A DNA stretch of 64,000 nt, taken from Lachnospiraceae bacterium (GTDB lineage Bacteria; Bacillota; Clostridia; Lachnospirales; Lachnospiraceae). The notes below the pieces were generated by a model. It saw nothing but the letters and a program-made list of their open reading frames with translations, was not told the DNA's origin and did not search any database. The position numbers and the translations under genes were made by a program. Every line of letters begins with the position of its first letter. The stretch's first letter is position 1. Below, one piece after another: positions 1-64,000 of this stretch. The stretch spans positions 1-64,000 of the forward strand of contig JAAWBX010000011.1 in NCBI GenBank assembly GCA_022792885.1, read 5' to 3'.

Positions 1-191
1 AGGGGCAGGACGTTTTATTCGTTCTGCTTTTTGATGTTTTCTGCTTTTTCTTGCCACGAAAATACTCCTTTTAATGGAAAAGACTACAGTGTAAACTGTA
101 GCCTCTGGCAATATCATACCATATCTCATTTTCCGCTTCCACGAGCTTAGTCACTCGCATGTCATATACCTCCTCTTGCGAAATCCCCTTG

Positions 192-626
192 TCAGGATTC
201 CTCAATATGCTGCTTCCCTCTCAATCCCCACAGGATCCCGACGGATCCAAACGCGAGCACGATCACTTCCGTCGCCACAAAAGCTCTCGTTGAGAAATGA
301 AGGATGTTGACGAGAATCGTCGCCGCCACCGCCACGATAAAATACAGGGTTCCCAAAATCGTCATGGCCTGATTCTGCATAATATTCTGCCGGTCGTCCA
401 GCATTCCGAGAATAAACATCCCGAACATGGCGGTAAACGCCACGCCGATAAATACCAGGGACAGCAGGAGCCGGCCGGTAATCTCCTCCGCCAGCAAAAG
501 CGTCGCCGCAACGCCGGCCGCCAGAATAATCACATAGGCGATGATCGTCGTCATAACCTTTCCCGAGACATTCGCATTCAAGACAGATTGACCGGGCCTT
601 TCTTTCTTCATTTTTTCTTTTTTCAT
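192..626 (-). CDS. small integral membrane protein (3-4 predicted TM helices), last gene of the sigma/TIR/SPFH cluster
   Basis: ORF with long hydrophobic stretches (TIIAYVIILAAGVAATLLLA, LLLSLVFIGVAFTAMFGMFILGML, LYFIVAVAATILVNIL); 15-nt gap to upstream SPFH gene. Confidence 0.5.
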   Translation of the reverse strand: MKKEKMKKERPGQSVLNANVSGKVMTTIIAYVIILAAGVAATLLLAEEITGRLLLSLVFIGVAFTAMFGMFILGMLDDRQNIMQNQAMTILGTLYFIVAVAATILVNILHFSTRAFVATEVIVLAFGSVGILWGLRGKQHIEES

Positions 627-641
627 TCCGCTCTCCTTATT

Positions 642-1925
642 CTATAACGGCTGACCGCAGTGCATGCAGAAACGGGCTCCCGAAGGAATCTCTTCCCCGC
701 AGTTCGGGCAGACCGGCGCCAACGGCTGACCGCACCCCATACAAAAACGGGCTCCCGCCGGGACAGACGTCTGACAGTTCGGACATACCCGGCCGGCGGC
801 CGGCGCACTTTCCGCCGCGACGCCCGAAGCCTCCGAAGCCGGCGCCTGTATCGGCGTCGCTCCCGCTCCCGGGGCCGCTCCCGGCTGACCCGGCGTTACG
901 AAAACATTGGCTGTCGGATTCAATCCCGGATTCGGCATCATACCGCCCGCGCCCATGACGCCGCCCACCATACCGCCCACGGCCCCGCCCATGGCCGTAC
1001 CGACGCCCGCCATCATGCCAAGGCCGATACCCATATTACTGAACGTACCGGTGTTTTCGTTGGAAGCAATCTTCTCGGCCACATCAAAAGCCCGCTCATC
1101 CTGATATGTATAGCCTTCCAGACGCCGCTTCTCGGCCTCCGCCTGGGCCATAAGGATCCGCTTCTGAGCCTCCGTCTGCTGCCTTATAATCGCCGTCTGC
1201 TGATCGGTCTGCGCCGTAAAAACATCCGTATAACGGCTCGCCATTGCCTCTTTCAGACGCCGGTAAGTCGGATCATCCTCCGGCCTCACCACCGTGTTGA
1301 TCATAAACCGGGTCAGAGTCACGCCGTACTCCGAAAAATCCGTATCCAGTTTCGCTTTGATCACATCCGACAGCACATCCAACTGGCTGTCGATCTCAAA
1401 AATATTCAACTGCTGCTCCTTGATGCTGCGGGCAAGATAAGATTTGACCCGATTCATCAGGATCCCTCTGAAATACGAAACCATATGTTCCGGCGTCAGC
1501 GTCGTTTCAGCCCCCACCAGGCGGACCAGGAAACGCGCCGAATCCGCAATCTGGATTCCCATATCCCCGCTGGCGCCGATCTCCATCGGGAAATTATAAT
1601 TCGGTTCAATGAACTGAACCTTACTGTCCGTCCCCCATTTCAGGGACATCTTCTCCACTTTGTTGACAAAATAAACCTCACAGTGAAATGTTGACACACC
1701 GCCGGTAGGAAGATTCATCAATTTCCGCAAAAGCGGGATGTTCTCGGTCTTTAACACATAACGCCCGGCCCCGAACACATCCGCAATCTGCCCGTTCTTG
1801 AAAAACACCGCTTCCTGGGATTCATGCACGATCAGCGTGGACGACGTATTAAAATCCTCCGCCGGATGTTTCCACACCAGAATATTATTCCCGCCCTCAT
1901 ACTTGATCACTTCTAAGATTGCCAT
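642..1925 (-). CDS. SPFH/Band-7 domain protein with Gly/Met-rich linker and C-terminal double zinc ribbon (four CxxC pairs)
   Basis: N-terminal region matches SPFH 'virion core protein-like' family (KYEGGNNILVWKHP...FHCEVYFVNK); C-terminus CPNCQ...CMGCGQ...CPNCGE...CMHCGQ zinc-ribbon repeats. Confidence 0.7.
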   Translation of the reverse strand: MAILEVIKYEGGNNILVWKHPAEDFNTSSTLIVHESQEAVFFKNGQIADVFGAGRYVLKTENIPLLRKLMNLPTGGVSTFHCEVYFVNKVEKMSLKWGTDSKVQFIEPNYNFPMEIGASGDMGIQIADSARFLVRLVGAETTLTPEHMVSYFRGILMNRVKSYLARSIKEQQLNIFEIDSQLDVLSDVIKAKLDTDFSEYGVTLTRFMINTVVRPEDDPTYRRLKEAMASRYTDVFTAQTDQQTAIIRQQTEAQKRILMAQAEAEKRRLEGYTYQDERAFDVAEKIASNENTGTFSNMGIGLGMMAGVGTAMGGAVGGMVGGVMGAGGMMPNPGLNPTANVFVTPGQPGAAPGAGATPIQAPASEASGVAAESAPAAGRVCPNCQTSVPAGARFCMGCGQPLAPVCPNCGEEIPSGARFCMHCGQPL

Positions 1926-2000
1926 ATTTTCTCCTCTCTCGCGCCCGGACTCACCGATCCGACTTTGCTACCGCAGAATCTGTGTCTGAATGCCGTCGCC

Positions 2001-4046
2001 TCAGTCCTCCCTCGAACCGTATCCGGGAAGATTCACCAGATGTTCGCTGCCGATCTCTTTCTCCCAGCGATCTCTCACTTCTTCCCGTATCTCTTCTTCC
2101 AAAGGTTTAAGCACCTGAGTCTCGTATCTTTTCATTGAATTGTACAGCCCGCTCCAGCGGATCGAAACGATTGTCCTGTACAAACCGAACAGAACGGTCA
2201 GGGCTCCGACAGTCGGGAATATTACCCGGACAGCGAAAGGCAGATCATACGAATCAAAAAATGTATCAAAGGCCCATCCCATACCGAAACTTAAAACCAG
2301 CGTGAGGATAATCGTAGCTTTGAAACCTATAAACGAACCCAGAAACACCTTGGAACCCGCTATACAGAAGGCGGCGGACCAGACCAAAAGAAGCATGGCG
2401 CCTTCTTCCCGGATATCCGAATAAATCCCAATTCCGCTGAGCAGCAAAAGCACGCTGAAAAACAGAGCAATAATGCCGACTCCCTCGTCATAGGTATGTT
2501 TCACGACCCTTATCTTCTTTTTTAATATTTTTTCGTATTTTGCAGCTTTATCCGGATGCTTTTCCTGCAGCGTACGGGTAATGTAGGTCCGAGCCGGATC
2601 GATCTGCGCATGATATTCCTGAATCTTCCGGTTCAGCTCCTCCTGTTGTCTGGCCTTTTCCTCCTGCCTGGCGATCCCGTCCCTGCACGTTTTGCGAAGG
2701 CGATGAAACGCCGCTTCATCGCCGATCCGAAAACCGCCCTGCGAAGTCCGCTCCGTCACTTCATCCAATACCTGCTCCGCTTTACGGTAATTCTCCTTTT
2801 TAATCAGTTCTTCGGCCCTTACAAGCTCTCTGGATTGGTCGCAACAGTTGTCAAAAAGAAGCAGTTGCGCTTTGCGCTCCTCATTTCCGTACTGCATCGC
2901 CCGCTTAAAATATCGGTCGTCCACCCAACTCCACTGTTCTTTCGAGGGGCAGGACGGCAGCGCGGTGATCTCCCGCTTCGCCAGGAGCCCGAAATAATAT
3001 GCCTCTCCGTTCTCCGGATCCCGGTTTAAAACTTCCTCCAAAAGCCGGTTCGCTTCCTCAAAATCCTGATCCTCCACGGCCTGTTTGGCGCGGATCAAAA
3101 GTTTTCCGGTCGTCACGCCGGCGGCCCCCGCCGCGGCCAGCGTCTCCACCGTGCGGCCCGTCAATTTGCTCACGCCCCGGACCAGATCCTGCATCGCCCC
3201 CACGCGGCTCATGTCCTGCCCCTGCACCGTTGGGATCTCCGGCGGAAAATCATACGGGCTCATATCCACGAACACCGGCACGATGTGTTTGCTCCGGTCT
3301 TTGTCCATCATACTTAAATACCGGCTCCACTCGTTCTTCACCCATCGCGCTTCCAGTTGTTCCGGCTTATCCGCCGTCAGCAAGAGAACCTTCGCCGAAT
3401 GCAGCGCCGCAAAAATATAAGGCTCATATTCCTCGCCCGACATCCCCTCCAGCGTAATCCGGGAGAAAAACACCTTAAACCCTTTTTCCGTCAGGTTTTC
3501 ATAAATCTCCTGCGCCAAAACGCTCCCCTTCGTCCGCTGCCCGTTCTCCTCCTGAGCTTTAAAACAGATAAACACGTCGTAAGGGGCTTCCCTGCGGCTG
3601 ATCTCCAGATACCGGCTCTGAATTCGATCGATCTTCCTCGCCTCTTTCCGGTAAAGCTCCTTCGTATATTCATCGGAGGCTTCCAGCGCCGCCAGATAAT
3701 CCGGATCATCCAGAACCCGCTCGTAGCTCATACGGCTGACCGTCGGTTTATAGTCCCCGCTTCTGGGATCCTTTACATATTCCACACCGTAACGGCACAG
3801 CGTCAGACACCAATGCGCCTCCGCGTCGCTCTCGTCGTCGGCGATAATATGCTCGTAGGCCGAATACGCCCGGTCAAAATCCCCGATCTGCCGGAAATGA
3901 TTCCCCCGGTTGTACATATCCGCACGCTTATCGTCGTCGATCTTCGGCAGCGTCACCTCGCTGCCGCAACTGTCGCAGATCCCGTGGCTCTCGCCGGTAA
4001 TCTCGATATTCCCGCCGCAGAGTTTACATTTTAATGCTGTCATCAT
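2001..4046 (-). CDS. Zn-ribbon / TPR-like / TIR-like domain protein with C-terminal 4-TM membrane anchor (paralog B)
   Basis: N-term CKLCGG...CDSCGS zinc ribbon; TIR-like core YDVFICFKAQEE...GFKVFFSRITLEGMSGEEYEPYIFAALHSAKVLLLTADKPEQLEARWVKNEWSRYL; C-terminal hydrophobic helices; ~95% identical to upstream paralog over first ~300 aa. Confidence 0.65.
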   Translation of the reverse strand: MMTALKCKLCGGNIEITGESHGICDSCGSEVTLPKIDDDKRADMYNRGNHFRQIGDFDRAYSAYEHIIADDESDAEAHWCLTLCRYGVEYVKDPRSGDYKPTVSRMSYERVLDDPDYLAALEASDEYTKELYRKEARKIDRIQSRYLEISRREAPYDVFICFKAQEENGQRTKGSVLAQEIYENLTEKGFKVFFSRITLEGMSGEEYEPYIFAALHSAKVLLLTADKPEQLEARWVKNEWSRYLSMMDKDRSKHIVPVFVDMSPYDFPPEIPTVQGQDMSRVGAMQDLVRGVSKLTGRTVETLAAAGAAGVTTGKLLIRAKQAVEDQDFEEANRLLEEVLNRDPENGEAYYFGLLAKREITALPSCPSKEQWSWVDDRYFKRAMQYGNEERKAQLLLFDNCCDQSRELVRAEELIKKENYRKAEQVLDEVTERTSQGGFRIGDEAAFHRLRKTCRDGIARQEEKARQQEELNRKIQEYHAQIDPARTYITRTLQEKHPDKAAKYEKILKKKIRVVKHTYDEGVGIIALFFSVLLLLSGIGIYSDIREEGAMLLLVWSAAFCIAGSKVFLGSFIGFKATIILTLVLSFGMGWAFDTFFDSYDLPFAVRVIFPTVGALTVLFGLYRTIVSIRWSGLYNSMKRYETQVLKPLEEEIREEVRDRWEKEIGSEHLVNLPGYGSRED

Positions 4047-4071
4047 CTTTCCCCCTCTTATTCTTGTGCCT

Positions 4072-6090
4072 CTACTGCAAATTCCCCGTCCGGTATCCGG
4101 GAAGATTCACCAGGTTATCCGCTCCGATCTTATCCGTCCATTCCCGGGTCACTTCGCTCCGGATCTCTTCCTCCAGCGGTATCAGGATCTTCTCGTCGTA
4201 ATCGTCTACCGCATCGCGCATAGACGCGCATTTCATCGTAATGCGGGTCTGATTCAAACTGACGAAGAACTGCCAGACCGCGATCAGCGGAAACGCGAGC
4301 CGCAGCCACTGAAACGTCAAAAACATTGTAATCACGAAACTGATACCGAACGTAATCGCGGATACCATCCCCCAGACGATAAAACCGGGAAATTCCGGAT
4401 TCGGCGCTTCCTCCGTGGACGTATAAGAACCGGGCAGCATACAGGTAATATTCCAGGCGAGCAGAAGCGGAACGCTCATCTCCCTCCAGAGGAGCGCGCC
4501 GATCCCGATCGCGGCCAGCGTGCTGACCAAAGGCCCGAAACCCTTCCCTTTTTTATAAACCTTTGTCTCGTCCACATGCATCGCATTTACCAGGCTCTCA
4601 TATTTCTCCGCCACGTCCCGATGCCGTTTTTGTATCGTCCGGGTCACGTAAGTATCGGGCGGATCGATCTGCGCGTGATAAGCCGCCAGATTCCGCCGCT
4701 CCTCTTTCTGTCTGGCCAGGATCTCCTCACACTGCGCCCGCAGGCGGACAATCTTCTCGCCGTTGGCGAGTACATATGCATCCTCCTTCGCCTTTCGTTC
4801 CATCTCGACCAGACGTTCCCGGGCCTCCCGATATTGCTTTTTCGCAATCAGCTCTTCCGCCGACGCCAACATGGGGAGCTCATAAGCCAAATGTTCAAAC
4901 TCATGCAGCTCCCTCTTCCGTTCTTCGCTTCCATACTGCAGCGCGCGTTTGAAATAACGGTCCTTCGTCCATTCGTCATAGGAACCGGAGCCCTTCGGAT
5001 CCGGCAGGCTCCTCACCTCGTTCTTGGCGAGAAGTCCGTAATAGTAAGCCTCCCCGTTCTCGGGTTCCCGGTTCAATGCTTCCTCCGTCAGCCGGAACGC
5101 TTCCTCAAACACGCCGTCCTCCAGCGCCTGCCGTACCCGGGTCAGGATTCCGGCCACCGTCACGCCCGCGCTTCCCGTCACGACCTGTGCTTCCGCCACG
5201 CGCCCCGTCAGTTTGCCCACTCCCCGGATCAGATCCTGCATCGCCCCCACGCGGCTCATGTCCTGACCCTGCACCGTCGGGATCTCCGCCGGAAAATCAT
5301 ACGGGCTCATATCCACAAACACCGGCACGATGTGTTTGCTCCGATCCTTATCCATCATGCTCAGATAGCGGCTCCACTCATTCTTCACCCACCTGGCCTG
5401 CAGATGCTCCGGTTTATCCGCCGTTAAAAGCAGGACCTTCGCCGAATGCAGCGCCGCAAAAATATAGGGTTCATACTCCTCGCCCGACATCCCTTCCAGC
5501 GTGATCCGGGAGAAAAACACCTTAAACCCTTTCTCTGTCAGATTTTCATAGATCTCCTGCGCCAAAACGCTCCCCTTCGTCCGCTGGCCGTTCTCCTCCT
5601 GAGCCTTAAAACAGATAAATACGTCGTAGGGGGCTTCCCTGCGGCTGATCTCCAGATACCGGCTCTGAATGCGGTCGATCTTCCCCGCCTCTTTCCGGTA
5701 AAGTTCCTTCGTATACTCGTCGGAAGCCGCCAGAGCCGCCAGATAATCCGGATCGTCCAGAACCTTTTCATAGTTCATACGGCTGACCGTAGGTTTATAC
5801 TCCCCGCTTCTGGGATCCTTTACATATTCCACGCCGTAGCGGCACAGCGTCAGGCACCAGTGCGCCTCCGCATCGCTCTCGTCGTCGGCGATAATATGCT
5901 CGTAGGCCGAATACGCCCGGTCAAAATCCCCGATCTGCCGGAAGTGATTCCCTCGATTATACATATCCGCACGCTTATCGTCGTCGATCTTCGGCAGCGT
6001 CACCTCGCTGCCGCAACTATCGCAAATCCCGTGGCTCTCGCCGGTGATCTCGATATTCCCTCCGCAAAGCTTACATTTTAATGCCGTCAA
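4072..6090 (-). CDS. Zn-ribbon / TPR-like / TIR-like domain protein with C-terminal TM anchor (paralog A)
   Basis: Same architecture and near-identical N-terminal half as 2001-4046; diverged coiled-coil/TM C-terminal half; both end in LVNLPGY motif. Confidence 0.65.
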   Translation of the reverse strand: MTALKCKLCGGNIEITGESHGICDSCGSEVTLPKIDDDKRADMYNRGNHFRQIGDFDRAYSAYEHIIADDESDAEAHWCLTLCRYGVEYVKDPRSGEYKPTVSRMNYEKVLDDPDYLAALAASDEYTKELYRKEAGKIDRIQSRYLEISRREAPYDVFICFKAQEENGQRTKGSVLAQEIYENLTEKGFKVFFSRITLEGMSGEEYEPYIFAALHSAKVLLLTADKPEHLQARWVKNEWSRYLSMMDKDRSKHIVPVFVDMSPYDFPAEIPTVQGQDMSRVGAMQDLIRGVGKLTGRVAEAQVVTGSAGVTVAGILTRVRQALEDGVFEEAFRLTEEALNREPENGEAYYYGLLAKNEVRSLPDPKGSGSYDEWTKDRYFKRALQYGSEERKRELHEFEHLAYELPMLASAEELIAKKQYREARERLVEMERKAKEDAYVLANGEKIVRLRAQCEEILARQKEERRNLAAYHAQIDPPDTYVTRTIQKRHRDVAEKYESLVNAMHVDETKVYKKGKGFGPLVSTLAAIGIGALLWREMSVPLLLAWNITCMLPGSYTSTEEAPNPEFPGFIVWGMVSAITFGISFVITMFLTFQWLRLAFPLIAVWQFFVSLNQTRITMKCASMRDAVDDYDEKILIPLEEEIRSEVTREWTDKIGADNLVNLPGYRTGNLQ

Positions 6091-6106
6091 TTTTCCCTCT
6101 CCCCCT

Positions 6107-8032
6107 TTATGGTTTTATCTCGACCTCCGCCCGAATCTCCTCTTCCAGAAGATATACCGGCGAATGAAAATAAAGCGTCACCTCCGATTGCGGTCTCTCA
6201 TCCTTACTGGTCAAGATAACCTGATTCTCAGGCCGGATACCGATTCCCGCTCTTTTCTGACCGTCCTCTGCCTCCCCGGCAAACTCCGCCGCCGCATTAA
6301 AAGAACTGAGAAGCGGCTCCCCTTCCTCTTTATCTCCCTGTCGGATTTCACATGTCAACGTATACTGCCAATAAAGTTCTCTCTCGCCCCAGGTTTCCCC
6401 TTCCCGCTCCCACCGGATCTCCCGTTCCTTCTTCTCGGCTTTCACATGAAGAATTCGCACCGTCTCGCCTCCGGGAAAGGAAAGTTCCGCCTCGGTCTCC
6501 CGGTCTTCCCCGTCCGTCGTCGGAAGCGGCAGGGTAATCTTCCCCGTCTCGGCCTCCCCCTCCAGACAAAGGCAGGGAAGCACCAGCGTATACGTCCCGG
6601 CCTCCGCTCCCTCTATGTACAGCTCTTTTCTGGCCAGCTTCGCGGTGGAGTCCGAAACCGCCTGAGCCGGATATTCCCTTCCTGCTTTATCCCTCAGATA
6701 AGCCGGACGGTAGTCCCCATTCCCGGTCCCTCTCGAAGACTGCGTCAAAAACGGCGAGACGGGATAACCTTCCCGCTCGGACAGCGAATACAAAGAAATC
6801 AGCGCGCCCTCCCCGCTTTTGCGGCCGGGTTGAATCAGGAGACTCCCTCCCGAATATTCCACCGTCTGTCCCAGAGCGGACAAATCTTCTTCAAATCGCA
6901 ATTTAGACAACGTCAGATCAAAACAGGGAACCTCCCCTTCCATACGGTACGATTCCCCCGTCTCCCTTCCGTTCTCATCATACAGGGCAATCTCCGGAAT
7001 CTCCCCGTTCTCCCGGACCGGATCCAGGCGTATCGAAAGCGACAGTTCCTCCTCGCTCTCATCCGGCGTCCAGAAAAACCAGCAGGATACCCGTTCGCCG
7101 CCTTCCAAAATCCGGCAGGACTTCCCCAGATCCGGAATCACCGATATCCCCTCTCCTTTACAGGCTCCGATATAATAATCCGCAATCGCCGGAAAACGAA
7201 ACCTCTCCCCCTCACCCGGCGGGAACGAAGCAAAAAACGCCAGATACAGCTCCCCGCTCTGATAAACCGCATCCGTTACGATAAAAGTTATGCCGTCCTT
7301 CTCGTAAAAAGGCTTCTCTCCATGCAAGGAATAGACAGGTTCCGATTCCTCCCAGTTAAATCCCGTTCTCTCATGAAATTGAAACCTGTGAAACAACATC
7401 GCCGCGCAGCCGGCCAGCACCGCAAGCAAAAGCCCCAGAAGCAGGATTTTCAGAAGCTTTTTTATACTCCGCTGGCCCCGTTTCTTCACCGTCTCATAAG
7501 GAAGTTTCATCTGAGCCGCGATCTCCTTAAAACTCAAGCCGCCGTAATATTTCATCCTCAGGATCGCTCCGTCCAAAGGTTCCAGGCGGCTTAGAATCTC
7601 CTCCAGATCTCCCTCCGCCCAAATCTCTTTTGGCGTGTTCTTCTCCTGAGCCATCTGCTCGCGAAGCTTCTCTTCCGCCCTCTCTCTGCGCTCGTTTTTC
7701 CGACACAGATCAAGCGCCTGATGATCCGCGATCGCACAGAGATATTGTTTTAACGTACCCTTTTTCGGATCGAACTTCTGGGGATTTAAAACAAACGCGG
7801 CAAAACTGTCATTCACACATTCCTTGACATCCTCCGGATCCGACAGCCGCCTGGCGCAGATTCGCCAGACCAAACCACTGTAAGCCTCCCACAGAGCAAC
7901 GGTTCCCTTCTCCCGGTCGTTTTCCAAAAGAGCTATCAGTTCTTCCTCCGTGTACCTACCCGTTTCCATCCATTCTCCTATGCTCCTTCTTGTATTAACG
8001 CAATCCTCCTCATATTTTGATTCGTTTTTCAA
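6107..8032 (-). CDS. ECF-type sigma-70 family sigma factor fused to a TM helix and ~420-aa extracytoplasmic domain (sigma/anti-sigma-like fusion)
   Basis: Region 2-like (ALWEAYSGLVWRICARRLSDPEDVKECVNDSFAAF) and region 4-like HTH (LDGAILRMKYYGGLSFKEIAAQMKLPYETVKKRGQRSIKKLL) followed by ILLLGLLLAVLAGCAAMLF TM and a long acidic C-terminal domain. Confidence 0.7.
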   Translation of the reverse strand: MKNESKYEEDCVNTRRSIGEWMETGRYTEEELIALLENDREKGTVALWEAYSGLVWRICARRLSDPEDVKECVNDSFAAFVLNPQKFDPKKGTLKQYLCAIADHQALDLCRKNERRERAEEKLREQMAQEKNTPKEIWAEGDLEEILSRLEPLDGAILRMKYYGGLSFKEIAAQMKLPYETVKKRGQRSIKKLLKILLLGLLLAVLAGCAAMLFHRFQFHERTGFNWEESEPVYSLHGEKPFYEKDGITFIVTDAVYQSGELYLAFFASFPPGEGERFRFPAIADYYIGACKGEGISVIPDLGKSCRILEGGERVSCWFFWTPDESEEELSLSIRLDPVRENGEIPEIALYDENGRETGESYRMEGEVPCFDLTLSKLRFEEDLSALGQTVEYSGGSLLIQPGRKSGEGALISLYSLSEREGYPVSPFLTQSSRGTGNGDYRPAYLRDKAGREYPAQAVSDSTAKLARKELYIEGAEAGTYTLVLPCLCLEGEAETGKITLPLPTTDGEDRETEAELSFPGGETVRILHVKAEKKEREIRWEREGETWGERELYWQYTLTCEIRQGDKEEGEPLLSSFNAAAEFAGEAEDGQKRAGIGIRPENQVILTSKDERPQSEVTLYFHSPVYLLEEEIRAEVEIKP

Positions 8033-8181
8033 AGGGAAAAAGGGACATTTTTTTTAAATTCGCATTTTTTCGACACATTTCTGTTCTTTTCGCGCACTGT
8101 TTATATTATAGCACATCATCCGTGCCTGATTCAATATATTTTTTTACTTAGTAAAACAAACCAAAAACCGATAAAATCCCT

Positions 8182-8210
8182 TGCCCTCCCCTCTTTTCTG
8201 GTGTATAGTA
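8182..8210 (+). promoter_or_regulatory. candidate sigma-A promoter (TTGCCC-17-TATAGT) for the methyltransferase gene at 8242
   Basis: -35/-10-like hexamers with 17-nt spacer in AT-rich divergent intergenic region 8033-8241. Confidence 0.35.
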
Positions 8211-8241
8211 AATCCAAACGATTTATGCGGGGAATTTATTC

Positions 8242-9105
8242 ATGTGGATTGCGGATCAATGGAAAGATTATAAGATCTTGGATTGTTCGGACGGGGAAAA
8301 ACTGGAAATCTGGAACGGTTACCGGCTGATTCGGCCGGATCCTCAGGTTATCTGGCGTACGCCGAGGGGACACGAATGGAAAAAACCGAACGCTCATTAC
8401 CACCGGAGTTCCAAAGGCGGCGGCGAATGGGAATTTTTTGATCTTCCGGAACAATGGGACATCTCTTACCGGGAGCTGACCTTCCATTTAAAGCCGTTCC
8501 GCTTCAAACATACCGGATTATTCCCTGAACAGGCGGTAAACTGGGACTGGTTCTCTTCTATTATTAAGCAGGCCAAAAAACCGGTAAAAGTTCTTAACCT
8601 CTTCGCTTACACCGGCGGAGCCACTCTGGCCGCAGCCCGGGCCGGCGCTTCGGTCACGCACGTAGACGCTTCCAAAGGCATGGTCGCCTGGGCCAAAGAA
8701 AACGCCGGCGCTTCGGGCCTTGCCGAAGCGCCGATCCGCTGGCTGGTAGACGATTGTATGAAATTTGTGGAACGGGAACGGCGCCGGGGCAACACCTACG
8801 ACGCAATCATCATGGATCCGCCCTCCTACGGCCGGGGCCCGGGCGGAGAAGTGTGGAAGATTGAAAACACCCTCTACGACCTGGTCTGCGCCTGCGCAAA
8901 GATATTGAGTCCGGACGCTTTATTCTTCCTGATCAACTCCTATACGACCGGACTGGCCCCGGGCGTGATGGCCTATCTGCTGAAAAGTCTAATCGTTCCC
9001 GACTTTGGCGGACAGGTCACCTCGGATGAGATCGGTCTTCCGGTAGGGGAAAAAGAACGAATCCTTCCCTGCGGCGCATCCGGACGCTGGTTCCGAACCG
9101 CATAA
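8242..9105 (+). CDS. class I SAM-dependent methyltransferase (RlmI/YccW-like rRNA methyltransferase family)
   Basis: SAM-binding motifs LNLFAYTGGATLAAA, DAIIMDPPSYG. Confidence 0.65.
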   Translation: MWIADQWKDYKILDCSDGEKLEIWNGYRLIRPDPQVIWRTPRGHEWKKPNAHYHRSSKGGGEWEFFDLPEQWDISYRELTFHLKPFRFKHTGLFPEQAVNWDWFSSIIKQAKKPVKVLNLFAYTGGATLAAARAGASVTHVDASKGMVAWAKENAGASGLAEAPIRWLVDDCMKFVERERRRGNTYDAIIMDPPSYGRGPGGEVWKIENTLYDLVCACAKILSPDALFFLINSYTTGLAPGVMAYLLKSLIVPDFGGQVTSDEIGLPVGEKERILPCGASGRWFRTA

Positions 9106-9106
9106 T

Positions 9107-9922
9107 TCAGGAGAGATAACCGTCTCTTAACCGTTCCTTCTCCGCTTTCCCTACGCCGAGTTCCCGCTCCAAAAAGGCGTCCATACTGCCCCAGCCCTTT
9201 TTCACCTCGTCCAGGTAAGCCGCCAGATAATTCTCTTGCGCCAGATGCAGCGCATGAATGTCCTCCTGAAGCTTCTCGTCGGCTACCTTCTGCCGCACGG
9301 AAGCCATAGAAGTTTCTATATGCCTGGCCAGCCGTTGATTCGTCTCCCGATAATTATCATAGATCGTCGCCTCCGGCACATCCAAAGCGAACAGAATCAG
9401 CGCCGCACCGATACCGGTGCGGTCTTTTCCTTTACTGCAGTGCCAGAGCACGGCCCCCTCTTCTTCCGCCAGCAGGATCTCAAAAAAACGTCGATACCCT
9501 TCCCTGGCTTTCGGTGTTTTTGCCAGATCCCGATAGGTAGCTTCCATATAGCCCTTCCCGTCTAGGCCGCTGGCCAGCAGCCGTCCCAGAAAGCCGGTCG
9601 GATCCTGTTTCTTCTCCTCGTCGTTTTGCTCATGAGTGATCCCTTCTACCTGCTCTTCCAGAAGCGGCAGCCAAACCATCCGGACTCCGGGCAGCTCCGG
9701 TTCCGGACTGTTTCGCCGCTCCCCGGCCGTCCGGAAATCCACCGCGGTCCTCACCTTCATCTCCTCCGTCAGAAAACGAACATCTCCGGCGGACAAATTT
9801 CCAAGACCGTCCGCCCGAATCAGTCGTTTACTTTTTATCACACGGCCGTCCCTGGCGCACAGCCCGGCCAGCTCCCGAATATTATCCGCACCTTCAAAAA
9901 AATATTCCATCTGCTTATCCAT
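9107..9922 (-). CDS. protein-tyrosine phosphatase (Y_phosphatase3 family)
   Basis: CX5R active-site loop HCSKGKDRTG. Confidence 0.7.
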   Translation of the reverse strand: MDKQMEYFFEGADNIRELAGLCARDGRVIKSKRLIRADGLGNLSAGDVRFLTEEMKVRTAVDFRTAGERRNSPEPELPGVRMVWLPLLEEQVEGITHEQNDEEKKQDPTGFLGRLLASGLDGKGYMEATYRDLAKTPKAREGYRRFFEILLAEEEGAVLWHCSKGKDRTGIGAALILFALDVPEATIYDNYRETNQRLARHIETSMASVRQKVADEKLQEDIHALHLAQENYLAAYLDEVKKGWGSMDAFLERELGVGKAEKERLRDGYLS

Positions 9923-10050
9923 AAAGACACCCGTCTTCCCCTTTCTGTTTCTTGCCCGGCCGTTCTCAACCGGCTCCTCTGTTTTTCAATTATATCACAT
10001 TGCCTCCCGCGGCGCTACGGTCCAATCATGGCAGGTTCAAAAGACATTTA

Positions 10051-10857
10051 TCACTTATGTCGGCCTTTTTCCATTATCTTCACCAATATATCTCGCACGC
10101 CAACTTCATATTTGTTAAAGTCGTCAATGTTTGTATCCTTCAGCCACAACTGACCTTCACCAACATTTCCCCTATGTTGCCCGGAAGAATAATAGCGATT
10201 GTTCTTCACCTCGTCACTGGAAAGTACCCAATAACGTATTACATCACGCCAGACGGCGATCCAAACAAAAACATCGCAGCACGCAGGCTTTATCTGCTGA
10301 AAGTTCATATCAAAACCATATTCCGAATCACTTGATAATGCTTTATCAATTTTTCCATCTACCGCTCTCCTTACATAGGTTATTTGATCATCGGTCAGAC
10401 CATAAATAGAAAATACATCGTTTTCTATGACTTCTTGCTTTGAATTATCGCCATTCAAAACCTCGTCAACCAACATCGTTAATCGGCTGTTTTCTACTTC
10501 GGATATTTCCAGAAACGGCAATTCAATCAGGTTACCTTTTAATACCTTCACTTCTCCAAACAGTTTCATATACATAAACTGAAACAATGACGAATTCAAA
10601 AACGCCATTACCGCTTTGATACTCATGGAGGGAATTGCCGGAATTAAAATATTTGCACTATTCAAAAAGAGACTCGAACTATCGTCATAGGCAAAGACAA
10701 GTTTGTTTGATATAAACTTATATGCCAATTTTTCGGGCGCACGGTAGATTTCTTCTTTTGCCACTTGCTGTAAATTACTTCTGTCATACAGAATATAATT
10801 TCTTGCCTGCTTTAAAACATATGGTTGAATTTCTTTTCCGGTATATATCTTCTCCAT
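10051..10857 (-). CDS. probable target-recognition (TRD) portion of the N6A DNA methyltransferase, in a different frame from the catalytic part
   Basis: Overlaps upstream MTase ORF by 46 nt in another frame; reading frame open up to the A7 tract at 10883-10889; low-GC island. Confidence 0.45.
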   Translation of the reverse strand: MEKIYTGKEIQPYVLKQARNYILYDRSNLQQVAKEEIYRAPEKLAYKFISNKLVFAYDDSSSLFLNSANILIPAIPSMSIKAVMAFLNSSLFQFMYMKLFGEVKVLKGNLIELPFLEISEVENSRLTMLVDEVLNGDNSKQEVIENDVFSIYGLTDDQITYVRRAVDGKIDKALSSDSEYGFDMNFQQIKPACCDVFVWIAVWRDVIRYWVLSSDEVKNNRYYSSGQHRGNVGEGQLWLKDTNIDDFNKYEVGVRDILVKIMEKGRHK

Positions 10858-11798
10858 CCCTGCAAAGCATTTTGAAGACAGCTTTTTTTATTGTCTCCTG
10901 TAACGATACCTAATGCCCAAACACTATTTTGAAGCGAATAAGAACCTCGATCTTTGACAGCGCGAATGATAGACATATCATCGTCGGACAGCAGATTAAA
11001 TATAAGATTTTCCGTTTCATATACAGTCCTTATATCAACCGTTCTTTTTTTGCCACTCGTATACACGATGAATTTTTCCCTGTCAGCACCCAAACCACAT
11101 GCCATATCAACATACTTTGTCGTTACACCTGAAAACATATCATCATATATCGTAATACTGACAAGTCCAACGATATCAAGAATGAATTTTCGTATATCTT
11201 TATGTATTTTTACGTTTAATATCGCCTCCGGAAAAAGAAACTTAATCATCCCGTCATCCTTTAATTGTTCATATGCCTTAACAAAAAAATACGAAAACGT
11301 TTCCTTTGACAATATCACATCGATGGAGCTACATGTGTCATCCATCGCTCCCCATGGGGGATTCGTGGCAATATAATCAAACTTCCTTTTAAAAACAGGG
11401 TGCTGTTGTATAATTGAATATCCCATTAAAAAATCAAAACAATATACTTGCGGTTTAAAATCAAAATCCTTATATTTGAGTAACAGATTGATTTTTGAAA
11501 TCAATACCGCAACCTTATCATTATCGACGCCAAAAATTTGATTGGGATTGTTTGCTGCAACGCTCAACAGAAAAGCTCCACTTCCGCAACACGGATCAAA
11601 AAATAACTTTCCATCCGAAAAATCAAAATCTTTTATCATATTGCAGACTATTTTTTGCGGCGTGTAGTATGAGCCAATTATATTTTTCTTCCCCTCTTGT
11701 AAAAACGACTGATAAATCAATCCTAAAATATCAAATTCATCACCGGGTAAAACGGCTGTTACCAAAGTATCCAAAATATCAATTATCCGCATATTCAC
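10812..11798 (-). CDS. gamma-class N6-adenine DNA methyltransferase catalytic domain (TaqI/Eco57I-like), apparently frameshifted from its C-terminal domain
   Basis: Motif X YYTPQKIV, motif I FDPCCGSGAFL, motif IV TNPPWG in X-I-IV order. Confidence 0.75.
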   Translation of the reverse strand: MNMRIIDILDTLVTAVLPGDEFDILGLIYQSFLQEGKKNIIGSYYTPQKIVCNMIKDFDFSDGKLFFDPCCGSGAFLLSVAANNPNQIFGVDNDKVAVLISKINLLLKYKDFDFKPQVYCFDFLMGYSIIQQHPVFKRKFDYIATNPPWGAMDDTCSSIDVILSKETFSYFFVKAYEQLKDDGMIKFLFPEAILNVKIHKDIRKFILDIVGLVSITIYDDMFSGVTTKYVDMACGLGADREKFIVYTSGKKRTVDIRTVYETENLIFNLLSDDDMSIIRAVKDRGSYSLQNSVWALGIVTGDNKKSCLQNALQGWRRYIPEKKFNHMF

Positions 11799-12255
11799 TC
11801 AAAACGGCGGCAACATGTCTTTTTTCGTATATGCCTGCTTTTTTCAAAAGACCAATTCCCAAGGAAAAAATAGCAGACATAATATCAAGACTGTTTTTGT
11901 CAATATAATCCAGTATGGTCTGTACGAATGTAATACTTTCCTTATTTTCAATATACTCCAAGGGAAGAACTCGTTTGACTGACTTTCTTTTATTGGCGCG
12001 TGTCATTAAACGTTCGGTTGATTTTATGTTGAGTTTTTCCCAATTTCTCGCAGTAGCATCTGAAATACCATTTTGCATCACATCCGAACTAACGGGGACT
12101 TGCTCTTCCACAACCTCTACGATATCGTCAAGCCCACAATCAAAAGCGACTGCAATTTTCGCTAATGTTTCCATGGCAACGGGTTCGTTCTTTCCCAATT
12201 TGGCAAGTACGTTCGTACTGATCCCCGCCGCTCTGAGCATCTCTGTTTTTGTCAT
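11779..12255 (-). CDS. XRE-family HTH protein (controller-like) upstream of the methyltransferase
   Basis: N-terminal Cro/C1-type HTH (MLRAAGISTNVLAKLGKNEPVAMETLAKIAVAFDCGLDDI); 20-nt overlap with MTase start. Confidence 0.55.
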   Translation of the reverse strand: MTKTEMLRAAGISTNVLAKLGKNEPVAMETLAKIAVAFDCGLDDIVEVVEEQVPVSSDVMQNGISDATARNWEKLNIKSTERLMTRANKRKSVKRVLPLEYIENKESITFVQTILDYIDKNSLDIMSAIFSLGIGLLKKAGIYEKRHVAAVLSEYADN

Positions 12256-12442
12256 GTGCCCTATCTATCAATAGTTTCCATAAGCGGTTATAACTGTATA
12301 TCATGCGCATTCCCTCCGCCGAAATATAATGATAAAATGAAATATGTTGTAGCATATCTCACTGCCGCCTGACAAGAGCACGTTTCAATAATATATCCTG
12401 TATCTATGATATTAGCATCGTTCAATCCCTCTTCTTTTCCGC

Positions 12443-12474
12443 AAAAAAGGGCTTCCCGGTTCTCCGGGAAGCCC
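12443..12474 (-). terminator. intrinsic terminator downstream of tuf
   Basis: GGGCTTCCCGG-TTCT-CCGGGAAGCCC hairpin followed by T-run on minus strand. Confidence 0.8.
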
Positions 12475-12495
12475 TTAAAGTCCTAATTATCTCAA

Positions 12496-13689
12496 TTACT
12501 CAATGATCGCGGTAACGGTGCCGGCGCCTACGGTACGACCACCCTCACGGATAGCGAAACGAAGACCCTGCTCCATAGCAACCGGATGAATCAGCTCTAC
12601 CGTCATCTCTACGTTATCGCCAGGCATGCACATCTCAACGCCTTCCGGCAGATCGCAAACACCCGTCACGTCGGTCGTTCTGAAATAGAACTGCGGACGA
12701 TAGTTGTTGAAGAACGGAGTATGACGGCCGCCTTCATCTTTGCTCAGCACGTATACCTGGGCATTGAACTTCGTGTGAGGCTTTACACTGCCGGGTTTCG
12801 CAAGAACCTGACCTCTCTCGATCTCGGTTCTCTGAACGCCACGAAGCAGAGCGCCGATATTGTCACCGGCCTGGCCCTCATCCAGCAGTTTGTGGAACAT
12901 CTCGACACCCGTGCAGACAACCTTACGGGTCTCTTCCTTCAGACCTACGATCTCCACTTCATCCGATACGTGAATCACACCACGCTCTACTCTACCGGTA
13001 GCTACCGTACCACGACCGGTAATGGAGAATACGTCCTCAACCGGCATCAGGAACGGCTTATCTACATCACGCTCCGGATTCGGAATATACTTGTCAATGA
13101 TCTCAAACAGCTCGACGATCTTGTCGCCCCACTCGCAGTTCGGATCTTCCAGGGCCTTCAGAGCGGAACCGCGAACGATCGGAGTATCGTCGCCCGGGAA
13201 CTCATACTCGTTCAGCAGGTCACGGATCTCCATATCTACCAGCTCAAGCAGCTCGTCGTCGTCTACCATATCGCACTTGTTCATAAACACAACGATATAG
13301 GGAACGCCTACCTGACGGGCCAGCAGGATGTGCTCACGGGTCTGAGCCATAACGCTGTCGGTAGCCGCAACAACCAGGATCGCGCCGTCCATCTGAGCCG
13401 CACCGGTAATCATGTTCTTTACATAGTCGGCATGGCCGGGGCAGTCTACGTGCGCATAATGGCGGTTCGGCGTCTCATACTCAACGTGCGCCGTGGAAAT
13501 CGTGATACCACGCTCTCTCTCTTCGGGAGCCTTATCGATCTGATCAAAATCCACCTTCTCGCCCAGACCATATCTTACGTTCAGGGTCTTGGTGATAGCG
13601 GCGGTCAAAGTCGTCTTGCCGTGGTCAACGTGACCGATTGTACCAATATTACAATGCGGTTTGTTTCTTTCAAATTTAGCTTTAGCCAT
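12496..13689 (-). CDS. tuf: elongation factor Tu
   Basis: [33 protein letters not shown]...; full-length EF-Tu. Confidence 0.98.
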
Positions 13690-13806
13690 TTCTTAAAGTC
13701 CTCCTTCATAGGGTGCCCTTCCATCGGGCAAATTCTGGTTTCTCGTTTTTGCGTCCGTTACGCAGGCTGAATATATTATATTTCATAAGGCCTGTTTTTT
13801 CAAGAC

Positions 13807-15924
<2,118 letters not shown>

Positions 15925-15957
15925 TGGATTTGCCTCCTTAAAACATCTGGACAGATC

Positions 15958-16428
15958 TTAGAATCTGTAGTGTGCAAACGCCTTGTTTGCCTCCGCCATT
16001 TTGTGCATATCTTCTTTTCTTTTCACGGCCGCGCCGGTATTGTTCGCCGCGTCCATGATCTCGTTCGCCAGTCTCTCCTGCTGGGTCTTCTCGCCTCTCT
16101 TGCGGGAAAACATGGTAAGCCAGCGTAAAGCCAGCGCCTGCCGTCTCTCCGGTTTCACTTCAATGGGAACCTGATAGGTAGCGCCGCCGATTCTCTTGGC
16201 TTTTACCTCCAGCTGAGGCATGATGTTGTTCATAGCCTCCTCGAATACTTCCACGGCTGACTTGCCGGTCTTCTCTTCCACGCGGGCAAATGCGCCGTAT
16301 ACGATCTTCTGAGCAACACCCTTCTTACCGTCCAGCATGATATTATTCACCAATTTGGTAACAACCTTGTTGTTGTACAAAGGATCTGCTAATACATCTC
16401 TTTTTTGGGTATGTCCTTTACGAGGCAC
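15958..16428 (-). CDS. rpsG: 30S ribosomal protein S7 (GTG start)
   Basis: [20 protein letters not shown]... with GGAGGG RBS upstream of GTG at 16428; longer listed ORF is upstream read-through. Confidence 0.93.
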
Positions 16429-16579
16429 GTTACTTCCCTCCTTAATAATGATTAATTCACAGGTACTCACATGTGTGCTGTGTCCGTGCTCGGTGTTACA
16501 TCTATCAAACCCCGCAACCACCCGGGTCTTTCACGAATGCCTCATCCTCACACTCCGACAAACAAACTGTAACTGTTCT

Positions 16580-16993
16580 TTATTTCTTGGGTCTCTTGGC
16601 GCCGTATTTGGAACGGGCCTGTCTCCGATTCGCAACGCCGGCCGTATCCAGCGTACCACGAACGATGTGGTAACGGGTACCGGGCAGGTCCTTAACACGG
16701 CCGCCGCGGATCAATACGACACTGTGCTCCTGAAGGTTATGGCCTTCGCCGGGAATATAACTCGTAACTTCGATACCGTTGGAAAGACGTACTCTGGCGA
16801 TCTTTCTCAAAGCGGAATTCGGCTTCTTCGGGGTCGCGGTCTTCACGGCCGTACAAACGCCTCTCTTCTGCGGAGACGCCACATCCGTCGCTCTCTTCTG
16901 CAGAGAATTGTATCCCTTCAACAGAGCCGGAGCTTTCGCCTTCTTCTCGGATGTCTCTCTTCCCTTTCTTACTAACTGGTTGAATGTAGGCAT
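16580..16993 (-). CDS. rpsL: 30S ribosomal protein S12
   Basis: [13 protein letters not shown]... preceded by AGGAGGTGAAAGG RBS; upstream part of listed ORF contains the terminator hairpin of the preceding gene. Confidence 0.93.
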
Positions 16994-17047
16994 TCCTTTC
17001 ACCTCCTGTGGTTTCGTAAAATTCCGGTTGCTTGTTCGCGCACAAAA

Positions 17048-17075
17048 AATAGGCGTTTTCGCACGCCTATTCATT
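17048..17075 (-). terminator. intrinsic terminator after DUF1653 gene / before rpsL
   Basis: AATAGGCG-loop-CGCCTATT hairpin followed by TTTTTTG on minus strand. Confidence 0.5.
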
Positions 17076-17149
17076 ATATCCAGCCTTCCCCAAATTTGTC
17101 AAGGGCTTTTCTTCGTTTTTTTGCGGCATCAACCCTCCGAAGTTCTCCT

Positions 17150-17785
17150 TCACCGGAGCCGCCGCCCGTCGAACTTCGACATGGTCCGCAAACACCCCAT
17201 CAGTTCCTGAAGCCGTTCCTCTTTCCCGCCTTCCTTGATCGGAAGGTCCATCACCACACCAATATCATCGATCAGCCTGTTCGTCACTTTATCCCGATTG
17301 CCGCGCAGGATATCGATCTTCTCGTCAAAACTGTCCGCGCCCAGAAACAGATTCAAAAGCTCCGGATCCGTCTTCCTTTCATCTGCTTCTTCTATTATAA
17401 TAGTTCTCCCCTTCCGGTCAAAACCACTCCGCCATCCGTCCCCTGACGTCTCTCTCACCTGCAGACGTTCTCTGCCTCGGGCCGTCTCCTTCTTCTCCCG
17501 GGTCACAGCTTCCTCCGACGGCGCCCTCCCTGCCGCCGTCCGCTCCCCGATCTTTTCAAAACGGTATGTTTGCGTCGCTTCCGGATACTTCTCACGGTCC
17601 ACTTCGCTCATAAACATGGCAAGAGGCCTCGCGTAATCTCCGAAATCCCCGTACAAAGCCCGATAGATTACAAGCGGTTCTTCGGTCTCGGAATGCAGCG
17701 CCACCGTGACGATCTCATAATCTTTATTTTTAAAATGCCGGTAAAACTCGCCCGGCTTCGGAATCTCCCTCTCCATCGCGAACAC
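17150..17785 (-). CDS. DUF1653-like hypothetical protein
   Basis: N-terminal YRHFKNKDYEIVTVALHSETEEPLVIYRALYGDFGDYARPLAMF resembles DUF1653. Confidence 0.5.
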   Translation of the reverse strand: MFAMEREIPKPGEFYRHFKNKDYEIVTVALHSETEEPLVIYRALYGDFGDYARPLAMFMSEVDREKYPEATQTYRFEKIGERTAAGRAPSEEAVTREKKETARGRERLQVRETSGDGWRSGFDRKGRTIIIEEADERKTDPELLNLFLGADSFDEKIDILRGNRDKVTNRLIDDIGVVMDLPIKEGGKEERLQELMGCLRTMSKFDGRRLR

Positions 17786-17904
17786 TCCTTTCTGACAGGT
17801 CTTATGTTATTTTAACCGATCTGTCGAAAAATGTCCATTGATTCCCGTTTCTTTTTTCTATATAATTGGCGACAGAATATGTTCCGCCGCAAAGGAGTTT
17901 TTAC

Positions 17905-18639
17905 ATGAAATCGACCCGCCTCGATAAATATCTCGCGGACGCCGGCCTGGGCACCCGCAGCGAAGTAAAGAATCTGTTAAAAAAACGGTTTGTTCTGGTA
18001 AACGGTTCCCCCTGCGTCCGTCCCGAACAAAAAATTACATCCGACGACGAAATTACCTGTCAGGGACGCCTCGTACGCAAAAAAACGTTCTCCTATTATA
18101 TGCTCAACAAACCCGCCGGGGTGATCTCCGCCACGGAAGACAGCCGCGACCGCACGGTCCTGGATCTGCTACAGGAACAGGGCATTCCGACAAACGGCCT
18201 GTTCCCCGTGGGACGCCTGGATAAAGACACCGAAGGACTCCTCCTGATCACCGACGACGGCGCCCTCGCCCACCATCTGCTCTCACCCCGCCGCCATGTG
18301 AACAAAACCTACTTTGCCCGGATCGACGGGGAGGCGACCGTTTGCGATATCGAAGCTTTTTCGGCGGGCCTCGACATCGGAGACAGGAAGAAGACCCTGC
18401 CCGCCCGTCTGGAAATCCTCTCCCCGGGCCCGGTTTCCGAAGTTCACCTTACCGTTCAGGAAGGGCGCTTCCATCAGGTAAAGCGCATGTTCCTTGCTCA
18501 GAGAAAAAAAGTCCTCTACCTGAAGCGGATATCCATGGGAAAACTTTCGCTTGACCCGGATCTCCTCCCCGGCCGGGCAAGGCCCCTGACTGAAGAGGAA
18601 GTCTCTCTACTCCGGCCCGAGATTGTTTCCCCGGTTTAA
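17905..18639 (+). CDS. pseudouridine synthase, RsuA/RluB family (S4 domain + catalytic domain)
   Basis: RLDKYLADAGLGTRSEVKNLLKK S4-like N-term; catalytic GRLDKDTEGLLLITDDG; AAAGGAG RBS 7 nt before ATG 17905. Confidence 0.85.
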   Translation: MKSTRLDKYLADAGLGTRSEVKNLLKKRFVLVNGSPCVRPEQKITSDDEITCQGRLVRKKTFSYYMLNKPAGVISATEDSRDRTVLDLLQEQGIPTNGLFPVGRLDKDTEGLLLITDDGALAHHLLSPRRHVNKTYFARIDGEATVCDIEAFSAGLDIGDRKKTLPARLEILSPGPVSEVHLTVQEGRFHQVKRMFLAQRKKVLYLKRISMGKLSLDPDLLPGRARPLTEEEVSLLRPEIVSPV

Positions 18640-18669
18640 CGCGCTTTGTTTCCCGCTCGTTTTCGGCGT

Positions 18670-19887
18670 CTACCCCTGCCGATAATCCGCCAGGAACGCC
18701 CGCAGGCCTTCGGCCGCCCGCTCAAGCTGAGACATCTCCGGCAGATACACGATCCGGAAATGATCCGGCTCCGCCCAGTTAAAGCCCCGGCCCTGAACAA
18801 TCAGGATCCTCTGCTGTTTTAACAGATCCAGCGCGAACTGCTCGTCATCCGTAATGCAAAAGCGTTTTGTATCCAGTTTCGGGAAAAGGTAAAAAGCTGC
18901 CGAAGGCTTCACCGCCGACATACCGGGAATGTCGTTGACCGCCTGCCAGATAAAGTTTCGCTGCTCATAGATCCTTCCGCCCGGCAGATACAAAGGATCC
19001 GGCTCCTCCGCATGCTCCAGCGCCTTCGGGATCAGGCTCTGGGCCGGCACATTGGAGCAAAGCCGCAGAGACGCCAGCATATTCAATCCTTCTATATAAT
19101 CCTTTACCGATTCCTTCGGCCCGGAAAGAGCCATCCAGCCGCAGCGATAACCGGCCAGCCGGTGAGACTTGGAAAGCCCGTTCAGCGTAACCGTAAACAC
19201 GTCCGGCGCCAGCGAAGCGACCGATGTATGAATCTTCCCGTCCATTAAAAGCCGGTCGTAGATCTCATCGCAGAACAGAAGCAGCTCGTTCTCCCTTGCC
19301 ACCTGTACAATCTCTTCCAATACATCCTTCGGGTAAAGCGCCCCGGTCGGGTTATTGGGGTTAATCAAAACGATCGCTTTCGTCCTGTCCGTCACTTTCC
19401 GGCGCAGATCCCTCAGATCCGGGAACCAGTCTGCCTGTTCATCACAGATATAATGTACCGGATTTCCGCCTCCCAAGTACACGGCCGCCGTCCAGAGCGG
19501 ATAATCCGGAGCCGGAACCAGCACTTCATCCCCCTCACTTAAAAGGGCCTGCATCGCCAGCAAAATCATCTCGCTGACACCGTTTCCCAGATAAACATCC
19601 TTCGCCGTCATACCTGAAATCCCTTTTTTACGGCAGTAAGCCGCAACCGCTTCCCGGGAGGCAAGCAGTCCGTTCGACTCCGAATACCCTTCCGTCACCT
19701 TCAGATTCGCCCGCATCGTCTCAAGCATTTCCTCCGGCGCATACACCTCAAAAGGCGCCGGATTTCCGATGTTTAATTTCAGAATATCCATTCCCGCCTC
19801 CGACATTCGGCTGGCCTCCTGAACGACCGCACCCCGAATATCGTAATAAACATCCTTCAATCGACTGCTCTTCAAAAACTCTCTCAT
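18670..19887 (-). CDS. class I/II pyridoxal-phosphate aminotransferase (AlaA/AspC-like)
   Basis: Aminotransferase I/II fold motifs (NIGNPAPF..., LSKSHRLAGYRCGW). Confidence 0.8.
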   Translation of the reverse strand: MREFLKSSRLKDVYYDIRGAVVQEASRMSEAGMDILKLNIGNPAPFEVYAPEEMLETMRANLKVTEGYSESNGLLASREAVAAYCRKKGISGMTAKDVYLGNGVSEMILLAMQALLSEGDEVLVPAPDYPLWTAAVYLGGGNPVHYICDEQADWFPDLRDLRRKVTDRTKAIVLINPNNPTGALYPKDVLEEIVQVARENELLLFCDEIYDRLLMDGKIHTSVASLAPDVFTVTLNGLSKSHRLAGYRCGWMALSGPKESVKDYIEGLNMLASLRLCSNVPAQSLIPKALEHAEEPDPLYLPGGRIYEQRNFIWQAVNDIPGMSAVKPSAAFYLFPKLDTKRFCITDDEQFALDLLKQQRILIVQGRGFNWAEPDHFRIVYLPEMSQLERAAEGLRAFLADYRQG

Positions 19888-20235
19888 ACCCTCTTACCTC
19901 CTTTAAAAAAACGCCCCAAATGAATGATCTTCCATTCATTTAGGGCGAATCCTGCGATCCGTGTTACCACCTAACTTCAGAATAACTCTGCGCTCACTCC
20001 GGCATCATCCGCCGGCTCTCCTGTAACGGGGAAAGCCCGTCGAAGCCTAATAAGGGAACTCCCCGTTCGGTTCGAAGCTCGGGGACCGCTTCCCTGCAAA
20101 ACCGCTCGGAAACCTCCTTTATCAGAAATCTTCCGCCGGTTCCCGATCCGTTCCGCAAAAGCTCGCACCAACCGCTTTCTCTCTGCCGCTTCCCGGACAG
20201 GTACTCCTTCCCGTCACTGCTTTTTTGTTTTTCTC
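19888..20235 (-). ncRNA. candidate T-box-type leader with terminator/antiterminator preceding the aminotransferase gene
   Basis: On minus strand: TTGACA-17-TATACT promoter (~20262-20233), ~330-nt leader containing AGAGA and AGTA motifs, T-box-like sequence GUUAGGUGGUAACACGG immediately 5' of terminator hairpin GCCCUAAAUGAAUG...CAUUCAUUUGGGGCG + U7, then AAAGGAGG RBS and ATG. Confidence 0.45.
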
Positions 20236-20313
20236 AGTATATCAGCAAAATTTTTTCGTGTCAATCCCATTTTCGGAAAAACCGAGCGGCTCTCTGCCAA
20301 AAAGGCACACGTC

Positions 20314-21687
20314 TCAGATCAATCCCAGAAACTTCCACCAGGGAATCTCCACGCACAGAATCGTCACCAGAGTGATCCCGGTCATACCGAGTCCCATTCG
20401 AACGCACTCTTTCTGTGTATAACCTCCGTTCTCTTCCCCCACGCCTACCAGCACATTCAGGTGATGAAACGGCAGAATATAATGGCAGGCGCAGGCCGTA
20501 TACACGATCAGAGATATCGCCAGCGGCGAAACCCCGCTGCCCTCCGTAAAACTCAAAAAGGCCGGTATCGCAATCCCCATCACCGTCACGACGGAGCCCA
20601 GACACATATGTAAAACCATCGAAATCCCGGCTACCACAAGCGCCAGCACAAACGCGTTTGAAGGAACCGCCGAGGGCAAAAGCGCCCCCGCCGCCCAGGC
20701 ATTCATGCCCGTGGCTTCCCCCACGCCCCCGATCGCGGTAGCCGCCGTAAAAAACGCCAGAAGATTCACCGGTACCTGACTCCAGTCTTCCGCCGTCAAT
20801 ACGCCGCCAAAAGGCATCCCCATAAGCATGGCGATCCCCAACGTCACCCAACCGACGCCAACGCCATGAAACGATTCCGTCAGCCAGCAAACAATCGCCG
20901 CGGCAAGCCAGACCGCCGTCCGTTTTTCACCCGTGCTCAACGCGCCCAGCGCTTTCTGACGTTTTCGCATCTCTTCCACCCGCACGATCAGATTACCGGC
21001 CGGAGGAAACAAAAATAAAAATACAATGCAGGTAAGAACGGACGCCGCAAACGCCGGAAAACCCATATACAAAAACCAGGAAAAAAAGCCGCAGCTTACG
21101 CCGGAGGAAGACACCGCCAGCGGATTGATCGTGCTGTCGCCGGTCAGAAAGATCATGGATACCGGCACGGAGGCCGCAAACACGCAAAAACCGGCTTTCA
21201 CCGCATCCTCCTTTTTCAGGTCCGCACAGGCAATCACCGCCGAGACAACCGACAAAATCAACATGGCCCGAGGCCATGGATTCGGAATCAAAAGACTCAT
21301 CACGGCCGTAAGCGCAAAAATCGACACGATCAGCCCCCGATAAGAACGGACAAAACGAATCATAAAGGCATAAGCAATCCGCTCGCCCAACCCGGATTTC
21401 TTCACGGCCCCGGCAATCAAATAAGCGCCGACAATCAAATACATGGTCGGCCCCGTCCAGGAACGGAAAACCACCGACGGCTCCGCTACGCCAAAAATCA
21501 GAAGCAGCGCGACATACGCCCCTCCCACGTAACCGGAGGGAGCCGTCTGAAACGCCCACCAGATCACGGCCGTCGCCGTAAAAGCCAGACATTTTTTCCC
21601 GTTTTCTTCCAGGCCGGCCAGCGGAAGCAACCATATAAAAATACCGGCCGCCACGCCGAACAAAAAACCGGCTTTTTTCTTATCCAT
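20314..21687 (-). CDS. polytopic membrane transporter (DASS/ArsB-CitT-like anion permease superfamily)
   Basis: 457 aa, ~12 hydrophobic helices. Confidence 0.5.
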   Translation of the reverse strand: MDKKKAGFLFGVAAGIFIWLLPLAGLEENGKKCLAFTATAVIWWAFQTAPSGYVGGAYVALLLIFGVAEPSVVFRSWTGPTMYLIVGAYLIAGAVKKSGLGERIAYAFMIRFVRSYRGLIVSIFALTAVMSLLIPNPWPRAMLILSVVSAVIACADLKKEDAVKAGFCVFAASVPVSMIFLTGDSTINPLAVSSSGVSCGFFSWFLYMGFPAFAASVLTCIVFLFLFPPAGNLIVRVEEMRKRQKALGALSTGEKRTAVWLAAAIVCWLTESFHGVGVGWVTLGIAMLMGMPFGGVLTAEDWSQVPVNLLAFFTAATAIGGVGEATGMNAWAAGALLPSAVPSNAFVLALVVAGISMVLHMCLGSVVTVMGIAIPAFLSFTEGSGVSPLAISLIVYTACACHYILPFHHLNVLVGVGEENGGYTQKECVRMGLGMTGITLVTILCVEIPWWKFLGLI

Positions 21688-21767
21688 AACCTATCCCCCT
21701 GTCTATCTGCACAAACGAATAAAAACGGGCGGCTGCCGAAATCCTCCGGAAAATACCGCCCGTTCTC

Positions 21768-24700
21768 TTACTCTTCTATCGAATCATCCGTCTCGGACTC
21801 CGCATCGATATCCTTTAAAACCGCCTGGATCTCTTCCTCCAGGATCTCATCCGTCATGTCTCCGTCTGCCTCGTTCATCGAAAGCAGCTCTTCTCCGTCC
21901 GCCTCAGCTTCCCCCGCTTCTTCCTCCAAAGCCGCGTCCAAAGCTTCCGCTTCCGGTAATTCTTTCTTCGCCTTGGCCTCCTCGGCCGCCCGTCTTCTGG
22001 CTTCCTCCTCGGCCGCCCGTCTCGCCGCGGCCTCGGCCGCTCTTCTGGCTTTCTCCGTCTCCCAGGCTTCGTCGATGTCTAGCTTCACGCCCCGATACTG
22101 TTTCATACCGGTGCCGGCCGGAATCAGTTTACCGATGATAACGTTTTCCTTCAATCCGATCAGAGGATCCACCTTCCCGTTGATCGCGGCTTCGGTCAGA
22201 ACCTTCGTCGTCTCCTGGAAAGAAGCTGCCGACAGGAAGGAATTCGTCGCCAGGGAAGCCTTTGTGATACCGAGCATAACCTGCTTGCCTTCCGCCGGTT
22301 CTTTCCCCTGCGCGACCAGTTCCTCATTCATATCATTAAATTCCAGCACATCCATGGATATGCCCGGCAGTACGGTGCTGTCGCCGGCAGTCTCCACGCG
22401 GATCTTCTTCAGCATCTGACGAACGATAACCTCCACATGTTTATCGTTGATCTCAACGCCCTGCAAACGGTATACCCGCTGCACTTCCTGAAGCATGTAA
22501 TCCTGAACGGCGCGCACGCCTTTGATTTTTAAGATGTCGTGCGGATTCACGCTGCCTTCCGTCAGCTCGTCGCCGGCCGCCAGCACGTCTCCCTCCTGCA
22601 CTTTGATCCGCGAACCGTAAGGAATCAGATACGCCTTCGAACGACCGTTCTCTGCATCCGTGATCACGATCTCCCGCTTCTTTTTCGTATCTTTGATGGA
22701 AACCGTACCGCCGAATTCCGCGATGATCGCAAGGCCCTTCGGTTTCCTGGCTTCAAAAAGTTCCTCCACACGGGGAAGACCCTGCGTAATGTCGTCGCCG
22801 GCCACGCCGCCGGTATGGAAAGTACGCATCGTCAACTGCGTGCCCGGTTCGCCGATGGACTGAGCCGCGATAATGCCGACCGCTTCGCCCACCTGCACCG
22901 GCCGGCCCGTCGCCATATTGGCTCCGTAACATTTCGCACAAACGCCCACATGGGACTTACACGATAAAACGGTACGGATTTTGGCCGAATCACGTCCCTG
23001 TTTCTCCAGAGCCCGCACTACCAGAGCCGCCGCCTGAGGCGTACACATGGTATCTTCCTCGATCACCACTTCCCCGGTATCCGGATCCGTGATCGTCTCG
23101 GCTATAAAACGGCCGGTGATACGTTCCTGCAAACTCTCGATCAGTTCCCGTCCGTCCGTGAACGCCTTGATCTCCATGTAGGGAATTTCCTTCCCTTCCG
23201 AGCAGTCGTTCTCGCGGATAATGACCTCCTGGGAAACGTCCACCAGACGCCGTGTCAGATAACCGGAGTCCGCGGTACGCAAAGCCGTATCGGACAGGCC
23301 CTTCCTCGCGCCGTGAGCCGAGATAAAGTATTCCAGAACATCCAGGCCCTCACGGAAGTTGGATTTGATCGGCAGTTCGATCGTACGCCCCGTCGTATCC
23401 GCCATCAGACCCCGCATACCCGCCAGCTGTTTGATCTGCTGATTCGAACCGCGGGCGCCGGAATCCGCCATCATATATATATTGTTGTATTTATCCAGAC
23501 CGGACAGCAGATCTTCCGTCAACTGTTTATCGGTTTCGTTCCAGGTCGAGATTACTTCCTTGTAACGCTCTTCCTCCGTGATCAGACCCCTCCGATAATT
23601 CTTCGCGATCCGATCCACCGTATCCTGCGCCTGCTGCAAGAGCTCCTGTTTGGAAGCCGGCACCGTCATATCCGATACGGACACGGTCATGGCCGCCCGG
23701 GTTGAATACTTATAACCCATGGCCTTAATATCATCCAGCACTTCCGCCGTTTTAAACGTATCATGCTTGTTGATGACTTTTTCCAGGATCTGCTTCAACC
23801 CTTTCTTGCCCACATGGAAATCCACCTCCGGCACCAGTTCGTTACCGGGAACGCTCCGGTCCACAAATCCCAGATCCTGCGGTAAGATCTCATTGAAAAG
23901 AAGGCGCCCCAACGTGGATTCCACAAAGCCTGACTTCGTGCTCCCATCCGCCAGCGTTCTCTCCTCATACACATGAATGCGGGCATGCAGATCGCACACA
24001 CCGTTTTCATAGGCCAGAATCGCCTCGTTTACATTTTTAAAATACTTGCCTTCTCCGGCCGCTCCGGGCCTCTCCTGCGTTAAATAATAAATACCAAGTA
24101 CCATATCCTGCGAGGGAACCGCCACCGGACCGCCGTCCGACGGTTTTAACAGATTATTCGGAGACAGCAAAAGAAAACGACATTCGGCCTGAGCCTCCAC
24201 AGACAGAGGCAAATGGACCGCCATCTGGTCGCCGTCAAAGTCGGCATTAAACGCGGTACACACCAGAGGGTGAAGCTTGATGGCTTTGCCTTCCACAAGG
24301 ATCGGTTCAAAAGCCTGAATCCCCAGACGGTGCAGCGTAGGCGCGCGGTTCAGCATAACCGGATGCTCCTTGATCACATCTTCCAACACGTCCCACACCT
24401 CGCTCTGAAGACGCTCCACCATCTTCATGGCACTCGTGATCTTGTGAGCGGCGTTGTTCGCCACCAGTTCCTTCATCACGAAAGGCTTAAACAGCTCGAT
24501 CGCCATCTCTTTGGGCAGGCCGCACTGATAAATCTTCAGTTCCGGACCCACCACGATAACCGAACGGCCGGAATAATCGACGCGCTTACCCAACAAATTC
24601 TGGCGGAAACGCCCCTGTTTCCCCTTCAGCATATCGGAAAGAGATTTTAAAGAACGATTGCCCGGTCCTGTCACCGGACGGCCGCGGCGGCCGTTATCGA

Positions 24701-25607
24701 TCAGAGCGTCCACGGCTTCCTGCAGCATCCGCTTCTCGTTGCGAACAATAATATCCGGCGCGCCCAGCTCCAGAAGGCGAGCCAGACGGTTGTTCCGGTT
24801 GATGATCCGACGGTAAAGATCGTTCAAATCGGAAGTGGCAAAACGGCCGCCGTCCAACTGAACCATCGGACGCAGATCCGGCGGAATGACCGGAATCACA
24901 TCCATGATCATCCATTCCGGACGGTTGCCGGAACTGCGGAACGCTTCCACGACTTCCAGCCTCTTAATAATGCGCGCGCGCTTCTGGCCGGAGGCATCCT
25001 CCAGCTCCTTCTTTAAAGCGGAAGACTCCTGCTCCAGATCGATCGCCTTTAACAGTTCCTGAATCGCCTCCGCTCCCATACCGACGCGGAACGTATTGCC
25101 ATACTTTTCACAGGCATCCCGATATTCCTTCTCGGAAAGCACCTGCTTATAAGACAACTCCGAAGTTCCTTTATCCAAAACAATGTAAGAAGCAAAATAC
25201 AGCACTTTTTCCAGCACCCGGGGCGACAAATCCAGAATCAGGCCCATCCGGCTGGGTATCCCCTTAAAATACCAGATATGGGAGACCGGCGCCGCTAATG
25301 CAATGTGCCCCATCCGCTCCCTGCGGACGCTGGCCTTCGTAACCTCCACCCCGCAGCGATCGCAGACCACGCCTTTATAGCGGATCTTCTTATACTTGCC
25401 GCAGTGGCATTCCCAGTCTTTACTCGGCCCGAAAATCCGTTCGCAGAACAGACCGTCTTTTTCGGGTTTCAACGTTCTATAGTTAATCGTCTCGGGTTTC
25501 TTCACTTCCCCGTGGGACCACTCCAGAATCTTTTCCGGTGACGCCAGGCCAATCTTGATCGCATCGAATGTCAACGGCTGATAGGTTTCATTCATTGTCT
25601 GAGGCAT
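21768..25607 (-). CDS. rpoC: DNA-directed RNA polymerase subunit beta' with acidic C-terminal extension
   Basis: Zn-binding [35 protein letters not shown] catalytic motif. Confidence 0.98.
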
Positions 25608-25624
25608 TTTGGCTCTCCCTTCTA

Positions 25625-28600
25625 TTATTCATCGAAATCGGATGCAGATTCCTCCGCCGGCTCAGATGCCGCCTCATGCACGGCAACCAGTTCGCCGTCT
25701 TTAAATTCCTGCGTCTGATAACCATAAGCGCCATAGGACTCATGATAATTATTATAATTCCGATCACTGTTCAAAACGGAGTTCAGATCCGTATCACCAT
25801 ATTCATTCACTTCTTTCAGGATCACTTCCGTGTTGTCATCCTTTAAAAGTTTTACATCCAGACCCAGCGACTGCAGCTCTTTCAGAAGCACCTTAAACGA
25901 TTCCGGAATGCCCGGCTCCGGAATATTGTCGCCCTTGATAATCGCCTCGTAAGTCTTCACACGGCCGACAATATCATCCGACTTCACGGTCAGGATCTCC
26001 TGAAGGGTATAGGCCGCGCCGTAAGCTTCCAGCGCCCAAACTTCCATCTCGCCGAAACGCTGGCCGCCGAACTGAGCCTTGCCGCCCAGAGGCTGCTGCG
26101 TAACCAGGGAGTAAGGGCCCGTAGAACGCGCGTGGATCTTATCGTCTACCAGATGATGCAGCTTCAAATAATGCATATGCCCAATCGTAACCGGGCTGTC
26201 AAAATATTCGCCGGTCCTTCCGTCGCGCAGGCGCACTTTGCCGTCCCGCTGGATCGGAACGCCCTTCCACACCTCGCGGTGTTCCAGATTATCCGCCAAA
26301 AACGTCATCACGTCCGGACGCAGGGTATCCGCATACTTCTCCTTAAACGCATCCCATTCCATATTGACATAATCGTTCGCCAGCTCCAGCGTGTCGCCGA
26401 TGTCGTTCTCTCTGGCCCCGTCGAACACCGGCGTGGAGACATTAAAGCCCAGAGCCCGCGCCGCCAGACTCAGATGAATCTCCAGCACCTGCCCGATATT
26501 CATTCGCGAAGGCACGCCCAGAGGATTCAACACGATATCCAACGGACGCCCGTTCGGCAGAAACGGCATGTCTTCCACCGGCAGCACCCGGGAAACCACA
26601 CCCTTGTTCCCGTGACGGCCGGCCATCTTATCCCCGACCGATATCTTCCTCTTCTGAGCGATATAGATTCGAATCGTCTGATTGACGCCCGGATTCAGCT
26701 CGTCGCCGTTCTCCCTGGTGAACATCTTCGCATCCACTACGATTCCGTAAGCGCCGTGCGGCACTTTCAGAGAGGTATCCCGTACCTCCCTCGCCTTCTC
26801 GCCAAAGATCGCGCGCAGAAGCCGTTCCTCCGCCGTCAGCTCCGTCTCTCCCTTCGGAGTCACTTTTCCGACCAGGATGTCCCCGGCGCGAACCTCCGCG
26901 CCGATCCGGATAATCCCGCGCTCATCCAGATCTTTCAAAGCATCGTCGCCGACGCCCGCCACATCTCTTGTAATCTCCTCCGGCCCCAGCTTCGTATCCC
27001 GGGCTTCCGCCTCATACTCCTCAATATGAACCGAAGTATATACGTCGTCCTGAACCAGACGCTCGCTTAAGAGAACCGCGTCCTCGTAATTATAGCCTTC
27101 CCAGGTCATAAATCCGATCAAAGGGTTCTTACCCAGAGCAATCTCCCCGCCGCACGTAGACGGACCGTCCGCGATAACTTCTCCGGCTTCCACCCGGTCC
27201 CCCTTGTATACGATCGGTTTCTGGTTATAACAGTTATTCTGATTGCTTCTGGCAAACTTGGTCAGGCGGTAAACGTCGCGGCCGCCTTCGTCGTTTAAAA
27301 TCACGATCTCATTGGAAGCGGCGCGGTCGACGACACCGCCCGTCTTCGCCAGCACGCAGACGCCGGAGTCCACGGCCGCCTTCGCCTCAATACCGGTTCC
27401 CACCACGGGCGCCTCCGTCTTCAGAAGCGGTACTGCCTGACGCTGCATGTTCGACCCCATCAGAGCGCGGTTGGCATCGTCGTTTTGCAGGAACGGAATC
27501 ATGGCGGTCGCCACGGAAAATACCATCTTCGGCGATACGTCCATCAAATCCACCGACTGTTTGCGGAACTCGGAAGTCTCCTCCCGGAAACGCCCGGAAA
27601 CGTTATTCTTTACAAAATGCCCTTCCGAATCCAGCGCTTCGTTCGCCTGCGCCACAATATAATTGTCCTCCTCGTCGGCCGTCAGATAGATCACTTCATC
27701 CGTCACGACCGGATTGTTCGGATCCGTCTTCTTATCCACCACACGGTAAGGCGCTTCCACAAACCCGTATTCGTTCACCCTTGCGTAACTCGCCAGGGAA
27801 TTGATCAGACCGATATTGGGACCTTCCGGCGTCTCGATCGGACACATCCGCCCATAATGCGTGTAATGCACGTCGCGCACCTCGAAACCGGCCCGGTCAC
27901 GCGACAGACCGCCCGGCCCCAAAGCCGAGAGACGTCTCTTGTGAGTCAACTCCGACAGAGGATTGTTCTGATCCATAAACTGGGACAACTGAGAGCTTCC
28001 GAAAAACTCCTTCACCGCCGCCGTCACCGGTTTGATATTGATCAGCGACTGAGGCGACATCCCTTCCATATCCTGTGTCGCCATCCGCTCACGAACCACC
28101 CTCTCCATACGGGAAAGGCCGATCCGGTACTGATTCTGAAGGAGTTCTCCGACCGCCCGGATCCGGCGGTTGCCCAGATGATCGATGTCGTCGGCATTTC
28201 CGATTCCTTCTTCCAGATGAATATTATAATTGATGGAAGCGATGATATCTTCCTTCGTAATGTGCTTCGGCACCAGTTCGTGAATATTGCGGCGAACGGC
28301 TTCCTTCCGCTCTTCTTCGTCCGAATATTCTTCCAAAATCCCCTGCAGCACCGGATAAAACACGTTCTCCGTCACGCCGGCCTCTTTGGGGTTAAACGAA
28401 ACGTATTTGGACATATCCACCATCATATTGGAAAGGACCTTGACCTTGCGGTCCTCCCCTTCCACGTAGACATACGGAACAGCCGCATCCTGTATCTCGA
28501 CCGCCATCGTTTTTGTCACCTTCGTTCCCGCTTCCGCAATCACTTCGCCGGTGCTCAAATCGACGACGTCCTCCGCCAGTACGCGGCCGGAGATTCGATT

Positions 28601-29464
28601 CTTGAAATGCAGCTTCTTATTAAATTTATAACGGCCCACTTTGGCCAGATCATAACGCCTGGGGTCGAAAAACATGCTGTTAAGAAGGCTCTCCGCGCTG
28701 TCCACCGACAACGGCTCGCCCGGGCGGATCTTCTTATATAATTCCAGCAGCCCGTCCTCATAATTATCCGACGGGTCCTTCTCAATACTGGCTTCGATCT
28801 TCGGCTCCTCGCCGAACAGCTCTCGGATCTCCGTGTTGGTACCCAGGCCCAGCGCGCGCAGAAGAACCGTCACCGGGACTTTTCTCGTCCGGTCGACCCG
28901 GACAAAAAATACGTCGTTCGAGTCCGTCTCATATTCCAGCCAGGCGCCCCGATTCGGAATCACGGTACAGGAGTAGAGTTTTTTGCCGACTTTATCGTGC
29001 GCAATTCCATAATAAATACCGGGGGAACGAACCAACTGGCTTACAATGACGCGTTCCGCGCCATTGATCACAAAAGATCCCGTCTCTGTCATCAGGGGCA
29101 GATCACCCATGAAAATCTCATGTTCGTTGATCTCGTCCGTCTCCTTATTGATCAGACGGACTTTTACTTTCAGAGGGGCCGCATAGGTAGCATCCCGTTC
29201 TTTGCATTCCTCGATTGAATATTTTACCTCGTCTCTGCACAAAGTAAAAGCAATAAATTCCAGACTCAAATGTCCTCCGAAGTCCGCGATTGGAGAGATG
29301 TCATCCAATACTTCCTTCAAACCTTCGTCCAAAAACCACTGATAGGAATCTTTCTGGATCTCAATGAGGTTTGGCATTTCAAGAACTTCTTTTTGTCTTG
29401 AATAACTCATTCGCACGTTTTTTCCAGCCGGAACCGGGCGGATTCTGTTTTTCTCCATTGACAT
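25625..29464 (-). CDS. rpoB: DNA-directed RNA polymerase subunit beta
   Basis: [15 protein letters not shown]..., full-length beta subunit; exact start uncertain among N-terminal Met codons. Confidence 0.97.
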
Positions 29465-29593
29465 TTCACCCCTGTTTTTCTTATATTAACTTTGTCAACC
29501 CATCATTTTGGCACAATAAAGCCCATTACACCACAATAGTGTACTTATCATAATAACACCAGCGGCTAGGGCTGTCAACTAATTTTTATTTTC

Positions 29594-29628
29594 TACTTGA
29601 AACTTTTCCCGGGGAATGGTATAATGTA
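29594..29628 (+). promoter_or_regulatory. candidate promoter TTGAAA-17-TATAAT for gene at 29660
   Basis: consensus-like hexamers in rpoB-upstream intergenic region. Confidence 0.4.
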
Positions 29629-29659
29629 AGGCACGCAATTGTTCACAGGAGGTACCCAC

Positions 29660-30100
29660 ATGAGCCCATTCTGGACCGTCGTCATTGTGATTCTGGTCAT
29701 TTTAGTGGTCGCCCTGATCGTTCTTTATATCTGGGGGAACAAGATGCAGACCCGTCAGGTCGAGCAGCAGGCCCTTATGGATCAGATGGCGCAAACCGTT
29801 TCCATCCTCGTTATTGATAAGAAGAGAATGAAGCTGACCGAAGCCAATCTTCCCAAAGCCGCCGTGGAACAGGCGCCCTGGTATGCCAAGCGCATGAAAG
29901 TCCCCGTGGTAAAGGCCAAAGTGCAGAACCGAATCCTGACTCTGATGGCCGACAACGACGTTTACGAGATTCTTCCCGTCAAGACGGAAGCCAAGGTCGT
30001 CGTGAGCGGCATCTATATCACCGCCGTCAAAAGCGTCCGCGGCGCTTCCATTCAGGCACCGGTTAAGAAAGGCTTTTTCGCCAGACTTTTCAAAAAGTAA
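29660..30100 (+). CDS. hypothetical N-terminally membrane-anchored protein
   Basis: CAGGAGG RBS; N-terminal TM helix FWTVVIVILVILVVALIVLYIW. Confidence 0.5.
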   Translation: MSPFWTVVIVILVILVVALIVLYIWGNKMQTRQVEQQALMDQMAQTVSILVIDKKRMKLTEANLPKAAVEQAPWYAKRMKVPVVKAKVQNRILTLMADNDVYEILPVKTEAKVVVSGIYITAVKSVRGASIQAPVKKGFFARLFKK

Positions 30101-30110
30101 TACAGATAAT

Positions 30111-30150
30111 AAGCAGGAGTTTTCTTTGGACAACCCCTGCTTTTATTTTT
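30111..30150 (+). terminator. intrinsic terminator
   Basis: AAGCAGG...CCTGCTT stem followed by TTATTTTTG. Confidence 0.45.
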
Positions 30151-30249
30151 GCCATATTTTTCCGCTCTATGCCGCGCCGCTCTTCTTTCCGCGGTCCGCA
30201 GCCCTCTCCATAGATCGCGATCCGCTTCTTTGCCGTTATCGCTTCTTTG

Positions 30250-30675
30250 TTACGACCGTCTCTTTGCCGTTATTTGCATCCGGCATTCCGAGACAAATCC
30301 GCCGTCCAGATAAAGTTCATAAGTCAGCCAAACCCGGAATTCCTCCCTCGCTTCCGTCCGGTATTCTCTCGTCCGCGTTTCCATATGTAAAGAACCGTAA
30401 GGCGTATGATACTCCGCCGCCAGCCGCTCCCCCATCCGGAAAACCATGCAGTTCTCCGCCCCGGCATTTTCGACCGGCGTCCGAACGATCGCTTTTTCCG
30501 GCCATAACTCAATCTGCTGCCTCAAACCTTCCCCCGTCTCGTAAACCAGAAAACGAATCCCGTCCGCTTCATAAAAATACCCCGGTCCCGCAATCTTTTC
30601 CGTCTCCTGTTTTTCTCCGTCCGATCTTTGGATCTCCAGAGAAACCGTTACCGGTATTCGTGTCGTCCGCTCCAC
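30250..30675 (-). CDS. DUF1934 (YwiB-like) hypothetical protein
   Basis: size and sequence consistent with DUF1934 beta-barrel family. Confidence 0.4.
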   Translation of the reverse strand: MERTTRIPVTVSLEIQRSDGEKQETEKIAGPGYFYEADGIRFLVYETGEGLRQQIELWPEKAIVRTPVENAGAENCMVFRMGERLAAEYHTPYGSLHMETRTREYRTEAREEFRVWLTYELYLDGGFVSECRMQITAKRRS

Positions 30676-30720
30676 GGCCGTTCCTCCCCAAGTAAACCTC
30701 TTCTTCGCACCCCGGCGCCG

Positions 30721-31800
30721 TCAGCCCACCTGATACGCACTGTACGCATCCTTTCTCTTAAACGCCGTCTGAATCAGACGTTCGACCAGCTCTTCCTTCG
30801 ACAGCCCCCGGTTCTCCCACAGGGACGGATACATACTGATCGCCGTAAAACCGGGCAGCGTGTTGATCTCATTAAATACCACCGTCCCGTCCGCCTTCAC
30901 GAAAAAATCCACCCGGGCAAGGCCGAAACCGTCCACGCCCTTAAAAATCCGCACCGCGGCGTCGCGCACGGCTTCCGCCGCGTCCCCCGGCAGTTCCGGA
31001 TCCAGAACCGTCTTGGACTCCGCGTTATAATACTTGGATTCAAAATCATAAAAGGACGCCGCCGATAAGATCTCCCCCACACCGGACGCCTCCACGGTAT
31101 CGGCCCCCAGCACCGCGCACTCGATCTCCCGGCCGACGATTCGCTCCTCCACCAGAATCTTCGTATCATGCCTGGCGGCTTCCTTCAAAGCTTTCTTCAG
31201 TTCTTCCCGGTCGGCGGCCTGGCTCACGCCCCTTGAAGAGCCGGCGCATGAGGGTTTCACAAACACCGGATAAGACAGTTTTTCCTCCACCTTCCGAACA
31301 ACCGCTTCCGGAGCTTCCAGCTCCGACCGCGTTACCAGCACATAAGAAGCCTGACAAATTCCCAGCGTATCCGCGATCACCTTCGTGTACACCTTGTCCA
31401 TGGAAACCGCCGAAGCCAGCACACCGCACCCCACGTAAGGAATCCGCGCCAGTTCAAAAATCCCCTGGACCGTCCCGTCCTCGCCCCACAGCCCGTGAAG
31501 CACCGGAAAGACCACGTCCACCGGAACCGCCTCCGCCTTCCCGTCCTTCAGAAGGAGCACGCCCTTCTGCACGGCGTCCGGAGACAGAATCGCTCCCACC
31601 CGGGATTCCTTCCAGGCGCCCGAACGGATATCTTCCGCGGAATCCACTTTCAGCCAGCGCCCTTCCTCCGTGATCCCGATAATCAGGATCTCATAAATAT
31701 CCTTCTTTATATGGTCAATCACATTCGGCGCCGACATACAGGACACTTCGTGCTCCGAAGACTGCCCGCCAAACAGTACCGCGATCGTTTTTTTTCGCAT
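30721..31800 (-). CDS. ddl: D-alanine--D-alanine ligase
   Basis: IAVLFGGQSSEHEVSCMS N-term, ATP-grasp motifs; GAGGGAGAGG RBS before ATG at 31800. Confidence 0.9.
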   Translation of the reverse strand: MRKKTIAVLFGGQSSEHEVSCMSAPNVIDHIKKDIYEILIIGITEEGRWLKVDSAEDIRSGAWKESRVGAILSPDAVQKGVLLLKDGKAEAVPVDVVFPVLHGLWGEDGTVQGIFELARIPYVGCGVLASAVSMDKVYTKVIADTLGICQASYVLVTRSELEAPEAVVRKVEEKLSYPVFVKPSCAGSSRGVSQAADREELKKALKEAARHDTKILVEERIVGREIECAVLGADTVEASGVGEILSAASFYDFESKYYNAESKTVLDPELPGDAAEAVRDAAVRIFKGVDGFGLARVDFFVKADGTVVFNEINTLPGFTAISMYPSLWENRGLSKEELVERLIQTAFKRKDAYSAYQVG

Positions 31801-31927
31801 GATCCTCTCCCTCGCTCTTTGCAAACTTTTACATCTTATTCATTCTACCTCCTTTTTATGAATGTGTAAATCGAATCTTTGCCCGCGGCAGGCATCCCGC
31901 TCCTTTCTTCCCGTTTCCGCCGCCTTC

Positions 31928-32575
31928 TCATACCGACCGTTCCATCACGCCGCCGTCCATCCGGTACACCACGTCACAAAGATATTCCACGTCCTCCCTG
32001 GAATGGCTGGCCAGCAAAATCACCCGTCCCGCCAGCTTCAACTCCAGCAATACCTCCCGCATTTCCTGTACTCCCTTCTCATCCAGACCGTTAAACGGTT
32101 CGTCCAAAATTATGATCTCACTCTCCTCCATCAGCGCCTGCGCGATCGCCAGCCGCTGCTTCATTCCCATAGAATACTTCCCCACATGTTTCTTCTCATC
32201 CGGATCCAAACCAACCAGTTCAATATATTTCCGGATCTTTGCCGGATCCGTCTTCTTTCGAATCGAATACAAATATTTCAGATTTTCATAAGCGGAATAC
32301 TGAGGCAGAAATCCCGGCGTCTCAATAATAAACCCGATCTCTTCCGGAAAATCCACCTCTTTTCCCACCCGCTTTCCGTTCACCGTAACCTCCCCTTCCG
32401 TGGGCGCGACAAAACCGCAGATACATTTTAAAAGCATGCTTTTCCCGGAACCGTTCCTTCCGACGATTCCATAGATCTGACCTTTCTCAAATTCCACGCA
32501 TACATCCTTTAACACTTTCCTCTCGCCAAACGATTTGCTCACATGTTCTACCGATATCGGCTTATTTTCCTTCAT
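31928..32575 (-). CDS. ABC transporter ATP-binding protein
   Basis: Walker A GRNGSGKS, signature/Walker B LDEPFNGLD. Confidence 0.9.
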   Translation of the reverse strand: MKENKPISVEHVSKSFGERKVLKDVCVEFEKGQIYGIVGRNGSGKSMLLKCICGFVAPTEGEVTVNGKRVGKEVDFPEEIGFIIETPGFLPQYSAYENLKYLYSIRKKTDPAKIRKYIELVGLDPDEKKHVGKYSMGMKQRLAIAQALMEESEIIILDEPFNGLDEKGVQEMREVLLELKLAGRVILLASHSREDVEYLCDVVYRMDGGVMERSV

Positions 32576-33422
32576 ATAAATCCCCTTTTTTCATCTTCGT
32601 ATAAACAACGGCAATCAGCAGCAACAAACCCGCAGCGCCCGCAAAAAACAGAAACGCGTACTTCAGCGAAGGATAACCGAACAGTCCGATCCCTTTCAGG
32701 GTATCCAATTTGGCCAGCGAAAGCGGAGAATAATGATAATACCGAAACGGCAGCAAATTCACAATCGCATAATCCAGGCCGGTAAACGCCGCCGCCGCGA
32801 TCGTCCCCGCCTGCCGCCCGATCATATAATTCAGGCAATATACCAGTCCGCCTAAAAAACTGACGCATCCCCATTCCAAAAGCAGCGCAAGCACCGTAGC
32901 TTCCGCCGGAGAAAAACCGGAGAGTATCTGTTTGCTGACCGAAAATCGGACTCCCCCCGGCATCAACGCCCCGCCGTAACCCAGCGTCCCCAACAATTTC
33001 CCCCAACTTCCGGAAAATTCCAGATAAGGAATCTGATTGACCAGCGCAAACAAAAACAGCATCGCAACAAAGAAAGCCGACATCGTGACAATATATAAAA
33101 CCGTCCCACACACCATCGGCACCTTCCTTGCCCTGGCAAGCATATAATACCCCTCTTTTCCCCAGAAAGGAGCTTTACAGAACAGGAAAATCGCAAAGGC
33201 CGCAAAAACGACCTGACACATGGTATCATTGGTCAAAAAAGGGAACACCCAGGGAGTATTTAAAATCCCTACGCTCTGGCTGAAAACATTTAACGGACTT
33301 ACCAGCATGCGAATATACAAAAACACCATCAGAAAAAGAATCCCCGTCCGCACGGTAAACAATTCCTTCCGCCATTGGAGGCAGCATATTTTCCACACCT
33401 TCCTACACATCGCCATCTTCAC
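32562..33422 (-). CDS. ABC-2 type transporter permease
   Basis: six hydrophobic helices, overlaps ATPase gene start. Confidence 0.6.
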   Translation of the reverse strand: MKMAMCRKVWKICCLQWRKELFTVRTGILFLMVFLYIRMLVSPLNVFSQSVGILNTPWVFPFLTNDTMCQVVFAAFAIFLFCKAPFWGKEGYYMLARARKVPMVCGTVLYIVTMSAFFVAMLFLFALVNQIPYLEFSGSWGKLLGTLGYGGALMPGGVRFSVSKQILSGFSPAEATVLALLLEWGCVSFLGGLVYCLNYMIGRQAGTIAAAAFTGLDYAIVNLLPFRYYHYSPLSLAKLDTLKGIGLFGYPSLKYAFLFFAGAAGLLLLIAVVYTKMKKGDLYEGK

Positions 33423-34182
33423 ACCTCTTTTGCAGAACTTTTTTTGCCCGTCGGATCATCCATATCAAAAAACATCCGACCACCCCGGTCATGACCGCCA
33501 GCGTCAGACACTCGCTTCCGATCCGGATTTCCCCGCCCAGTAAAAGCGGAATCTGCAGTGCCTCGGGAAGGCGGATCATTTTCCCGACCTCCTTCACGAC
33601 CCGATAACAGAAAAACGCGCTGAACAGCGCCACATACGGGTTAGGCAAATGGAATGAAATATATACCGCAGCCCCCGAAAAAAAAGCTGCCGTCAGAAAC
33701 ACAAAGTATGCCTGAAGGAGAAAATAAAGTCCGCCCCACCCGCTCTCAAGAAGCCCGGCAAAAGGAAGCGTCGCAAAAGCAACCGCATTCCCTCCGGCCG
33801 GACTATAAAAAGGCACAAACATACGCAAAAAAAATACATATAAAAGATAGCCGAAAGCAGCCGCGCCTCCTCCCGCAAACGCGCCCTTTAATACCATCCG
33901 AACCGCGTATCCCCGTTTCCCCCGCCTCTTTAAAGTCATCAGGAACACGCCCGATTTCCATTCTTCACAAAACCCCAACCCACAGGGAATCATGGCAAAC
34001 ACCAGGAACATGTAATGATACAAACCATAATGAAACGCCATATAGGAATAATACATAACATCCGTCTCCCCGGCATTGCGATGCTGAAAAAGCATTTTCA
34101 AATCGCTCCCTCCATCCAACGCGAAAAAAAACGCCGTCAAAAAGGCCGCCGCAAAAAAACGAATCGCACTTCTCTTCTTCAT
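33403..34182 (-). CDS. integral membrane protein (ABC-2 permease-like), start MKKRS overlapping stop of upstream lipoprotein gene
   Basis: multiple TM helices; ATGA translational coupling at 34182. Confidence 0.5.
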   Translation of the reverse strand: MKKRSAIRFFAAAFLTAFFFALDGGSDLKMLFQHRNAGETDVMYYSYMAFHYGLYHYMFLVFAMIPCGLGFCEEWKSGVFLMTLKRRGKRGYAVRMVLKGAFAGGGAAAFGYLLYVFFLRMFVPFYSPAGGNAVAFATLPFAGLLESGWGGLYFLLQAYFVFLTAAFFSGAAVYISFHLPNPYVALFSAFFCYRVVKEVGKMIRLPEALQIPLLLGGEIRIGSECLTLAVMTGVVGCFLIWMIRRAKKVLQKRCEDGDV

Positions 34183-35390
34183 CAATTCATTTTCTCCCCG
34201 GTTAACGCGTTCACGTAATATTCTATCTTCATATCCGGCCGGCCTTCCATATCTATGGAAAAAACCCACACCGGAAACACCGTTGCATGCCCGTCCTCAT
34301 CCCACAAAGGCATCACGACATACTCCAGTTTTACTTCGTCGATCGTCAATACATGTCTGTCGTCCAGAATAATCAAAGAAAAATAATCCTTGACCGCCTG
34401 ATATGCCTGCTCCCAGGAAATGATTTCCTGCGTCTCGCTTTCCTCCACCCGAAAAATCAGCTCGCCTAAGGTAAAATACTCAAAACCGTTTTTCCCGATA
34501 TAGCCATACGCGTACATCCCTCTGGTAGACGTATCGTCCGGCAGGACAAACCCCCGCTCCCGCACCGGATCCTCTCCCAGAGAAAAAGAAACTTCAAAAT
34601 AATAGACTTCTTCTTCCGCGCTCCACTCGTCCCGAAATTCCACCGGTTTCATAATATATATATCGTAATATTCCGGATCGTTTAATTTCTCCCGGTACTC
34701 CCTTAACGTGTCCGCCGTCATGGCATACAGGCGGGCCTCCTTCACTTCCAGCTCCGGAAGCAATTCCGCCAACCGGCGAAGGATCTGTTCCCGCGCCGTC
34801 TCCCGGCTGAACCCGGACAATTCAAGTTCATATTTTTCCGTCTCGGGATCCTCCGTAATCAAATCGCGGGGAACCATGTTGCCAATATCCTTTCCCAGTT
34901 TTGATCGGTAACTGATACTCCCGCTGCTCCAGAACATATCCCCGCCCAACGCGTCCTTCACCTGGTAAATCACGCCGATAAAATCGTCGGTTTCTTCCAC
35001 GGTTCCCGCCTCGGAAGAAAACATTTTCCATAAATCTTCCACGTCAAATTCCGCCTGAATGACATGAAGAATCTCTGCCTCCCTCCCTGAGTCCGGAACC
35101 GAAAATCGCGCAACCAGACCTTTCTCGATCTCTTCCTCCCAGACTGCCGAAGCGCTTTCTTCCGTTTCCGCCCGAAACGCGGTTTCATTTTCCTTCCCGC
35201 TTTCCGGCTCGCTCTGCGCGCCCCCTGTCGCCTCATTTTGCCCCAAACCGCTTTCCTGGCTCCCGTTCACGGTCTGCTCTCCCGTTCCATAAACCTCCGC
35301 CGAAGTCTCCGCCTGATCTGCCTGACATCCGGTTAACGCTAAGAGGGCTGCCGCCAATACGGCGGCAACCCCTGTAAATCCTTTTTTCAT
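34182..35390 (-). CDS. lipoprotein (signal peptide + lipobox LTGC)
   Basis: MKKGFTGVAAVLAAALLALTGCQ; AAGGGAGG RBS. Confidence 0.65.
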   Translation of the reverse strand: MKKGFTGVAAVLAAALLALTGCQADQAETSAEVYGTGEQTVNGSQESGLGQNEATGGAQSEPESGKENETAFRAETEESASAVWEEEIEKGLVARFSVPDSGREAEILHVIQAEFDVEDLWKMFSSEAGTVEETDDFIGVIYQVKDALGGDMFWSSGSISYRSKLGKDIGNMVPRDLITEDPETEKYELELSGFSRETAREQILRRLAELLPELEVKEARLYAMTADTLREYREKLNDPEYYDIYIMKPVEFRDEWSAEEEVYYFEVSFSLGEDPVRERGFVLPDDTSTRGMYAYGYIGKNGFEYFTLGELIFRVEESETQEIISWEQAYQAVKDYFSLIILDDRHVLTIDEVKLEYVVMPLWDEDGHATVFPVWVFSIDMEGRPDMKIEYYVNALTGEKMN

Positions 35391-35401
35391 GTAAACCTCC
35401 C

Positions 35402-35830
35402 TTACGGCGTCCAGCGGCCGCCGATACTCCATGAATTTGTAGTATCCGTGGAGGCATCGTCATACTGTCCGTTTAATGTATACCAAGAACCGGCATTTGC
35501 CATTCCGCTATAATAATTCAACGTATTTCTTCCGCCCACGGAAGGCGCTCCCCCACCCTGAACAGAAAAAACTTTATAATCTGTTGCCGCAGTTCCCGCC
35601 GAACTGCGAACGCGAAATCCCACATATACCGACCCGGATGTAGGATCCATAACGATATTCTGACCAGTAACATATGCGCGTGCCTCCGAATCATCTTTTT
35701 TCGCAGCAGCAGACTGATTTTTTTCATTCACTTTCCTAAACCAAAAGCCAAAATCCTGCGTCGTAGCAGAAGCTACACTTCCGACTGTCAAAAGCAACGC
35801 AATTACATATACTACTACTCTTTTTCTCAT
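35402..35830 (-). CDS. small secreted protein, paralog of 35854-36300 (bacteriocin-like candidate)
   Basis: signal peptide ...VGSVASA; shared motifs Y(V/A)GFRVR(S/E)S(A/T)G(T/A)AAT(D/G)Y(K/H)VF(S/T)V and C-terminal (G/I)G(R/K)WTP. Confidence 0.6.
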   Translation of the reverse strand: MRKRVVVYVIALLLTVGSVASATTQDFGFWFRKVNEKNQSAAAKKDDSEARAYVTGQNIVMDPTSGSVYVGFRVRSSAGTAATDYKVFSVQGGGAPSVGGRNTLNYYSGMANAGSWYTLNGQYDDASTDTTNSWSIGGRWTP

Positions 35831-35853
35831 ATCCTATAGCCTCCTTATATTAT

Positions 35854-36300
35854 TTATGGTGTCCATTTACCTATCGTTTGCATCGGCGTTGTATCCTGTG
35901 ATTCATCATCATATTGCCCATACAATTCATAATTCCTCCCGGCAACACCTGTTCTGACCGTATAAGCAAATTTGTGACGTCCTATAAAATCCGCATATTT
36001 ATAGGTAAAACCCTGATTCGTAAGTACCGTAAACACATGATACCCGGTCGCTGCCGCCCCAGTCGATTCTCTTACGCGAAAACCGGCATATTGCGCCGTT
36101 TCCCCATGACTAAAAACCTCGACTCCCGTCATGTAAGCATACTGTTCATTGTCATCCTTCACCGCTATACCCGAAGATTCTTTTTGATTGACCCATGAAA
36201 ATGTAAAATAATATGACCTGGTTTCCGCAGAGGCCACCATAGGCAACGCCAACAACAATATTATACCGATTAAAATACTTCGAAACCTTAACCTCTTCAT
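35854..36300 (-). CDS. small secreted protein, paralog of 35402-35830
   Basis: signal peptide MKRLRFRSILIGIILLLALPMVASA; AAGAGGTGAA RBS. Confidence 0.6.
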   Translation of the reverse strand: MKRLRFRSILIGIILLLALPMVASAETRSYYFTFSWVNQKESSGIAVKDDNEQYAYMTGVEVFSHGETAQYAGFRVRESTGAAATGYHVFTVLTNQGFTYKYADFIGRHKFAYTVRTGVAGRNYELYGQYDDESQDTTPMQTIGKWTP

Positions 36301-36431
36301 CCTTAAATTCACCTCTTTTCTCTTAAAAATATTCAATTTCCCTACCGTCGCCTGATAAGGACATATGTGCTCTTGTCAAATAACGATATATTTAAAACAT
36401 ACCACAAATCCATCCTGTTTTCCCATTACCC

Positions 36432-36482
36432 GTACAAAATGCACAAAAAACTACATGAAATGCAGTGCCATTATATAATTCC
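36432..36482 (-). promoter_or_regulatory. LytTR-type direct-repeat promoter element (copy 1) upstream of secreted-protein/ABC operon
   Basis: TGCATTT repeats 21 bp apart; 51-bp element ~80% identical to 38015-38065. Confidence 0.5.
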
Positions 36483-36624
36483 ACCGCCGGCCGTTTTTCT
36501 GCTTTTCACATAAAGAAAGAGCCATCGTTCCAGGATGATTCTTCACCCTTTCACGACAGCTCCGTTCTATCAGATTCCGTTTCCTTACCGGTTACATCAT
36601 TCGCCGGGGACTCTTTGTTCTTTA

Positions 36625-37128
36625 TCACTCAAAATCCGTACGTTTTCGATCCATAAGCAGATAACCGGTTAAGACAAGGCAGAACATCAGCCCCGGCAGC
36701 CGTTTCATATAAAGAAAATAAAACTCGGCATAGTACTTAATCCAGACAAAAATCGGAAGATATACGATCAGGACTCCCAACGGCACTCCGATTTTCCGTT
36801 TCAGGCTCAGCTTTTTGGTAAGCAAGTAATACCCCATCCCCATTGCTTCAAAAAACAGAAAAAACTTCTCCAGCAAATAAGACACGTCCCTTATCCGATC
36901 TTCCCGTATCCTTATCTCTTCCGGTTTCTCCTGAGCCGCCTCCAGATGATCGAGCCATTCTTCTGCCGCCGGAAACGGCCGAAACAGATCTCCTCCGATT
37001 ACCTCCACGGAATGAAACACAGTGAAGAAAAGAAGAAAAAAGAAAATATGCAAAACAACGATCACAACGCATCCCATTTTTAGTAATCTCTCATTGATTG
37101 AATCCGACTTTACATATACCTTTCTCAA
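36625..37128 (-). CDS. integral membrane protein (possible immunity-type protein)
   Basis: 4 hydrophobic helices; overlaps upstream secreted-protein gene by 4 nt. Confidence 0.45.
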   Translation of the reverse strand: MRKVYVKSDSINERLLKMGCVVIVVLHIFFFLLFFTVFHSVEVIGGDLFRPFPAAEEWLDHLEAAQEKPEEIRIREDRIRDVSYLLEKFFLFFEAMGMGYYLLTKKLSLKRKIGVPLGVLIVYLPIFVWIKYYAEFYFLYMKRLPGLMFCLVLTGYLLMDRKRTDFE

Positions 37129-37853
37129 TATCCAACACCATTATAATGTGAATGCCCATTTTTCGGAAAAGGACTTTTAGATATATTAGTAGCTCCAGTC
37201 TCTACTATTGCGTTCGGATATGAACCCCATCCAACCAAAACAGAACTATTACTCATAGTCGCAGGCTCATGTACAGACATTATATATGCTCTTCCACCTG
37301 CTCTATCAATGCTACTTTTTGCACTCTCAGTTACTCTACTACTCATCGCAAACAAAACACTAAAAGGATACCCCCAGTTTGGAACAAATCCAAGAACTGT
37401 TGATATTACCGTCTGTGCCACCGTACTTCCCGAAGTAAGTACATATTTGTAAGTACATCCTAGATCCATGTAAGTAATCGCCACTTGCGGCCCCAAAGAA
37501 GACGTATATCCAACCGTCCCTCCATAAGGAAAATTATAACTCGTAGAAGATATACTATTCACTGAATATCCATATTCACGATAAACTTCCCTTTCAATTT
37601 CCGGAGCCAGCAACAGCTTATACATTTCAAACATATTTTCTGCACCCTGTGCTTTTAATTGTTCATATACAAGCACATACACTTCACTTTCCTTCTCATG
37701 TATTTTGGAAAGTAAAATTCTCTCGTTGATCGCTCCAACATTCGCCACACTCTCCATATCATCTTTTTCCTCTGTGGCATAAGCAGGAAAACTAAACGAT
37801 ATACATAAACAAAATGCCAATATAAAGCTTACTATTTTCTTGATTCTTTGCAT
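37125..37853 (-). CDS. secreted protein with signal peptide, unknown function
   Basis: MQRIKKIVSFILAFCLCISFSFPAYA signal peptide; AAAGGAGAAG RBS; low GC. Confidence 0.55.
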   Translation of the reverse strand: MQRIKKIVSFILAFCLCISFSFPAYATEEKDDMESVANVGAINERILLSKIHEKESEVYVLVYEQLKAQGAENMFEMYKLLLAPEIEREVYREYGYSVNSISSTSYNFPYGGTVGYTSSLGPQVAITYMDLGCTYKYVLTSGSTVAQTVISTVLGFVPNWGYPFSVLFAMSSRVTESAKSSIDRAGGRAYIMSVHEPATMSNSSVLVGWGSYPNAIVETGATNISKSPFPKNGHSHYNGVGY

Positions 37854-38014
37854 AAAGTCTTCTCCTTTCGATTTTCTAATACCAAATAATGAAACCCAAA
37901 ACCTCTCTATCAATTTTATCACTTTATACAAGTGAACTTTAGAGAATAATTTTTATTCATCACCCCTTTCTTAACTAAAATATATCATAAACCAAAAACA
38001 TTTTTTTGTTATAT

Positions 38015-38065
38015 GTACAAAATGCATAAAAAACTACATAAAATGCAGATCCTTCTTATAATTCC
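38015..38065 (-). promoter_or_regulatory. LytTR-type direct-repeat promoter element (copy 2)
   Basis: same TGCATTT-n14-TGCATTT element, overlapping 3' end of response regulator gene, ~85 bp upstream of 37853 start. Confidence 0.5.
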
Positions 38066-38732
38066 GGCTGACCGCGACCATATCCCCGTTTTCCATCAAA
38101 AGCACATCCCCCTGCCTGCCCTTCACGTTGCGAACGTTGATCAGACAATTCTTTCTTACATAACAAAAATCCTCGCCCAATTCTTCTTTCAGGCTCCGGA
38201 GATTACGTCCGATATAAAAATCCCTCTCCTTCAGACAGACCCTGCATTGACGTCCTTCCGCCTGCACATAGCAGATCTCCTCCCGCATCACGGCCTCCCA
38301 GCCGCCGCGGAATGTTTTCAGAACCATGCGCCCCGAGGCTTCCTTCCAGCGCCCGTACAGCTTCCGGACGATCTTCGCCAGCTTTTCCCGATAGTCGCTC
38401 TTCAGCAAATAGTGATGCGCGTCCACGTCGTAACCCCGGATTGCGCCTTTTGCACTATGCGCCAGAAAGACGATCGGCACCTGCCGGTCCCTCTTACGTA
38501 TCTCCTCCGCCGCCGCAAATCCGTCCATCCCGCCTCGTTCCCCCGGTCCGATATCTAAAATATAAAAATCATACCTTTTTTCTTCCAATTCATACAACAA
38601 ATCCTCCGCGTCCCGGGTCTTAAAAACCTTCATCCGGATTTCCTGCCCTTTCGCGATCTCTTCCAAAACCGCGCAGGTATTCTCCAGATCTTCCTTTCGA
38701 CTGTCCAATACGGCCACCCGAAATTCTTTCAT
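38034..38732 (-). CDS. LytTR-family response regulator (REC + LytTR DNA-binding domain)
   Basis: REC domain with phospho-acceptor region YILDIGPGE; C-terminal LytTR domain; no adjacent histidine kinase. Confidence 0.8.
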   Translation of the reverse strand: MKEFRVAVLDSRKEDLENTCAVLEEIAKGQEIRMKVFKTRDAEDLLYELEEKRYDFYILDIGPGERGGMDGFAAAEEIRKRDRQVPIVFLAHSAKGAIRGYDVDAHHYLLKSDYREKLAKIVRKLYGRWKEASGRMVLKTFRGGWEAVMREEICYVQAEGRQCRVCLKERDFYIGRNLRSLKEELGEDFCYVRKNCLINVRNVKGRQGDVLLMENGDMVAVSRNYKKDLHFM

Positions 38733-38801
38733 TGTACAAATCCCCCTTGTATCTTCCGATTGCTTCCTCTTTTTATTTACATTTCGTAATCATTCCATGC
38801 C

Positions 38802-38835
38802 GCAATACAGGGGAGCCGAACTCCCCCTGTATCGC
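38802..38835. promoter_or_regulatory. 14-bp-arm palindrome containing TACA...TGTA, candidate BlaI/CopY-type operator or terminator hairpin
   Basis: GCAATACAGGGGAG-CCGAA-CTCCCCCTGTATCGC between blaI-like gene and LytTR regulator gene. Confidence 0.35.
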
Positions 38836-38861
38836 AAAACCATCCCCCTTACCCGAACGGG

Positions 38862-39242
38862 TTACTTGTCCCAATCGCGCAGCATATCCTCGATCTTCTG
38901 CATATCCCCCTCCGTCAGATTCGTCATATCCGCAAAAGCCGCCACCAGAGAAAATGAATCCGCGCCAAACAGACGTTTCTCCAGTATCCGGAGTTCCAGT
39001 CTCATATACTCTTCCCGTGTGACAAGCGGCCGATAAAACGAAGTACCGCTCTTCACAAACCCTTCGACCAGTTTCCGCTTCTTCAATCTCAGAAGCCAGG
39101 TGGAAACCGTCGGCCGGCTGTACTCCCTTCCCTTACGCCTCTCCAGTTCCTTCTTGATCTTTTTCTGCTCGGTCGTCCCTCCGAAATCCCAGAGTACCTG
39201 CATCACATCCAGCTCACAGTCCGCTAATCCTCTTAACATCAT
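38862..39242 (-). CDS. BlaI/MecI/CopY-family transcriptional repressor
   Basis: winged-helix N-term LADCELDVMQVLWDFGGTTEQKKIKKELE...SRPTVSTWLLRLKKRKLV. Confidence 0.75.
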   Translation of the reverse strand: MMLRGLADCELDVMQVLWDFGGTTEQKKIKKELERRKGREYSRPTVSTWLLRLKKRKLVEGFVKSGTSFYRPLVTREEYMRLELRILEKRLFGADSFSLVAAFADMTNLTEGDMQKIEDMLRDWDK

Positions 39243-39466
39243 TCTTCCCTTTCGCGATTTTTTGTGCCTTTATCCAATTTTCATATTTATCCCCTGTAAT
39301 CACTTTACCATATTTCGACAACGTCTACAACCGGTTTTTGTATTTAGCCCTCCGTCCTGTTTAAACCCCAAAAAAGAGGCAAAAATAAAAACAGCCGGAC
39401 TTGCGAAGCATTGACATCCCAAAAACCGGCGTTCATTCAAAATCTGTTATGAAAGGAAATATCACC

Positions 39467-40156
39467 ATGATTTTTTCAACTGCGAACCCCTCGCCCTCGC
39501 GGCATCCCCTATTGCCGGACATACATATCAAACGCCGAAAAACCGTTCTGCTTCTGGGCCTGATCCTCCTGTGCCTCGGAAGCGGCCTTCTATATTTCTC
39601 TTTCCGCCGTATGGAGGCGGCCGCCGGACGGATCGCGAATCAGATCCTGCGTTTCCATGTCATCGCCAACAGCAATTCCGCCGAAGACCAGGCTTTAAAG
39701 CTGGAAGTAAAAGAAGCCCTGCTGGCTGTTCTGAACGAGAGCCCGGCTTCCTCCCGGGAAGAAATGAAATCCTATATCCGGGATCACAAAGAAGAGCTGA
39801 CCGCCGTCGCTCAAAAACTTCTCCGCGAAAAAGGAAAGGATTACCCGGTTCGGATAACCCTGACAAACACGTATTTTCCCACAAAAGTCTACGGCGACCT
39901 GACGTTCCCCTGCGGCGCTTACGACGCTCTAAAAGTGGAAATCGGACAGGCCGCCGGCAAAAACTGGTGGTGCGTACTCTACCCGCCCCTATGTTTCGCG
40001 GATGTGACCACCGGTTTCGTACCCGAAGATTCCAGAGAAGAACTCCGGGAAGTCCTGACCGACGAAGACTACGCCAGCTTAGAGCCCGGCGCACCGGAAG
40101 TCACATTCGGTTTCCGCCTTCTGGAATTGTGGGAGAAATGGTTCCCGGCTTCTTAA
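39467..40156 (+). CDS. spoIIR: stage II sporulation protein R
   Basis: RFHVIANSNSAEDQALKLEVK... and NWWCVLYPPLCF signature; alternative upstream starts at 39401/39449. Confidence 0.85.
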   Translation: MIFSTANPSPSRHPLLPDIHIKRRKTVLLLGLILLCLGSGLLYFSFRRMEAAAGRIANQILRFHVIANSNSAEDQALKLEVKEALLAVLNESPASSREEMKSYIRDHKEELTAVAQKLLREKGKDYPVRITLTNTYFPTKVYGDLTFPCGAYDALKVEIGQAAGKNWWCVLYPPLCFADVTTGFVPEDSREELREVLTDEDYASLEPGAPEVTFGFRLLELWEKWFPAS

Positions 40157-40821
40157 AATTCCTCGATCTTCTTCATGACAATGATCTCCTGAGCCCTGAT
40201 ATGGCTCCGGATGGCCTTCGTCGCCGCATCGCCGTCCCGGCGGCGAAGAGCCTCCAGAATCTCGCGATGCCCTTCGATCAAAGCGTTTCGTTTTGTTTTC
40301 TCCTTCAAATGTTCAATGCGGAAGCGGTACATCTGCTCCCGCATTTGCATCTCCAACTGAACCAACCGCATATTGTCCGAAGCTTTATAAATAATATCAT
40401 GAAAATGTTCGTCGGCTTCCGCCATCTTCACGATGTCCTCGCCGGAAGCGGTCTCGGCAAATTCCTTGTTGGCCTCCAAAAGCGCTGCAAAATCTTCCTC
40501 TTCCATGCGAAGACAGGAAAGCTGCACGGCCAGTTCTTCCAGAGCCAGCCTGACCTCCAGCACATCCTTCAGATTCTTGCCGGAGATCTTCGCCACCACC
40601 GCGCCGCGCCTTGGAATCATGATGGCCAGCCCGTCCTGCTCCAGCATCCGAATCGCTTCCCGGACCGGCGTGCGGCTCACACCCAGTTGTTCCGCCAACT
40701 GAATCTCCATCAGCCTCTGACCCGGCACCAATTCCCCCCGGAGGATCGCCTGACGCAGTTTCTGGAACGCTACGTCCCTCAGAGGCAGATAGTCGTCCGC
40801 CTTCGCGTTTAAATAGCTCAT
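40153..40821 (-). CDS. GntR-family (FadR/FCD subfamily) transcriptional regulator
   Basis: GntR HTH LMEIQLAEQLGVSRTPVREAIRMLE + FCD domain; ATGA overlap with ispE. Confidence 0.85.
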   Translation of the reverse strand: MSYLNAKADDYLPLRDVAFQKLRQAILRGELVPGQRLMEIQLAEQLGVSRTPVREAIRMLEQDGLAIMIPRRGAVVAKISGKNLKDVLEVRLALEELAVQLSCLRMEEEDFAALLEANKEFAETASGEDIVKMAEADEHFHDIIYKASDNMRLVQLEMQMREQMYRFRIEHLKEKTKRNALIEGHREILEALRRRDGDAATKAIRSHIRAQEIIVMKKIEEF

Positions 40822-41732
40822 ACATTCTCCTCCCTTTCCTTCGCATATTTTACGGAACCGTTCCCGGACGGATAAAAGCTTGTCTGAAACACATTTCTGG
40901 CGCAGCGCGTCTTCCTGAGCGCCGCCGCGCAGGCCGCCGCCTCCTCCGGTTCCTCAAATATCCCGAACACCGTGGGGCCGCTTCCGCTCATCATCGCCCC
41001 CAGTGCGCCCTGCGCAAGCATGACCCGTTTCATCTCGTCAATCACCGGATGAGCCGGTATCGTCACGTCTTCCAGGACGTTTCCCATCTTCCGGCAAAGT
41101 TCTTTCAGATCTTTCGTCTTAAGACAGTCGATCAGGCCGTCGATATCCGGATGTTCCCGGATCTCGTCAACTTTCAAATGGCCGTATACCCACTTTGTCG
41201 ACACGCCGGCGTTCGGCCTCGCAATCACCAGAGAAGCCTCCGGCGGCGACGGCAACGAAGTTAAACGCTCGCCGATTCCTTCCGCCAAAGCCGTCCCCCG
41301 CATCAGGCAGTAAGGGATATCCGCGCCCAGAAGAACGCCTCTCTCCTGAAGTTCTTCTAAGGACAGCCCCAGCCGGTACATTCGGTTTACGCCATAAAGA
41401 ACCGCCGCCGCGTCCGCGCTTCCGCCCGCCATACCGGCCGCGATCGGAATTCGCTTGTCCAGCGTAATCAGAAGGCCGTCCTTCCGGCCAAACTCCTTTC
41501 TCAGAAGGTCGGCGGCTTTATAGGCCAGATTGTTCTCGTTCAGCGGCAGATAAGTCCGATTCTTCGACACGATCCGGATGCCTTCCCCGTCGTCCTGCCG
41601 CAAGGTAATATGATCAAACAGGCCGACCGTCTGCATGATCATCTTCACTTCATGGTAACCGTCCTCCCGCCTGCGTACCACGTCCAGACCCAGGTTGATC
41701 TTGCCCCTGGCCTTGATATGCATTTCTCTCAT
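40818..41732 (-). CDS. ispE: 4-diphosphocytidyl-2-C-methyl-D-erythritol kinase
   Basis: ARGKINLGLDVVRRREDGYHEV..., GHMP kinase motif PIAAGMAGGSADAAA. Confidence 0.9.
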   Translation of the reverse strand: MREMHIKARGKINLGLDVVRRREDGYHEVKMIMQTVGLFDHITLRQDDGEGIRIVSKNRTYLPLNENNLAYKAADLLRKEFGRKDGLLITLDKRIPIAAGMAGGSADAAAVLYGVNRMYRLGLSLEELQERGVLLGADIPYCLMRGTALAEGIGERLTSLPSPPEASLVIARPNAGVSTKWVYGHLKVDEIREHPDIDGLIDCLKTKDLKELCRKMGNVLEDVTIPAHPVIDEMKRVMLAQGALGAMMSGSGPTVFGIFEEPEEAAACAAALRKTRCARNVFQTSFYPSGNGSVKYAKEREENV

Positions 41733-41741
41733 CCGTACTCC

Positions 41742-42575
41742 TTATTCCCGGCTTAATTTTCCGTTCTCCGCCGCGTTGACCGCGTCCAGCGACATCTTCA
41801 TGATCTCCTGCACCATCTCCTCCGGCACGTTCAGCCGACCCGCCAGTTCCGCCACCGTCGCCTCTCTTCCCAGCTCTTCGGCCATCTCCGTCGAGACGCG
41901 CAAAAGCGTATTTGCCTGATCGGCCAGAAAACTTCCGACGCCTTTTCTTCCGCCGTCCTCCTCCAAAACCGCTTCTAAAGCCTTCCGGATCTCACCCTCC
42001 AGATAGCGGTCCAAATCGCCTCCCACATATTCGTCGAGCGCGAGAATCAGGGCCATATTCCCCTCCTGGATCAGATCGGCCTCGCTCACGCCGCGCCCGC
42101 CGTACTCGCCGGCAACCCGGGCCGCCAGAGCCAGTTTCCCCTCGATCAGCCGTTCTCTCGCCTCCCTGTCTCCGTCCGACATCCGGGCGATCAGACACGT
42201 CTCTTCCTCCCCGGACAGAGGAAGGACGGCGGACAACTCTTCCCGATACGCATTTAAAAAAACGGAGCCCGACTCGGCCGCAGAGCTTTCCTTCGCATCC
42301 CCGTCCTCCCTGCCGGCCAGCCTTCTCACCACGCCCGCGTTCGTCACATGGCCGCTCACCTCGACCTGATTCAATTCCAGATAATGATAGATCAGATCCC
42401 ACTGCTCCCCCGTCAGCGTCAGATCCTCAAAACACCCCTGAACCTGTTCCCTGGAAACCCGGTTGCCCTCTGTCGCGGCTATCTGTAAAAGGAGATTCAA
42501 ACTCTCCCGAAATTGTCCTTTCTCATCCATAGCAAACCTCTCCATCGTCCTCTTTTCTTGTATACAATTTACCAC
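41742..42575 (-). CDS. sigma-70-like protein containing region 2.1-2.2 and 3-like segments but lacking recognisable region 2.4/4
   Basis: EADLIQEGNMALILALDEY resembles sigma-70 region 2.2 (DLIQEGNIGLMKAVDKFD); acidic N-terminus. Confidence 0.4.
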   Translation of the reverse strand: MVNCIQEKRTMERFAMDEKGQFRESLNLLLQIAATEGNRVSREQVQGCFEDLTLTGEQWDLIYHYLELNQVEVSGHVTNAGVVRRLAGREDGDAKESSAAESGSVFLNAYREELSAVLPLSGEEETCLIARMSDGDREARERLIEGKLALAARVAGEYGGRGVSEADLIQEGNMALILALDEYVGGDLDRYLEGEIRKALEAVLEEDGGRKGVGSFLADQANTLLRVSTEMAEELGREATVAELAGRLNVPEEMVQEIMKMSLDAVNAAENGKLSRE

Positions 42576-42641
42576 GTTTTGTATTTATTTGCAAACAATA
42601 TTTAAATACTTTTCCAAATATTTCTGAAATCTTCATGTTTT

Positions 42642-45038
42642 TCAGATTCGCCGGCCCCAGAAGCCTTTCAACTCCCCCGCCAGCCCGCGCCGGCCAACGA
42701 TCCGATAACCGTCCCACTCTCTGGGGAACAACGCCCGATTGTCCGCCTGAAGAAAACGTTCGTCCAGCAGCAGGATCACCCCCACATCCTCCGTGGTCCG
42801 GATCACCCGTCCCGCCGCCTGACAGATCCGGTTGAATCCCGGAAAACGATAAGCATAGTCAAAACCGGACAATCCCTTCCTATTAAAATATGCTTTCAAT
42901 ATCTCCCGCTCCGTACACACCTGCGGAATCCCGGTGCCCACCACGGCCGCCCCGATCAGGCTTTCGCCCTTTAAATCAATTCCTTCCGAAAACAAACCGC
43001 CCAGCACGCAGAGCCCGAGAAGGCTTCCCCCGACTCTTTCCCGAAACTCCCCTAAAAACGCTTCCCGTTCCTTCTCCCCCATGAACGGCGCCTGACGAAT
43101 CACCCGGACGGTTTCCGAAGCCAGAAGCGCCGTCAGGGGAATCTCCACCCGTTCCATGTATTGATAGGACGGAAAAAAGGCCATGTAATTCCCCGGACGG
43201 GCCAGGACCATCGCCGCGATCTCCTCCGCGATCCGTTCAAATTCTTCCTCGCTGCGCCTGGTATAGCGGCTGCTCACATCCCGGCTCACCGCCAAAAGCC
43301 GTTTCTCCGTCTCAAACGGCGACTCCGCGTACACCGCATAGTCCTCCGGTTCCCCGCCCAGCAATTCCTTATAGTAGGCGATCGGAAGCAATGTCGCCGA
43401 AAAAAACACCGTACTTAAAGCCTTATCCTGACACAATTTCAGATTTTTTGCCGGATGGACGCAGTACAAACGAATCATAAAACGCCCGTCTTTTTGATGT
43501 TCCCCGTAGATCTGATAGTCTTCCCCGGCCTGCTCGTGAATACTTAAAAAATCCCGGATTTTAAAATACAGGTCCCGGTAAGCCTCCCCCGGATCCAGCC
43601 CCGGATGCTCCGCGCGGAAATTCTCCATCTCGCCCAAAGCCTTCAAAACCGCCAGATACAAACTGTCCACTTCGGCGTACAACGTATACGAATCACATTC
43701 CCTTTTCCGCGCAAGCATCTGACGATTACAATTCTCCAGAGCTTTTTCCAGCTTCCGGCTGTAAGGCTTCACCAGTTTTTTTACCGCAAGAAAATCTTCT
43801 TTTACCAGGCTTGCGCTGTACATCTCCCGCGCCCGCTCCACAAGATTGTGCGCTTCGTCCACCAGAAAAAGATATTCCCCGCGGACGCCCTCCGAAAAAT
43901 AGCGTCTCAACGCCGCCCGGGGATCAAATACATAGTTATAATCGCACAAAATACCGTCCACCCAATCCGTCACATCCAGGCCCATTTCAAAAGGACAAAC
44001 CTGAAATTCTTCCGCCGTCCGGCGGATATCCTCCCCCGTGACGGCCTCCGTCCGCGTCAAAAGGGAGAATACCGCCTCGTTGACCCGGTCGTAATGACCC
44101 TTCGCATAAGGACAGGCTTCCGGATTGCAGTCCGGTTTTTCCAACGGGCAGATCTTCTCTTTCGCCGTGACGACCGAAGAGGTAAAACGTAAGCCCCGCC
44201 CGCGCAGAATCCGCAGCGCTTCCTCGGCGGCTTCCCTCGTCACATTCTTGGCCGTCAGATAAAACAACTTCTCACCGGTCCCCTCGCCCATGGCCTTGAC
44301 GGCCGGAAACAAAACCGACATCGTTTTGCCGATGCCCGTCGGCGCCTGGATGAAAAGTTTCCTCTGCCTCCGGATACTGCGGTATACCGACACCGCCAGC
44401 TCCCTCTGTCCCGGCCGGTAAGCGAAAGGAAATTCCAGCGGTTTCGTACTCTCCACCCGCAAAAGCCTGCGCTCAAACGTATAGCGGGCCCATTTTCCGT
44501 ATCGCGCAAGCAAGCGCGCCAGCCAGGCTCTCAACTCCTCCCGGCTCCAGATCTCCCGGAAACGCCGGATTTCCTCGCTCTCCATCTGGCAGTAAGTCAG
44601 CTGGACCCCCACCCGGTCAAGATCCCTCTCCTCCGCCAGCATGCAGGCGTAACAAAGAGCCTGGGCCTTGTGAACCGGTACGCTCTCCTCCAAATGCGAC
44701 AATTCCAGGCAGACCCCTTTGATTTCGTCGATCACGGTCATATCCTTCTCTTCGATCACACCGTCCGCGCGGCCTTCCAGAACCAGATAAAGCGGCGTCT
44801 CCGGCGCCATCTGCCCGGCTTCCAAATACTCGTTCAGGCAGTATTCCCGCTTAAACGCCACCTCGGCCCGATAGCCGGCGCCCATAACGCGCTGGATTTT
44901 CCGATGGAGCTTCGCGCCCAGCGCCATAAGTTCCCGGCCTCTTCCCGCCCCCATCCGATTGTCGATATCACCGCTCCGGAAGAGAAATTCCACCAGATTC
45001 CGCACGGAGATTCGTATTCGATTGCTCCCGTTTTCCAT
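42642..45038 (-). CDS. ATP-dependent DNA helicase, DinG/Rad3 family (DEAH box)
   Basis: Walker A PTGIGKT, DEAH motif LVDEAHNL, 798 aa. Confidence 0.8.
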   Translation of the reverse strand: MENGSNRIRISVRNLVEFLFRSGDIDNRMGAGRGRELMALGAKLHRKIQRVMGAGYRAEVAFKREYCLNEYLEAGQMAPETPLYLVLEGRADGVIEEKDMTVIDEIKGVCLELSHLEESVPVHKAQALCYACMLAEERDLDRVGVQLTYCQMESEEIRRFREIWSREELRAWLARLLARYGKWARYTFERRLLRVESTKPLEFPFAYRPGQRELAVSVYRSIRRQRKLFIQAPTGIGKTMSVLFPAVKAMGEGTGEKLFYLTAKNVTREAAEEALRILRGRGLRFTSSVVTAKEKICPLEKPDCNPEACPYAKGHYDRVNEAVFSLLTRTEAVTGEDIRRTAEEFQVCPFEMGLDVTDWVDGILCDYNYVFDPRAALRRYFSEGVRGEYLFLVDEAHNLVERAREMYSASLVKEDFLAVKKLVKPYSRKLEKALENCNRQMLARKRECDSYTLYAEVDSLYLAVLKALGEMENFRAEHPGLDPGEAYRDLYFKIRDFLSIHEQAGEDYQIYGEHQKDGRFMIRLYCVHPAKNLKLCQDKALSTVFFSATLLPIAYYKELLGGEPEDYAVYAESPFETEKRLLAVSRDVSSRYTRRSEEEFERIAEEIAAMVLARPGNYMAFFPSYQYMERVEIPLTALLASETVRVIRQAPFMGEKEREAFLGEFRERVGGSLLGLCVLGGLFSEGIDLKGESLIGAAVVGTGIPQVCTEREILKAYFNRKGLSGFDYAYRFPGFNRICQAAGRVIRTTEDVGVILLLDERFLQADNRALFPREWDGYRIVGRRGLAGELKGFWGRRI

Positions 45039-45060
45039 CGGCCCAAACCTCCTTTGGCTT

Positions 45061-45897
45061 TTACCGCTTCAGCGCCTCCGCGAACGCCCGGATGTCCGCA
45101 AAAACAAAATCCGGCTTCACCCGGCTTTCCCTGACATCCTCAAGCGAACTTTCCCCGCACAGCACGCAGACCGTGTCCACCCCGGCCCGCACTCCGGAAG
45201 CAATGTCCGTGTAAAGCCGGTCGCCGATCACCACGGTTTCTTCTTTCGCCGCGCCGGCGCGCGCGATCGCCGTCTCGATCATATCCGGCTCCGGCTTCCC
45301 GATATACTTCGGATACCGACGGACCGCAAAAGCCAGCATCTCACAGATCGCCGCGCAGTCCGGCACAAAACCGAACTCAATCGGACAGACCCGATCCGGA
45401 TTCGTCGCCAGATAGGGAAGCCCCTTTAATAGCAGCCGGGTGGCGTGAACGATTTTCTCATAAGTCAGCTCCGTATCATAGCCGACCAGAACGACCTCCG
45501 CTTCCTCCTCCATCCCCGCCGTCCGCACGCCGGCTTTCCCCAATTCTTCTACCAGAGATCGGGTTCCCACACAATACAGCTTTTTTCCGGGAAATTCCCG
45601 GTTCAAATACCGCGCCGCCGCCTGGGACGAGGTAAAAAAATTTTCGTCTTCCGTCTCCACCCCCATGCCGCTTAATTTCTCCCGGTAAGCCGAAACGGAA
45701 CGGGAAGAATTGTTCGTGATAAATACGATGCGGCCGCCTCTTTCACGAATGTCCGCAAGCATCTCCCTCACCCCGTCAAACAGCCGCACTCCCTCGTAGA
45801 TCGTACCGTCCATATCGAACAAAAACAGCGTTTTCTTTCTCAGCCGTCCGGCATCGGCTCCCATATAATCCTTTATCATGATACCCATTCCTTTCAC
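45061..45897 (-). CDS. HAD-IIA family hydrolase (NagD-like phosphatase)
   Basis: LFDMDGTIY motif I, HAD fold. Confidence 0.8.
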   Translation of the reverse strand: MKGMGIMIKDYMGADAGRLRKKTLFLFDMDGTIYEGVRLFDGVREMLADIRERGGRIVFITNNSSRSVSAYREKLSGMGVETEDENFFTSSQAAARYLNREFPGKKLYCVGTRSLVEELGKAGVRTAGMEEEAEVVLVGYDTELTYEKIVHATRLLLKGLPYLATNPDRVCPIEFGFVPDCAAICEMLAFAVRRYPKYIGKPEPDMIETAIARAGAAKEETVVIGDRLYTDIASGVRAGVDTVCVLCGESSLEDVRESRVKPDFVFADIRAFAEALKR

Positions 45898-45963
45898 ACT
45901 TAGGACAATAAAAAACGGAAAGCGCGCTTTCGCAGCACTTTCCGTCCGTCCTTCCTTCCTTTA

Positions 45964-46344
45964 TTACCGGCAGATTGCTACGGCTTCCATCTCCACCAGA
46001 CCGCCCTTCGGCAGCTTCGCTACCTGCACACAGGAGCGAGCCGGCTCTTCGGAAGTAAAATACTTCGCGTAAATCGCGTTTACCTTCGCGAAATCATTCA
46101 TATCCGCCAGGAAAACCACCGTTTTTACCACATCCGCCATCGTAGCGCCCGCCGCGGCCAGAACCGCCTCCAGGTTCTTCAGAGCCTGCTCGGCCTGAGC
46201 CTCCACGCCCTCGGGAAGTTCGCCGGTCTCGGGAATCAGACCCAACTGACCGGACGTCATAACGATATCGCCCATCTTAACCGCATGGGAATAAGGGCCT
46301 ACGGCCGCCGGCGCGTTCTCCGCCTGAATAATCTCTTTCTTCAT
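45964..46344 (-). CDS. ridA: RidA family protein (reactive intermediate/imine deaminase)
   Basis: YjgF/RidA family sequence, 126 aa. Confidence 0.85.
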   Translation of the reverse strand: MKKEIIQAENAPAAVGPYSHAVKMGDIVMTSGQLGLIPETGELPEGVEAQAEQALKNLEAVLAAAGATMADVVKTVVFLADMNDFAKVNAIYAKYFTSEEPARSCVQVAKLPKGGLVEMEAVAICR

Positions 46345-46430
46345 AAAACTATACCTCCGTTTTTATCATTCTATATCACGGGAAAACCGCTCTGCGGCTT
46401 CTCATGTTCCCGTCCACATGCCGGACCTTG

Positions 46431-46955
46431 TCAATGCGTAACCGGTTCCGGATACTCGACCCCGAACGTCTCCACCGTCACGGTCGCCATCTTCTGTTCT
46501 TCTACGGGCCGGTCGCCAAAACTCGTTTTTGCACTGGCAATATCCGCCACGACGTCCGCTCCCTCGATCACTTTGCCGAAAGCCGCATACTGCCCGTCCA
46601 AATGAGGGGAATTCCGATGCATAATAAAAAACTGTGACCCCGCCGAATTGGGATCCATCGCCCTCGCCATGGACAGCACGCCCGCCTCATGCTTCAGCGG
46701 ATTGTCAAACCCGTTCGACGCAAACTCGCCGTCGATCTGGTAACCCGGGCCGCCGGTCCCGGTGCCGAGAGGGCACCCGCCCTGTATCATAAATCCCCAG
46801 ATCACACGATGAAAGATCTTCCCGTCATAAAATCCCTTCTTGATCAGGCTGATAAAATTATTCACGGTATTCGGCGCCGTCTCGGGATACAACTCCGCTT
46901 TCATGACGCTGCCGTCCTCCATTGTAATCGTAACGATCGGATTCTTCTGTTCCAT
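46431..46955 (-). CDS. peptidyl-prolyl cis-trans isomerase, cyclophilin type
   Basis: FHRVIWGFMIQGGCPLGTGTGGPGY cyclophilin signature. Confidence 0.9.
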   Translation of the reverse strand: MEQKNPIVTITMEDGSVMKAELYPETAPNTVNNFISLIKKGFYDGKIFHRVIWGFMIQGGCPLGTGTGGPGYQIDGEFASNGFDNPLKHEAGVLSMARAMDPNSAGSQFFIMHRNSPHLDGQYAAFGKVIEGADVVADIASAKTSFGDRPVEEQKMATVTVETFGVEYPEPVTH

Positions 46956-47208
46956 CTCCCTGCCATTCGCTCCTTTTCATATTCCCGGGTACAATATCCC
47001 CCGCTTTTTCCCCTCCATTTTAGCAGAGCCTCCCCGATATGTCAAAACAAATCGCGGCAGTCAGCAATTTAATCCCTACCTCCTCGATTATTTATTGACT
47101 TAATCAGAAAAAGAGAATATAATATAATATTATATTCAGTTTCTTACGATGGAGCGGCCAAACCATTTATCAATCTGACTTCTTATATGAAAAGAGGAAT
47201 GAAAAACA

Positions 47209-47994
47209 ATGAAGCCAATAAAATTAACCCATTCACCAATTACATATTTCGTAAGCAGGACCGGGCAGGCCGAATGGATACTTTTTATCCACGCCGCTTT
47301 CGTCAATCACAATATGTTCAAAACACAGTTCGAGTATTTTGAGAATACATATAATATTCTGGCTATTGACATCATTGGTCACGGACAGTCAACCGACACG
47401 CAAAAAGGCGATACGATAGATAAAATGTCAAAATGGATATTCGACATCTTAAAAACCGAAAATATTGATAAAATACACCTTGTCGGCGTTTCATTGGGCG
47501 CGGTTTTAGCACAGGATTTCGCCAATCGTTATCCAGATGCGGTAAGCTCACTGGCGTGCTTTGGAGGATATGACATCAATCGTTTTGACGCAAAAATGCA
47601 AAAGGAAAATAATGCAAAGCAGAAACTGATGATGCTGAAAGCCCTCTTTTCGGTTACATGGTTTGCAAAAGCAAACAAGAAGATTTCCGCATATACTCCA
47701 CAGGCTCAAAATGAATTTTTTACTATGAATATACTTTTCCCCAAAAAATCGTTTATGTTTCTGGCAACGCTCAATCGTATGATAAACAGACATAAAACCG
47801 GACAACGGAATTATCCTTTGCTGATCGGATGCGGAAAATTTGATATCCCAATGGAATTAGAAGCAATAAAAGCATGGAAAAGCAATGAACCCGATTGTAC
47901 CGTAGTTCTTTTTGAAAATGCGGGACATTGTGTTAATATGGACGTGCCGCAGGAATTTAATAAAACAATGGAAGAATTCTGGAGAGGCGCCTGA
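47209..47994 (+). CDS. alpha/beta-fold hydrolase (low-GC gene)
   Basis: nucleophile elbow GVSLGA, HG oxyanion region; low GC relative to flanks. Confidence 0.7.
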   Translation: MKPIKLTHSPITYFVSRTGQAEWILFIHAAFVNHNMFKTQFEYFENTYNILAIDIIGHGQSTDTQKGDTIDKMSKWIFDILKTENIDKIHLVGVSLGAVLAQDFANRYPDAVSSLACFGGYDINRFDAKMQKENNAKQKLMMLKALFSVTWFAKANKKISAYTPQAQNEFFTMNILFPKKSFMFLATLNRMINRHKTGQRNYPLLIGCGKFDIPMELEAIKAWKSNEPDCTVVLFENAGHCVNMDVPQEFNKTMEEFWRGA

Positions 47995-48047
47995 CAAAGC
48001 CACACATGCCGCCTCCTGCCGCATATGATAAAAAAAAGGATTTTTTT

Positions 48048-48524
48048 ATGGCTAATCCAAATTTTATCCCTCTCACGGGAAGAATACAAAACGTCCGGCC
48101 TTTCCCGGATAACTGCTGCAGTCAGATGGTCACGCTCCGCACGGAGAACGGACCGGTACAGTTTGTCGTCACACCGGAAACTTTCGTGGCCGGCGGCCGT
48201 CCTCTGCGCCCCCGTATGCTCGCCACATTTTTCTATGACAGCACCCTTCCGGTGCCCCTGATCCAGCCGCCCCAGTATACGGCGATCGCCGCGGCGCCGC
48301 TCTTGCCCGGCCAGACGGCCGCTCTTGCCTTTTTCAACGAGGAGCTTGTGGCCGAAGACCAATCCCTGCAGTTGAATCCCGGTCGGGGAACCGCCGTTTT
48401 CACTGCCAACGGTCAGCGCTACGCCTGCCACCCCGGGAACAATCTTCTGCTCGTCTACTATCAGACGACGACCCGGAGCCTTCCGCCGCAGACGACGCCG
48501 GACAAAATCTTTGTCCTCTGTTGA
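48048..48524 (+). CDS. hypothetical protein
   Basis: ORF with start MANPNF; no recognisable domain. Confidence 0.35.
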   Translation: MANPNFIPLTGRIQNVRPFPDNCCSQMVTLRTENGPVQFVVTPETFVAGGRPLRPRMLATFFYDSTLPVPLIQPPQYTAIAAAPLLPGQTAALAFFNEELVAEDQSLQLNPGRGTAVFTANGQRYACHPGNNLLLVYYQTTTRSLPPQTTPDKIFVLC

Positions 48525-48770
48525 GAACTTTTTATCGCGCAGACAACGGGAGTTCCGGACTTTTGCAGCCGGAACCCCCGTTCATTTTTTGTTCAATTTT
48601 TTTTTAATAAACCTTAACAAGTTACACATTTTCTCTTCATGAATGGTTCCTATACTAAAAACATGAACAAAACAACATCATCATTTTGTTTCATACCTTT
48701 TTCATATTTTTTCATTATTATAGGCCGGAAGCGGCTTATAATTCTCCTCCCTTTTTATACTTATATTGTG

Positions 48771-48804
48771 AAAAGGACCGCCTATCGCCAGGGCGGTCCT
48801 TTTC
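48771..48804 (-). terminator. intrinsic terminator downstream of glnN
   Basis: AAAAGGACCGCCCT-ATCGCC-AGGGCGGTCCTTTT. Confidence 0.6.
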
Positions 48805-48830
48805 ACGATTTTCATCCGGAAAAGACTTAT

Positions 48831-50948
48831 TTAAATTTCAAACATCAGATCCCCATAGGAAGGCATCGGCCACATCTCTTTCTCCACGATCATCTCCAGC
48901 TCATCCACCGGCTTTCGCAACGCGTCCATGGCCGGAACCACTTTCTCCCGGTAAATTCTGGCCGTCGCCTCCGTACCTTCCGCCGCCGCCGCTTCTCCCG
49001 TCACCTCTTTCAGGAGGGCCAGCGCGCACTTCGTCTCGGAAAGCAGGTCCGAGCATTCCAGAAGAAGCTCTTTCTGCACACTGACATCCGCCTCCTCGCA
49101 GGCGTCCAGTACGCAGTTCATGGAAGACGCCACCTCGCCGACATAAGCGATCACCGCCGGAATGATGCTCTTGCCCGCCATGTCGATCATGGTCCTCGCC
49201 TCAATGTTAATGGATTTGGCATAAATCTCGTACAAAATCTCCACTCTGGACTCTAATTCCGTCCGGCTGTACACGCCGAAACTCTCAAACAAGGCCACGG
49301 ATTTTTCGGAAGACAAGACGGGAATCGCGTCCACCATACAGCCGATGTTCGGCAGTCCCCGGCGCGCCGCTTCTTCCACCCATTCCCCGGAATAACCGTT
49401 GCCGTTGAATACGATCCTCTGGTGCTCCGTCAGGTATTTCTTGATCAGGTCGTGCACGGCCAGGTCAAAATCCGCCGCCGTTTCCAGGATATCCGCCGCT
49501 TCCTTAAAAGCTTCCGCCACGATCGTATTCAAAATAATGTTGATCGTCGCCACCGTATCGGAAGAACCCACCATACGAAACTCGAATTTATTGCCGGTAA
49601 ACGCGAACGGCGACGTCCGATTGCGATCCGTCGCATCCTTCGTAAACACGGGCAGGGAATGCGCGCCCGTCTTCAGCTTCTCCCCCTGAATGCTCCTCGT
49701 CGCCTCGCCGGTATTGATCAGCTGGTACATCACGTCCGCCAGTTGGTCGCCCAGAAACACGGAAACAATGGCCGGCGGCGCCTCGTTGGCTCCCAACCTG
49801 TGATCGTTCCCCACATTCGAGGCCGCGAAACGCATCAGGTCCGCATGTTCATCCACCGCTTTTAAGATGCAGGCCAGCACCAGCAGAAACTGGATATTGG
49901 CGTGAGGCGTATTGCCCGGCTCCAGAAGATTGACGCCGTTATCCGTCGTCAAGGACCAGTTATTGTGCTTGCCGGAACCGTTCACCCCGGCAAACGGCTT
50001 CTCATGCATCAGACAGGCCAGCCCCTGCTCCGTGGCCACGCGCTTCATGGTCTCCATCACAAGCTGGTTGTGATCGCACGCCACGTTAGCCTCGCTGTAA
50101 ATGGTCGCCATCTCATGCTGGGCCGGCGCCACCTCGTTATGCTCGGTCTTCGCCGTAACCCCCATTTTCCAGAGTTCCTGATTCACGGCCTTCATAAAAC
50201 GGCCCACTCTGGCCGGAATGCTGCCGAAATAATGATCGTCCATCTCCTGACCCTTCGGCGGCATGGCGCCGAACAGCGTACGCCCCGTATAGATCAGATC
50301 TTTCCTCTGAAGATATTTCTCACGGTCTACGATAAAATACTCCTGCTCCGGTCCCACCGAAGGCGTCACCTTCTTCGCGCCCGTATTGCCAAACAGATGC
50401 ACGATACGCAGCGCCTGTTCGTCAATAGCTTCCATGGAACGCAGAAGCGGCGTCTTCGCGTCCAGCGCCTCCCCGGTATACGAACAAAAAGCAGTCGGAA
50501 TGCAGAGGATCTTGCCCGTCGCGTCTTCCTTGATAAAAGCCGGCGACGTCATATCCCACGCGGTATAGCCCCTCGCCTCAAACGTGGCGCGCAGGCCGCC
50601 CGACGGAAAAGACGACGCGTCCGGCTCTCCCTTGATCAGTTCCCGGCCGGAAAATTCCATGATCATCCTGCCGTCTTCCTTCGGTGATGAAATAAACGAA
50701 TCGTGCTTCTCGGCCGCAATCCCGCTCAAAGGACGAAACCAGTGCGTATAATGCGTAGCGCCCTTCTCGATCGCCCAGTCTTTCATCTCATTTGCCACCA
50801 CTTCCGCCGTCGCAAAGGACAGTTCCGTGCCTTCTACGATCGCTTTCCTTACCTCCGCATATACTTTCTTCGGCAGACGTTCGCGCATCACGGTGTCGCT
50901 GAATACGTTGGTACCGAAAATCTCGGTAATCCTTACCGCATCGCTCAT
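48831..50948 (-). CDS. glnN: glutamine synthetase type III
   Basis: 705 aa GSIII-type sequence. Confidence 0.9.
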
Positions 50949-51323
50949 TGTTGCATCCTCCCGCTTTTATAGATTTTTCATTTTTCTAAAATAGCAGAGA
51001 TTCACGGGAAATGCAAGTGGGCGGCGGCTACATTTCGTATTTATTATAGTACATCGCCGGGAAACAGCAAAAAATCCGATTTTTCCCGCTTGTCTTTCTT
51101 CTATCTCGCAATTTTTTTCACATACTCCGATTTTTCCGTATTTTGTCACACGCTTCTTCGCCGCTTTGTGCTTTTCCGAAAAATCACAGGAAAATTTTGT
51201 CTTTCTGTTTCAAAAAAAACCGGGTTATGCTATACTCATATCATACACAGCAGACCGGCGCGCCATCCAAAAACAGACAACACCGGCTGCCGCTCGTAAA
51301 TATTTATAAAGGAGAACAGACCA

Positions 51324-52265
51324 ATGCCTTTAGTAAACTCAAAAGAAATGTTTGAAAGAGCGTATAAGGAGGGCTACGCCATCGGCGCTTTCAATGTAAA
51401 CGATATGGAGATCGTTCAGGGGATCACCGAAGCCGCCAAGGCGGAGAACTCGCCGGTTATCCTTCAGGTTTCCGCCGGCGCACGTAAGTACGCCAAGCAC
51501 GCCTATCTGGTCAAGCTCGTGGAAGCGGCCCTGGAAGACACGGATCTGCCGATCTGCCTGCACTTAGACCACGGCGACAGTTTCGAACTGTGCAAGGACT
51601 GCATCGACGGCGGTTTCACGTCCGTCATGATCGACGGCTCCAAACTGAGTTTTGAAGAGAACGTCGCTCTGACCAAAAAGGTCTGCGATTACGCGCATTC
51701 GCATGTACCGTACGTAACGGTAGAAGGCGAGCTGGGCAAGCTGGCCGGGATTGAGGACGCAGTCAATGTTTCCGACGAGGACGCTCAGTTTACCGACCCG
51801 AACGAAGTGGAAGAATTTGTCAAGAGGACCGGCGTGGACTCCCTGGCAATCGCTATCGGCACCTCCCACGGCGCCTACAAGTTCAAACCCGGCCAGAAGC
51901 CGCGCCTGCGTTTCGACATTCTGGAAGAAGTCTCCAAAAGACTCCCCAATTTCCCGATCGTTCTCCACGGCGCTTCCTCCGTTATGCAGGAATACGTTAA
52001 GATCGTAAACGAGAACGGCGGCCGGATGCCCGACGCGATCGGCATTCCGGAAGAGATGCTCCGTCAGGCGGCCACCATGGCGGTATGCAAGATCAACATC
52101 GATTCCGATCTCCGTCTCGCCATGACCGCGAGCATCCGCAAGCACATGAACGAGCATCCGGATCATTTTGATCCCCGTCAGTACCTGGGCGACGCGAGAG
52201 CCGCCATTCGCGAAGTGGTGCAGCACAAGATCCACGAAGTGCTGGGCAGCTCCGGCAAAGCCTGA
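51324..52265 (+). CDS. fba: fructose-bisphosphate aldolase, class II
   Basis: MPLVNSKEMFERAYKEGYAIGAFNVNDMEIVQGI... Confidence 0.95.
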   Translation: MPLVNSKEMFERAYKEGYAIGAFNVNDMEIVQGITEAAKAENSPVILQVSAGARKYAKHAYLVKLVEAALEDTDLPICLHLDHGDSFELCKDCIDGGFTSVMIDGSKLSFEENVALTKKVCDYAHSHVPYVTVEGELGKLAGIEDAVNVSDEDAQFTDPNEVEEFVKRTGVDSLAIAIGTSHGAYKFKPGQKPRLRFDILEEVSKRLPNFPIVLHGASSVMQEYVKIVNENGGRMPDAIGIPEEMLRQAATMAVCKINIDSDLRLAMTASIRKHMNEHPDHFDPRQYLGDARAAIREVVQHKIHEVLGSSGKA

Positions 52266-52391
52266 GAATAACCGACCGGCCCGGCCCCGCGCCGGGACAA
52301 AAAACATCATGCCGCCCGGAAGACGTCCCTTTCGGACGGCATTTCATATAACGAAAAAACACCGAATATTCACTACAGGAGGGAATCGCAC

Positions 52392-52985
52392 ATGAAAGTA
52401 TTGATGATAAACGGCAGTCCCCGCGCAAACGGCAATACATCCGCCGCCTTAAAGGAGATGGTTTCCGTTTTTGCCGCCGAAGGCGTTGAGACGGAGATCC
52501 TGCAGGTCGGGAATCGGAACGTGCGGGGCTGTACTGCCTGCGGAAGCTGCGCCGGCACGGGAGCCTGCGTGTTTGACGACATCGTAAACGAAGCCGCTCC
52601 GAAATTCGAAGCCTGTGACGGACTGATTCTCGCGTCGCCGGTCTATTACGCGTCCGCCAACGGAACTCTGATCTCGTTCCTCGACCGGTTATTTTTCAGC
52701 ACGCATTTTGACAAGACTATGAAAGTCGGCGCCAGCGTAGTCGCGGCAAGACGCGGCGGATTGTCGGCCACCTTCGACGAACTGAACAAATATTTCACAA
52801 TCTGCGGAATGCCGGTGGCCTCCAGCCAATACTGGAACAGCGTCCACGGCCGAAAAGAAGGCGAGGCCGTACAGGACGCGGAAGGTATGCAGACCATGCG
52901 CACCCTGGCCAGAAATATGTCTTTCCTTATGAAGAGCATTGCGCTCGGAAAAGAAGCCTACGGCCTGCCAAAAAAAGAGGCCTAA
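52392..52985 (+). CDS. flavodoxin-like NAD(P)H-dependent FMN reductase / iron-sulfur flavoprotein
   Basis: MKVLMINGSPRANGNTSAAL... Confidence 0.75.
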   Translation: MKVLMINGSPRANGNTSAALKEMVSVFAAEGVETEILQVGNRNVRGCTACGSCAGTGACVFDDIVNEAAPKFEACDGLILASPVYYASANGTLISFLDRLFFSTHFDKTMKVGASVVAARRGGLSATFDELNKYFTICGMPVASSQYWNSVHGRKEGEAVQDAEGMQTMRTLARNMSFLMKSIALGKEAYGLPKKEA

Positions 52986-53002
52986 TTGAAGGCACGTACC
53001 GT

Positions 53003-53268
53003 CGCTTGACAAGGACACACACGGTCGAAAAAGGATAAAATTCAGCCCCTGTTGCGTTACTTTCACTTCGCGTACGTCCAGTACGCGTCGCTCAAGCGCC
53101 TGGCAGGGACTGAATTTTATTCCTTTTCGACTCTCCGACCATGACCGATGCCGATGGCCCGATCTTCCAGGCAGATGAGTGAGGCGTACTGGACGTACGC
53201 CGATCGAAGATAACGCAGAAGATCGGACCATCGGCATCGGTTCAGGGCGTGTGTGCTCTTGTCAAGTG
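53003..53268. repeat. ~265-bp nested inverted-repeat element (two adjacent long hairpins enclosed by an outer stem; apical hairpins mutually complementary)
   Basis: Outer arms 53005-53024/53248-53266; hairpin 1 arms 53022-53050/53105-53132 with tip GCGTAC-GTCCA-GTACGC; hairpin 2 arms 53140-53165/53218-53242 with tip GCGTAC-TGGAC-GTACGC. Confidence 0.7.
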
Positions 53269-53378
53269 ACGGTACCCTGAATACATAAAACAAAAGACAG
53301 CGCAGGCTGAAGCCCTGCGCTGTCTTTCTCCGGCAGGATCCGACGATCCGCCTACCACAGACGTTCCGAAAAATCCCG

Positions 53379-53912
53379 TCAATAGTTCTCCGCGTGAACC
53401 TCAAAATAACTTTGAGGATGCGCGCAGACCGGACAAACCCCGGGAGCCTCCGTCCCGACCGTAATATGTCCGCAGTTGCGGCATTCCCACACTTTTGCGT
53501 CGCTTTTTCTGAACACGGCGGCAGTCTCCACATTCTTCAACAGCGCGCGATAACGCTCCTCATGATGCTTCTCAATCTCTCCCACCCGACGGAATTTGGC
53601 GGCGAGCTGCGGAAAACCTTCTTCCTCGGCCGTTTTCGCAAAGCCTTCATACATATCCGTCCACTCAAAATTTTCACCGTCCGCAGCGGCGCCCAGGTTG
53701 GCCGCCGTATCTCCAATGCCGTTCAGCTCCTTGAACCACATCTTCGCGTGTTCCTTCTCGTTATCGGCGGTCTTCAGAAACAACGCCGCAATCTGCTCAA
53801 AGCCTTCCTTCTTCGCGGCGGAAGCAAAATAGGTATATTTGTTCCTCGCCTGGGATTCCCCGGCAAAAGCGGCTTCCAGATTCTTCTCGGTTTGCGTACC
53901 AGCGTATTTCAT
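53379..53912 (-). CDS. rbr: rubrerythrin
   Basis: ferritin-like diiron domain + C-terminal rubredoxin-like CRNCGH...CPVC. Confidence 0.9.
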
Positions 53913-53951
53913 CGTTTCTTCCTCCCTGTTTTTATTAAAATTTTTACAAAA

Positions 53952-55127
53952 TCATCCTTCCAGCGCCTTCTTCATCCGCATCAAACACTCGGTCAGCGTC
54001 GCCCGCGTGCAGGCCAGATTCAGACGTTCGAATCCCACGCCTTCTTCCCCGAAAATATATCCTTCGTCCAACGCCACTTTCGCTCGGCCGCACATCAGGT
54101 TCTCCAGATCTTCCGCGTCCGGGCAGTAAGCGTTCAAATCCACCCACAACAGGTAGGTGCCCTCCGCTTCCACCACTTTCGCCTTCGGCATCTCCCGCCC
54201 AATAAAGTCCCTGGCAAACCGGAAATTGCCGTCAATATATGCTTTCACCTGCTCCAGCCATTCCTCCCCTTCGTTATAGGCCGCCATCATGGCCGTCAGC
54301 CCGAGGGTCGTGGGCAATTCGATCGAAAACTTATCCGAGGTCTCATGCCGCCAGGCCGCCCGGTATTCCGGATTCGGAATGATCACATTGGACATCTGCA
54401 TTCCCGCCAGATTAAATGTCTTGCTGGGCGCCGAACATTGAACGATTCGGTCTTTATAATCCGGCCTCAGCTTCAGAAGCGGAATATGCGCCACCCCCGC
54501 CCGGGTCAGATCACAGTGAATCTCATCGGAGATAATCCACTTGCCGTACTTTTTGCAGAGATCGACGACCCGGTTCAGCTCCTCTTCCTTCCACACCCGT
54601 CCGACCGGATTGTGAGGACTGCAAAGAATCAATCCTTTGTTCGCCGGATCGGCCAGCTTCGCCTCCAGATCCTCATAATCCATACGGTAAGTCCCGCCTT
54701 CATAGATCAGGGCGTTGTTCACGACTTTCCGGCCGTTCCCCAGGATCTTATTCGTGAAAGGATAGTATACCGGCCGCTGAATAACGATGCCGTCGTCCTC
54801 CTCAGAAAGCATATTCAGCAGAAAGCCGATCGCCGGCACGATACCCGGGCTGTAGAAAAGCTCCTCCGGAGCGATCTCATAATCGTACCTTCTCTTAAAC
54901 CACCCGATCACCGCCTGCTTGCAGGCCTCGCTGTCATAAATCGTATAACCGAAGATCAGGCGGTCCACCCGCTCATGCAGAGCCCGGATCACCGGCTCCG
55001 CGCAGGGAAAATCCATATCGGCCACCCAGAGGGACAATGCGTCCTTCGGCGCGTTTTTCGGCAGACAATCCAGTTTCATACTGAAAGTCCCCAGACGGTC
55101 CACCGCTTTATCGAAATCGTACTTCAT
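53952..55127 (-). CDS. MalY/PatB-family PLP-dependent C-S lyase (cystathionine beta-lyase-like aminotransferase)
   Basis: MKYDFDKAVDRLGTFSMK... aminotransferase class I/II. Confidence 0.8.
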   Translation of the reverse strand: MKYDFDKAVDRLGTFSMKLDCLPKNAPKDALSLWVADMDFPCAEPVIRALHERVDRLIFGYTIYDSEACKQAVIGWFKRRYDYEIAPEELFYSPGIVPAIGFLLNMLSEEDDGIVIQRPVYYPFTNKILGNGRKVVNNALIYEGGTYRMDYEDLEAKLADPANKGLILCSPHNPVGRVWKEEELNRVVDLCKKYGKWIISDEIHCDLTRAGVAHIPLLKLRPDYKDRIVQCSAPSKTFNLAGMQMSNVIIPNPEYRAAWRHETSDKFSIELPTTLGLTAMMAAYNEGEEWLEQVKAYIDGNFRFARDFIGREMPKAKVVEAEGTYLLWVDLNAYCPDAEDLENLMCGRAKVALDEGYIFGEEGVGFERLNLACTRATLTECLMRMKKALEG

Positions 55128-55181
55128 ATATTCTGTTCCTCTCTTCCGCAGCGCGCAGATTCCCTTGGGAATCCCGCGGCA

Positions 55182-56345
55182 TCAGAACGTATCCCCGATC
55201 CGGTAGATACCGAATTCTTTATGTCCCAGGCTCTCTGCCTTGGTCAGATCCCCGTTCGCAACCCGAACCAGCATGTCGAAAATCTCTTTCCCCATCTCAT
55301 CCAGCGTCACGCCCTCGGTGATCACCTTGCCGGCGTTGATATCGATGTTGTCAATCATATTCTCGTAAGTCTGGCTGTTACCCGTAACTTTGACGACCGG
55401 CGCGATCGGACATCCGGTAGGCGTTCCCCGTCCCGTCGTAAATACGACGATCTGCGCGCCGCCGGCTACCATACCGGTGATCGAATCGATGTCCTCACCC
55501 GGGGAATCCATAAAATACAGACCCTTTTTCGCCGGATCAACCGGTTCGGAATACTCCAAAACGCCGACCACCGGTTTGTCGCCGGCCTTGTAAATGCACC
55601 CCAGGGACTTCTCCTCAATCGTAGTCAGCCCGCCTTCAATGTTACCCGGCGTCGGCTGCGTCCCCCGCAAATCCACACCGTAACCGATCGACTTATCCTC
55701 CACCCGCTTCACCATAAACGTCAGTTTATCGCTCAGTTCCTTCGTCACGCAGCGGGCCGCCACCAGATGCTCGGCGCCGATCAGTTCGGTCGTCTCGCTT
55801 AAAATGCTGCTGCCTCCGGCATCAATCAGCAGATTCGAAGCCTTTCCTACCGAAGGATTGGAAGCGATGCCGCTGGTCGGATCGCTACCGCCGCACTCCA
55901 GACCCAACACCAGCTCGCTGACGTCAAACTCCGTCTTCTCCTGCTTCGCCAGTTCCCTGGACAGTCTGGCGCAGATCTCGGCTCCTTTCGCGATCGTCTT
56001 CAACGTGCCCCCGCACTCCTGGATGATCACCGTCTCCACCGGCTTCTTCGTCTCCTTGATCGCATCCGCCACGACCTTCGGCTGGATTCCCTCACAGCCA
56101 AGCCCCACGACCAGAACCGCCCCCACGTTGGGATTGCAGCCGAAGCCGACCAAAGTCCGCACGGTCTGTTTGTAATCCTCGCCCACCTGACAGCAGCCAT
56201 GCTGATGAGGCGTCGCCACCGCGCCGGGCACCAGATCCGCGATCCGCACCGCCGTCTCGCTGGCGCAGACCGATGTCGGAATCACCAGAAGGTGATTCCG
56301 GATGCCATATGTACCGTTTTCTCTTCTATATCCGTTTATCTTCAT
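55182..56345 (-). CDS. UxaA-family hydro-lyase, large subunit (altronate/galactarate dehydratase-like)
   Basis: UxaA C-terminal domain sequence. Confidence 0.7.
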   Translation of the reverse strand: MKINGYRRENGTYGIRNHLLVIPTSVCASETAVRIADLVPGAVATPHQHGCCQVGEDYKQTVRTLVGFGCNPNVGAVLVVGLGCEGIQPKVVADAIKETKKPVETVIIQECGGTLKTIAKGAEICARLSRELAKQEKTEFDVSELVLGLECGGSDPTSGIASNPSVGKASNLLIDAGGSSILSETTELIGAEHLVAARCVTKELSDKLTFMVKRVEDKSIGYGVDLRGTQPTPGNIEGGLTTIEEKSLGCIYKAGDKPVVGVLEYSEPVDPAKKGLYFMDSPGEDIDSITGMVAGGAQIVVFTTGRGTPTGCPIAPVVKVTGNSQTYENMIDNIDINAGKVITEGVTLDEMGKEIFDMLVRVANGDLTKAESLGHKEFGIYRIGDTF

Positions 56346-56360
56346 CGTTCTCCCCCGTCT

Positions 56361-56678
56361 CTATCTGTGTGCTTTATCTCCGCGTCCTCTGGTGCTGTCA
56401 ATATTGTGAATGTGAGCCCATTCTCCCGCCCGGATATCCTGGCTCGCCACCCCCATAACTTCTCCGTATTTGTAAACCGGCATCCCGGCCCGGATGTCCG
56501 CCACAGCCATCTTATGATAAATCGGAATATCATTCAGCGCCGTAAATTCCTGTCCGTCCACCACAAGCTTCTCACCTGCCTTCATCGGCTGAACCAGCGT
56601 TATCAGATTGTCAGAAGCTGCTGCATGCACATAACCAACCATGTAAAAACCCTCCTGTAAAGTTGACAAAAAAACCAT
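56361..56678 (-). CDS. UxaA-family hydro-lyase, small SAF-domain subunit
   Basis: SAF domain, adjacent to large subunit. Confidence 0.65.
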   Translation of the reverse strand: MVFLSTLQEGFYMVGYVHAAASDNLITLVQPMKAGEKLVVDGQEFTALNDIPIYHKMAVADIRAGMPVYKYGEVMGVASQDIRAGEWAHIHNIDSTRGRGDKAHR

Positions 56679-56761
56679 TTGTTCTTTCCTTCAGTTTAGC
56701 ACATTTGTACGAAAATAGAAAGGGCAAAAATACGACAATTCGCTCTCGCATGCGATAAGCG

Positions 56762-58057
56762 CTACTTACAGGACGCGAGCTCCCTCACACAGCGGCAGAG
56801 CACTTCCGCTCCGTTTCGCAGATCCTCGTAATCCGTCCATTCCTCCGGCACATGACTTCGCCCGTCTTTGCTCGGCACAAACACCATCGCCACATCGCAC
56901 AAGGACCCCATGATCATCGCGTCATGACCGGCTCCCGACAGAATCCTCCTCGTAGATATCCCGGCTTCCTCCGCCTTCTTCTCCAGCAATTCCTGCACGG
57001 AAGGCTTCATCAGCACCGGATACGCGCGCAATTTCTCCTCGATGTGATAAGAAAGCCCGGGATTCTCTTCCGCGCTTTTTTTCAAAGAAGCTTCTATCTC
57101 CTCCAGCACCGCGTCCACACTCTCCATGCTTCTGCTGCGGCAGTCAATATAAAAATCCGTCTCGTTCGCGACAATATTAAAAGCCCCCGGCTTGATCTCC
57201 AGACGCCCAAACGTGACGACGGTCCCGTCTTTTTGGTCCAAGGCCCTCTGCGTTCCGGCCACCATCGCTTTTGCCGAAGCCAGCATGGCGTCCGCCCGCA
57301 TATTCATGGGCGTGCTGCCCGCATGGTCCGAACGCCCCCGAACCGTCACGATCATACACTTCAGGCCCACGATCGCTTCCACGACGCCCACCTGAATCTT
57401 CTCGTTCTCCAAAACCGGTCCCTGTTCAATATGAAGTTCCAGGAACGTACCGACCTCTCCCGGCTTTCTTTCGGCCTCCCCCGCCCGGGACGGATCCAGG
57501 CCGTAAGCCTTCATGGCCTTCGCCATGGAAACACCGTCCGCATCTTTATAAGTCTCCAGTTCATTCTCATAAAGCTTCCCGCACATGGCCCGGCTGGCAA
57601 ACAAACCGCCGCCGAAACGGGCGCCTTCCTCCTCCGGCATCGCCACAAACTCGACGGGGCACTCCGGCACAAACCCCTCCTCATGCAGAACCCGCGCCGT
57701 CTCCAGCGCCGCGCAGACGCCCGCGATCCCGTCGAATCGGCCGCCGGTCTTCACCGTATCCAGGTGGCTTCCGGTCATGAGAACGGGCGCGTCGGGATTC
57801 TTCCCCTCCAGACGCCCCACGATCGTACCGACCGCATCCTCCCGGACCGTCAGCCCCGCCGCCTTCATCTCGGACACCACATAGTCCCTCGCCTGCGCGT
57901 ATTCTTTTGTATAAGTATACCGCGTACACCCGATGCCTTCCACCGAACTGTACCGCGCCAGCGTCTCAATATCCCTCTGAATCCGTTCTACTTTTGTCTG
58001 AAACATCCTGTATCCTCCTTTTTGTGCCATTCTATAATAAGATACCTCTTTACGCAA
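56762..58057 (-). CDS. M20-family Zn-dependent hydrolase (allantoate amidohydrolase / N-carbamoyl-L-amino-acid hydrolase-like)
   Basis: M20 motifs (GSHLDTV, VAMPEEEG); start may be at internal Met MFQTKV. Confidence 0.75.
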   Translation of the reverse strand: MRKEVSYYRMAQKGGYRMFQTKVERIQRDIETLARYSSVEGIGCTRYTYTKEYAQARDYVVSEMKAAGLTVREDAVGTIVGRLEGKNPDAPVLMTGSHLDTVKTGGRFDGIAGVCAALETARVLHEEGFVPECPVEFVAMPEEEGARFGGGLFASRAMCGKLYENELETYKDADGVSMAKAMKAYGLDPSRAGEAERKPGEVGTFLELHIEQGPVLENEKIQVGVVEAIVGLKCMIVTVRGRSDHAGSTPMNMRADAMLASAKAMVAGTQRALDQKDGTVVTFGRLEIKPGAFNIVANETDFYIDCRSRSMESVDAVLEEIEASLKKSAEENPGLSYHIEEKLRAYPVLMKPSVQELLEKKAEEAGISTRRILSGAGHDAMIMGSLCDVAMVFVPSKDGRSHVPEEWTDYEDLRNGAEVLCRCVRELASCK

Positions 58058-58151
58058 GGGAAATTGCCGGCAATTCCGCCAGAAATTTCAAAGAAGCTTT
58101 CCCCGCCTCCTCCTCACGTCTCTTCCTTCTCATTCATAGGGTATAATAAAA

Positions 58152-58421
58152 ATGCTATATCCGGGTGATTTTATGGAAACTACCCGTACGTTAAATTCCC
58201 TGGCCCTGAACGAAGAGGCCGTTATTATAAAGACTCCCGAAAACTCCGATTTAAGCCGCCGTCTGCTGGATCTGGGCTTTATCACAGGCACAAAGGTCCG
58301 CTGCGTCCTGACCGGACCGGGCGCCGAATCGGCCGCCTACCGAATCCGCGGCACTACCATCGCTCTAAGAAAGGAGGATGCATCTCAAATTGTCATCCAC
58401 GATCATCGCCCTCGCGGGTAA
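58152..58421 (+). CDS. feoA: ferrous iron transport protein A
   Basis: FeoA SH3-like domain, [12 protein letters not shown]...[18 protein letters not shown]. Confidence 0.7.
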
Positions 58422-58481
58422 TCCAAACGTAGGAAAAAGCACCGTCTTTAATTATCTCACCGGTATGCGGCAGCATACCGG
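58378..58481 (+). pseudogene. feoB: feoB 5' segment (G-domain P-loop), interrupted after ~35 codons by intervening element
   Basis: [26 protein letters not shown] then frame reads into insertion. Confidence 0.75.
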
Positions 58482-58713
58482 CCGCTTCCTTTACAGGCAA
58501 ATCTTTTTCCTCTTCCCTCCCCTCTTCCACCGAAACTACCTCGATCCGTATCCCTTCCCGATCCCCCAGTATTTCCGCGATCGCCTCAAAAACCTTCCGG
58601 ACATTCAACGTTTCCGCCATCGAATCCGCCCCTCCTTTCCGTTCCATGATATGCCCGCCGGATTGTCCGTTTTTCCCGCACGCACGAATCTCCGAAAAGT
58701 TTATTGACATTCG

Positions 58714-58742
58714 TATACATTTGTAATATATTTGTATCAGAA
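58714..58742 (+). promoter_or_regulatory. candidate promoter TTGACA-17-TATATT inside the element
   Basis: consensus-like hexamers upstream of element membrane-protein gene. Confidence 0.4.
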
Positions 58743-58776
58743 AAAAATCTCATCAATACCCAAGGAGGAAATTTTT

Positions 58777-59124
58777 ATGAACCCTGAAAAGAAAATGAAC
58801 AAATGCCTTTTAATCGCTCTTTTGCTAGGCGTCGCTTACATAATCTACAGCTTTGTATACTGGTCCGGCGCCGTCGGCTCCGGTACGGACGCCGAGCAGC
58901 TCGGCGCCGGAATCGCGGCCGCGCTGGTAATGCCTCATCTGATCGTAACCGCGCTGGCCGTCATCTTCAACGCGCTCGGCCTGTTCCTGCGCAAACGGGG
59001 GTTTGCTTTAACCGGCGCCATTCTGTATACCGTAGCCATCGTGCTGTTCCCCGCGTACTTTATGTTCGTCATTCTTCAGATGATCTTATCCTATATCGGT
59101 TTTGCCGGTCTTAAAAAGAAATAA
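58777..59124 (+). CDS. small membrane protein carried by the intervening element
   Basis: AAGGAGG RBS; 3 hydrophobic helices. Confidence 0.5.
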   Translation: MNPEKKMNKCLLIALLLGVAYIIYSFVYWSGAVGSGTDAEQLGAGIAAALVMPHLIVTALAVIFNALGLFLRKRGFALTGAILYTVAIVLFPAYFMFVILQMILSYIGFAGLKKK

Positions 59125-59258
59125 ACACGAATGCCGTCACCTGACAAAGGCGTATACGCCATGATCGGGCGGCGGCATTTTTGCAAGAAAACCCGTATCA
59201 TTCATGAAGCCGGCGGAGAAGAAATAGGAATAAATAAAGAACGTTTCGGGAGCCGCTC

Positions 59259-60644
59259 ATGGATTCTTCCCGCATCTCCTCTCCGCTTCGCACCGCCGTC
59301 TACATCCGGGTCTCCAGCGAAGAACAGGCCAAACACGGCGATTCGCTCCGCGACCAGACGGAAAGCTGCCTGCATTATATCGACACCCATGAAAACCTGA
59401 TTCTCCAGGATACCTATATGGACGAAGGAATCTCCGGCCAGAAACCGGACCGAGACGCGTTCACGCGCCTGATGGAGGCCGTCGAGAACGACCAAATCGA
59501 TTTTATCCTCTTCACAAAACTTGACCGTTGGTTCCGCTCCCTCCGGCATTATCTCAACACACAGGACGTTTTGGACCGCCACCGGGTAGCCTGGCTGGCC
59601 GTCGATCAGCCCTATTTCGACACCTCCACCCCCTTCGGCCGGGCCTTCGTCAACCAGTCCATGACCTGGGCCGAACTGGAAGCGCAAAACGGAGCGACCC
59701 GAATCAAAGACGTCTTTGCCAACAAAGTGGCCAACGGCGAAGTCATCACCGGAAAAACCCCTCTCGGATTCCGGATCGAAAACAAACACCTGATTCCCGA
59801 TGAAAACGCCCGAATCGCCCGAACCGCCTTTCAACATTACCTCAAGTACAATTCCCTGCACAAAACGCTGCGGATGCTGAGCGACGATTTCGGCATTTTC
59901 ATGAGCATCCAGAACCTGAGAGAATCCGTCCTGAAAAACACAAAATACATCGGCGTTTACCGGGACAATAAAAATTACTGTCCCAGGCTCGTGGACGACG
60001 AAACTTTCTATCAGGTTCAGGCGCTGTTAAAACAGAATATCCCCGCCTCCCAGAAATACACCTATCTTTTCTCCGGCCTTCTATACTGCGAATCCTGCGG
60101 AAGGAAAATGACAAGCGGCCATATTCACGTCAAATCCACCCGAAAGGGAATCGTGCGCCGCTACCGCTACCCTTCCTACTCCTGTCCCGGTCATGCGCGG
60201 CGCGCAGGCTGCCCGAACGGAGGGGAGATCCGCGAAAGCCGGATCGAGGAATACCTGCTGAACCACCTCGGGCAGCGTCTTCTCGGCTGTACGGCTACCT
60301 ACAAAAAAAACGACATCCCCCGGGCCGATTCCCGGATCAAACGCCGCAACCTCCAAAATAAAATCAGCCGCCTGAAAGATCTGTATCTGGCGGAAGCCAT
60401 CACACTGGACGAACTGAAACGATACCGCACCGAATACCTCGAACAACTGGCCGCCGTTCCTTCCGATACGGAACCGATCCGGGATCTTTCCCGCTTAGAA
60501 CACCTTCTGTCCATGGATTTTGAAACCGTCTACGCCTCCTTTGATAATGAAGAAAAACGCCGCTTCTGGCGTTCCGTGATCCGTGAAATCCATATCTCAA
60601 AAAGCCGGGATAAAAAACGCGATTACCGGATCCTTTTCAAATAA
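59259..60644 (+). CDS. large serine recombinase (resolvase/invertase catalytic domain + recombinase domain + zinc ribbon)
   Basis: catalytic AVYIRVSSEEQ; C-terminal CESCGRKM...CPGHARRAGCPNG zinc ribbon and coiled-coil. Confidence 0.9.
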   Translation: MDSSRISSPLRTAVYIRVSSEEQAKHGDSLRDQTESCLHYIDTHENLILQDTYMDEGISGQKPDRDAFTRLMEAVENDQIDFILFTKLDRWFRSLRHYLNTQDVLDRHRVAWLAVDQPYFDTSTPFGRAFVNQSMTWAELEAQNGATRIKDVFANKVANGEVITGKTPLGFRIENKHLIPDENARIARTAFQHYLKYNSLHKTLRMLSDDFGIFMSIQNLRESVLKNTKYIGVYRDNKNYCPRLVDDETFYQVQALLKQNIPASQKYTYLFSGLLYCESCGRKMTSGHIHVKSTRKGIVRRYRYPSYSCPGHARRAGCPNGGEIRESRIEEYLLNHLGQRLLGCTATYKKNDIPRADSRIKRRNLQNKISRLKDLYLAEAITLDELKRYRTEYLEQLAAVPSDTEPIRDLSRLEHLLSMDFETVYASFDNEEKRRFWRSVIREIHISKSRDKKRDYRILFK

Positions 60645-60668
60645 TTTTTCCTGTAAAAGAAGCTGCCG

Positions 60669-62444
60669 ACCGGAAACTGGCCCGGAAAAACGGTGGATCT
60701 GGCAGACGGCACGTACGAATACCGCGGTCAAAACTACACGCTGGTCGATCTGCCGGGCACTTACTCTTTGCTGGCCCACTCCACCGAAGAAGAGGTCGCC
60801 AGAGACTTTATCTGCGGCGGGTCGGCAGACCTGACCCTGGTTGTCTGCGACGCAACCTGCCTGGAACGGAACTTAAATCTGGTCCTCCAGATCCGGGCTC
60901 TGACCCCCTGGGTTATCCTCTGCGTCAATCTCTGCGACGAAGCCGCCAAAAAAGGAATCTCCGTGGATTTTACGGAGCTTTCAAGGCAACTGAACATTCC
61001 GGTTGTGGGAGCAAGCGCCGCCGCCGGGGAAGGAATGGCCGCCCTCATGGCCACCGTCGAGGCCATGAGCCTTCGAAAAAAAGAGACGGCGGAAGAAGAA
61101 ACCTGCGGCTGCCAGAGCCTGAATGAAGTCTCGGTCTCCCAGTTGATCCTGAAAGCGGAAGAAATCGCCGCCTCCAGCGTATCTTTCCAAAATCCCGAAT
61201 ACGACCGGCGCGACCGGAAACTTGACCGAATCGTCACCAGTCGTATTTTCGGTATTCCGATCATGCTCTCTCTTTTGATGCTGATCTTCTGGATCACCCT
61301 GACGGGCGCCAATTACCCCTCCGCCCTCCTAAGCCGGCTTTTTGACCTCGGGCATACAAAACTTCTGGCTCTCGCGACAGCCGCCCGGGCCCCCGTCTGG
61401 CTGTCCGGACTTCTGGTAGACGGGATCTATCAGGTCCTGACCTGGGTCGTCGCCGTTATGCTGCCCCCCATGGCGATCTTCTTTCCGCTGTTTACCCTGT
61501 TGGAAGATTTCGGCTATCTTCCCCGGATCGCCTTCAACCTTGATCATTGCTTCAAAAAATGCGCCGCCTGCGGAAAACAGGCGCTGACGATGTGCATGGG
61601 CTTCGGCTGCAACGCCGTGGGCGTCACCGGCTGCCGGATCATCGATTCGGAACGGGAGCGTCTGATCGCGATGCTGACCAACGCTTTTGTCCCCTGCAAC
61701 GGGCGTTTTCCTTCGCTGCTCACGGTGATCTCCCTGTTCTTCCTTTCCGGCGCTTCCGGTCTGACGGGCAGCCTTCTGTCGGCTCTTTTACTGACCCTGG
61801 TAATCGCTCTGGGCGTGCTCCTGACTTTCGCCGCCTCCAAACTCCTCTCGAAAACGCTGCTGAAAGGTTCGCCCTCGGCCTTCACGCTGGAACTTCCGCC
61901 TTACCGAAAGCCTCAGATCGGAAAAGTGATCGTCCGTTCTCTTTTAGACCGCACCCTGTTTGTCCTGGGGCGGGCCGTTTTGGTCGCCGCCCCGGCCGGA
62001 CTGATCATCTGGCTGCTTGCCAACCTCATGTTGCCGGACGGCACCTCCCTTTTGCTGTTTCTCGCCGGCTGCCTGGATCCCCTGGGACGTCTGATGGGTC
62101 TGGACGGCGTGATCTTAATGGCTTTCCTTCTCGGTTTTCCGGCCAATGAGATCGTCCTTCCGATCGCCCTGATGGCCTATCTGCAGACCGGGACGCTTGT
62201 CGACGCCGGCAGCCTGACCGGGCTCGGCTCCCTCCTGGCCGCCAACGGATGGACCTGGACCACGGCGGTTTCCTTTTTATTGTTCTGTCTGCTGCACTGG
62301 CCCTGCTCCACCACCTGTTTGACAATCCGCAAGGAAACCGGTTCCTGGCGTTACACCGGTCTCGCCGTTTTGCTGCCCACCGCCTGCGGCGCGGCTCTCT
62401 GCATCGGCGTCACCTGCCTGTTCCGGGCCCTGGGCCTGGCCTGA
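60669..62444 (+). CDS. feoB: feoB 3' segment (remainder of G-domain + membrane permease domain)
   Basis: NWPGKTVDLADGTYEYRGQNYTLVDLPGTYSL..., polytopic C-terminal domain. Confidence 0.85.
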   Translation, partial: TGNWPGKTVDLADGTYEYRGQNYTLVDLPGTYSLLAHSTEEEVARDFICGGSADLTLVVCDATCLERNLNLVLQIRALTPWVILCVNLCDEAAKKGISVDFTELSRQLNIPVVGASAAAGEGMAALMATVEAMSLRKKETAEEETCGCQSLNEVSVSQLILKAEEIAASSVSFQNPEYDRRDRKLDRIVTSRIFGIPIMLSLLMLIFWITLTGANYPSALLSRLFDLGHTKLLALATAARAPVWLSGLLVDGIYQVLTWVVAVMLPPMAIFFPLFTLLEDFGYLPRIAFNLDHCFKKCAACGKQALTMCMGFGCNAVGVTGCRIIDSERERLIAMLTNAFVPCNGRFPSLLTVISLFFLSGASGLTGSLLSALLLTLVIALGVLLTFAASKLLSKTLLKGSPSAFTLELPPYRKPQIGKVIVRSLLDRTLFVLGRAVLVAAPAGLIIWLLANLMLPDGTSLLLFLAGCLDPLGRLMGLDGVILMAFLLGFPANEIVLPIALMAYLQTGTLVDAGSLTGLGSLLAANGWTWTTAVSFLLFCLLHWPCSTTCLTIRKETGSWRYTGLAVLLPTACGAALCIGVTCLFRALGLA

Positions 62445-62545
62445 CATCCGAGCAAACCGTTGACACTTCCCTCTTCAATGTTATAATAAAGAGAAAACGG
62501 GCCGCCGATTTCCCGCCGCGCCCCGCAGCATAAAGGAGAGATACC

Positions 62546-64000
62546 ATGAATTATAACAGCGATCAGGTAACAAAAGGTCCCCACCGCGCACCGAACCGCA
62601 GCCTGTTCTACGCGCTGGGATATACGAAAGAAGAGCTGGACCGGCCGCTGATCGGCGTCGTCAGCGCCTACAGCGAGATCGTACCCGGACATCAGCATCT
62701 GGATAAGCTGGCCCGCAGCGTTTGCGACGGCGTGCGCATGGCGGGCGGAACCCCGATCCTCGTCCCCGCCATCGGCGTCTGCGACGGGATCGCCATGGGG
62801 CATCCCGGCATGAAATACAGCCTCCCCAGCCGGGAGCTGATCGCTGACAGCGTGGAAACCATGGCGATGGCCCATTGTTTCGACGGCATGGTCCTGGTCC
62901 CCAACTGCGATAAGATCGTACCCGGCATGGTGATGGCCGCCATCCGGGTCAATATCCCCAGCCTCGTATGCAGCGGTGGTCCTATGCTGGCGGGACGCGT
63001 CCACGGCAATTCGGCAACCCTAAGCAAAATGTTCGAAGCGGTCGGCAGCTACAAAGCCGGTTTAATCGGAGAAGACGAACTGCAGGAATTTGAAGAAAAT
63101 TGCTGCCCCGGCTGCGGAAGCTGCGCCGGCATGTATACGGCCAACAGCATGAACTGCCTCTGCGAAGCCATCGGTTTCTCCCTTCCGGGCAACGGCACGA
63201 TCCCGGCCGTTTACGCCGCGAGAACCCAGTTGGCCAAAAAATCCGGTATGCAGATCATGGCGCTTGTAAAACAGGATATCCGTCCGAAAGACATCTTCAC
63301 CCGAAAAGCCTTCGAAAACGCCCTCTCCACGGATATGGCCTTAGGGTGCAGCACCAACACCGTACTCCATCTTCTGGCCCTGGCCAACGAAGCCGGCGTC
63401 GATATCAGCCTGAACACAATCAATGAGATCAGCGAGCGCGTGCCGAATCTCTGCCATCTGGCCCCGGCCGGCCCCACTCACATGCAGGATCTGTATCTGG
63501 CCGGCGGCGTACGGGCCGTCATGGCTCAGTTGGCCGAAGCCGGATTTCTGCACGAGGATCTTGTCACGGCCACCGGGAAAACCGTCGGAGAAAACCTGGC
63601 CGGAGCCGTAAACAAAAACCCCGAAGCGATCCGTCCCATGGACAACCCCTACTCGAAAACCGGCGGCCTGGCCGTCCTTTTCGGCAACCTGGCGGAAAAC
63701 GGCTGCGTCGTAAAGCGCAGCGCCGTCGCGCCGGAAATGCTGACCCACACCGGCCCCGCCCGGGTTTTTGACAGTGAAGAGGCGGCGATCGAGGCGATTT
63801 ATAACGGGAAAATCGTGGATGGCGACGTGGTTGTGATTCGCTATGAAGGCCCGAAGGGCGGTCCCGGCATGCGGGAGATGCTGAATCCCACCTCCGCATT
63901 GGCCGGCATGAAACTGGACAAGACCGTCGCGCTTGTCACGGACGGCCGTTTCTCCGGCGCGTCCCGGGGCGCTTCCATCGGCCACGTATCGCCGGAAGCC
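62546..64000 (+). CDS. ilvD: dihydroxy-acid dehydratase (partial, continues beyond window)
   Basis: AAAGGAGAG RBS; [19 protein letters not shown]..., [16 protein letters not shown] Fe-S motif; not in ORF table because no stop in window. Confidence 0.92.

Follow-up and report, generated by a model that had tools for sequence, protein, structure and literature searches.

The five minus-strand genes between positions 192 and 8,032 of the window, by which we mean the whole 64,000-nucleotide stretch of Lachnospiraceae DNA that was analysed, include a conserved unit that comprises three gene families and not five genes. These families encode zinc ribbon-TPR-TIR (ZnR-TPR-TIR) proteins, SPFH proteins and membrane proteins with four transmembrane (TM) helices (4TM proteins). 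We tentatively read the window, with somewhat less than even confidence, as carrying a variant of a membrane conflict module that is widespread, as an accessory element, among Clostridia of the gut and rumen, and wherein the TIR domain serves as an NADase effector. There is no description of the TIR-SPFH-4TM combination in the searchable literature, and the module is absent from PADLOC 2.0, where only weak matches to ThsB were obtained (E 3e-3). The family is also absent from a 2025 systematic survey of TIR proteins based on defence islands. Thus, the remark in the initial annotation that this gene combination was not recognized as a described system still stands. The absence from the survey could mean that the family is not enriched beside known defence genes. 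Matches to PADLOC families make up approximately 10% of ORFs both within 2.5 kb of the module and at 5-10 kb from it.

All five ORFs are found as first described, with intergenic gaps of 15, 75, 25 and 16 nucleotides. In order of increasing coordinates, they encode a small membrane protein (192-626, 144 amino acids), the SPFH protein (642-1925, 427 amino acids), TIR paralog B (2001-4046, 681 amino acids), TIR paralog A (4072-6090, 672 amino acids) and an ECF sigma factor (6107-8032, 641 amino acids as first called). The region at 8033-8241 had been proposed as an AT-rich promoter region. Its GC content is 0.42 and it includes, upstream of the sigma gene, a promoter-like site at 8105-8134 recognized by a consensus scan and by its sequence. 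Read on the minus strand from 8134 to 8105, this site consists of TTGAAT, an 18-nucleotide spacer and TG-n-TATAAT (an extended -10 element). The sites returned by the scan of this region are no more numerous than chance predicts, and therefore the site is a candidate only. No promoter or terminator is detectable between the sigma and TIR genes. Together with the gap of 16 nucleotides and the single upstream promoter-like site, this makes it likely that the sigma and TIR genes are co-transcribed. The sigma-A-type candidate site is likely the start of a transcript spanning all five genes, and no terminator was found downstream of the last gene, which encodes the 144 amino acid protein.

A gene for a large serine recombinase begins approximately 135 nucleotides downstream of the last cassette gene (1-57, minus strand, with a GTG start codon at 57-55) and is cut off by the edge of the window. 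On contig L001, this gene encodes Resolvase, Recombinase and Zn_ribbon_recom domains. The adjoining recombinase hints that the cassette lies at the border of, or within, a mobile element. The cassette is also located some 4 kb from tuf, fusA and rpoBC.

Overall identity between the two TIR paralogs is 64%, rising to about 95% across their first 300 amino acids. Within the first 300 codons there are 62 synonymous differences versus 13 non-synonymous differences, which argues for purifying selection on this portion. Paralog A is arranged as an N-terminal CxxC...CxxC zinc ribbon, TPR, the TIR domain, a further TPR/coiled coil portion and a multi-pass C-terminal membrane anchor. CxxC pairs and TPR matches in the paralogs agree with the zinc ribbon/TPR-like module initially placed at their N termini, and in paralog B the ribbon is formed by C7, C10, C24 and C27 (3966-4028, minus strand). 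The C-terminal anchor of four TM helices that was also proposed is present in paralog B (about residues 523-626; 2169-2480, minus strand), where hydropathy and an AlphaFold model place helices at 523-543, 549-569, 575-596 and 604 to about 626. However, only two TM segments are evident in the 672 amino acid paralog A at a strict hydropathy threshold. The C terminus of paralog B that follows these helices is a conserved cytoplasmic helix with a PLEEEIR motif. The window TIR proteins are multi-pass and have neither an outer domain nor a DGR.

The TIR domains are located at about residues 154-284 of paralog A (5239-5631, minus strand, from Pfam and alignment) and 155-285 of paralog B (3192-3584, minus strand, from Pfam, AlphaFold and Foldseek). 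They match Pfam TIR_2 with 36.8 and 36.3 bits, respectively, where the gathering score is 28. The AlphaFold model of paralog B (mc43dc511ccc2, mean pLDDT 87.5) is matched by Foldseek to the plant L7 TIR and to SPARTA TIR-APAZ, each with a probability of 1.0. Thus, what had been called a TIR-like core has a TIR fold. The motifs YDVFICFK and ARWVKNEW are both present, and the latter aligns with SKWCLMEL of flax L6, which we take to be the motif that holds the plant catalytic glutamate. This alignment puts E239 of paralog B (codon 3330-3332, minus strand) at the catalytic position that the initial annotation had wished to see located in a structure. The corresponding putative catalytic codon of paralog A is at 5377-5379 (minus strand), within WVKNEWSR. 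Of 126 unique relatives, 124 retain E239 and all have the four cysteines of the zinc ribbon. The WxxNEW helix and E208/P209 in the BB-loop region are also near-invariant. Judged from sequence, the TIR domains are apparently intact and likely cleave NAD via E239.

The SPFH protein is a cytosolic protein of the YdjI/SamI-like Band_7_1 type. It carries a Band_7_1 domain (E 1e-39) at residues 24-217 (1275-1856, minus strand) and two zinc ribbons (DZR, E 2e-12; DZR/Zn_ribbon in Pfam) at residues 378-427 (645-794, minus strand), and these matches bear out its earlier description as a Band-7/SPFH protein with four CxxC motifs. A low-complexity stretch rich in Gly, Met and Ala separates the two portions, and hydropathy reveals no TM segment. 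The 144 amino acid protein is hydrophobic, as expected for the small membrane protein first suggested. It exhibits five overlapping hydrophobic segments at a strict hydropathy threshold, which we read as four TM helices. Its gene is always found directly after the SPFH gene, with close homologues in 11 loci. By profile comparison it appears to be a short form of a partner family (C2) of about 233 amino acids that has four TM helices plus a helical tail (hhalign probability 93.7, E 2e-7), and its homologue at locus L093 matches the C2 HMM directly. In the long form the cytoplasmic helical tail is conserved and includes an RYSDP motif. This tail is lacking in the window protein.

There is good agreement with the initial annotation on the architecture of the ECF sigma factor, which was described as fused to its own TM/extracytoplasmic domain. 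Pfam and NCBIfam matches to Sigma70_r2 and Sigma70_r4_2 place sigma regions 2 and 4 at about residues 47-197 of the 641 amino acid protein, followed by one TM helix at about 196-215 and an all-beta extracytoplasmic domain of roughly 420 amino acids. The AlphaFold model (pLDDT 79.7) is matched by Foldseek to SigK, SigE and SigW, and its C-terminal part to 3fbq. The true start codon is probably either the GTG at 7999, located behind a GAGGAGG site, or the ATG at 7969, which yields the 620 amino acid protein of the public annotation. The view that this sigma factor is dedicated to the system is not supported by its distribution. An ECF sigma homologue is absent from all of the approximately 170 related loci examined, and its own homologues (38-43% identity) reside in unrelated neighbourhoods, with TIR and SPFH genes absent from the two contexts L098 and L099. 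We read the sigma gene as a lineage-specific neighbour that probably shares a transcript here and is outside the conserved system.

Conservation of the neighbourhood thus extends to the TIR, SPFH and 4TM genes and not to the sigma gene. The trio recurs in gut and rumen Clostridia with one to five ZnR-TPR-TIR proteins per module. A same-strand SPFH gene is found at 55 of 79 genome loci (median distance 731 nucleotides), and at 25 of the 29 genome loci with full flanks, meaning at least 4 kb on both sides. The 4TM partner follows the SPFH gene at 49 genome loci and at 74 of 80 metagenome loci. Gene order is permuted among relatives, with the SPFH-4TM pair before or after the TIR genes. The genes flanking the trio vary from locus to locus, and many loci are located among housekeeping genes. 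When the SPFH gene is used as the starting point, 63 of 80 loci carry the SPFH-4TM pair with no detected TIR-module gene, although some of these contigs are short. This indicates that the pair has a function of its own which, by analogy with B. subtilis, could be membrane homeostasis. Its usual partner is a TIR-less ZnR-TPR protein, often near recombinases, whose head is homologous to that of the TIR proteins (hhalign probability 98.5, E 2e-15). The SPFH-4TM pair is an independent platform that is more often found with these TIR-less proteins. A small resolvase gene is located upstream of SPFH at 20 of 80 metagenome loci, and one TIR-less module is plasmid-borne, on pNP21 of Butyrivibrio, where it is flanked by hsdS, a recombinase and a toxin-antitoxin pair (YoeB/RelB).

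The multi-pass proteins of the window represent one variant within a receptor-like family that is far larger. There are 3,835 clusters at 50% identity, wherein the module always occupies residues 1-296 and the C termini differ widely in length. Most relatives are single-pass proteins with the TIR domain inside and a variable domain outside. In agreement with this topology, K/R residues number 397 before the TM helix versus 130 after it, and are more frequent before it in 60 of 61 proteins. The outer domains are DUF6273/CLec-like (lectin-like), RCC1 or LRR_5-type. In receptor-binding proteins of phages, DUF6273 has been described as a CLec-like domain targeted by DGRs (PMC10743442). At five loci (L021, L040, L062, L074 and L084), DGR cassettes comprising bAvd, a template repeat and RT target the outer DUF6273 domain, with TR/VR mismatches that are adenine-specific. 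Tandem arrays contain up to five paralogs, and a variable gene slot within the cluster is occupied by genes for standalone TIR, DUF4365, DUF2971, HEPN or CAP12/Pycsar-type TIR proteins. The paralog arrays, C-terminal variability, DGRs and variable slot hint at conflict-type evolution. Neither this wider family nor the pairing of SPFH-4TM with TIR-less proteins was noticed in the initial annotation.

In our preferred model, the physical docking of the proteins, their trigger, the cleavage of NAD+ and the role in defence are inferred. Perhaps the 4TM protein tethers an SPFH oligomer to the membrane, by analogy with the recruitment of YdjI by YdjG and YdjH, such that the assembly would act as a sub-membrane platform. 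The ZnR-TPR heads might dock the TIR proteins on this platform and keep the TIR domains dispersed or inactive until a perturbation clusters them. In relatives, ligand binding to the outer domain could provide the trigger. As there is no ectodomain in the window variant, its trigger is less constrained than any other part of the model. In this multi-pass form the bilayer or platform might be disturbed, for example when a phage adsorbs or injects, or when the envelope is damaged in another way. Clustered TIR domains would then cleave NAD+ through E239, so that the cell would run out of NAD+ and stop growing (abortive infection), or a nucleotide signal might be made.

One unlikely, though far from negligible, alternative is that the genes form an envelope-stress or membrane-homeostasis module with no role in immunity. 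In Clostridia the SPFH-4TM pair would correspond to SamGHI/YdjGHI of B. subtilis, with the ZnR-TPR proteins, whether or not they carry TIR, acting as the sensors in its membrane. Under membrane stress the TIR domain would alter the level of NAD+ or produce a second messenger derived from ADPR, and physiology would be adjusted in this way. The membrane-tethered ECF sigma factor would supply stress-responsive transcription in this genome. The SPFH protein indeed has the YdjI architecture (Band_7_1, low-complexity stretch, C-terminal zinc ribbon and no TM segment), and the ECF gene 16 nucleotides upstream recalls the control of the B. subtilis operon by sigma-W, an ECF factor. The pair is also far commoner than its TIR association, housekeeping genes flank many loci, and the share of PADLOC families is alike near to and far from the module. 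However, no PspA/ESCRT-III is present in the Pfam annotations of the fetched contexts and none recurs among the clustered neighbours, the sigma gene is missing at every other locus, and the candidate promoter is sigma-A-like and not ECF-like. Moreover, paralog arrays, hypermutation of ectodomains by DGRs, slot genes for HEPN, DUF4365, DUF2971 and CAP12-TIR proteins, and plasmid or recombinase contexts are atypical of a housekeeping stress system.

We consider it rather improbable that the module carries out two-step signalling as in Thoeris, wherein membrane TIR sensors make cyclic or modified ADPR and an SPFH-4TM effector damages or remodels the membrane. TM effectors are frequent in bacterial TIR systems, there are 29 putative Thoeris types, the proteins show weak similarity to ThsB and ThcB4, and the RYSDP-motif tail of the long 4TM form could bind a ligand. 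Yet that tail is wholly missing from the window protein, no known signal-binding domain (SLOG, Macro, SAVED, STING or others) was found in the SPFH and 4TM proteins, and the NCBIfam Thoeris models give about 22 bits where their cut-off is 220. Furthermore, the SPFH-4TM pair mostly occurs with TIR-less partners, so it cannot depend on a TIR-made signal. It is quite improbable that the five genes fail to form a single functional unit, such that an unrelated sigma gene is merely positioned head-to-tail with a mobile TIR-SPFH-4TM cassette brought by the serine recombinase. The likely co-transcription described above speaks against this separation, despite the lack of conservation of the sigma gene with the module, the recombinase directly downstream and the permuted gene order in relatives. 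As to the other four genes, this idea is compatible with the best explanation. The least credible proposal, in our estimation, is that the TIR domain is a non-catalytic scaffold that, like TIR in the TLR adaptors of animals, serves only for homotypic interaction, and that it builds membrane complexes through which other cells, the host or substrates are recognized in the gut. It would suit the receptor-like topology of relatives, with their lectin-like, RCC1 and LRR_5-type outer domains, and their great abundance in gut and rumen commensals. However, the window variant carries no outer domain at all, and near-absolute conservation of the glutamate, WxxNEW and E208/P209 is hard to explain without catalysis.

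Viewed as an accessory membrane conflict module, the trio can be compared with several known systems. Zorya (ZorAB) and Kiwa (KwaA) are membrane-embedded phage sensors that convey envelope perturbation to a cytoplasmic effector. The sensing concept is shared by analogy alone, as there is no sequence or domain relationship to the module. Animal Toll-like receptors are likewise a functional analogy only. The wider family resembles them in being single-pass with a variable ligand-binding domain outside and TIR inside, but the orientation is inverted (TIR is N-terminal), the outer domains are unrelated and the TIR domain is likely enzymatic, whereas the window proteins are multi-pass with no outer domain. 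With Thoeris and other anti-phage TIR systems, including CBASS, Pycsar, SPARTA and Avs with their TIR NADase effectors, the module shares a conserved glutamate at the catalytic position, multiple TIR genes per locus and, in its relatives, an association with other conflict-type domains. Unlike Thoeris with its ThsB sensors, it has no ThsA-type or other recognized signal-binding effector. Its TIR domain is part of a longer protein that also has a ZnR-TPR head and a membrane anchor, and neither PADLOC 2.0 nor the 29 putative Thoeris types of the 2025 survey include its SPFH and 4TM partners.

CLec-STAND/TIR 'antigen sensor' systems of multicellular bacteria (PMC10907252) are also diversified by a DGR, just as a DGR rewrites the C-terminal CLec-like domain of a TIR protein at the five loci listed above. 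Those sensors, from cyanobacteria and purple sulfur bacteria, are centred on NTPases of the STAND or MoxR kind, whereas the module has no NTPase, is partnered by SPFH and, in its relatives, has an extracellular variable domain joined to TIR by one TM helix.

In the PspA-YdjGHI (SamGHI) membrane stress complex of B. subtilis, the membrane proteins YdjG, which has N-terminal zinc ribbons, and YdjH recruit YdjI, an SPFH protein that is soluble and has a zinc finger at its C terminus (PMC8581546; PMC11237479). In both systems the SPFH protein is cytosolic, is of the Band_7_1 type, contains a low-complexity stretch and carries a zinc ribbon at its C terminus, and it is encoded with two membrane proteins of which one starts with a zinc ribbon. 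Both also have an ECF link, through sigma-W control in B. subtilis and through the adjacent ECF gene in the window. The partners are likened by architecture. The zinc-ribbon membrane partner has TPR and TIR here but an NTF2-like domain there, and the second partner is a 4TM protein here but a TPM-domain protein there. In contrast to PspA-YdjGHI, the window module has no PspA gene, and it is distinguished by an accessory or mobile distribution and hypervariable paralogs.

There are five consecutive open reading frames (ORFs) in the cassette, and all lie on the minus strand with exactly the coordinates reported in the initial annotation. They encode an ECF sigma factor fused to a transmembrane (TM) helix and an outer domain (641 amino acids, 6107-8032), two paralogous TIR proteins termed A (672 amino acids, 4072-6090) and B (681 amino acids, 2001-4046) that both carry TPRs and match Pfam TIR_2 above the gathering score, an SPFH protein with zinc ribbons (427 amino acids, 642-1925; Pfam Band_7_1, 1e-39, and double zinc ribbon), and a small membrane protein (144 amino acids, 192-626) with no Pfam match. 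From the sigma gene to the small membrane gene, the intergenic gaps are 16, 25, 75 and 15 nucleotides. The AT-rich region previously proposed to hold the promoter indeed includes a sigma-A-type promoter-like site (TTGAAT-18-TG-n-TATAAT, minus strand, 8134-8105), and there is no convincing terminator candidate 3' of the last cassette gene. An invertible promoter for phase variation was considered and is not supported, as there are no inverted repeats within 7800-8500, although many related loci have recombinases.

About 135 nucleotides past the last cassette gene begins a large serine recombinase gene (minus strand, 1-57) that runs off the window and continues at 2029-3222 of L001, a contig that shares this gene; its product has Resolvase, Recombinase and Zn_ribbon_recom domains. 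A 29-codon ORF (MRVTKLVEAENEIWYDIARGYSLHCSLFH; minus strand, 71-160) with a good AGGAGG site occupies the interval that separates the recombinase gene from the small membrane gene. This ORF is also found on L001, and it may be a chance occurrence. The cassette has a chromosomal setting, in which tuf, fusA, rpsG and rpoC are located 4-20 kb away, and the public record identical to the 681 amino acid protein comes from a Lachnospiraceae MAG. An Rfam search of the window returned no RNA family. Just downstream of tuf is a low-GC islet (10051-12255; GC 0.33-0.41, versus about 0.55 elsewhere) that carries two overlapping ORFs resembling a split N6-adenine DNA methyltransferase, with weak similarity to MAD2, Alw26I and PglX, and that also encodes an HTH_26 protein. 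This islet is probably what remains, after decay, of a restriction-modification or defence locus gained by horizontal transfer.

The sigma protein matches TIGR02937 with 84 bits, and the Pfam Sigma70_r2 and r4_2 matches represent regions 2 and 4 only. Its structural model shows an ECF fold, for which Foldseek recovers SigK, SigE and SigW, followed by an all-beta outer domain, which agrees with the earlier proposal that the sigma factor is fused to its own TM and extracytoplasmic domain. However, the suggestion that this sigma factor is dedicated to the system did not hold. Apart from the window's own copy, there is no ECF sigma gene in the 79 genome loci and 80 metagenome loci that carry relatives of the module. 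The protein belongs to a family of approximately 610-650 amino acid sigma-TM-beta-domain fusions whose other members adjoin genes for citrate lyase, HPr, DsbD and thioredoxin. We therefore reject the sigma factor as a conserved partner of the TIR module and regard its position in the window as a local accident of gene order, even though it is likely co-transcribed with the cassette in this genome. At its listed TTG start (8032), the sigma gene lacks a ribosome-binding site, whereas the sequence GAGGAGG sits five nucleotides upstream of a GTG at 7999. In the public annotation, translation begins at an ATG at 7969 (620 amino acids). The C-terminal sequence LLEEEIRAEVE of the sigma protein resembles PLEEEIRSEV in the TIR-protein tail, and this was considered as a possible recombination scar. 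The motif is kept in sigma homologues at unrelated loci, and the DNA match between the two tails spans just 22 nucleotides, so this explanation was set aside.

The central region of the two paralogs, initially described as TIR-like, proves to be a genuine TIR domain. TIR_2 (PF13676) is matched with scores of 36.3 and 36.8 bits, above its gathering score of 28, and an AlphaFold model of paralog B based on 35 full-length homologues (mean pLDDT 87.5) shows a flavodoxin-like TIR fold. In Foldseek searches, the central domain matches the plant L7 TIR (7vu8) and the SPARTA TIR-APAZ protein (8qlo_A), both with probability 1.0 and the latter with an rmsd of 3.0 over 148 columns, while the remainder of the model matches TPR proteins. 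The catalytic glutamate that had been sought in this core has a counterpart at the matching position. When aligned with the flax L6 TIR, the sequence ARWVKNEW falls onto SKWCLMEL, and E239 in WVKNEW lies opposite WCLMEL in the alpha-C helix (WxxxE). The L6 glutamate in this segment is presumably the catalytic residue of plant TIRs. This alignment thus places E239 of paralog B, and E238 of the other paralog, at the plant catalytic position. A glutamate at this position is kept in 124 of 126 non-identical relatives, and all four N-terminal zinc-ribbon cysteines are kept in every one of the 126. Thus, the window proteins belong to the TIR superfamily by profile, fold and the position of the catalytic residue. 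The sole two members that lack the glutamate have Q or Y at this position. Each is the second copy of an array without an SPFH neighbour (L008, 12059-14011; L015, 6844-8898), and they may be degenerating or regulatory paralogs.

The window paralogs share 64% identity overall, a value that rises to about 95% in the first 300 residues. Their DNA is approximately 91% identical through the first 900 nucleotides and becomes unalignable soon afterwards, which indicates that a conserved head is joined to a fast-diverging or exchanged tail. This mosaic points to a possible exchange of C-terminal cassettes or homogenisation of the heads. Recent gene conversion can be only part of the answer, since the first 300 codons carry 62 synonymous and 13 non-synonymous differences. 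The near-identical heads would fit purifying selection as well as an exchange or cassette swap that took place longer ago.

The head, which comprises the zinc ribbon, TPR and TIR regions (300 amino acids), is widespread. There are 3,835 clusters at 50% identity (E <= 1e-30), in which the head always occupies residues 1-296 and total protein length varies from 480 to 1,750 amino acids. In a collection with one genome per species there are more than 600 matches, almost all from gut and rumen Clostridia, and cultured carriers of the family include Ruminococcus flavefaciens MC2020 and Anaerotignum sp. MSJ-24. A locus may have a single TIR gene or an array of two to five. A same-strand Band_7_1 SPFH homologue is found in 55 of the 79 genome loci at a median distance of 731 nucleotides, and in 25 of the 29 genome loci with 4 kb or more of sequence on each side. 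Directly 3' of the SPFH gene, in 49 genome loci, is a gene for a protein of about 233 amino acids with four TM helices and a helical tail (the 4TM protein). The 144 amino acid protein of the window is a short form of this partner, judged by an hhalign probability of 93.7 and a close homologue that matches the family HMM directly. Because the flanking genes vary from locus to locus, we consider the TIR-SPFH-4TM trio to be the conserved unit. The expectation of a conserved gene neighbourhood is therefore borne out for the trio, but not for the ECF sigma gene.

The slot between the 4TM and TIR genes is often variable and can hold standalone TIR, DUF4365, DUF2971, HEPN or CAP12/Pycsar-type TIR genes. 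A 265 amino acid Macro-domain protein (PF01661, 1.7e-38) is encoded after the cassette in two loci (L005, 16021-16818; L007, 9433-10230). This gene is suggestive since Macro domains bind ADP-ribose, but it is not kept elsewhere, and we discarded it as a Thoeris type II-like effector because it is confined to one lineage. In five loci, a small ribbon-helix-helix (CopG/Arc-type) gene is located just upstream of the TIR or SPFH gene (L019, 631-1011; L032, 8545-8772; L053, 1888-2112; L080, 7415-7858; and L092). Its product could be a local repressor that takes the place of the sigma factor seen in the window. A 537 amino acid ORF located upstream in L094 was examined as a possible sigma-domain homologue and is instead another TIR paralog.

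When metagenome contigs were scanned with an SPFH alignment, 80 loci (L100-L179) were recovered, of which 74 carry the 4TM partner after the SPFH gene and only 17 carry a TIR-module gene. The slot after SPFH-4TM in 53 of these loci is occupied by a gene for a soluble, TIR-less protein of about 417 amino acids (e.g. L106, 9851-11059; L112, 3254-4519; L147, 2806-4098), with a zinc ribbon and TPR N-terminus, a helical, coiled-coil body and a conserved GIFKGKEKK-LQ-QID motif in its tail. The heads of the TIR proteins and of this family are homologous (hhalign probability 98.5, E 2e-15). A TIR-less trio of the same kind is present on the 20.5 kb Butyrivibrio fibrisolvens plasmid pNP21 (NZ_CP146965.1, 4925-10666), where it is flanked by hsdS (type I restriction-modification S subunit), a recombinase gene and a YoeB/RelB toxin-antitoxin pair. 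Since most loci found from the SPFH side have TIR-less partners, the SPFH-4TM pair appears to be an independent and often mobile platform that serves varied zinc ribbon-TPR clients. TIR proteins are nearly always accompanied by SPFH-4TM, but the converse is not true.

Large serine recombinase, integrase and relaxase-like genes are frequent near the metagenome loci recovered with the SPFH alignment. The gene immediately 5' of the SPFH gene, on the same strand, is a resolvase/invertase gene of about 200 codons in 20 of the 80 metagenome loci (e.g. L106, 7195-7797), and a gene for a tyrosine recombinase of about 280 amino acids in seven genome loci (L034, 6029-6871; L040, 6095-6952; L042, L050, L060, L066 and L074). 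These upstream genes could serve phase variation or mobility. Large serine recombinases also occur within 10 kb in L016, L036, L055 and L081. A phage or plasmid origin of the TIR genes themselves is not supported: tblastn searches of 50,697 phage and 72,556 plasmid records gave no match, and relatives are found on just 3 of 2.9 million viral contigs, two of which also carry SPFH.

A single strong TM helix near residues 500-600 is typical of most relatives of the window TIR proteins, and it precedes 170-670 amino acids of variable sequence (median 309) in which Pfam recognises DUF6273, RCC1, WD40_RLD or LRR_5. Lysine and arginine residues are much more common in the 15 residues before the helix than in the 15 after it (397 versus 130, with an excess before the helix in 60 of 61 proteins). 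This positive-inside bias indicates that single-pass relatives hold the TIR domain inside the cell and the variable domain outside. The window proteins instead have four TM helices, as first described for their C-terminal anchor, and a conserved cytoplasmic C-terminal helix in place of the single TM helix and ectodomain. They thus represent a minority, ectodomain-less subfamily.

At five independent loci, a bAvd-like gene and a template repeat (TR) come directly after a single-pass TIR gene. Reverse transcriptase is also encoded in three of these cassettes (L040, 12424-14477; L062, 12446-14535; L084, 6520-8572), and the other two appear to have lost it (L021, 12425-13249; L074, 12161-13008). 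The variable repeat (VR) forms the extreme 3' end of the TIR gene, within the DUF6273 ectodomain. Each TR/VR pair has 17-26 mismatches, of which 16-24 fall on template adenines, and this pattern is the signature of a diversity-generating retroelement (DGR). In the receptor-binding proteins of phages, DUF6273 is a target of DGRs that resembles C-type lectins (PMC10743442). Among the genes scanned in the window, there is no reverse transcriptase or Avd gene.

One possible mechanism can be sketched from these features. By analogy with the YdjGHI system, the 4TM protein would tether an SPFH oligomer beneath the membrane, and the zinc ribbon-TPR heads would dock TIR proteins onto this platform. In single-pass relatives, ligand binding outside the cell might cluster the TIR domains, and in the multi-pass form of the window a disturbance of the bilayer or of the platform might have the same effect. 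TIR enzymes characteristically require oligomerisation for activity, and therefore such clustering would be expected to switch on NAD+ cleavage.

We give somewhat less than an even chance to the reading that the module is an anti-phage or anti-mobile element conflict system. What speaks for this role, and not for a housekeeping one, is that the paralogs form arrays, that DGRs target some members, that the slot holds defence-type genes, that recombinases and a plasmid appear among the contexts and that the residue at the catalytic position is strongly conserved. Counted against it are the housekeeping flanks at many loci, the absence of the family from a defence-island-based survey of TIR proteins, and the similar frequency of known defence-family (PADLOC) matches within 2.5 kb of the module and 5-10 kb away. 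An envelope-stress signalling module is rather unlikely; the same arrays, DGR targeting and slot genes weigh against it and the housekeeping flanks for it. If the module were such a system, it would link NAD+ signalling to membrane homoeostasis in Firmicutes. A non-catalytic scaffold is very improbable, with the glutamate so widely kept among relatives. It is also quite improbable that the five genes do not work together as a unit, a reading that would be compatible with a conflict module; the sigma gene, placed there only locally, speaks for it, and the close spacing of the cassette against it.

A Thoeris-like system of signal plus effector seems improbable. Among the window proteins, the PADLOC ThsB match reaches only E 3e-3 and the NCBIfam ThcB4 model scores 22 bits against a cut-off of 220, and the SPFH and 4TM partners lack a signal-binding domain (SIR2-SLOG, Macro-TM or others). 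Since the scores are far below the cut-offs and a signal-binding effector is missing, the window TIR proteins are not members of Thoeris.

A bolder and rather less likely reading places the window genes in an unrecognised class of bacterial transmembrane TIR receptors, in which surface-exposed sensors, diversifiable by DGRs in some lineages, would be coupled through the membrane to an enzymatic TIR domain and organised on a flotillin-like SPFH platform. Gut Clostridia might use them to sense phages or other threats from outside, ahead of entry or while it takes place, with the multi-pass variant of the window sensing membrane perturbation itself. If true, these proteins would follow the logic of Toll-like receptors in a prokaryotic setting. 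To our knowledge, the bacterial TIR systems described so far sense phage components in the cytoplasm, and a large family with a predicted, apparently active TIR domain on the inner membrane face would extend this picture. The proposed role would bring surface- or membrane-level sensing into bacterial immunity, give SPFH proteins a concrete client, and account for a class of DGR targets in the gut microbiomes of humans and animals. The window copy is one modest member, and the interest lies in the family that it reveals.

There is no system-level match to any of the five proteins in PADLOC, PHROGs or NCBIfam, and in the literature library searched just two papers use both 'TIR domain' and 'SPFH', neither of which connects the two. 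The initial impression that this gene combination is not a described system is thus upheld. The ESCRT-III protein PspA is absent from the five window genes and from the Pfam annotations of the fetched relative contexts, and its family is not recurrent among clustered neighbours of the module. Among the SPFH proteins that have been studied, YdjI/SamI of Bacillus subtilis comes closest in architecture. It is a soluble SPFH protein with a low-complexity stretch and a C-terminal zinc finger that is expressed from a sigma-W-dependent promoter and is recruited to membrane foci by YdjH and by YdjG, which has N-terminal zinc ribbons and a TM segment (PMC8581546; PMC11237479; bioRxiv 10.64898/2026.02.06.704340). 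The window SPFH protein, with its Band_7_1 domain, double zinc ribbon and lack of a TM segment, has the same type of architecture. Compared by architecture alone, both systems also pair an N-terminal zinc ribbon membrane protein with a second membrane protein, but the window partners differ in their domains from those of YdjGHI/SamGHI. Similarly, DGR-diversified sensors that contain TIR domains are known from multicellular bacteria (PMC10907252). Those sensors are organised around STAND or MoxR NTPases, whereas the present family has a TM-linked ectodomain and an SPFH partner. TIR-based conflict systems are known, and what is new here is the unrecognised partner set and the membrane topology.

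Follow-up and report, generated by a model that had tools for sequence, protein, structure and literature searches.

In the 64,000-nt stretch of Lachnospiraceae DNA analysed here (the window), from a spore-forming gut bacterium, a 2,192-bp insert interrupts the iron-transporter gene feoB behind codon 35; the ends of the insert form a 30-nt inverted repeat, and ACCGG is duplicated. We propose that the insert is an intervening element of the skin type, which the mother cell excises during sporulation, and put the probability of this reading at roughly two in three. At that same level of confidence, the insert would be the reduced and domesticated integration module of a temperate phage, made up of a large serine recombinase (LSR), a putative small directionality factor and one cargo gene; it would lie at the G-domain codon Thr34 of feoB, in a feoAB operon dependent on sigma-K. 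The element is probably a long-kept switch, removed in the mother cell to rebuild feoB. An earlier note on this DNA had already offered the skin-like interpretation, and every point of it that can be tested in silico lends it support. Excision, and its timing in the mother cell, are what we infer from the features collected in Table 1 and from comparison with about 30 related genomes.

Table 1. Features of the split feoB locus and of its sporulation context, in window coordinates
Feature	Position	Strand	Remarks
spoIIR	39401..40156	+	Pfam Spore_II_R, E 3e-47; NWWCVLYPPLCF motif; host has endospore-formation genes
Candidate sigma-K-type promoter of feoAB operon	58116..58143	+	AC-N17-CATAGGGTA
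feoA, 82 aa	58173..58421	+	Pfam FeoA, E 6e-15; alternative upstream start 58152
feoB 5′ segment	58378..58481	+	Codons 1–34 and first two bases of Gly35; contains P-loop GNPNVGKS
Small conserved ORF, candidate recombination directionality factor (RDF), 75 aa as integrated	58393..58620	-	Conserved residues 1–40
attL	58455..58508	.	feoB half-site, core 58477–58481, element half-site CGGCCGCTTCCTTTACAGG; probable crossover AC 58477–58478
Intervening element, 2,192 bp	58479..60670	.	From base after attL AC to AC of attR; equivalent to 58482–60673 of the earlier note
Regulatory block of small ORF	58630..58677	-	GGGAAAAA 58670–58677; SpoIIID-like box GGACAAT 58662–58668; -10-like box CATATCAT 58646–58653; RBS AGGAGGG 58630–58636
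Candidate sigma-70-type promoter	58704..58732	+	TTGACA-17-TATATT; faces membrane-protein and recombinase genes; 11/12 consensus positions
Cargo gene, 115-aa phage-type hydrophobic membrane protein	58777..59124	+	PHROG phrog_31229, E 8e-28
LSR, 461 aa	59259..60644	+	Catalytic Ser in AVYIRVSSEEQ; Pfam Resolvase, Recombinase, Zn_ribbon_recom
attR	60639..60700	.	Element half-site CCTGTAAAAGAAGCTGCCG, core 60669–60673 (AC at 60669–60670), feoB half-site
feoB 3′ segment	60674..62444	+	Third base of Gly35, then NWPGKTV... to stop; 589 uninterrupted codons

Translation of the 5′ part bears out the claim that feoB begins at 58378 and loses its sense at 58481 (more exactly, at 58481/58482). The gene had been said to resume at 60669; the frame does resume there, reading (G)NWPGKTVDLADG and running to the stop at 62444, but 60669 marks where the repeated core begins, and the Asn codon starts at 60675. 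ACCGG stands at both junctions (58477–58481 and 60669–60673), as reported earlier, and the ends described as imperfect inverted repeats (58479–58508 versus 60639–60668, 30 nt, 80% complementary) prove to be the longest inverted repeat of the region. When the halves are joined at the core, an in-frame 624-aa FeoB ORF results, as the earlier note had predicted. This spliced protein matches Pfam FeoB_N over positions 3–155 of 156 in one unbroken alignment (E 2.8e-55) and is colinear with intact FeoB proteins (89% and 84% identity), with no gap at the junction. The comparison with uninterrupted relatives that had been called for yields an empty site: on a syntenic contig of the relative L054, CAGCATACCGGCAACTGGCCCGG is found at the same place, in flanks with 82–86% DNA identity to those of the window. 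Chance is not a credible explanation of this anatomy. Crossover most likely occurs at the AC dinucleotide within the 5-bp core, a point absent from the earlier note; the reconstructed attP, CCTGTAAAAGAAGCTGCCG-AC-CGGCCGCTTCCTTTACAGG, is a 17/19 palindrome centred on this AC. The GC content of the element is 52%, versus 59% for feoB. The stretch of feoB that is targeted is among the most conserved parts of the gene.

The two proteins originally ascribed to the insert, a large serine recombinase and a small membrane protein, are both there. The recombinase matches the PHROG 95 integrase family (E 9e-99) and carries every residue that is invariant in the family (33 aligned sequences, the window's among them). 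Its AF2 model (pLDDT 79.7) has a helical hairpin at residues 359–399, after the zinc ribbon, and its top Foldseek matches are serine integrase-att-RDF complexes (E 6e-20). XisF is the best curated family for the protein, but the score of 143 bits falls below the cutoff of 375, and hence the LSR is not a member. The membrane protein has no match in Pfam. Such cargo varies from element to element, and in two elements at this same site it is an NRAMP-like metal transporter. The candidate sigma-70-type promoter facing both genes would fit constitutive expression of the recombinase, as for CD1231 of Clostridioides difficile.

The earlier note mentions neither the small minus-strand ORF nor the mother-cell-type promoter block upstream of it. 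An HMM built without the window sequence has this ORF as its only match in the six-frame translation of the window (E 1e-10). Of 53 loci, 44 have a member of the family, invariably encoded on the other strand from the recombinase gene and divergent from it; in the prophage L002, the ORF lies in the early operon, directly after a Cro-like gene. Selection on it is purifying (omega 0.04–0.2). No Pfam, NCBIfam or PHROG family matches the protein, and no similarity to known RDFs could be detected. It is likely, we think, that it acts as the directionality factor; there are precedents in CD1234 (72 aa, under sigma-E and SpoIIID control, with its recombinase under sigma-A) and GirX (42 aa). In the window, the stop codon usual in the family is missing; the ORF therefore continues through attL and overlaps the 5′ part of feoB in antisense.

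In mini-elements and feoB-targeting prophages (33 distinct sequences), the upstream block follows the consensus GG(A/T)AA(G/C)-AAG(T/G)ACAAAC-N6-CATACA(A/T)T, with the spacing GGAAA(C/G)-N17-CATACA(A/T)T and the G(G/T)ACAAAC box inside; it is missing from more distant clades of the family. We take the -10 box to resemble that of sigma-E/K promoters, and GGACAAT the SpoIIID consensus. The -35 region differs from the textbook sigma-E ATA, and the sigma-K AC is present in only about one-third of the sequences. Upstream of feoA, AC-N16/17-CATANNNTA is found in 25 of 26 distinct lineages with unrelated spacers, compared with 0 of 26 for its reverse complement, and the N17 form has a single match in the 64-kb window on either strand. 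A housekeeping aldolase gene also has AC-N16-CATANNNTA upstream of it, and the window's feoA candidate overlaps a perfect TATAAT, so that use by sigma-A is possible as well. Which sigma factor would read each of these promoters, that of the small ORF and that of feoA, is judged here from motif sequence. In C. difficile, experiments have placed the operon feoA-feoB (CD1518-CD1517) in the sigma-K regulon: its expression falls 20-fold in a sigK mutant, and the mapped sigma-K promoter of feoA (CD1518) is AC-N17-CATAGTTTA. The presence of spoIIR, noted earlier, is confirmed by the Pfam match in the window.

Recombinases of this family are widespread. Among 51 surveyed genome loci with an LSR homologue (42–60% identity), the LSR adjoins feoB cut at the same codon in about 33, in both orientations. 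The family takes the form of 30–45-kb prophages (L002 and IMG/VR contigs) and of 2.1–3.8-kb mini-elements, and one relative is a free phage form, with attP 25 nt past the LSR stop. Strains that carry an element include Lacrimispora xylanisolvens DSM 3808, L. amygdalina DSM 12857 and Hungatella hathewayi DSM 13479. These LSRs are phage integrases for which precisely this feoB codon is the target, which makes the window element a reduced prophage. This origin does not figure in the earlier note. A neighbour-joining tree indicates that mini-elements arose at least four times among the prophage LSRs, and the LSR, the small ORF and its upstream block were retained in each reduction. In Lacrimispora-type genomes, a second LSR element, unrelated to the first (22% identity), also splits feoB, and a third site is sometimes interrupted as well, a pattern typical of genes needed only in terminal cells.

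Among 13 element-carrying genomes, the split feoB has neither stop nor frameshift. In the Lacrimispora clade, its omega is 0.02–0.11 over dS from 0.12 to saturation, that of the LSR is 0.05–0.18, and LSR dS tracks feoB dS pair by pair (all 55 pairs, r of pS = 0.986); here, element and feoB have co-diverged vertically under strong purifying selection. A simple insertional pseudogene is ruled out for this clade by that co-divergence and by the selection on split feoB and recombinase. The argument is borrowed for the window lineage, since that lineage has no second element-carrying genome. On the window branch itself, a three-taxon test gives feoB omega 0.094 over dS 0.42, versus 0.10–0.11 in uninterrupted relatives, a result compatible with recent insertion.

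How might such an element work? It would stay integrated, and feoB would remain split, in vegetative cells as well as in the forespore, which is the germ line; the recombinase alone would be unable to recombine attL with attR. During sporulation, the mother cell would transcribe the small gene from its mother-cell promoter (sigma-E/K-type -10 and SpoIIID-like box), and its product would enable the recombinase to join attL and attR at the AC dinucleotide. The 2.2-kb circle would be lost, intact feoB (...HTGNWPGKTV...) rebuilt, and the restored operon read by sigma-K RNA polymerase. We propose that the lineage would never lose the element, since the mother cell lyses.

It is also possible, if unlikely, that the insert is inert: a feoB-targeting prophage decayed to 2.2 kb, with feoB dead and tolerated by virtue of other iron uptake systems, and with the remaining genes not yet decayed. 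The element is clearly phage-derived, and uninterrupted relatives indicate that the insertion is not ancestral to the genus. The normal stop codon of the small ORF is gone, and frameshifted LSRs in the genomes L050 and L051 show that the system can decay. The excision product, moreover, was not seen: three other samples contain the element at 100% identity, again in the integrated state (4/4 samples overall), no excised junction, attB or attP, was found for it or for any mini-element, and attP scans were negative in collections that, by a control, barely hold these organisms. Against inertness, the LSR has lost none of the family-invariant residues, the 589-codon 3′ part of feoB is intact with the low window-branch omega given above, in at least four independent lineages reduction halted at the same set of LSR, small ORF and promoter block, and the Lacrimispora equivalent has persisted over saturated dS with feoB under constraint. 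Strict vertical co-divergence is hard to square with a reversible switch in vegetative cells (active lysogeny), in which a cue such as iron limitation or SOS would turn feoB on in a subpopulation and the circle would re-integrate, for a replicon-less 2.2-kb circle would be diluted in dividing cells. LSRs do integrate without cofactors, so re-integration is conceivable; the recombinase has an apparent sigma-70-type promoter, the NRAMP-like cargo hints at metal homeostasis, and full-size relatives must excise on lytic induction too. However, the small ORF and feoA are both preceded by conserved motifs of the CATA mother-cell type, not LexA-, Fur- or DtxR-like ones, feoAB of C. difficile is sigma-K dependent, and a gene with two or three independent elements would need all of them to fire at once. 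We regard such a switch as improbable.

The least probable account, which we consider very doubtful, is that of a purely selfish mini mobile element, mobilised by helper phages, that has repeatedly invaded the conserved G-domain of feoB and plays no role in the host. A highly conserved stretch is an ideal attB, and the wide distribution of the family, its two orientations and its variable cargo would all be expected. Yet the equality of LSR and feoB dS argues for vertical inheritance in situ and not for repeated invasion, neither transfer nor packaging functions are present, and the model would leave unexplained why the split host gene is under purifying selection.

Excision in the mother cell, our preferred reading, has close parallels. 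Like the window element, the skin elements in sigK (SpoIVCA in B. subtilis; skinCd of C. difficile, with CD1231 and the RDF CD1234) have an LSR gene at the element edge and split a mother-cell gene, the frame of which is restored by precise excision (in the window, as predicted). They also resemble the feoB family in ranging from a few kb to prophage size, in variable orientation and in having recombinases interspersed with phage integrases. In skinCd, the recombinase is driven by sigma-A, and cell specificity comes from the small RDF under sigma-E and SpoIIID; the window has the same layout in silico, with a sigma-70-type LSR promoter and CATA plus a SpoIIID-like box for the small ORF. The target differs, however, being a metal transporter rather than a sigma factor; the window LSR is shorter (461 aa) than the skin recombinases and is not an orthologue, and the sequences of the small protein and CD1234 are unrelated. 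The minimal logic of the feoB mini-elements is shared with gin, a non-prophage element in gerE of B. cereus ATCC 10987, where an LSR and a tiny motif-less RDF (GirC and GirX, the latter 42 aa) suffice for sporulation-specific reconstitution. Gin has three recombinase genes, more cargo, and another target and other protein families, and GirC/GirX activity has been shown in vivo and in vitro, whereas that of the feoB element is deduced. SPbeta in spsM of B. subtilis (SprA/SprB) is an active prophage that splits a mother-cell gene, with one integrase-RDF pair serving both lytic excision and reconstitution during sporulation. The 30–45-kb feoB prophages have the same small-ORF upstream block as the mini-elements, which suggests a similar dual use; target and families differ from those of SPbeta, and no phage functions are left in the window element. 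The cyanobacterial heterocyst elements (in nifD, in fdxN with XisF, and in hupL) offer another parallel: they undergo programmed excision in terminally differentiated cells, and several may interrupt one gene or operon, as in Lacrimispora-type feoB. They differ from the window element in cell type, regulators and phylum, and its LSR falls outside the XisF family. Finally, C. difficile CD1518-CD1517 can be likened by promoter geometry to the operons with a split feoB, the arrangement upstream of their feoA genes being the same; unlike the window gene, feoB of C. difficile 630 is uninterrupted.

The interruption of feoB described in the earlier note is accurate in its particulars. The FeoB frame that opens at 58378 loses sense after 58481 in translation, and after a second copy of the pentamer ACCGG it resumes as (G)NWPGKTVDLADG... 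and runs to a stop at 62444. The insert measures 2,192 bp, and its ends form the longest inverted repeat of the region (30 nt, 80% complementary). Joining the two halves at the core, the outcome of the precise excision that the note had envisaged, does rebuild an intact ORF, encoding a 624-aa protein. This spliced FeoB matches positions 3–155 of the 156 in the Pfam FeoB_N profile in a single stretch, carries the Gate and FeoB_C domains, and aligns colinearly, with no gap at the junction, to intact FeoB proteins that are 89%, 84% and 75% identical to it. Comparison with relatives, suggested earlier as a check, bears this out: feoB is unbroken in both the 89% and the 84% relative. The contig of the former is syntenic (M20 peptidase, feoA, feoB), its DNA being 82–86% identical to the window; the empty site there reads CAGCATACCGGCAACTGGCCCGG, and the rejoined site, attB, would read CAGCACACCGGAAACTGGCC. 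The serine integrase, the att-type inverted repeats and the duplicated core led us to reject an intron, an intein or an IS element. A 583-aa feoB product is present in databases, and annotation has probably mistaken split feoB genes of this kind for pseudogenes or truncated proteins.

Features of the split feoB region, with related matches elsewhere in the window and in other genomes
Feature	Position	Strand	Remarks
feoA sigma-K-type promoter candidate	58116-58143		sole N17 match on either strand of the 64-kb window
feoA	58173-58421	+	overlaps feoB start (58378)
ACCGG, two copies	58477-58481; 60669-60673
Small ORF (candidate RDF)	start 58620	-	75 aa as integrated; good ribosome-binding site
Read-through of small ORF	58393-58481	-	antisense to first 29 codons of feoB
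Conserved block upstream of small ORF	58646-58677	-	window version GGGAAAAACGGACAATCCGGCGGGCATATCAT
Sigma-70-type promoter candidate	58704-58732		near-consensus TTGACA-17-TATATT; upstream of cargo gene
Cargo gene, membrane protein	58777-59124	+	115 aa; phage family phrog_31229, function unknown, E 8e-28
Large serine recombinase (LSR)	59259-60644	+	461 aa; Resolvase, Recombinase and zinc-ribbon domains (Pfam); PHROG 95 integrase
AC-N16-CATANNNTA matches	6923-6949; 21667-21693; 48004-48030; 51219-51245	+	last precedes the aldolase gene
Class II fructose-bisphosphate aldolase gene	51324-52265		housekeeping
Second feoB element	L013:863-7806		also L015, L016, L019, L020, L023, L029, L051; 4.9-7.0 kb; core ATGTG

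The serine recombinase and the small membrane protein had been recognized in the insert, but a third gene, a small ORF on the minus strand, had been missed. With these three genes only, and without structural, lysis or replication modules, the element is not a functional prophage; relatives such as L002, L001 and the IMG/VR contigs do possess such modules. The recombinase has the catalytic, C-terminal and att-site features of a large serine recombinase (LSR). Its catalytic domain matches Pfam Resolvase (E 6e-29, residues 13–161) and is closest among solved structures to that of TP901-1 integrase (E 2e-15); R17, S19 and S20 of the motif YIRVSSEEQ are invariant in 33 homologues, and the C-terminal part matches Pfam Recombinase and Zn_ribbon_recom. 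An AF2 model of moderate confidence (pLDDT 79.7) shows the usual domain order, and in it a helical hairpin after the zinc ribbon (359–377 and 383–399) can be assigned as the putative coiled-coil motif (359–399). Foldseek searches with this model return full-length matches to integrase–att–RDF complexes (9dxd at E 6e-20, then Bxb1, LI integrase and phiC31), RDF denoting a recombination directionality factor. Against NCBIfam recomb_XisF the LSR scores 143 bits, the cutoff being 375; it would work like XisF and SpoIVCA proteins but is neither a member nor an orthologue of that group.

The small ORF belongs to a family of conserved 45–55-aa proteins. When the window copy is left out of the HMM, the small ORF is still the sole match (E 1e-10) in the six-frame translation of the window. 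Pfam, NCBIfam and PHROG hold nothing meaningful for this family, and phmmer searches of the full library with the window protein return only itself and three short proteins; we regard the family as new. In the prophage relative L002 the gene lies in the early operon, just after a Cro-like gene, which is the classical position of an excisionase or RDF. Small size and a lack of recognizable motifs are shared by the known RDFs of intervening elements (GirX, 42 aa; CD1234, 72 aa), and CD1234 is controlled by sigma-E and SpoIIID, its recombinase being driven by sigma-A. We infer that the small protein is the RDF of the element. The window copy lacks the usual stop of the family and thus reads across attL, the left end of the element as integrated. 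After excision it would run into the other end of the element, giving the protein a different tail in the integrated and excised states.

The att sites allow the crossover to be narrowed. The site of the circularized element, attP, is reconstructed for the window as CCTGTAAAAGAAGCTGCCG-AC-CGGCCGCTTCCTTTACAGG, a palindrome in 17 of 19 positions centred on AC, the first two bases of a feoB Thr codon. Sequence shared by attL and attR ranges from CACC to 15 bp across all bounded loci, and AC is part of what they all have in common. The attP of oppositely oriented elements is just as palindromic and reads GT in the direction of the LSR, and the phage form L001 has the attP GTAACCG-AC-CGGAAG. In serine integrases, the non-palindromic central dinucleotide alone sets polarity, and these sites match that expectation. 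The 5-bp core ACCGG, which both junctions do share, is therefore probably a 2-bp crossover flanked by fortuitous identity. A palindromic CG crossover as the cause of the two orientations is excluded, both by the L023 and L025 junctions, which share only CACC, and by both attP types being AC-centred.

The LSR family has more than 1,300 homologues. We fetched 51 genome loci carrying homologues of 42–60% identity, and in about 33 of them the LSR gene abuts a split feoB, always cut at the identical place, ...QHT(G) | NWPGKTV... (site 1). Two orientations occur: the LSR adjoins the feoB 3′ part, as in the window, or lies antisense and adjoins the 5′ part. Both boundaries are known for nineteen elements; 15 of these, including that of the window, measure 2,119–2,444 bp and the other four 3.5–3.8 kb. 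Elements of more than 10 kb occur in other genomes, and that of Clostridium sp. AM58-1XD is a full prophage with Cro/CI-like regulators and ERF, HNH and Abi genes. Family members are also found in 166 viral contigs of IMG/VR, many of them 30–45 kb long with the LSR at the extreme end, and several flanked by feoB pieces. The closest LSR homologue (63%) lies on a phage-type contig beside lysin, holin and tail genes; its attP, GTAACCG-AC-CGGAAG, lies 25 nt after the LSR stop, and no feoB is nearby. In a neighbour-joining tree of the LSRs, the reduced forms of 2.1–3.8 kb, or mini-elements, fall at no fewer than four separate places. With mini-elements scattered in this way among prophage LSRs, the window element is to be seen as a reduced prophage, and reduction to the LSR, the small ORF and one variable cargo gene has taken place repeatedly. 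The cargo is a membrane protein in the window lineage, a lipoprotein in the Lacrimispora lineage and an HTH protein in L017 and L048; the lipoprotein and the HTH protein were checked against Pfam. The site-1 elements of L018 and L050 (3.7–3.8 kb) encode a HIT-family protein and a 419-aa NRAMP-like transporter, so that a metal transporter gene lies inside an element that splits another. The LSR genes of L050 and L051 are frameshifted, and LSR decay thus does occur. In Clostridium sp. Marseille-P2415 (L006), feoA, feoB 5′ and feoB 3′ each appear twice around the element, separated by stretches of N; faulty scaffolding or a tandem duplication is the probable cause.

Selection on the split gene was assessed by dN/dS (Nei–Gojobori) on reconstructed coding sequences of 13 loci that share a homologous element in the same orientation, from Lacrimispora species, one Hungatella MAG and MAGs labelled Paenibacillaceae. 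Downstream of the element, every one of these loci has an intact feoB segment of 381 codons, with omega of 0.02–0.11 over dS from 0.12 to above 1. Omega is likewise low for the LSR (0.05–0.18), the small ORF (0.04–0.2) and the lipoprotein cargo (0.08–0.33). In each pairwise comparison, the LSR and feoB have equal dS (pS correlation 0.986, 55 pairs). Inheritance of the element has therefore been vertical and in place throughout the divergence of these species, with feoB under strong purifying selection. Since a permanently broken gene cannot show purifying selection this strong, the comparison suggests that feoB must be reassembled somewhere while the germ line retains the element. For the window branch, a three-taxon estimate gives omega of 0.094 (dS 0.42), versus 0.114 and 0.102 in two uninterrupted relatives; within these three taxa no relaxation is seen, and a recent insertion is compatible with the values.

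A second cut in feoB is found in the Lacrimispora-type clade, invariably at ...CGKQALTM | CMGFGCNA, and all three resulting pieces of the gene show omega of 0.02–0.11. The second element has the inverted repeats ACAGAAGAAATCTATGCTTTTTT / AAAAAAGCATAGATTTC..CTGTC and carries an MCP, a VanW-like protein and a CcdA-thioredoxin protein as cargo. Its 539-aa LSR is only 22% identical to the first, marking it as an unrelated element, and co-diverges with the host at omega of 0.12–0.21, the third feoB piece standing at 0.03–0.05. A conserved small ORF (MDLSKESTYEKKWGEKKTAVLIERCYQGEASVKELVLSLLKKRLEAG...) lies directly upstream of this LSR in the L013 alignment, preceded by TATGGTACAAACCnTTATGAATAAGATTTTTCAGGAGG; the GTACAAACC box recurs in the block that precedes the small ORF of the first element, a hint that one host regulator may act on both. 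Four genomes (L016, L019, L020 and L023) have a third break, after ...NNFVPCNGRFP and about 60 codons beyond the second element on the feoB strand, which leaves feoB in four pieces; the third element extends beyond the fetched loci. Heterocyst-specific genes offer known cases of one gene interrupted by several independent elements. Such an arrangement fits a gene whose product is required only in a terminal cell.

A putative promoter upstream of feoA is conserved with or without the element. The motif AC-N16/17-CATANNNTA occurs in 25 of 26 distinct lineages, including the window and the empty-site relatives, at 53–82 nt from the start codon (163 nt in one lineage), and in none of the 26 reverse complements. 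Its AC and CATA...TA positions are conserved amid unrelated spacers; in the window, the promoter candidate includes a TATAAT as well. By consensus match, the motif has the geometry of a putative sigma-K promoter. In C. difficile, sigma-E and sigma-K promoters have been reported to share the −10 and to differ at the −35 (ATA for sigma-E, AC for sigma-K). The same study places feoA-feoB (CD1518-CD1517) in the sigma-K regulon, down 20-fold in a sigK mutant, with a mapped feoA promoter, TAAAAGTAACAAGGTAATAATATAATGCATAGTTTAAATA, that reads AC-N17-CATAGTTTA. The AC-N16-CATANNNTA pattern was dropped as a window-wide predictor: it has four matches on the plus strand, where shuffles expect 0.64, and since one of these precedes a housekeeping aldolase gene, the pattern alone is unspecific for sporulation genes.

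Within the element, a search for a sigma-E/K-type promoter upstream of the recombinase had been suggested as a check. That side offers a sigma-70-type candidate; a CATA-type box precedes the small ORF. A block of roughly 45 nt upstream of the small ORF is conserved in 33 distinct sequences, with the consensus GG(A/T)AA(G/C)-AAG(T/G)ACAAAC(A/C)G-N5-CATACA(A/T)T followed after 8–10 nt by the ribosome-binding site. It is found in mini-elements and in feoB-targeting prophages, and is missing from distant LSR clades that do have the small ORF. CATACAnT corresponds to the B. subtilis sigma-E −10 consensus, and G(G/T)ACAAAC agrees with the SpoIIID consensus WWRRACAR-Y (idealized, TAGGACAAGC). GGAAA(C/G) lies 17 nt upstream of CATACA(A/T)T, and its (G/C) position mirrors the AC-N17-CATA geometry; the block is thus a candidate promoter by consensus match, with an atypical −35. 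A LexA, Fur or cre site was considered for the GTAC-containing block and set aside, as neither its spacing nor its sequence agrees with those consensus sequences.

These observations fit a mechanism like that of the skin element. The presence of spoIIR in the window, and of the element in Lacrimispora, Hungatella and several Clostridium species, points to an endospore-forming host. In vegetative cells and in the forespore chromosome, the element would remain integrated. In the mother cell, the small protein would be made and would turn the constitutive LSR to attL x attR recombination at AC; feoB would be rebuilt and then transcribed from the putative sigma-K promoter. The mother cell dies, so that the lineage would retain the element. 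Our guess is that FeoB in the mother cell supplies Fe2+ for iron proteins made late in sporulation.

Other explanations fare less well, to differing degrees. The insert might simply be an inert remnant and feoB a pseudogene. For the window lineage taken by itself this retains some probability: in a search for the same species without the insert, three other contigs, from three other samples and 100% identical, all carry the integrated element, and no excised attB or attP junctions were seen in assemblies. (Scans for the window attP in viral contigs and for the Lacrimispora attP in metagenome contigs gave 0 matches, which carry no weight because the integrated attL control found only one contig.) Yet the LSR, the small ORF and feoB are all intact, the element is a convergent end-point of reduction, and the Lacrimispora data contradict an inert remnant. 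A purely selfish mini-element is contradicted as well, by the co-divergence of element and host. It is mechanistically possible that the element serves as a reversible switch in vegetative cells. Such a switch is a poor fit, however, with a circle that has no replicon and an element inherited strictly vertically, as it is with motifs of the CATA type and a single gene that carries two or three locks. Excision in the mother cell thus remains our preferred reading.

Intervening elements excised in the mother cell are known in a few classical sporulation genes, sigK, spoVFB, spoVR, gerE, spsM and yabG, and the feoB element resembles skin, SPbeta/spsM, gin/gerE and yin/yabG in architecture. According to a recent survey, skin elements range from 2.6 to 48 kb, vary in orientation, always have the recombinase at an edge and are interspersed with phage integrases. 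The feoB elements show a like pattern of size range, orientation, edge recombinase and phage-integrase kinship. Our literature search returned no paper linking feoB with a serine recombinase, a prophage or attB, or an intervening element, and the supplement of a survey of regulated gene integrity lists nothing on feoB elements. What sets these elements apart is a transporter gene as target, repeated domestication and up to three elements in one gene. They would extend the phenomenon to a metabolic function, metal transport, and to the Lachnospiraceae, dominant and poorly studied spore formers of the gut. Co-divergence, omega below 0.1 and up to three split sites are unusually clean comparative evidence for a split gene kept functional, and the data point to a possible role for Fe2+ import in the mother cell.

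We give roughly even odds (about 0.5) to a broader reading: that in sporulating Lachnospiraceae at large feoAB works as a late mother-cell operon, gated by domesticated phage integrase–RDF modules captured several times independently, with up to three unrelated serine-recombinase locks; that the 45–55-aa proteins form a new RDF family; and that their gene gained a host sigma-E/K and SpoIIID promoter in the phage. If true, the phage would have been pre-adapted to harmless residence in a sporulation gene, and spore formation in gut anaerobes would include iron import as a developmentally licensed step. The LSR family may also supply parts for genome engineering, as compact serine integrases (about 460 aa) with defined attP and attB and a candidate 45–55-aa RDF.

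Finally, some relatives of the LSR family and of feoB lie outside this arrangement. The closest integrases of cultured phages are gp01 of Enterococcus faecalis phages phiFL1-3 (41% identity), and the Enterococcus loci L045 and L047 carry family members with no feoB nearby. In loci L143 and L144, an apparently intact feoB without feoA follows about 390 nt after the end of phage lysin and holin genes. The encoded FeoB (P0162) is 65% identical to the window protein, and a sigma-K-like AC-N17-CATACATTA lies 215 nt upstream; this may represent another association of phage with feoB.
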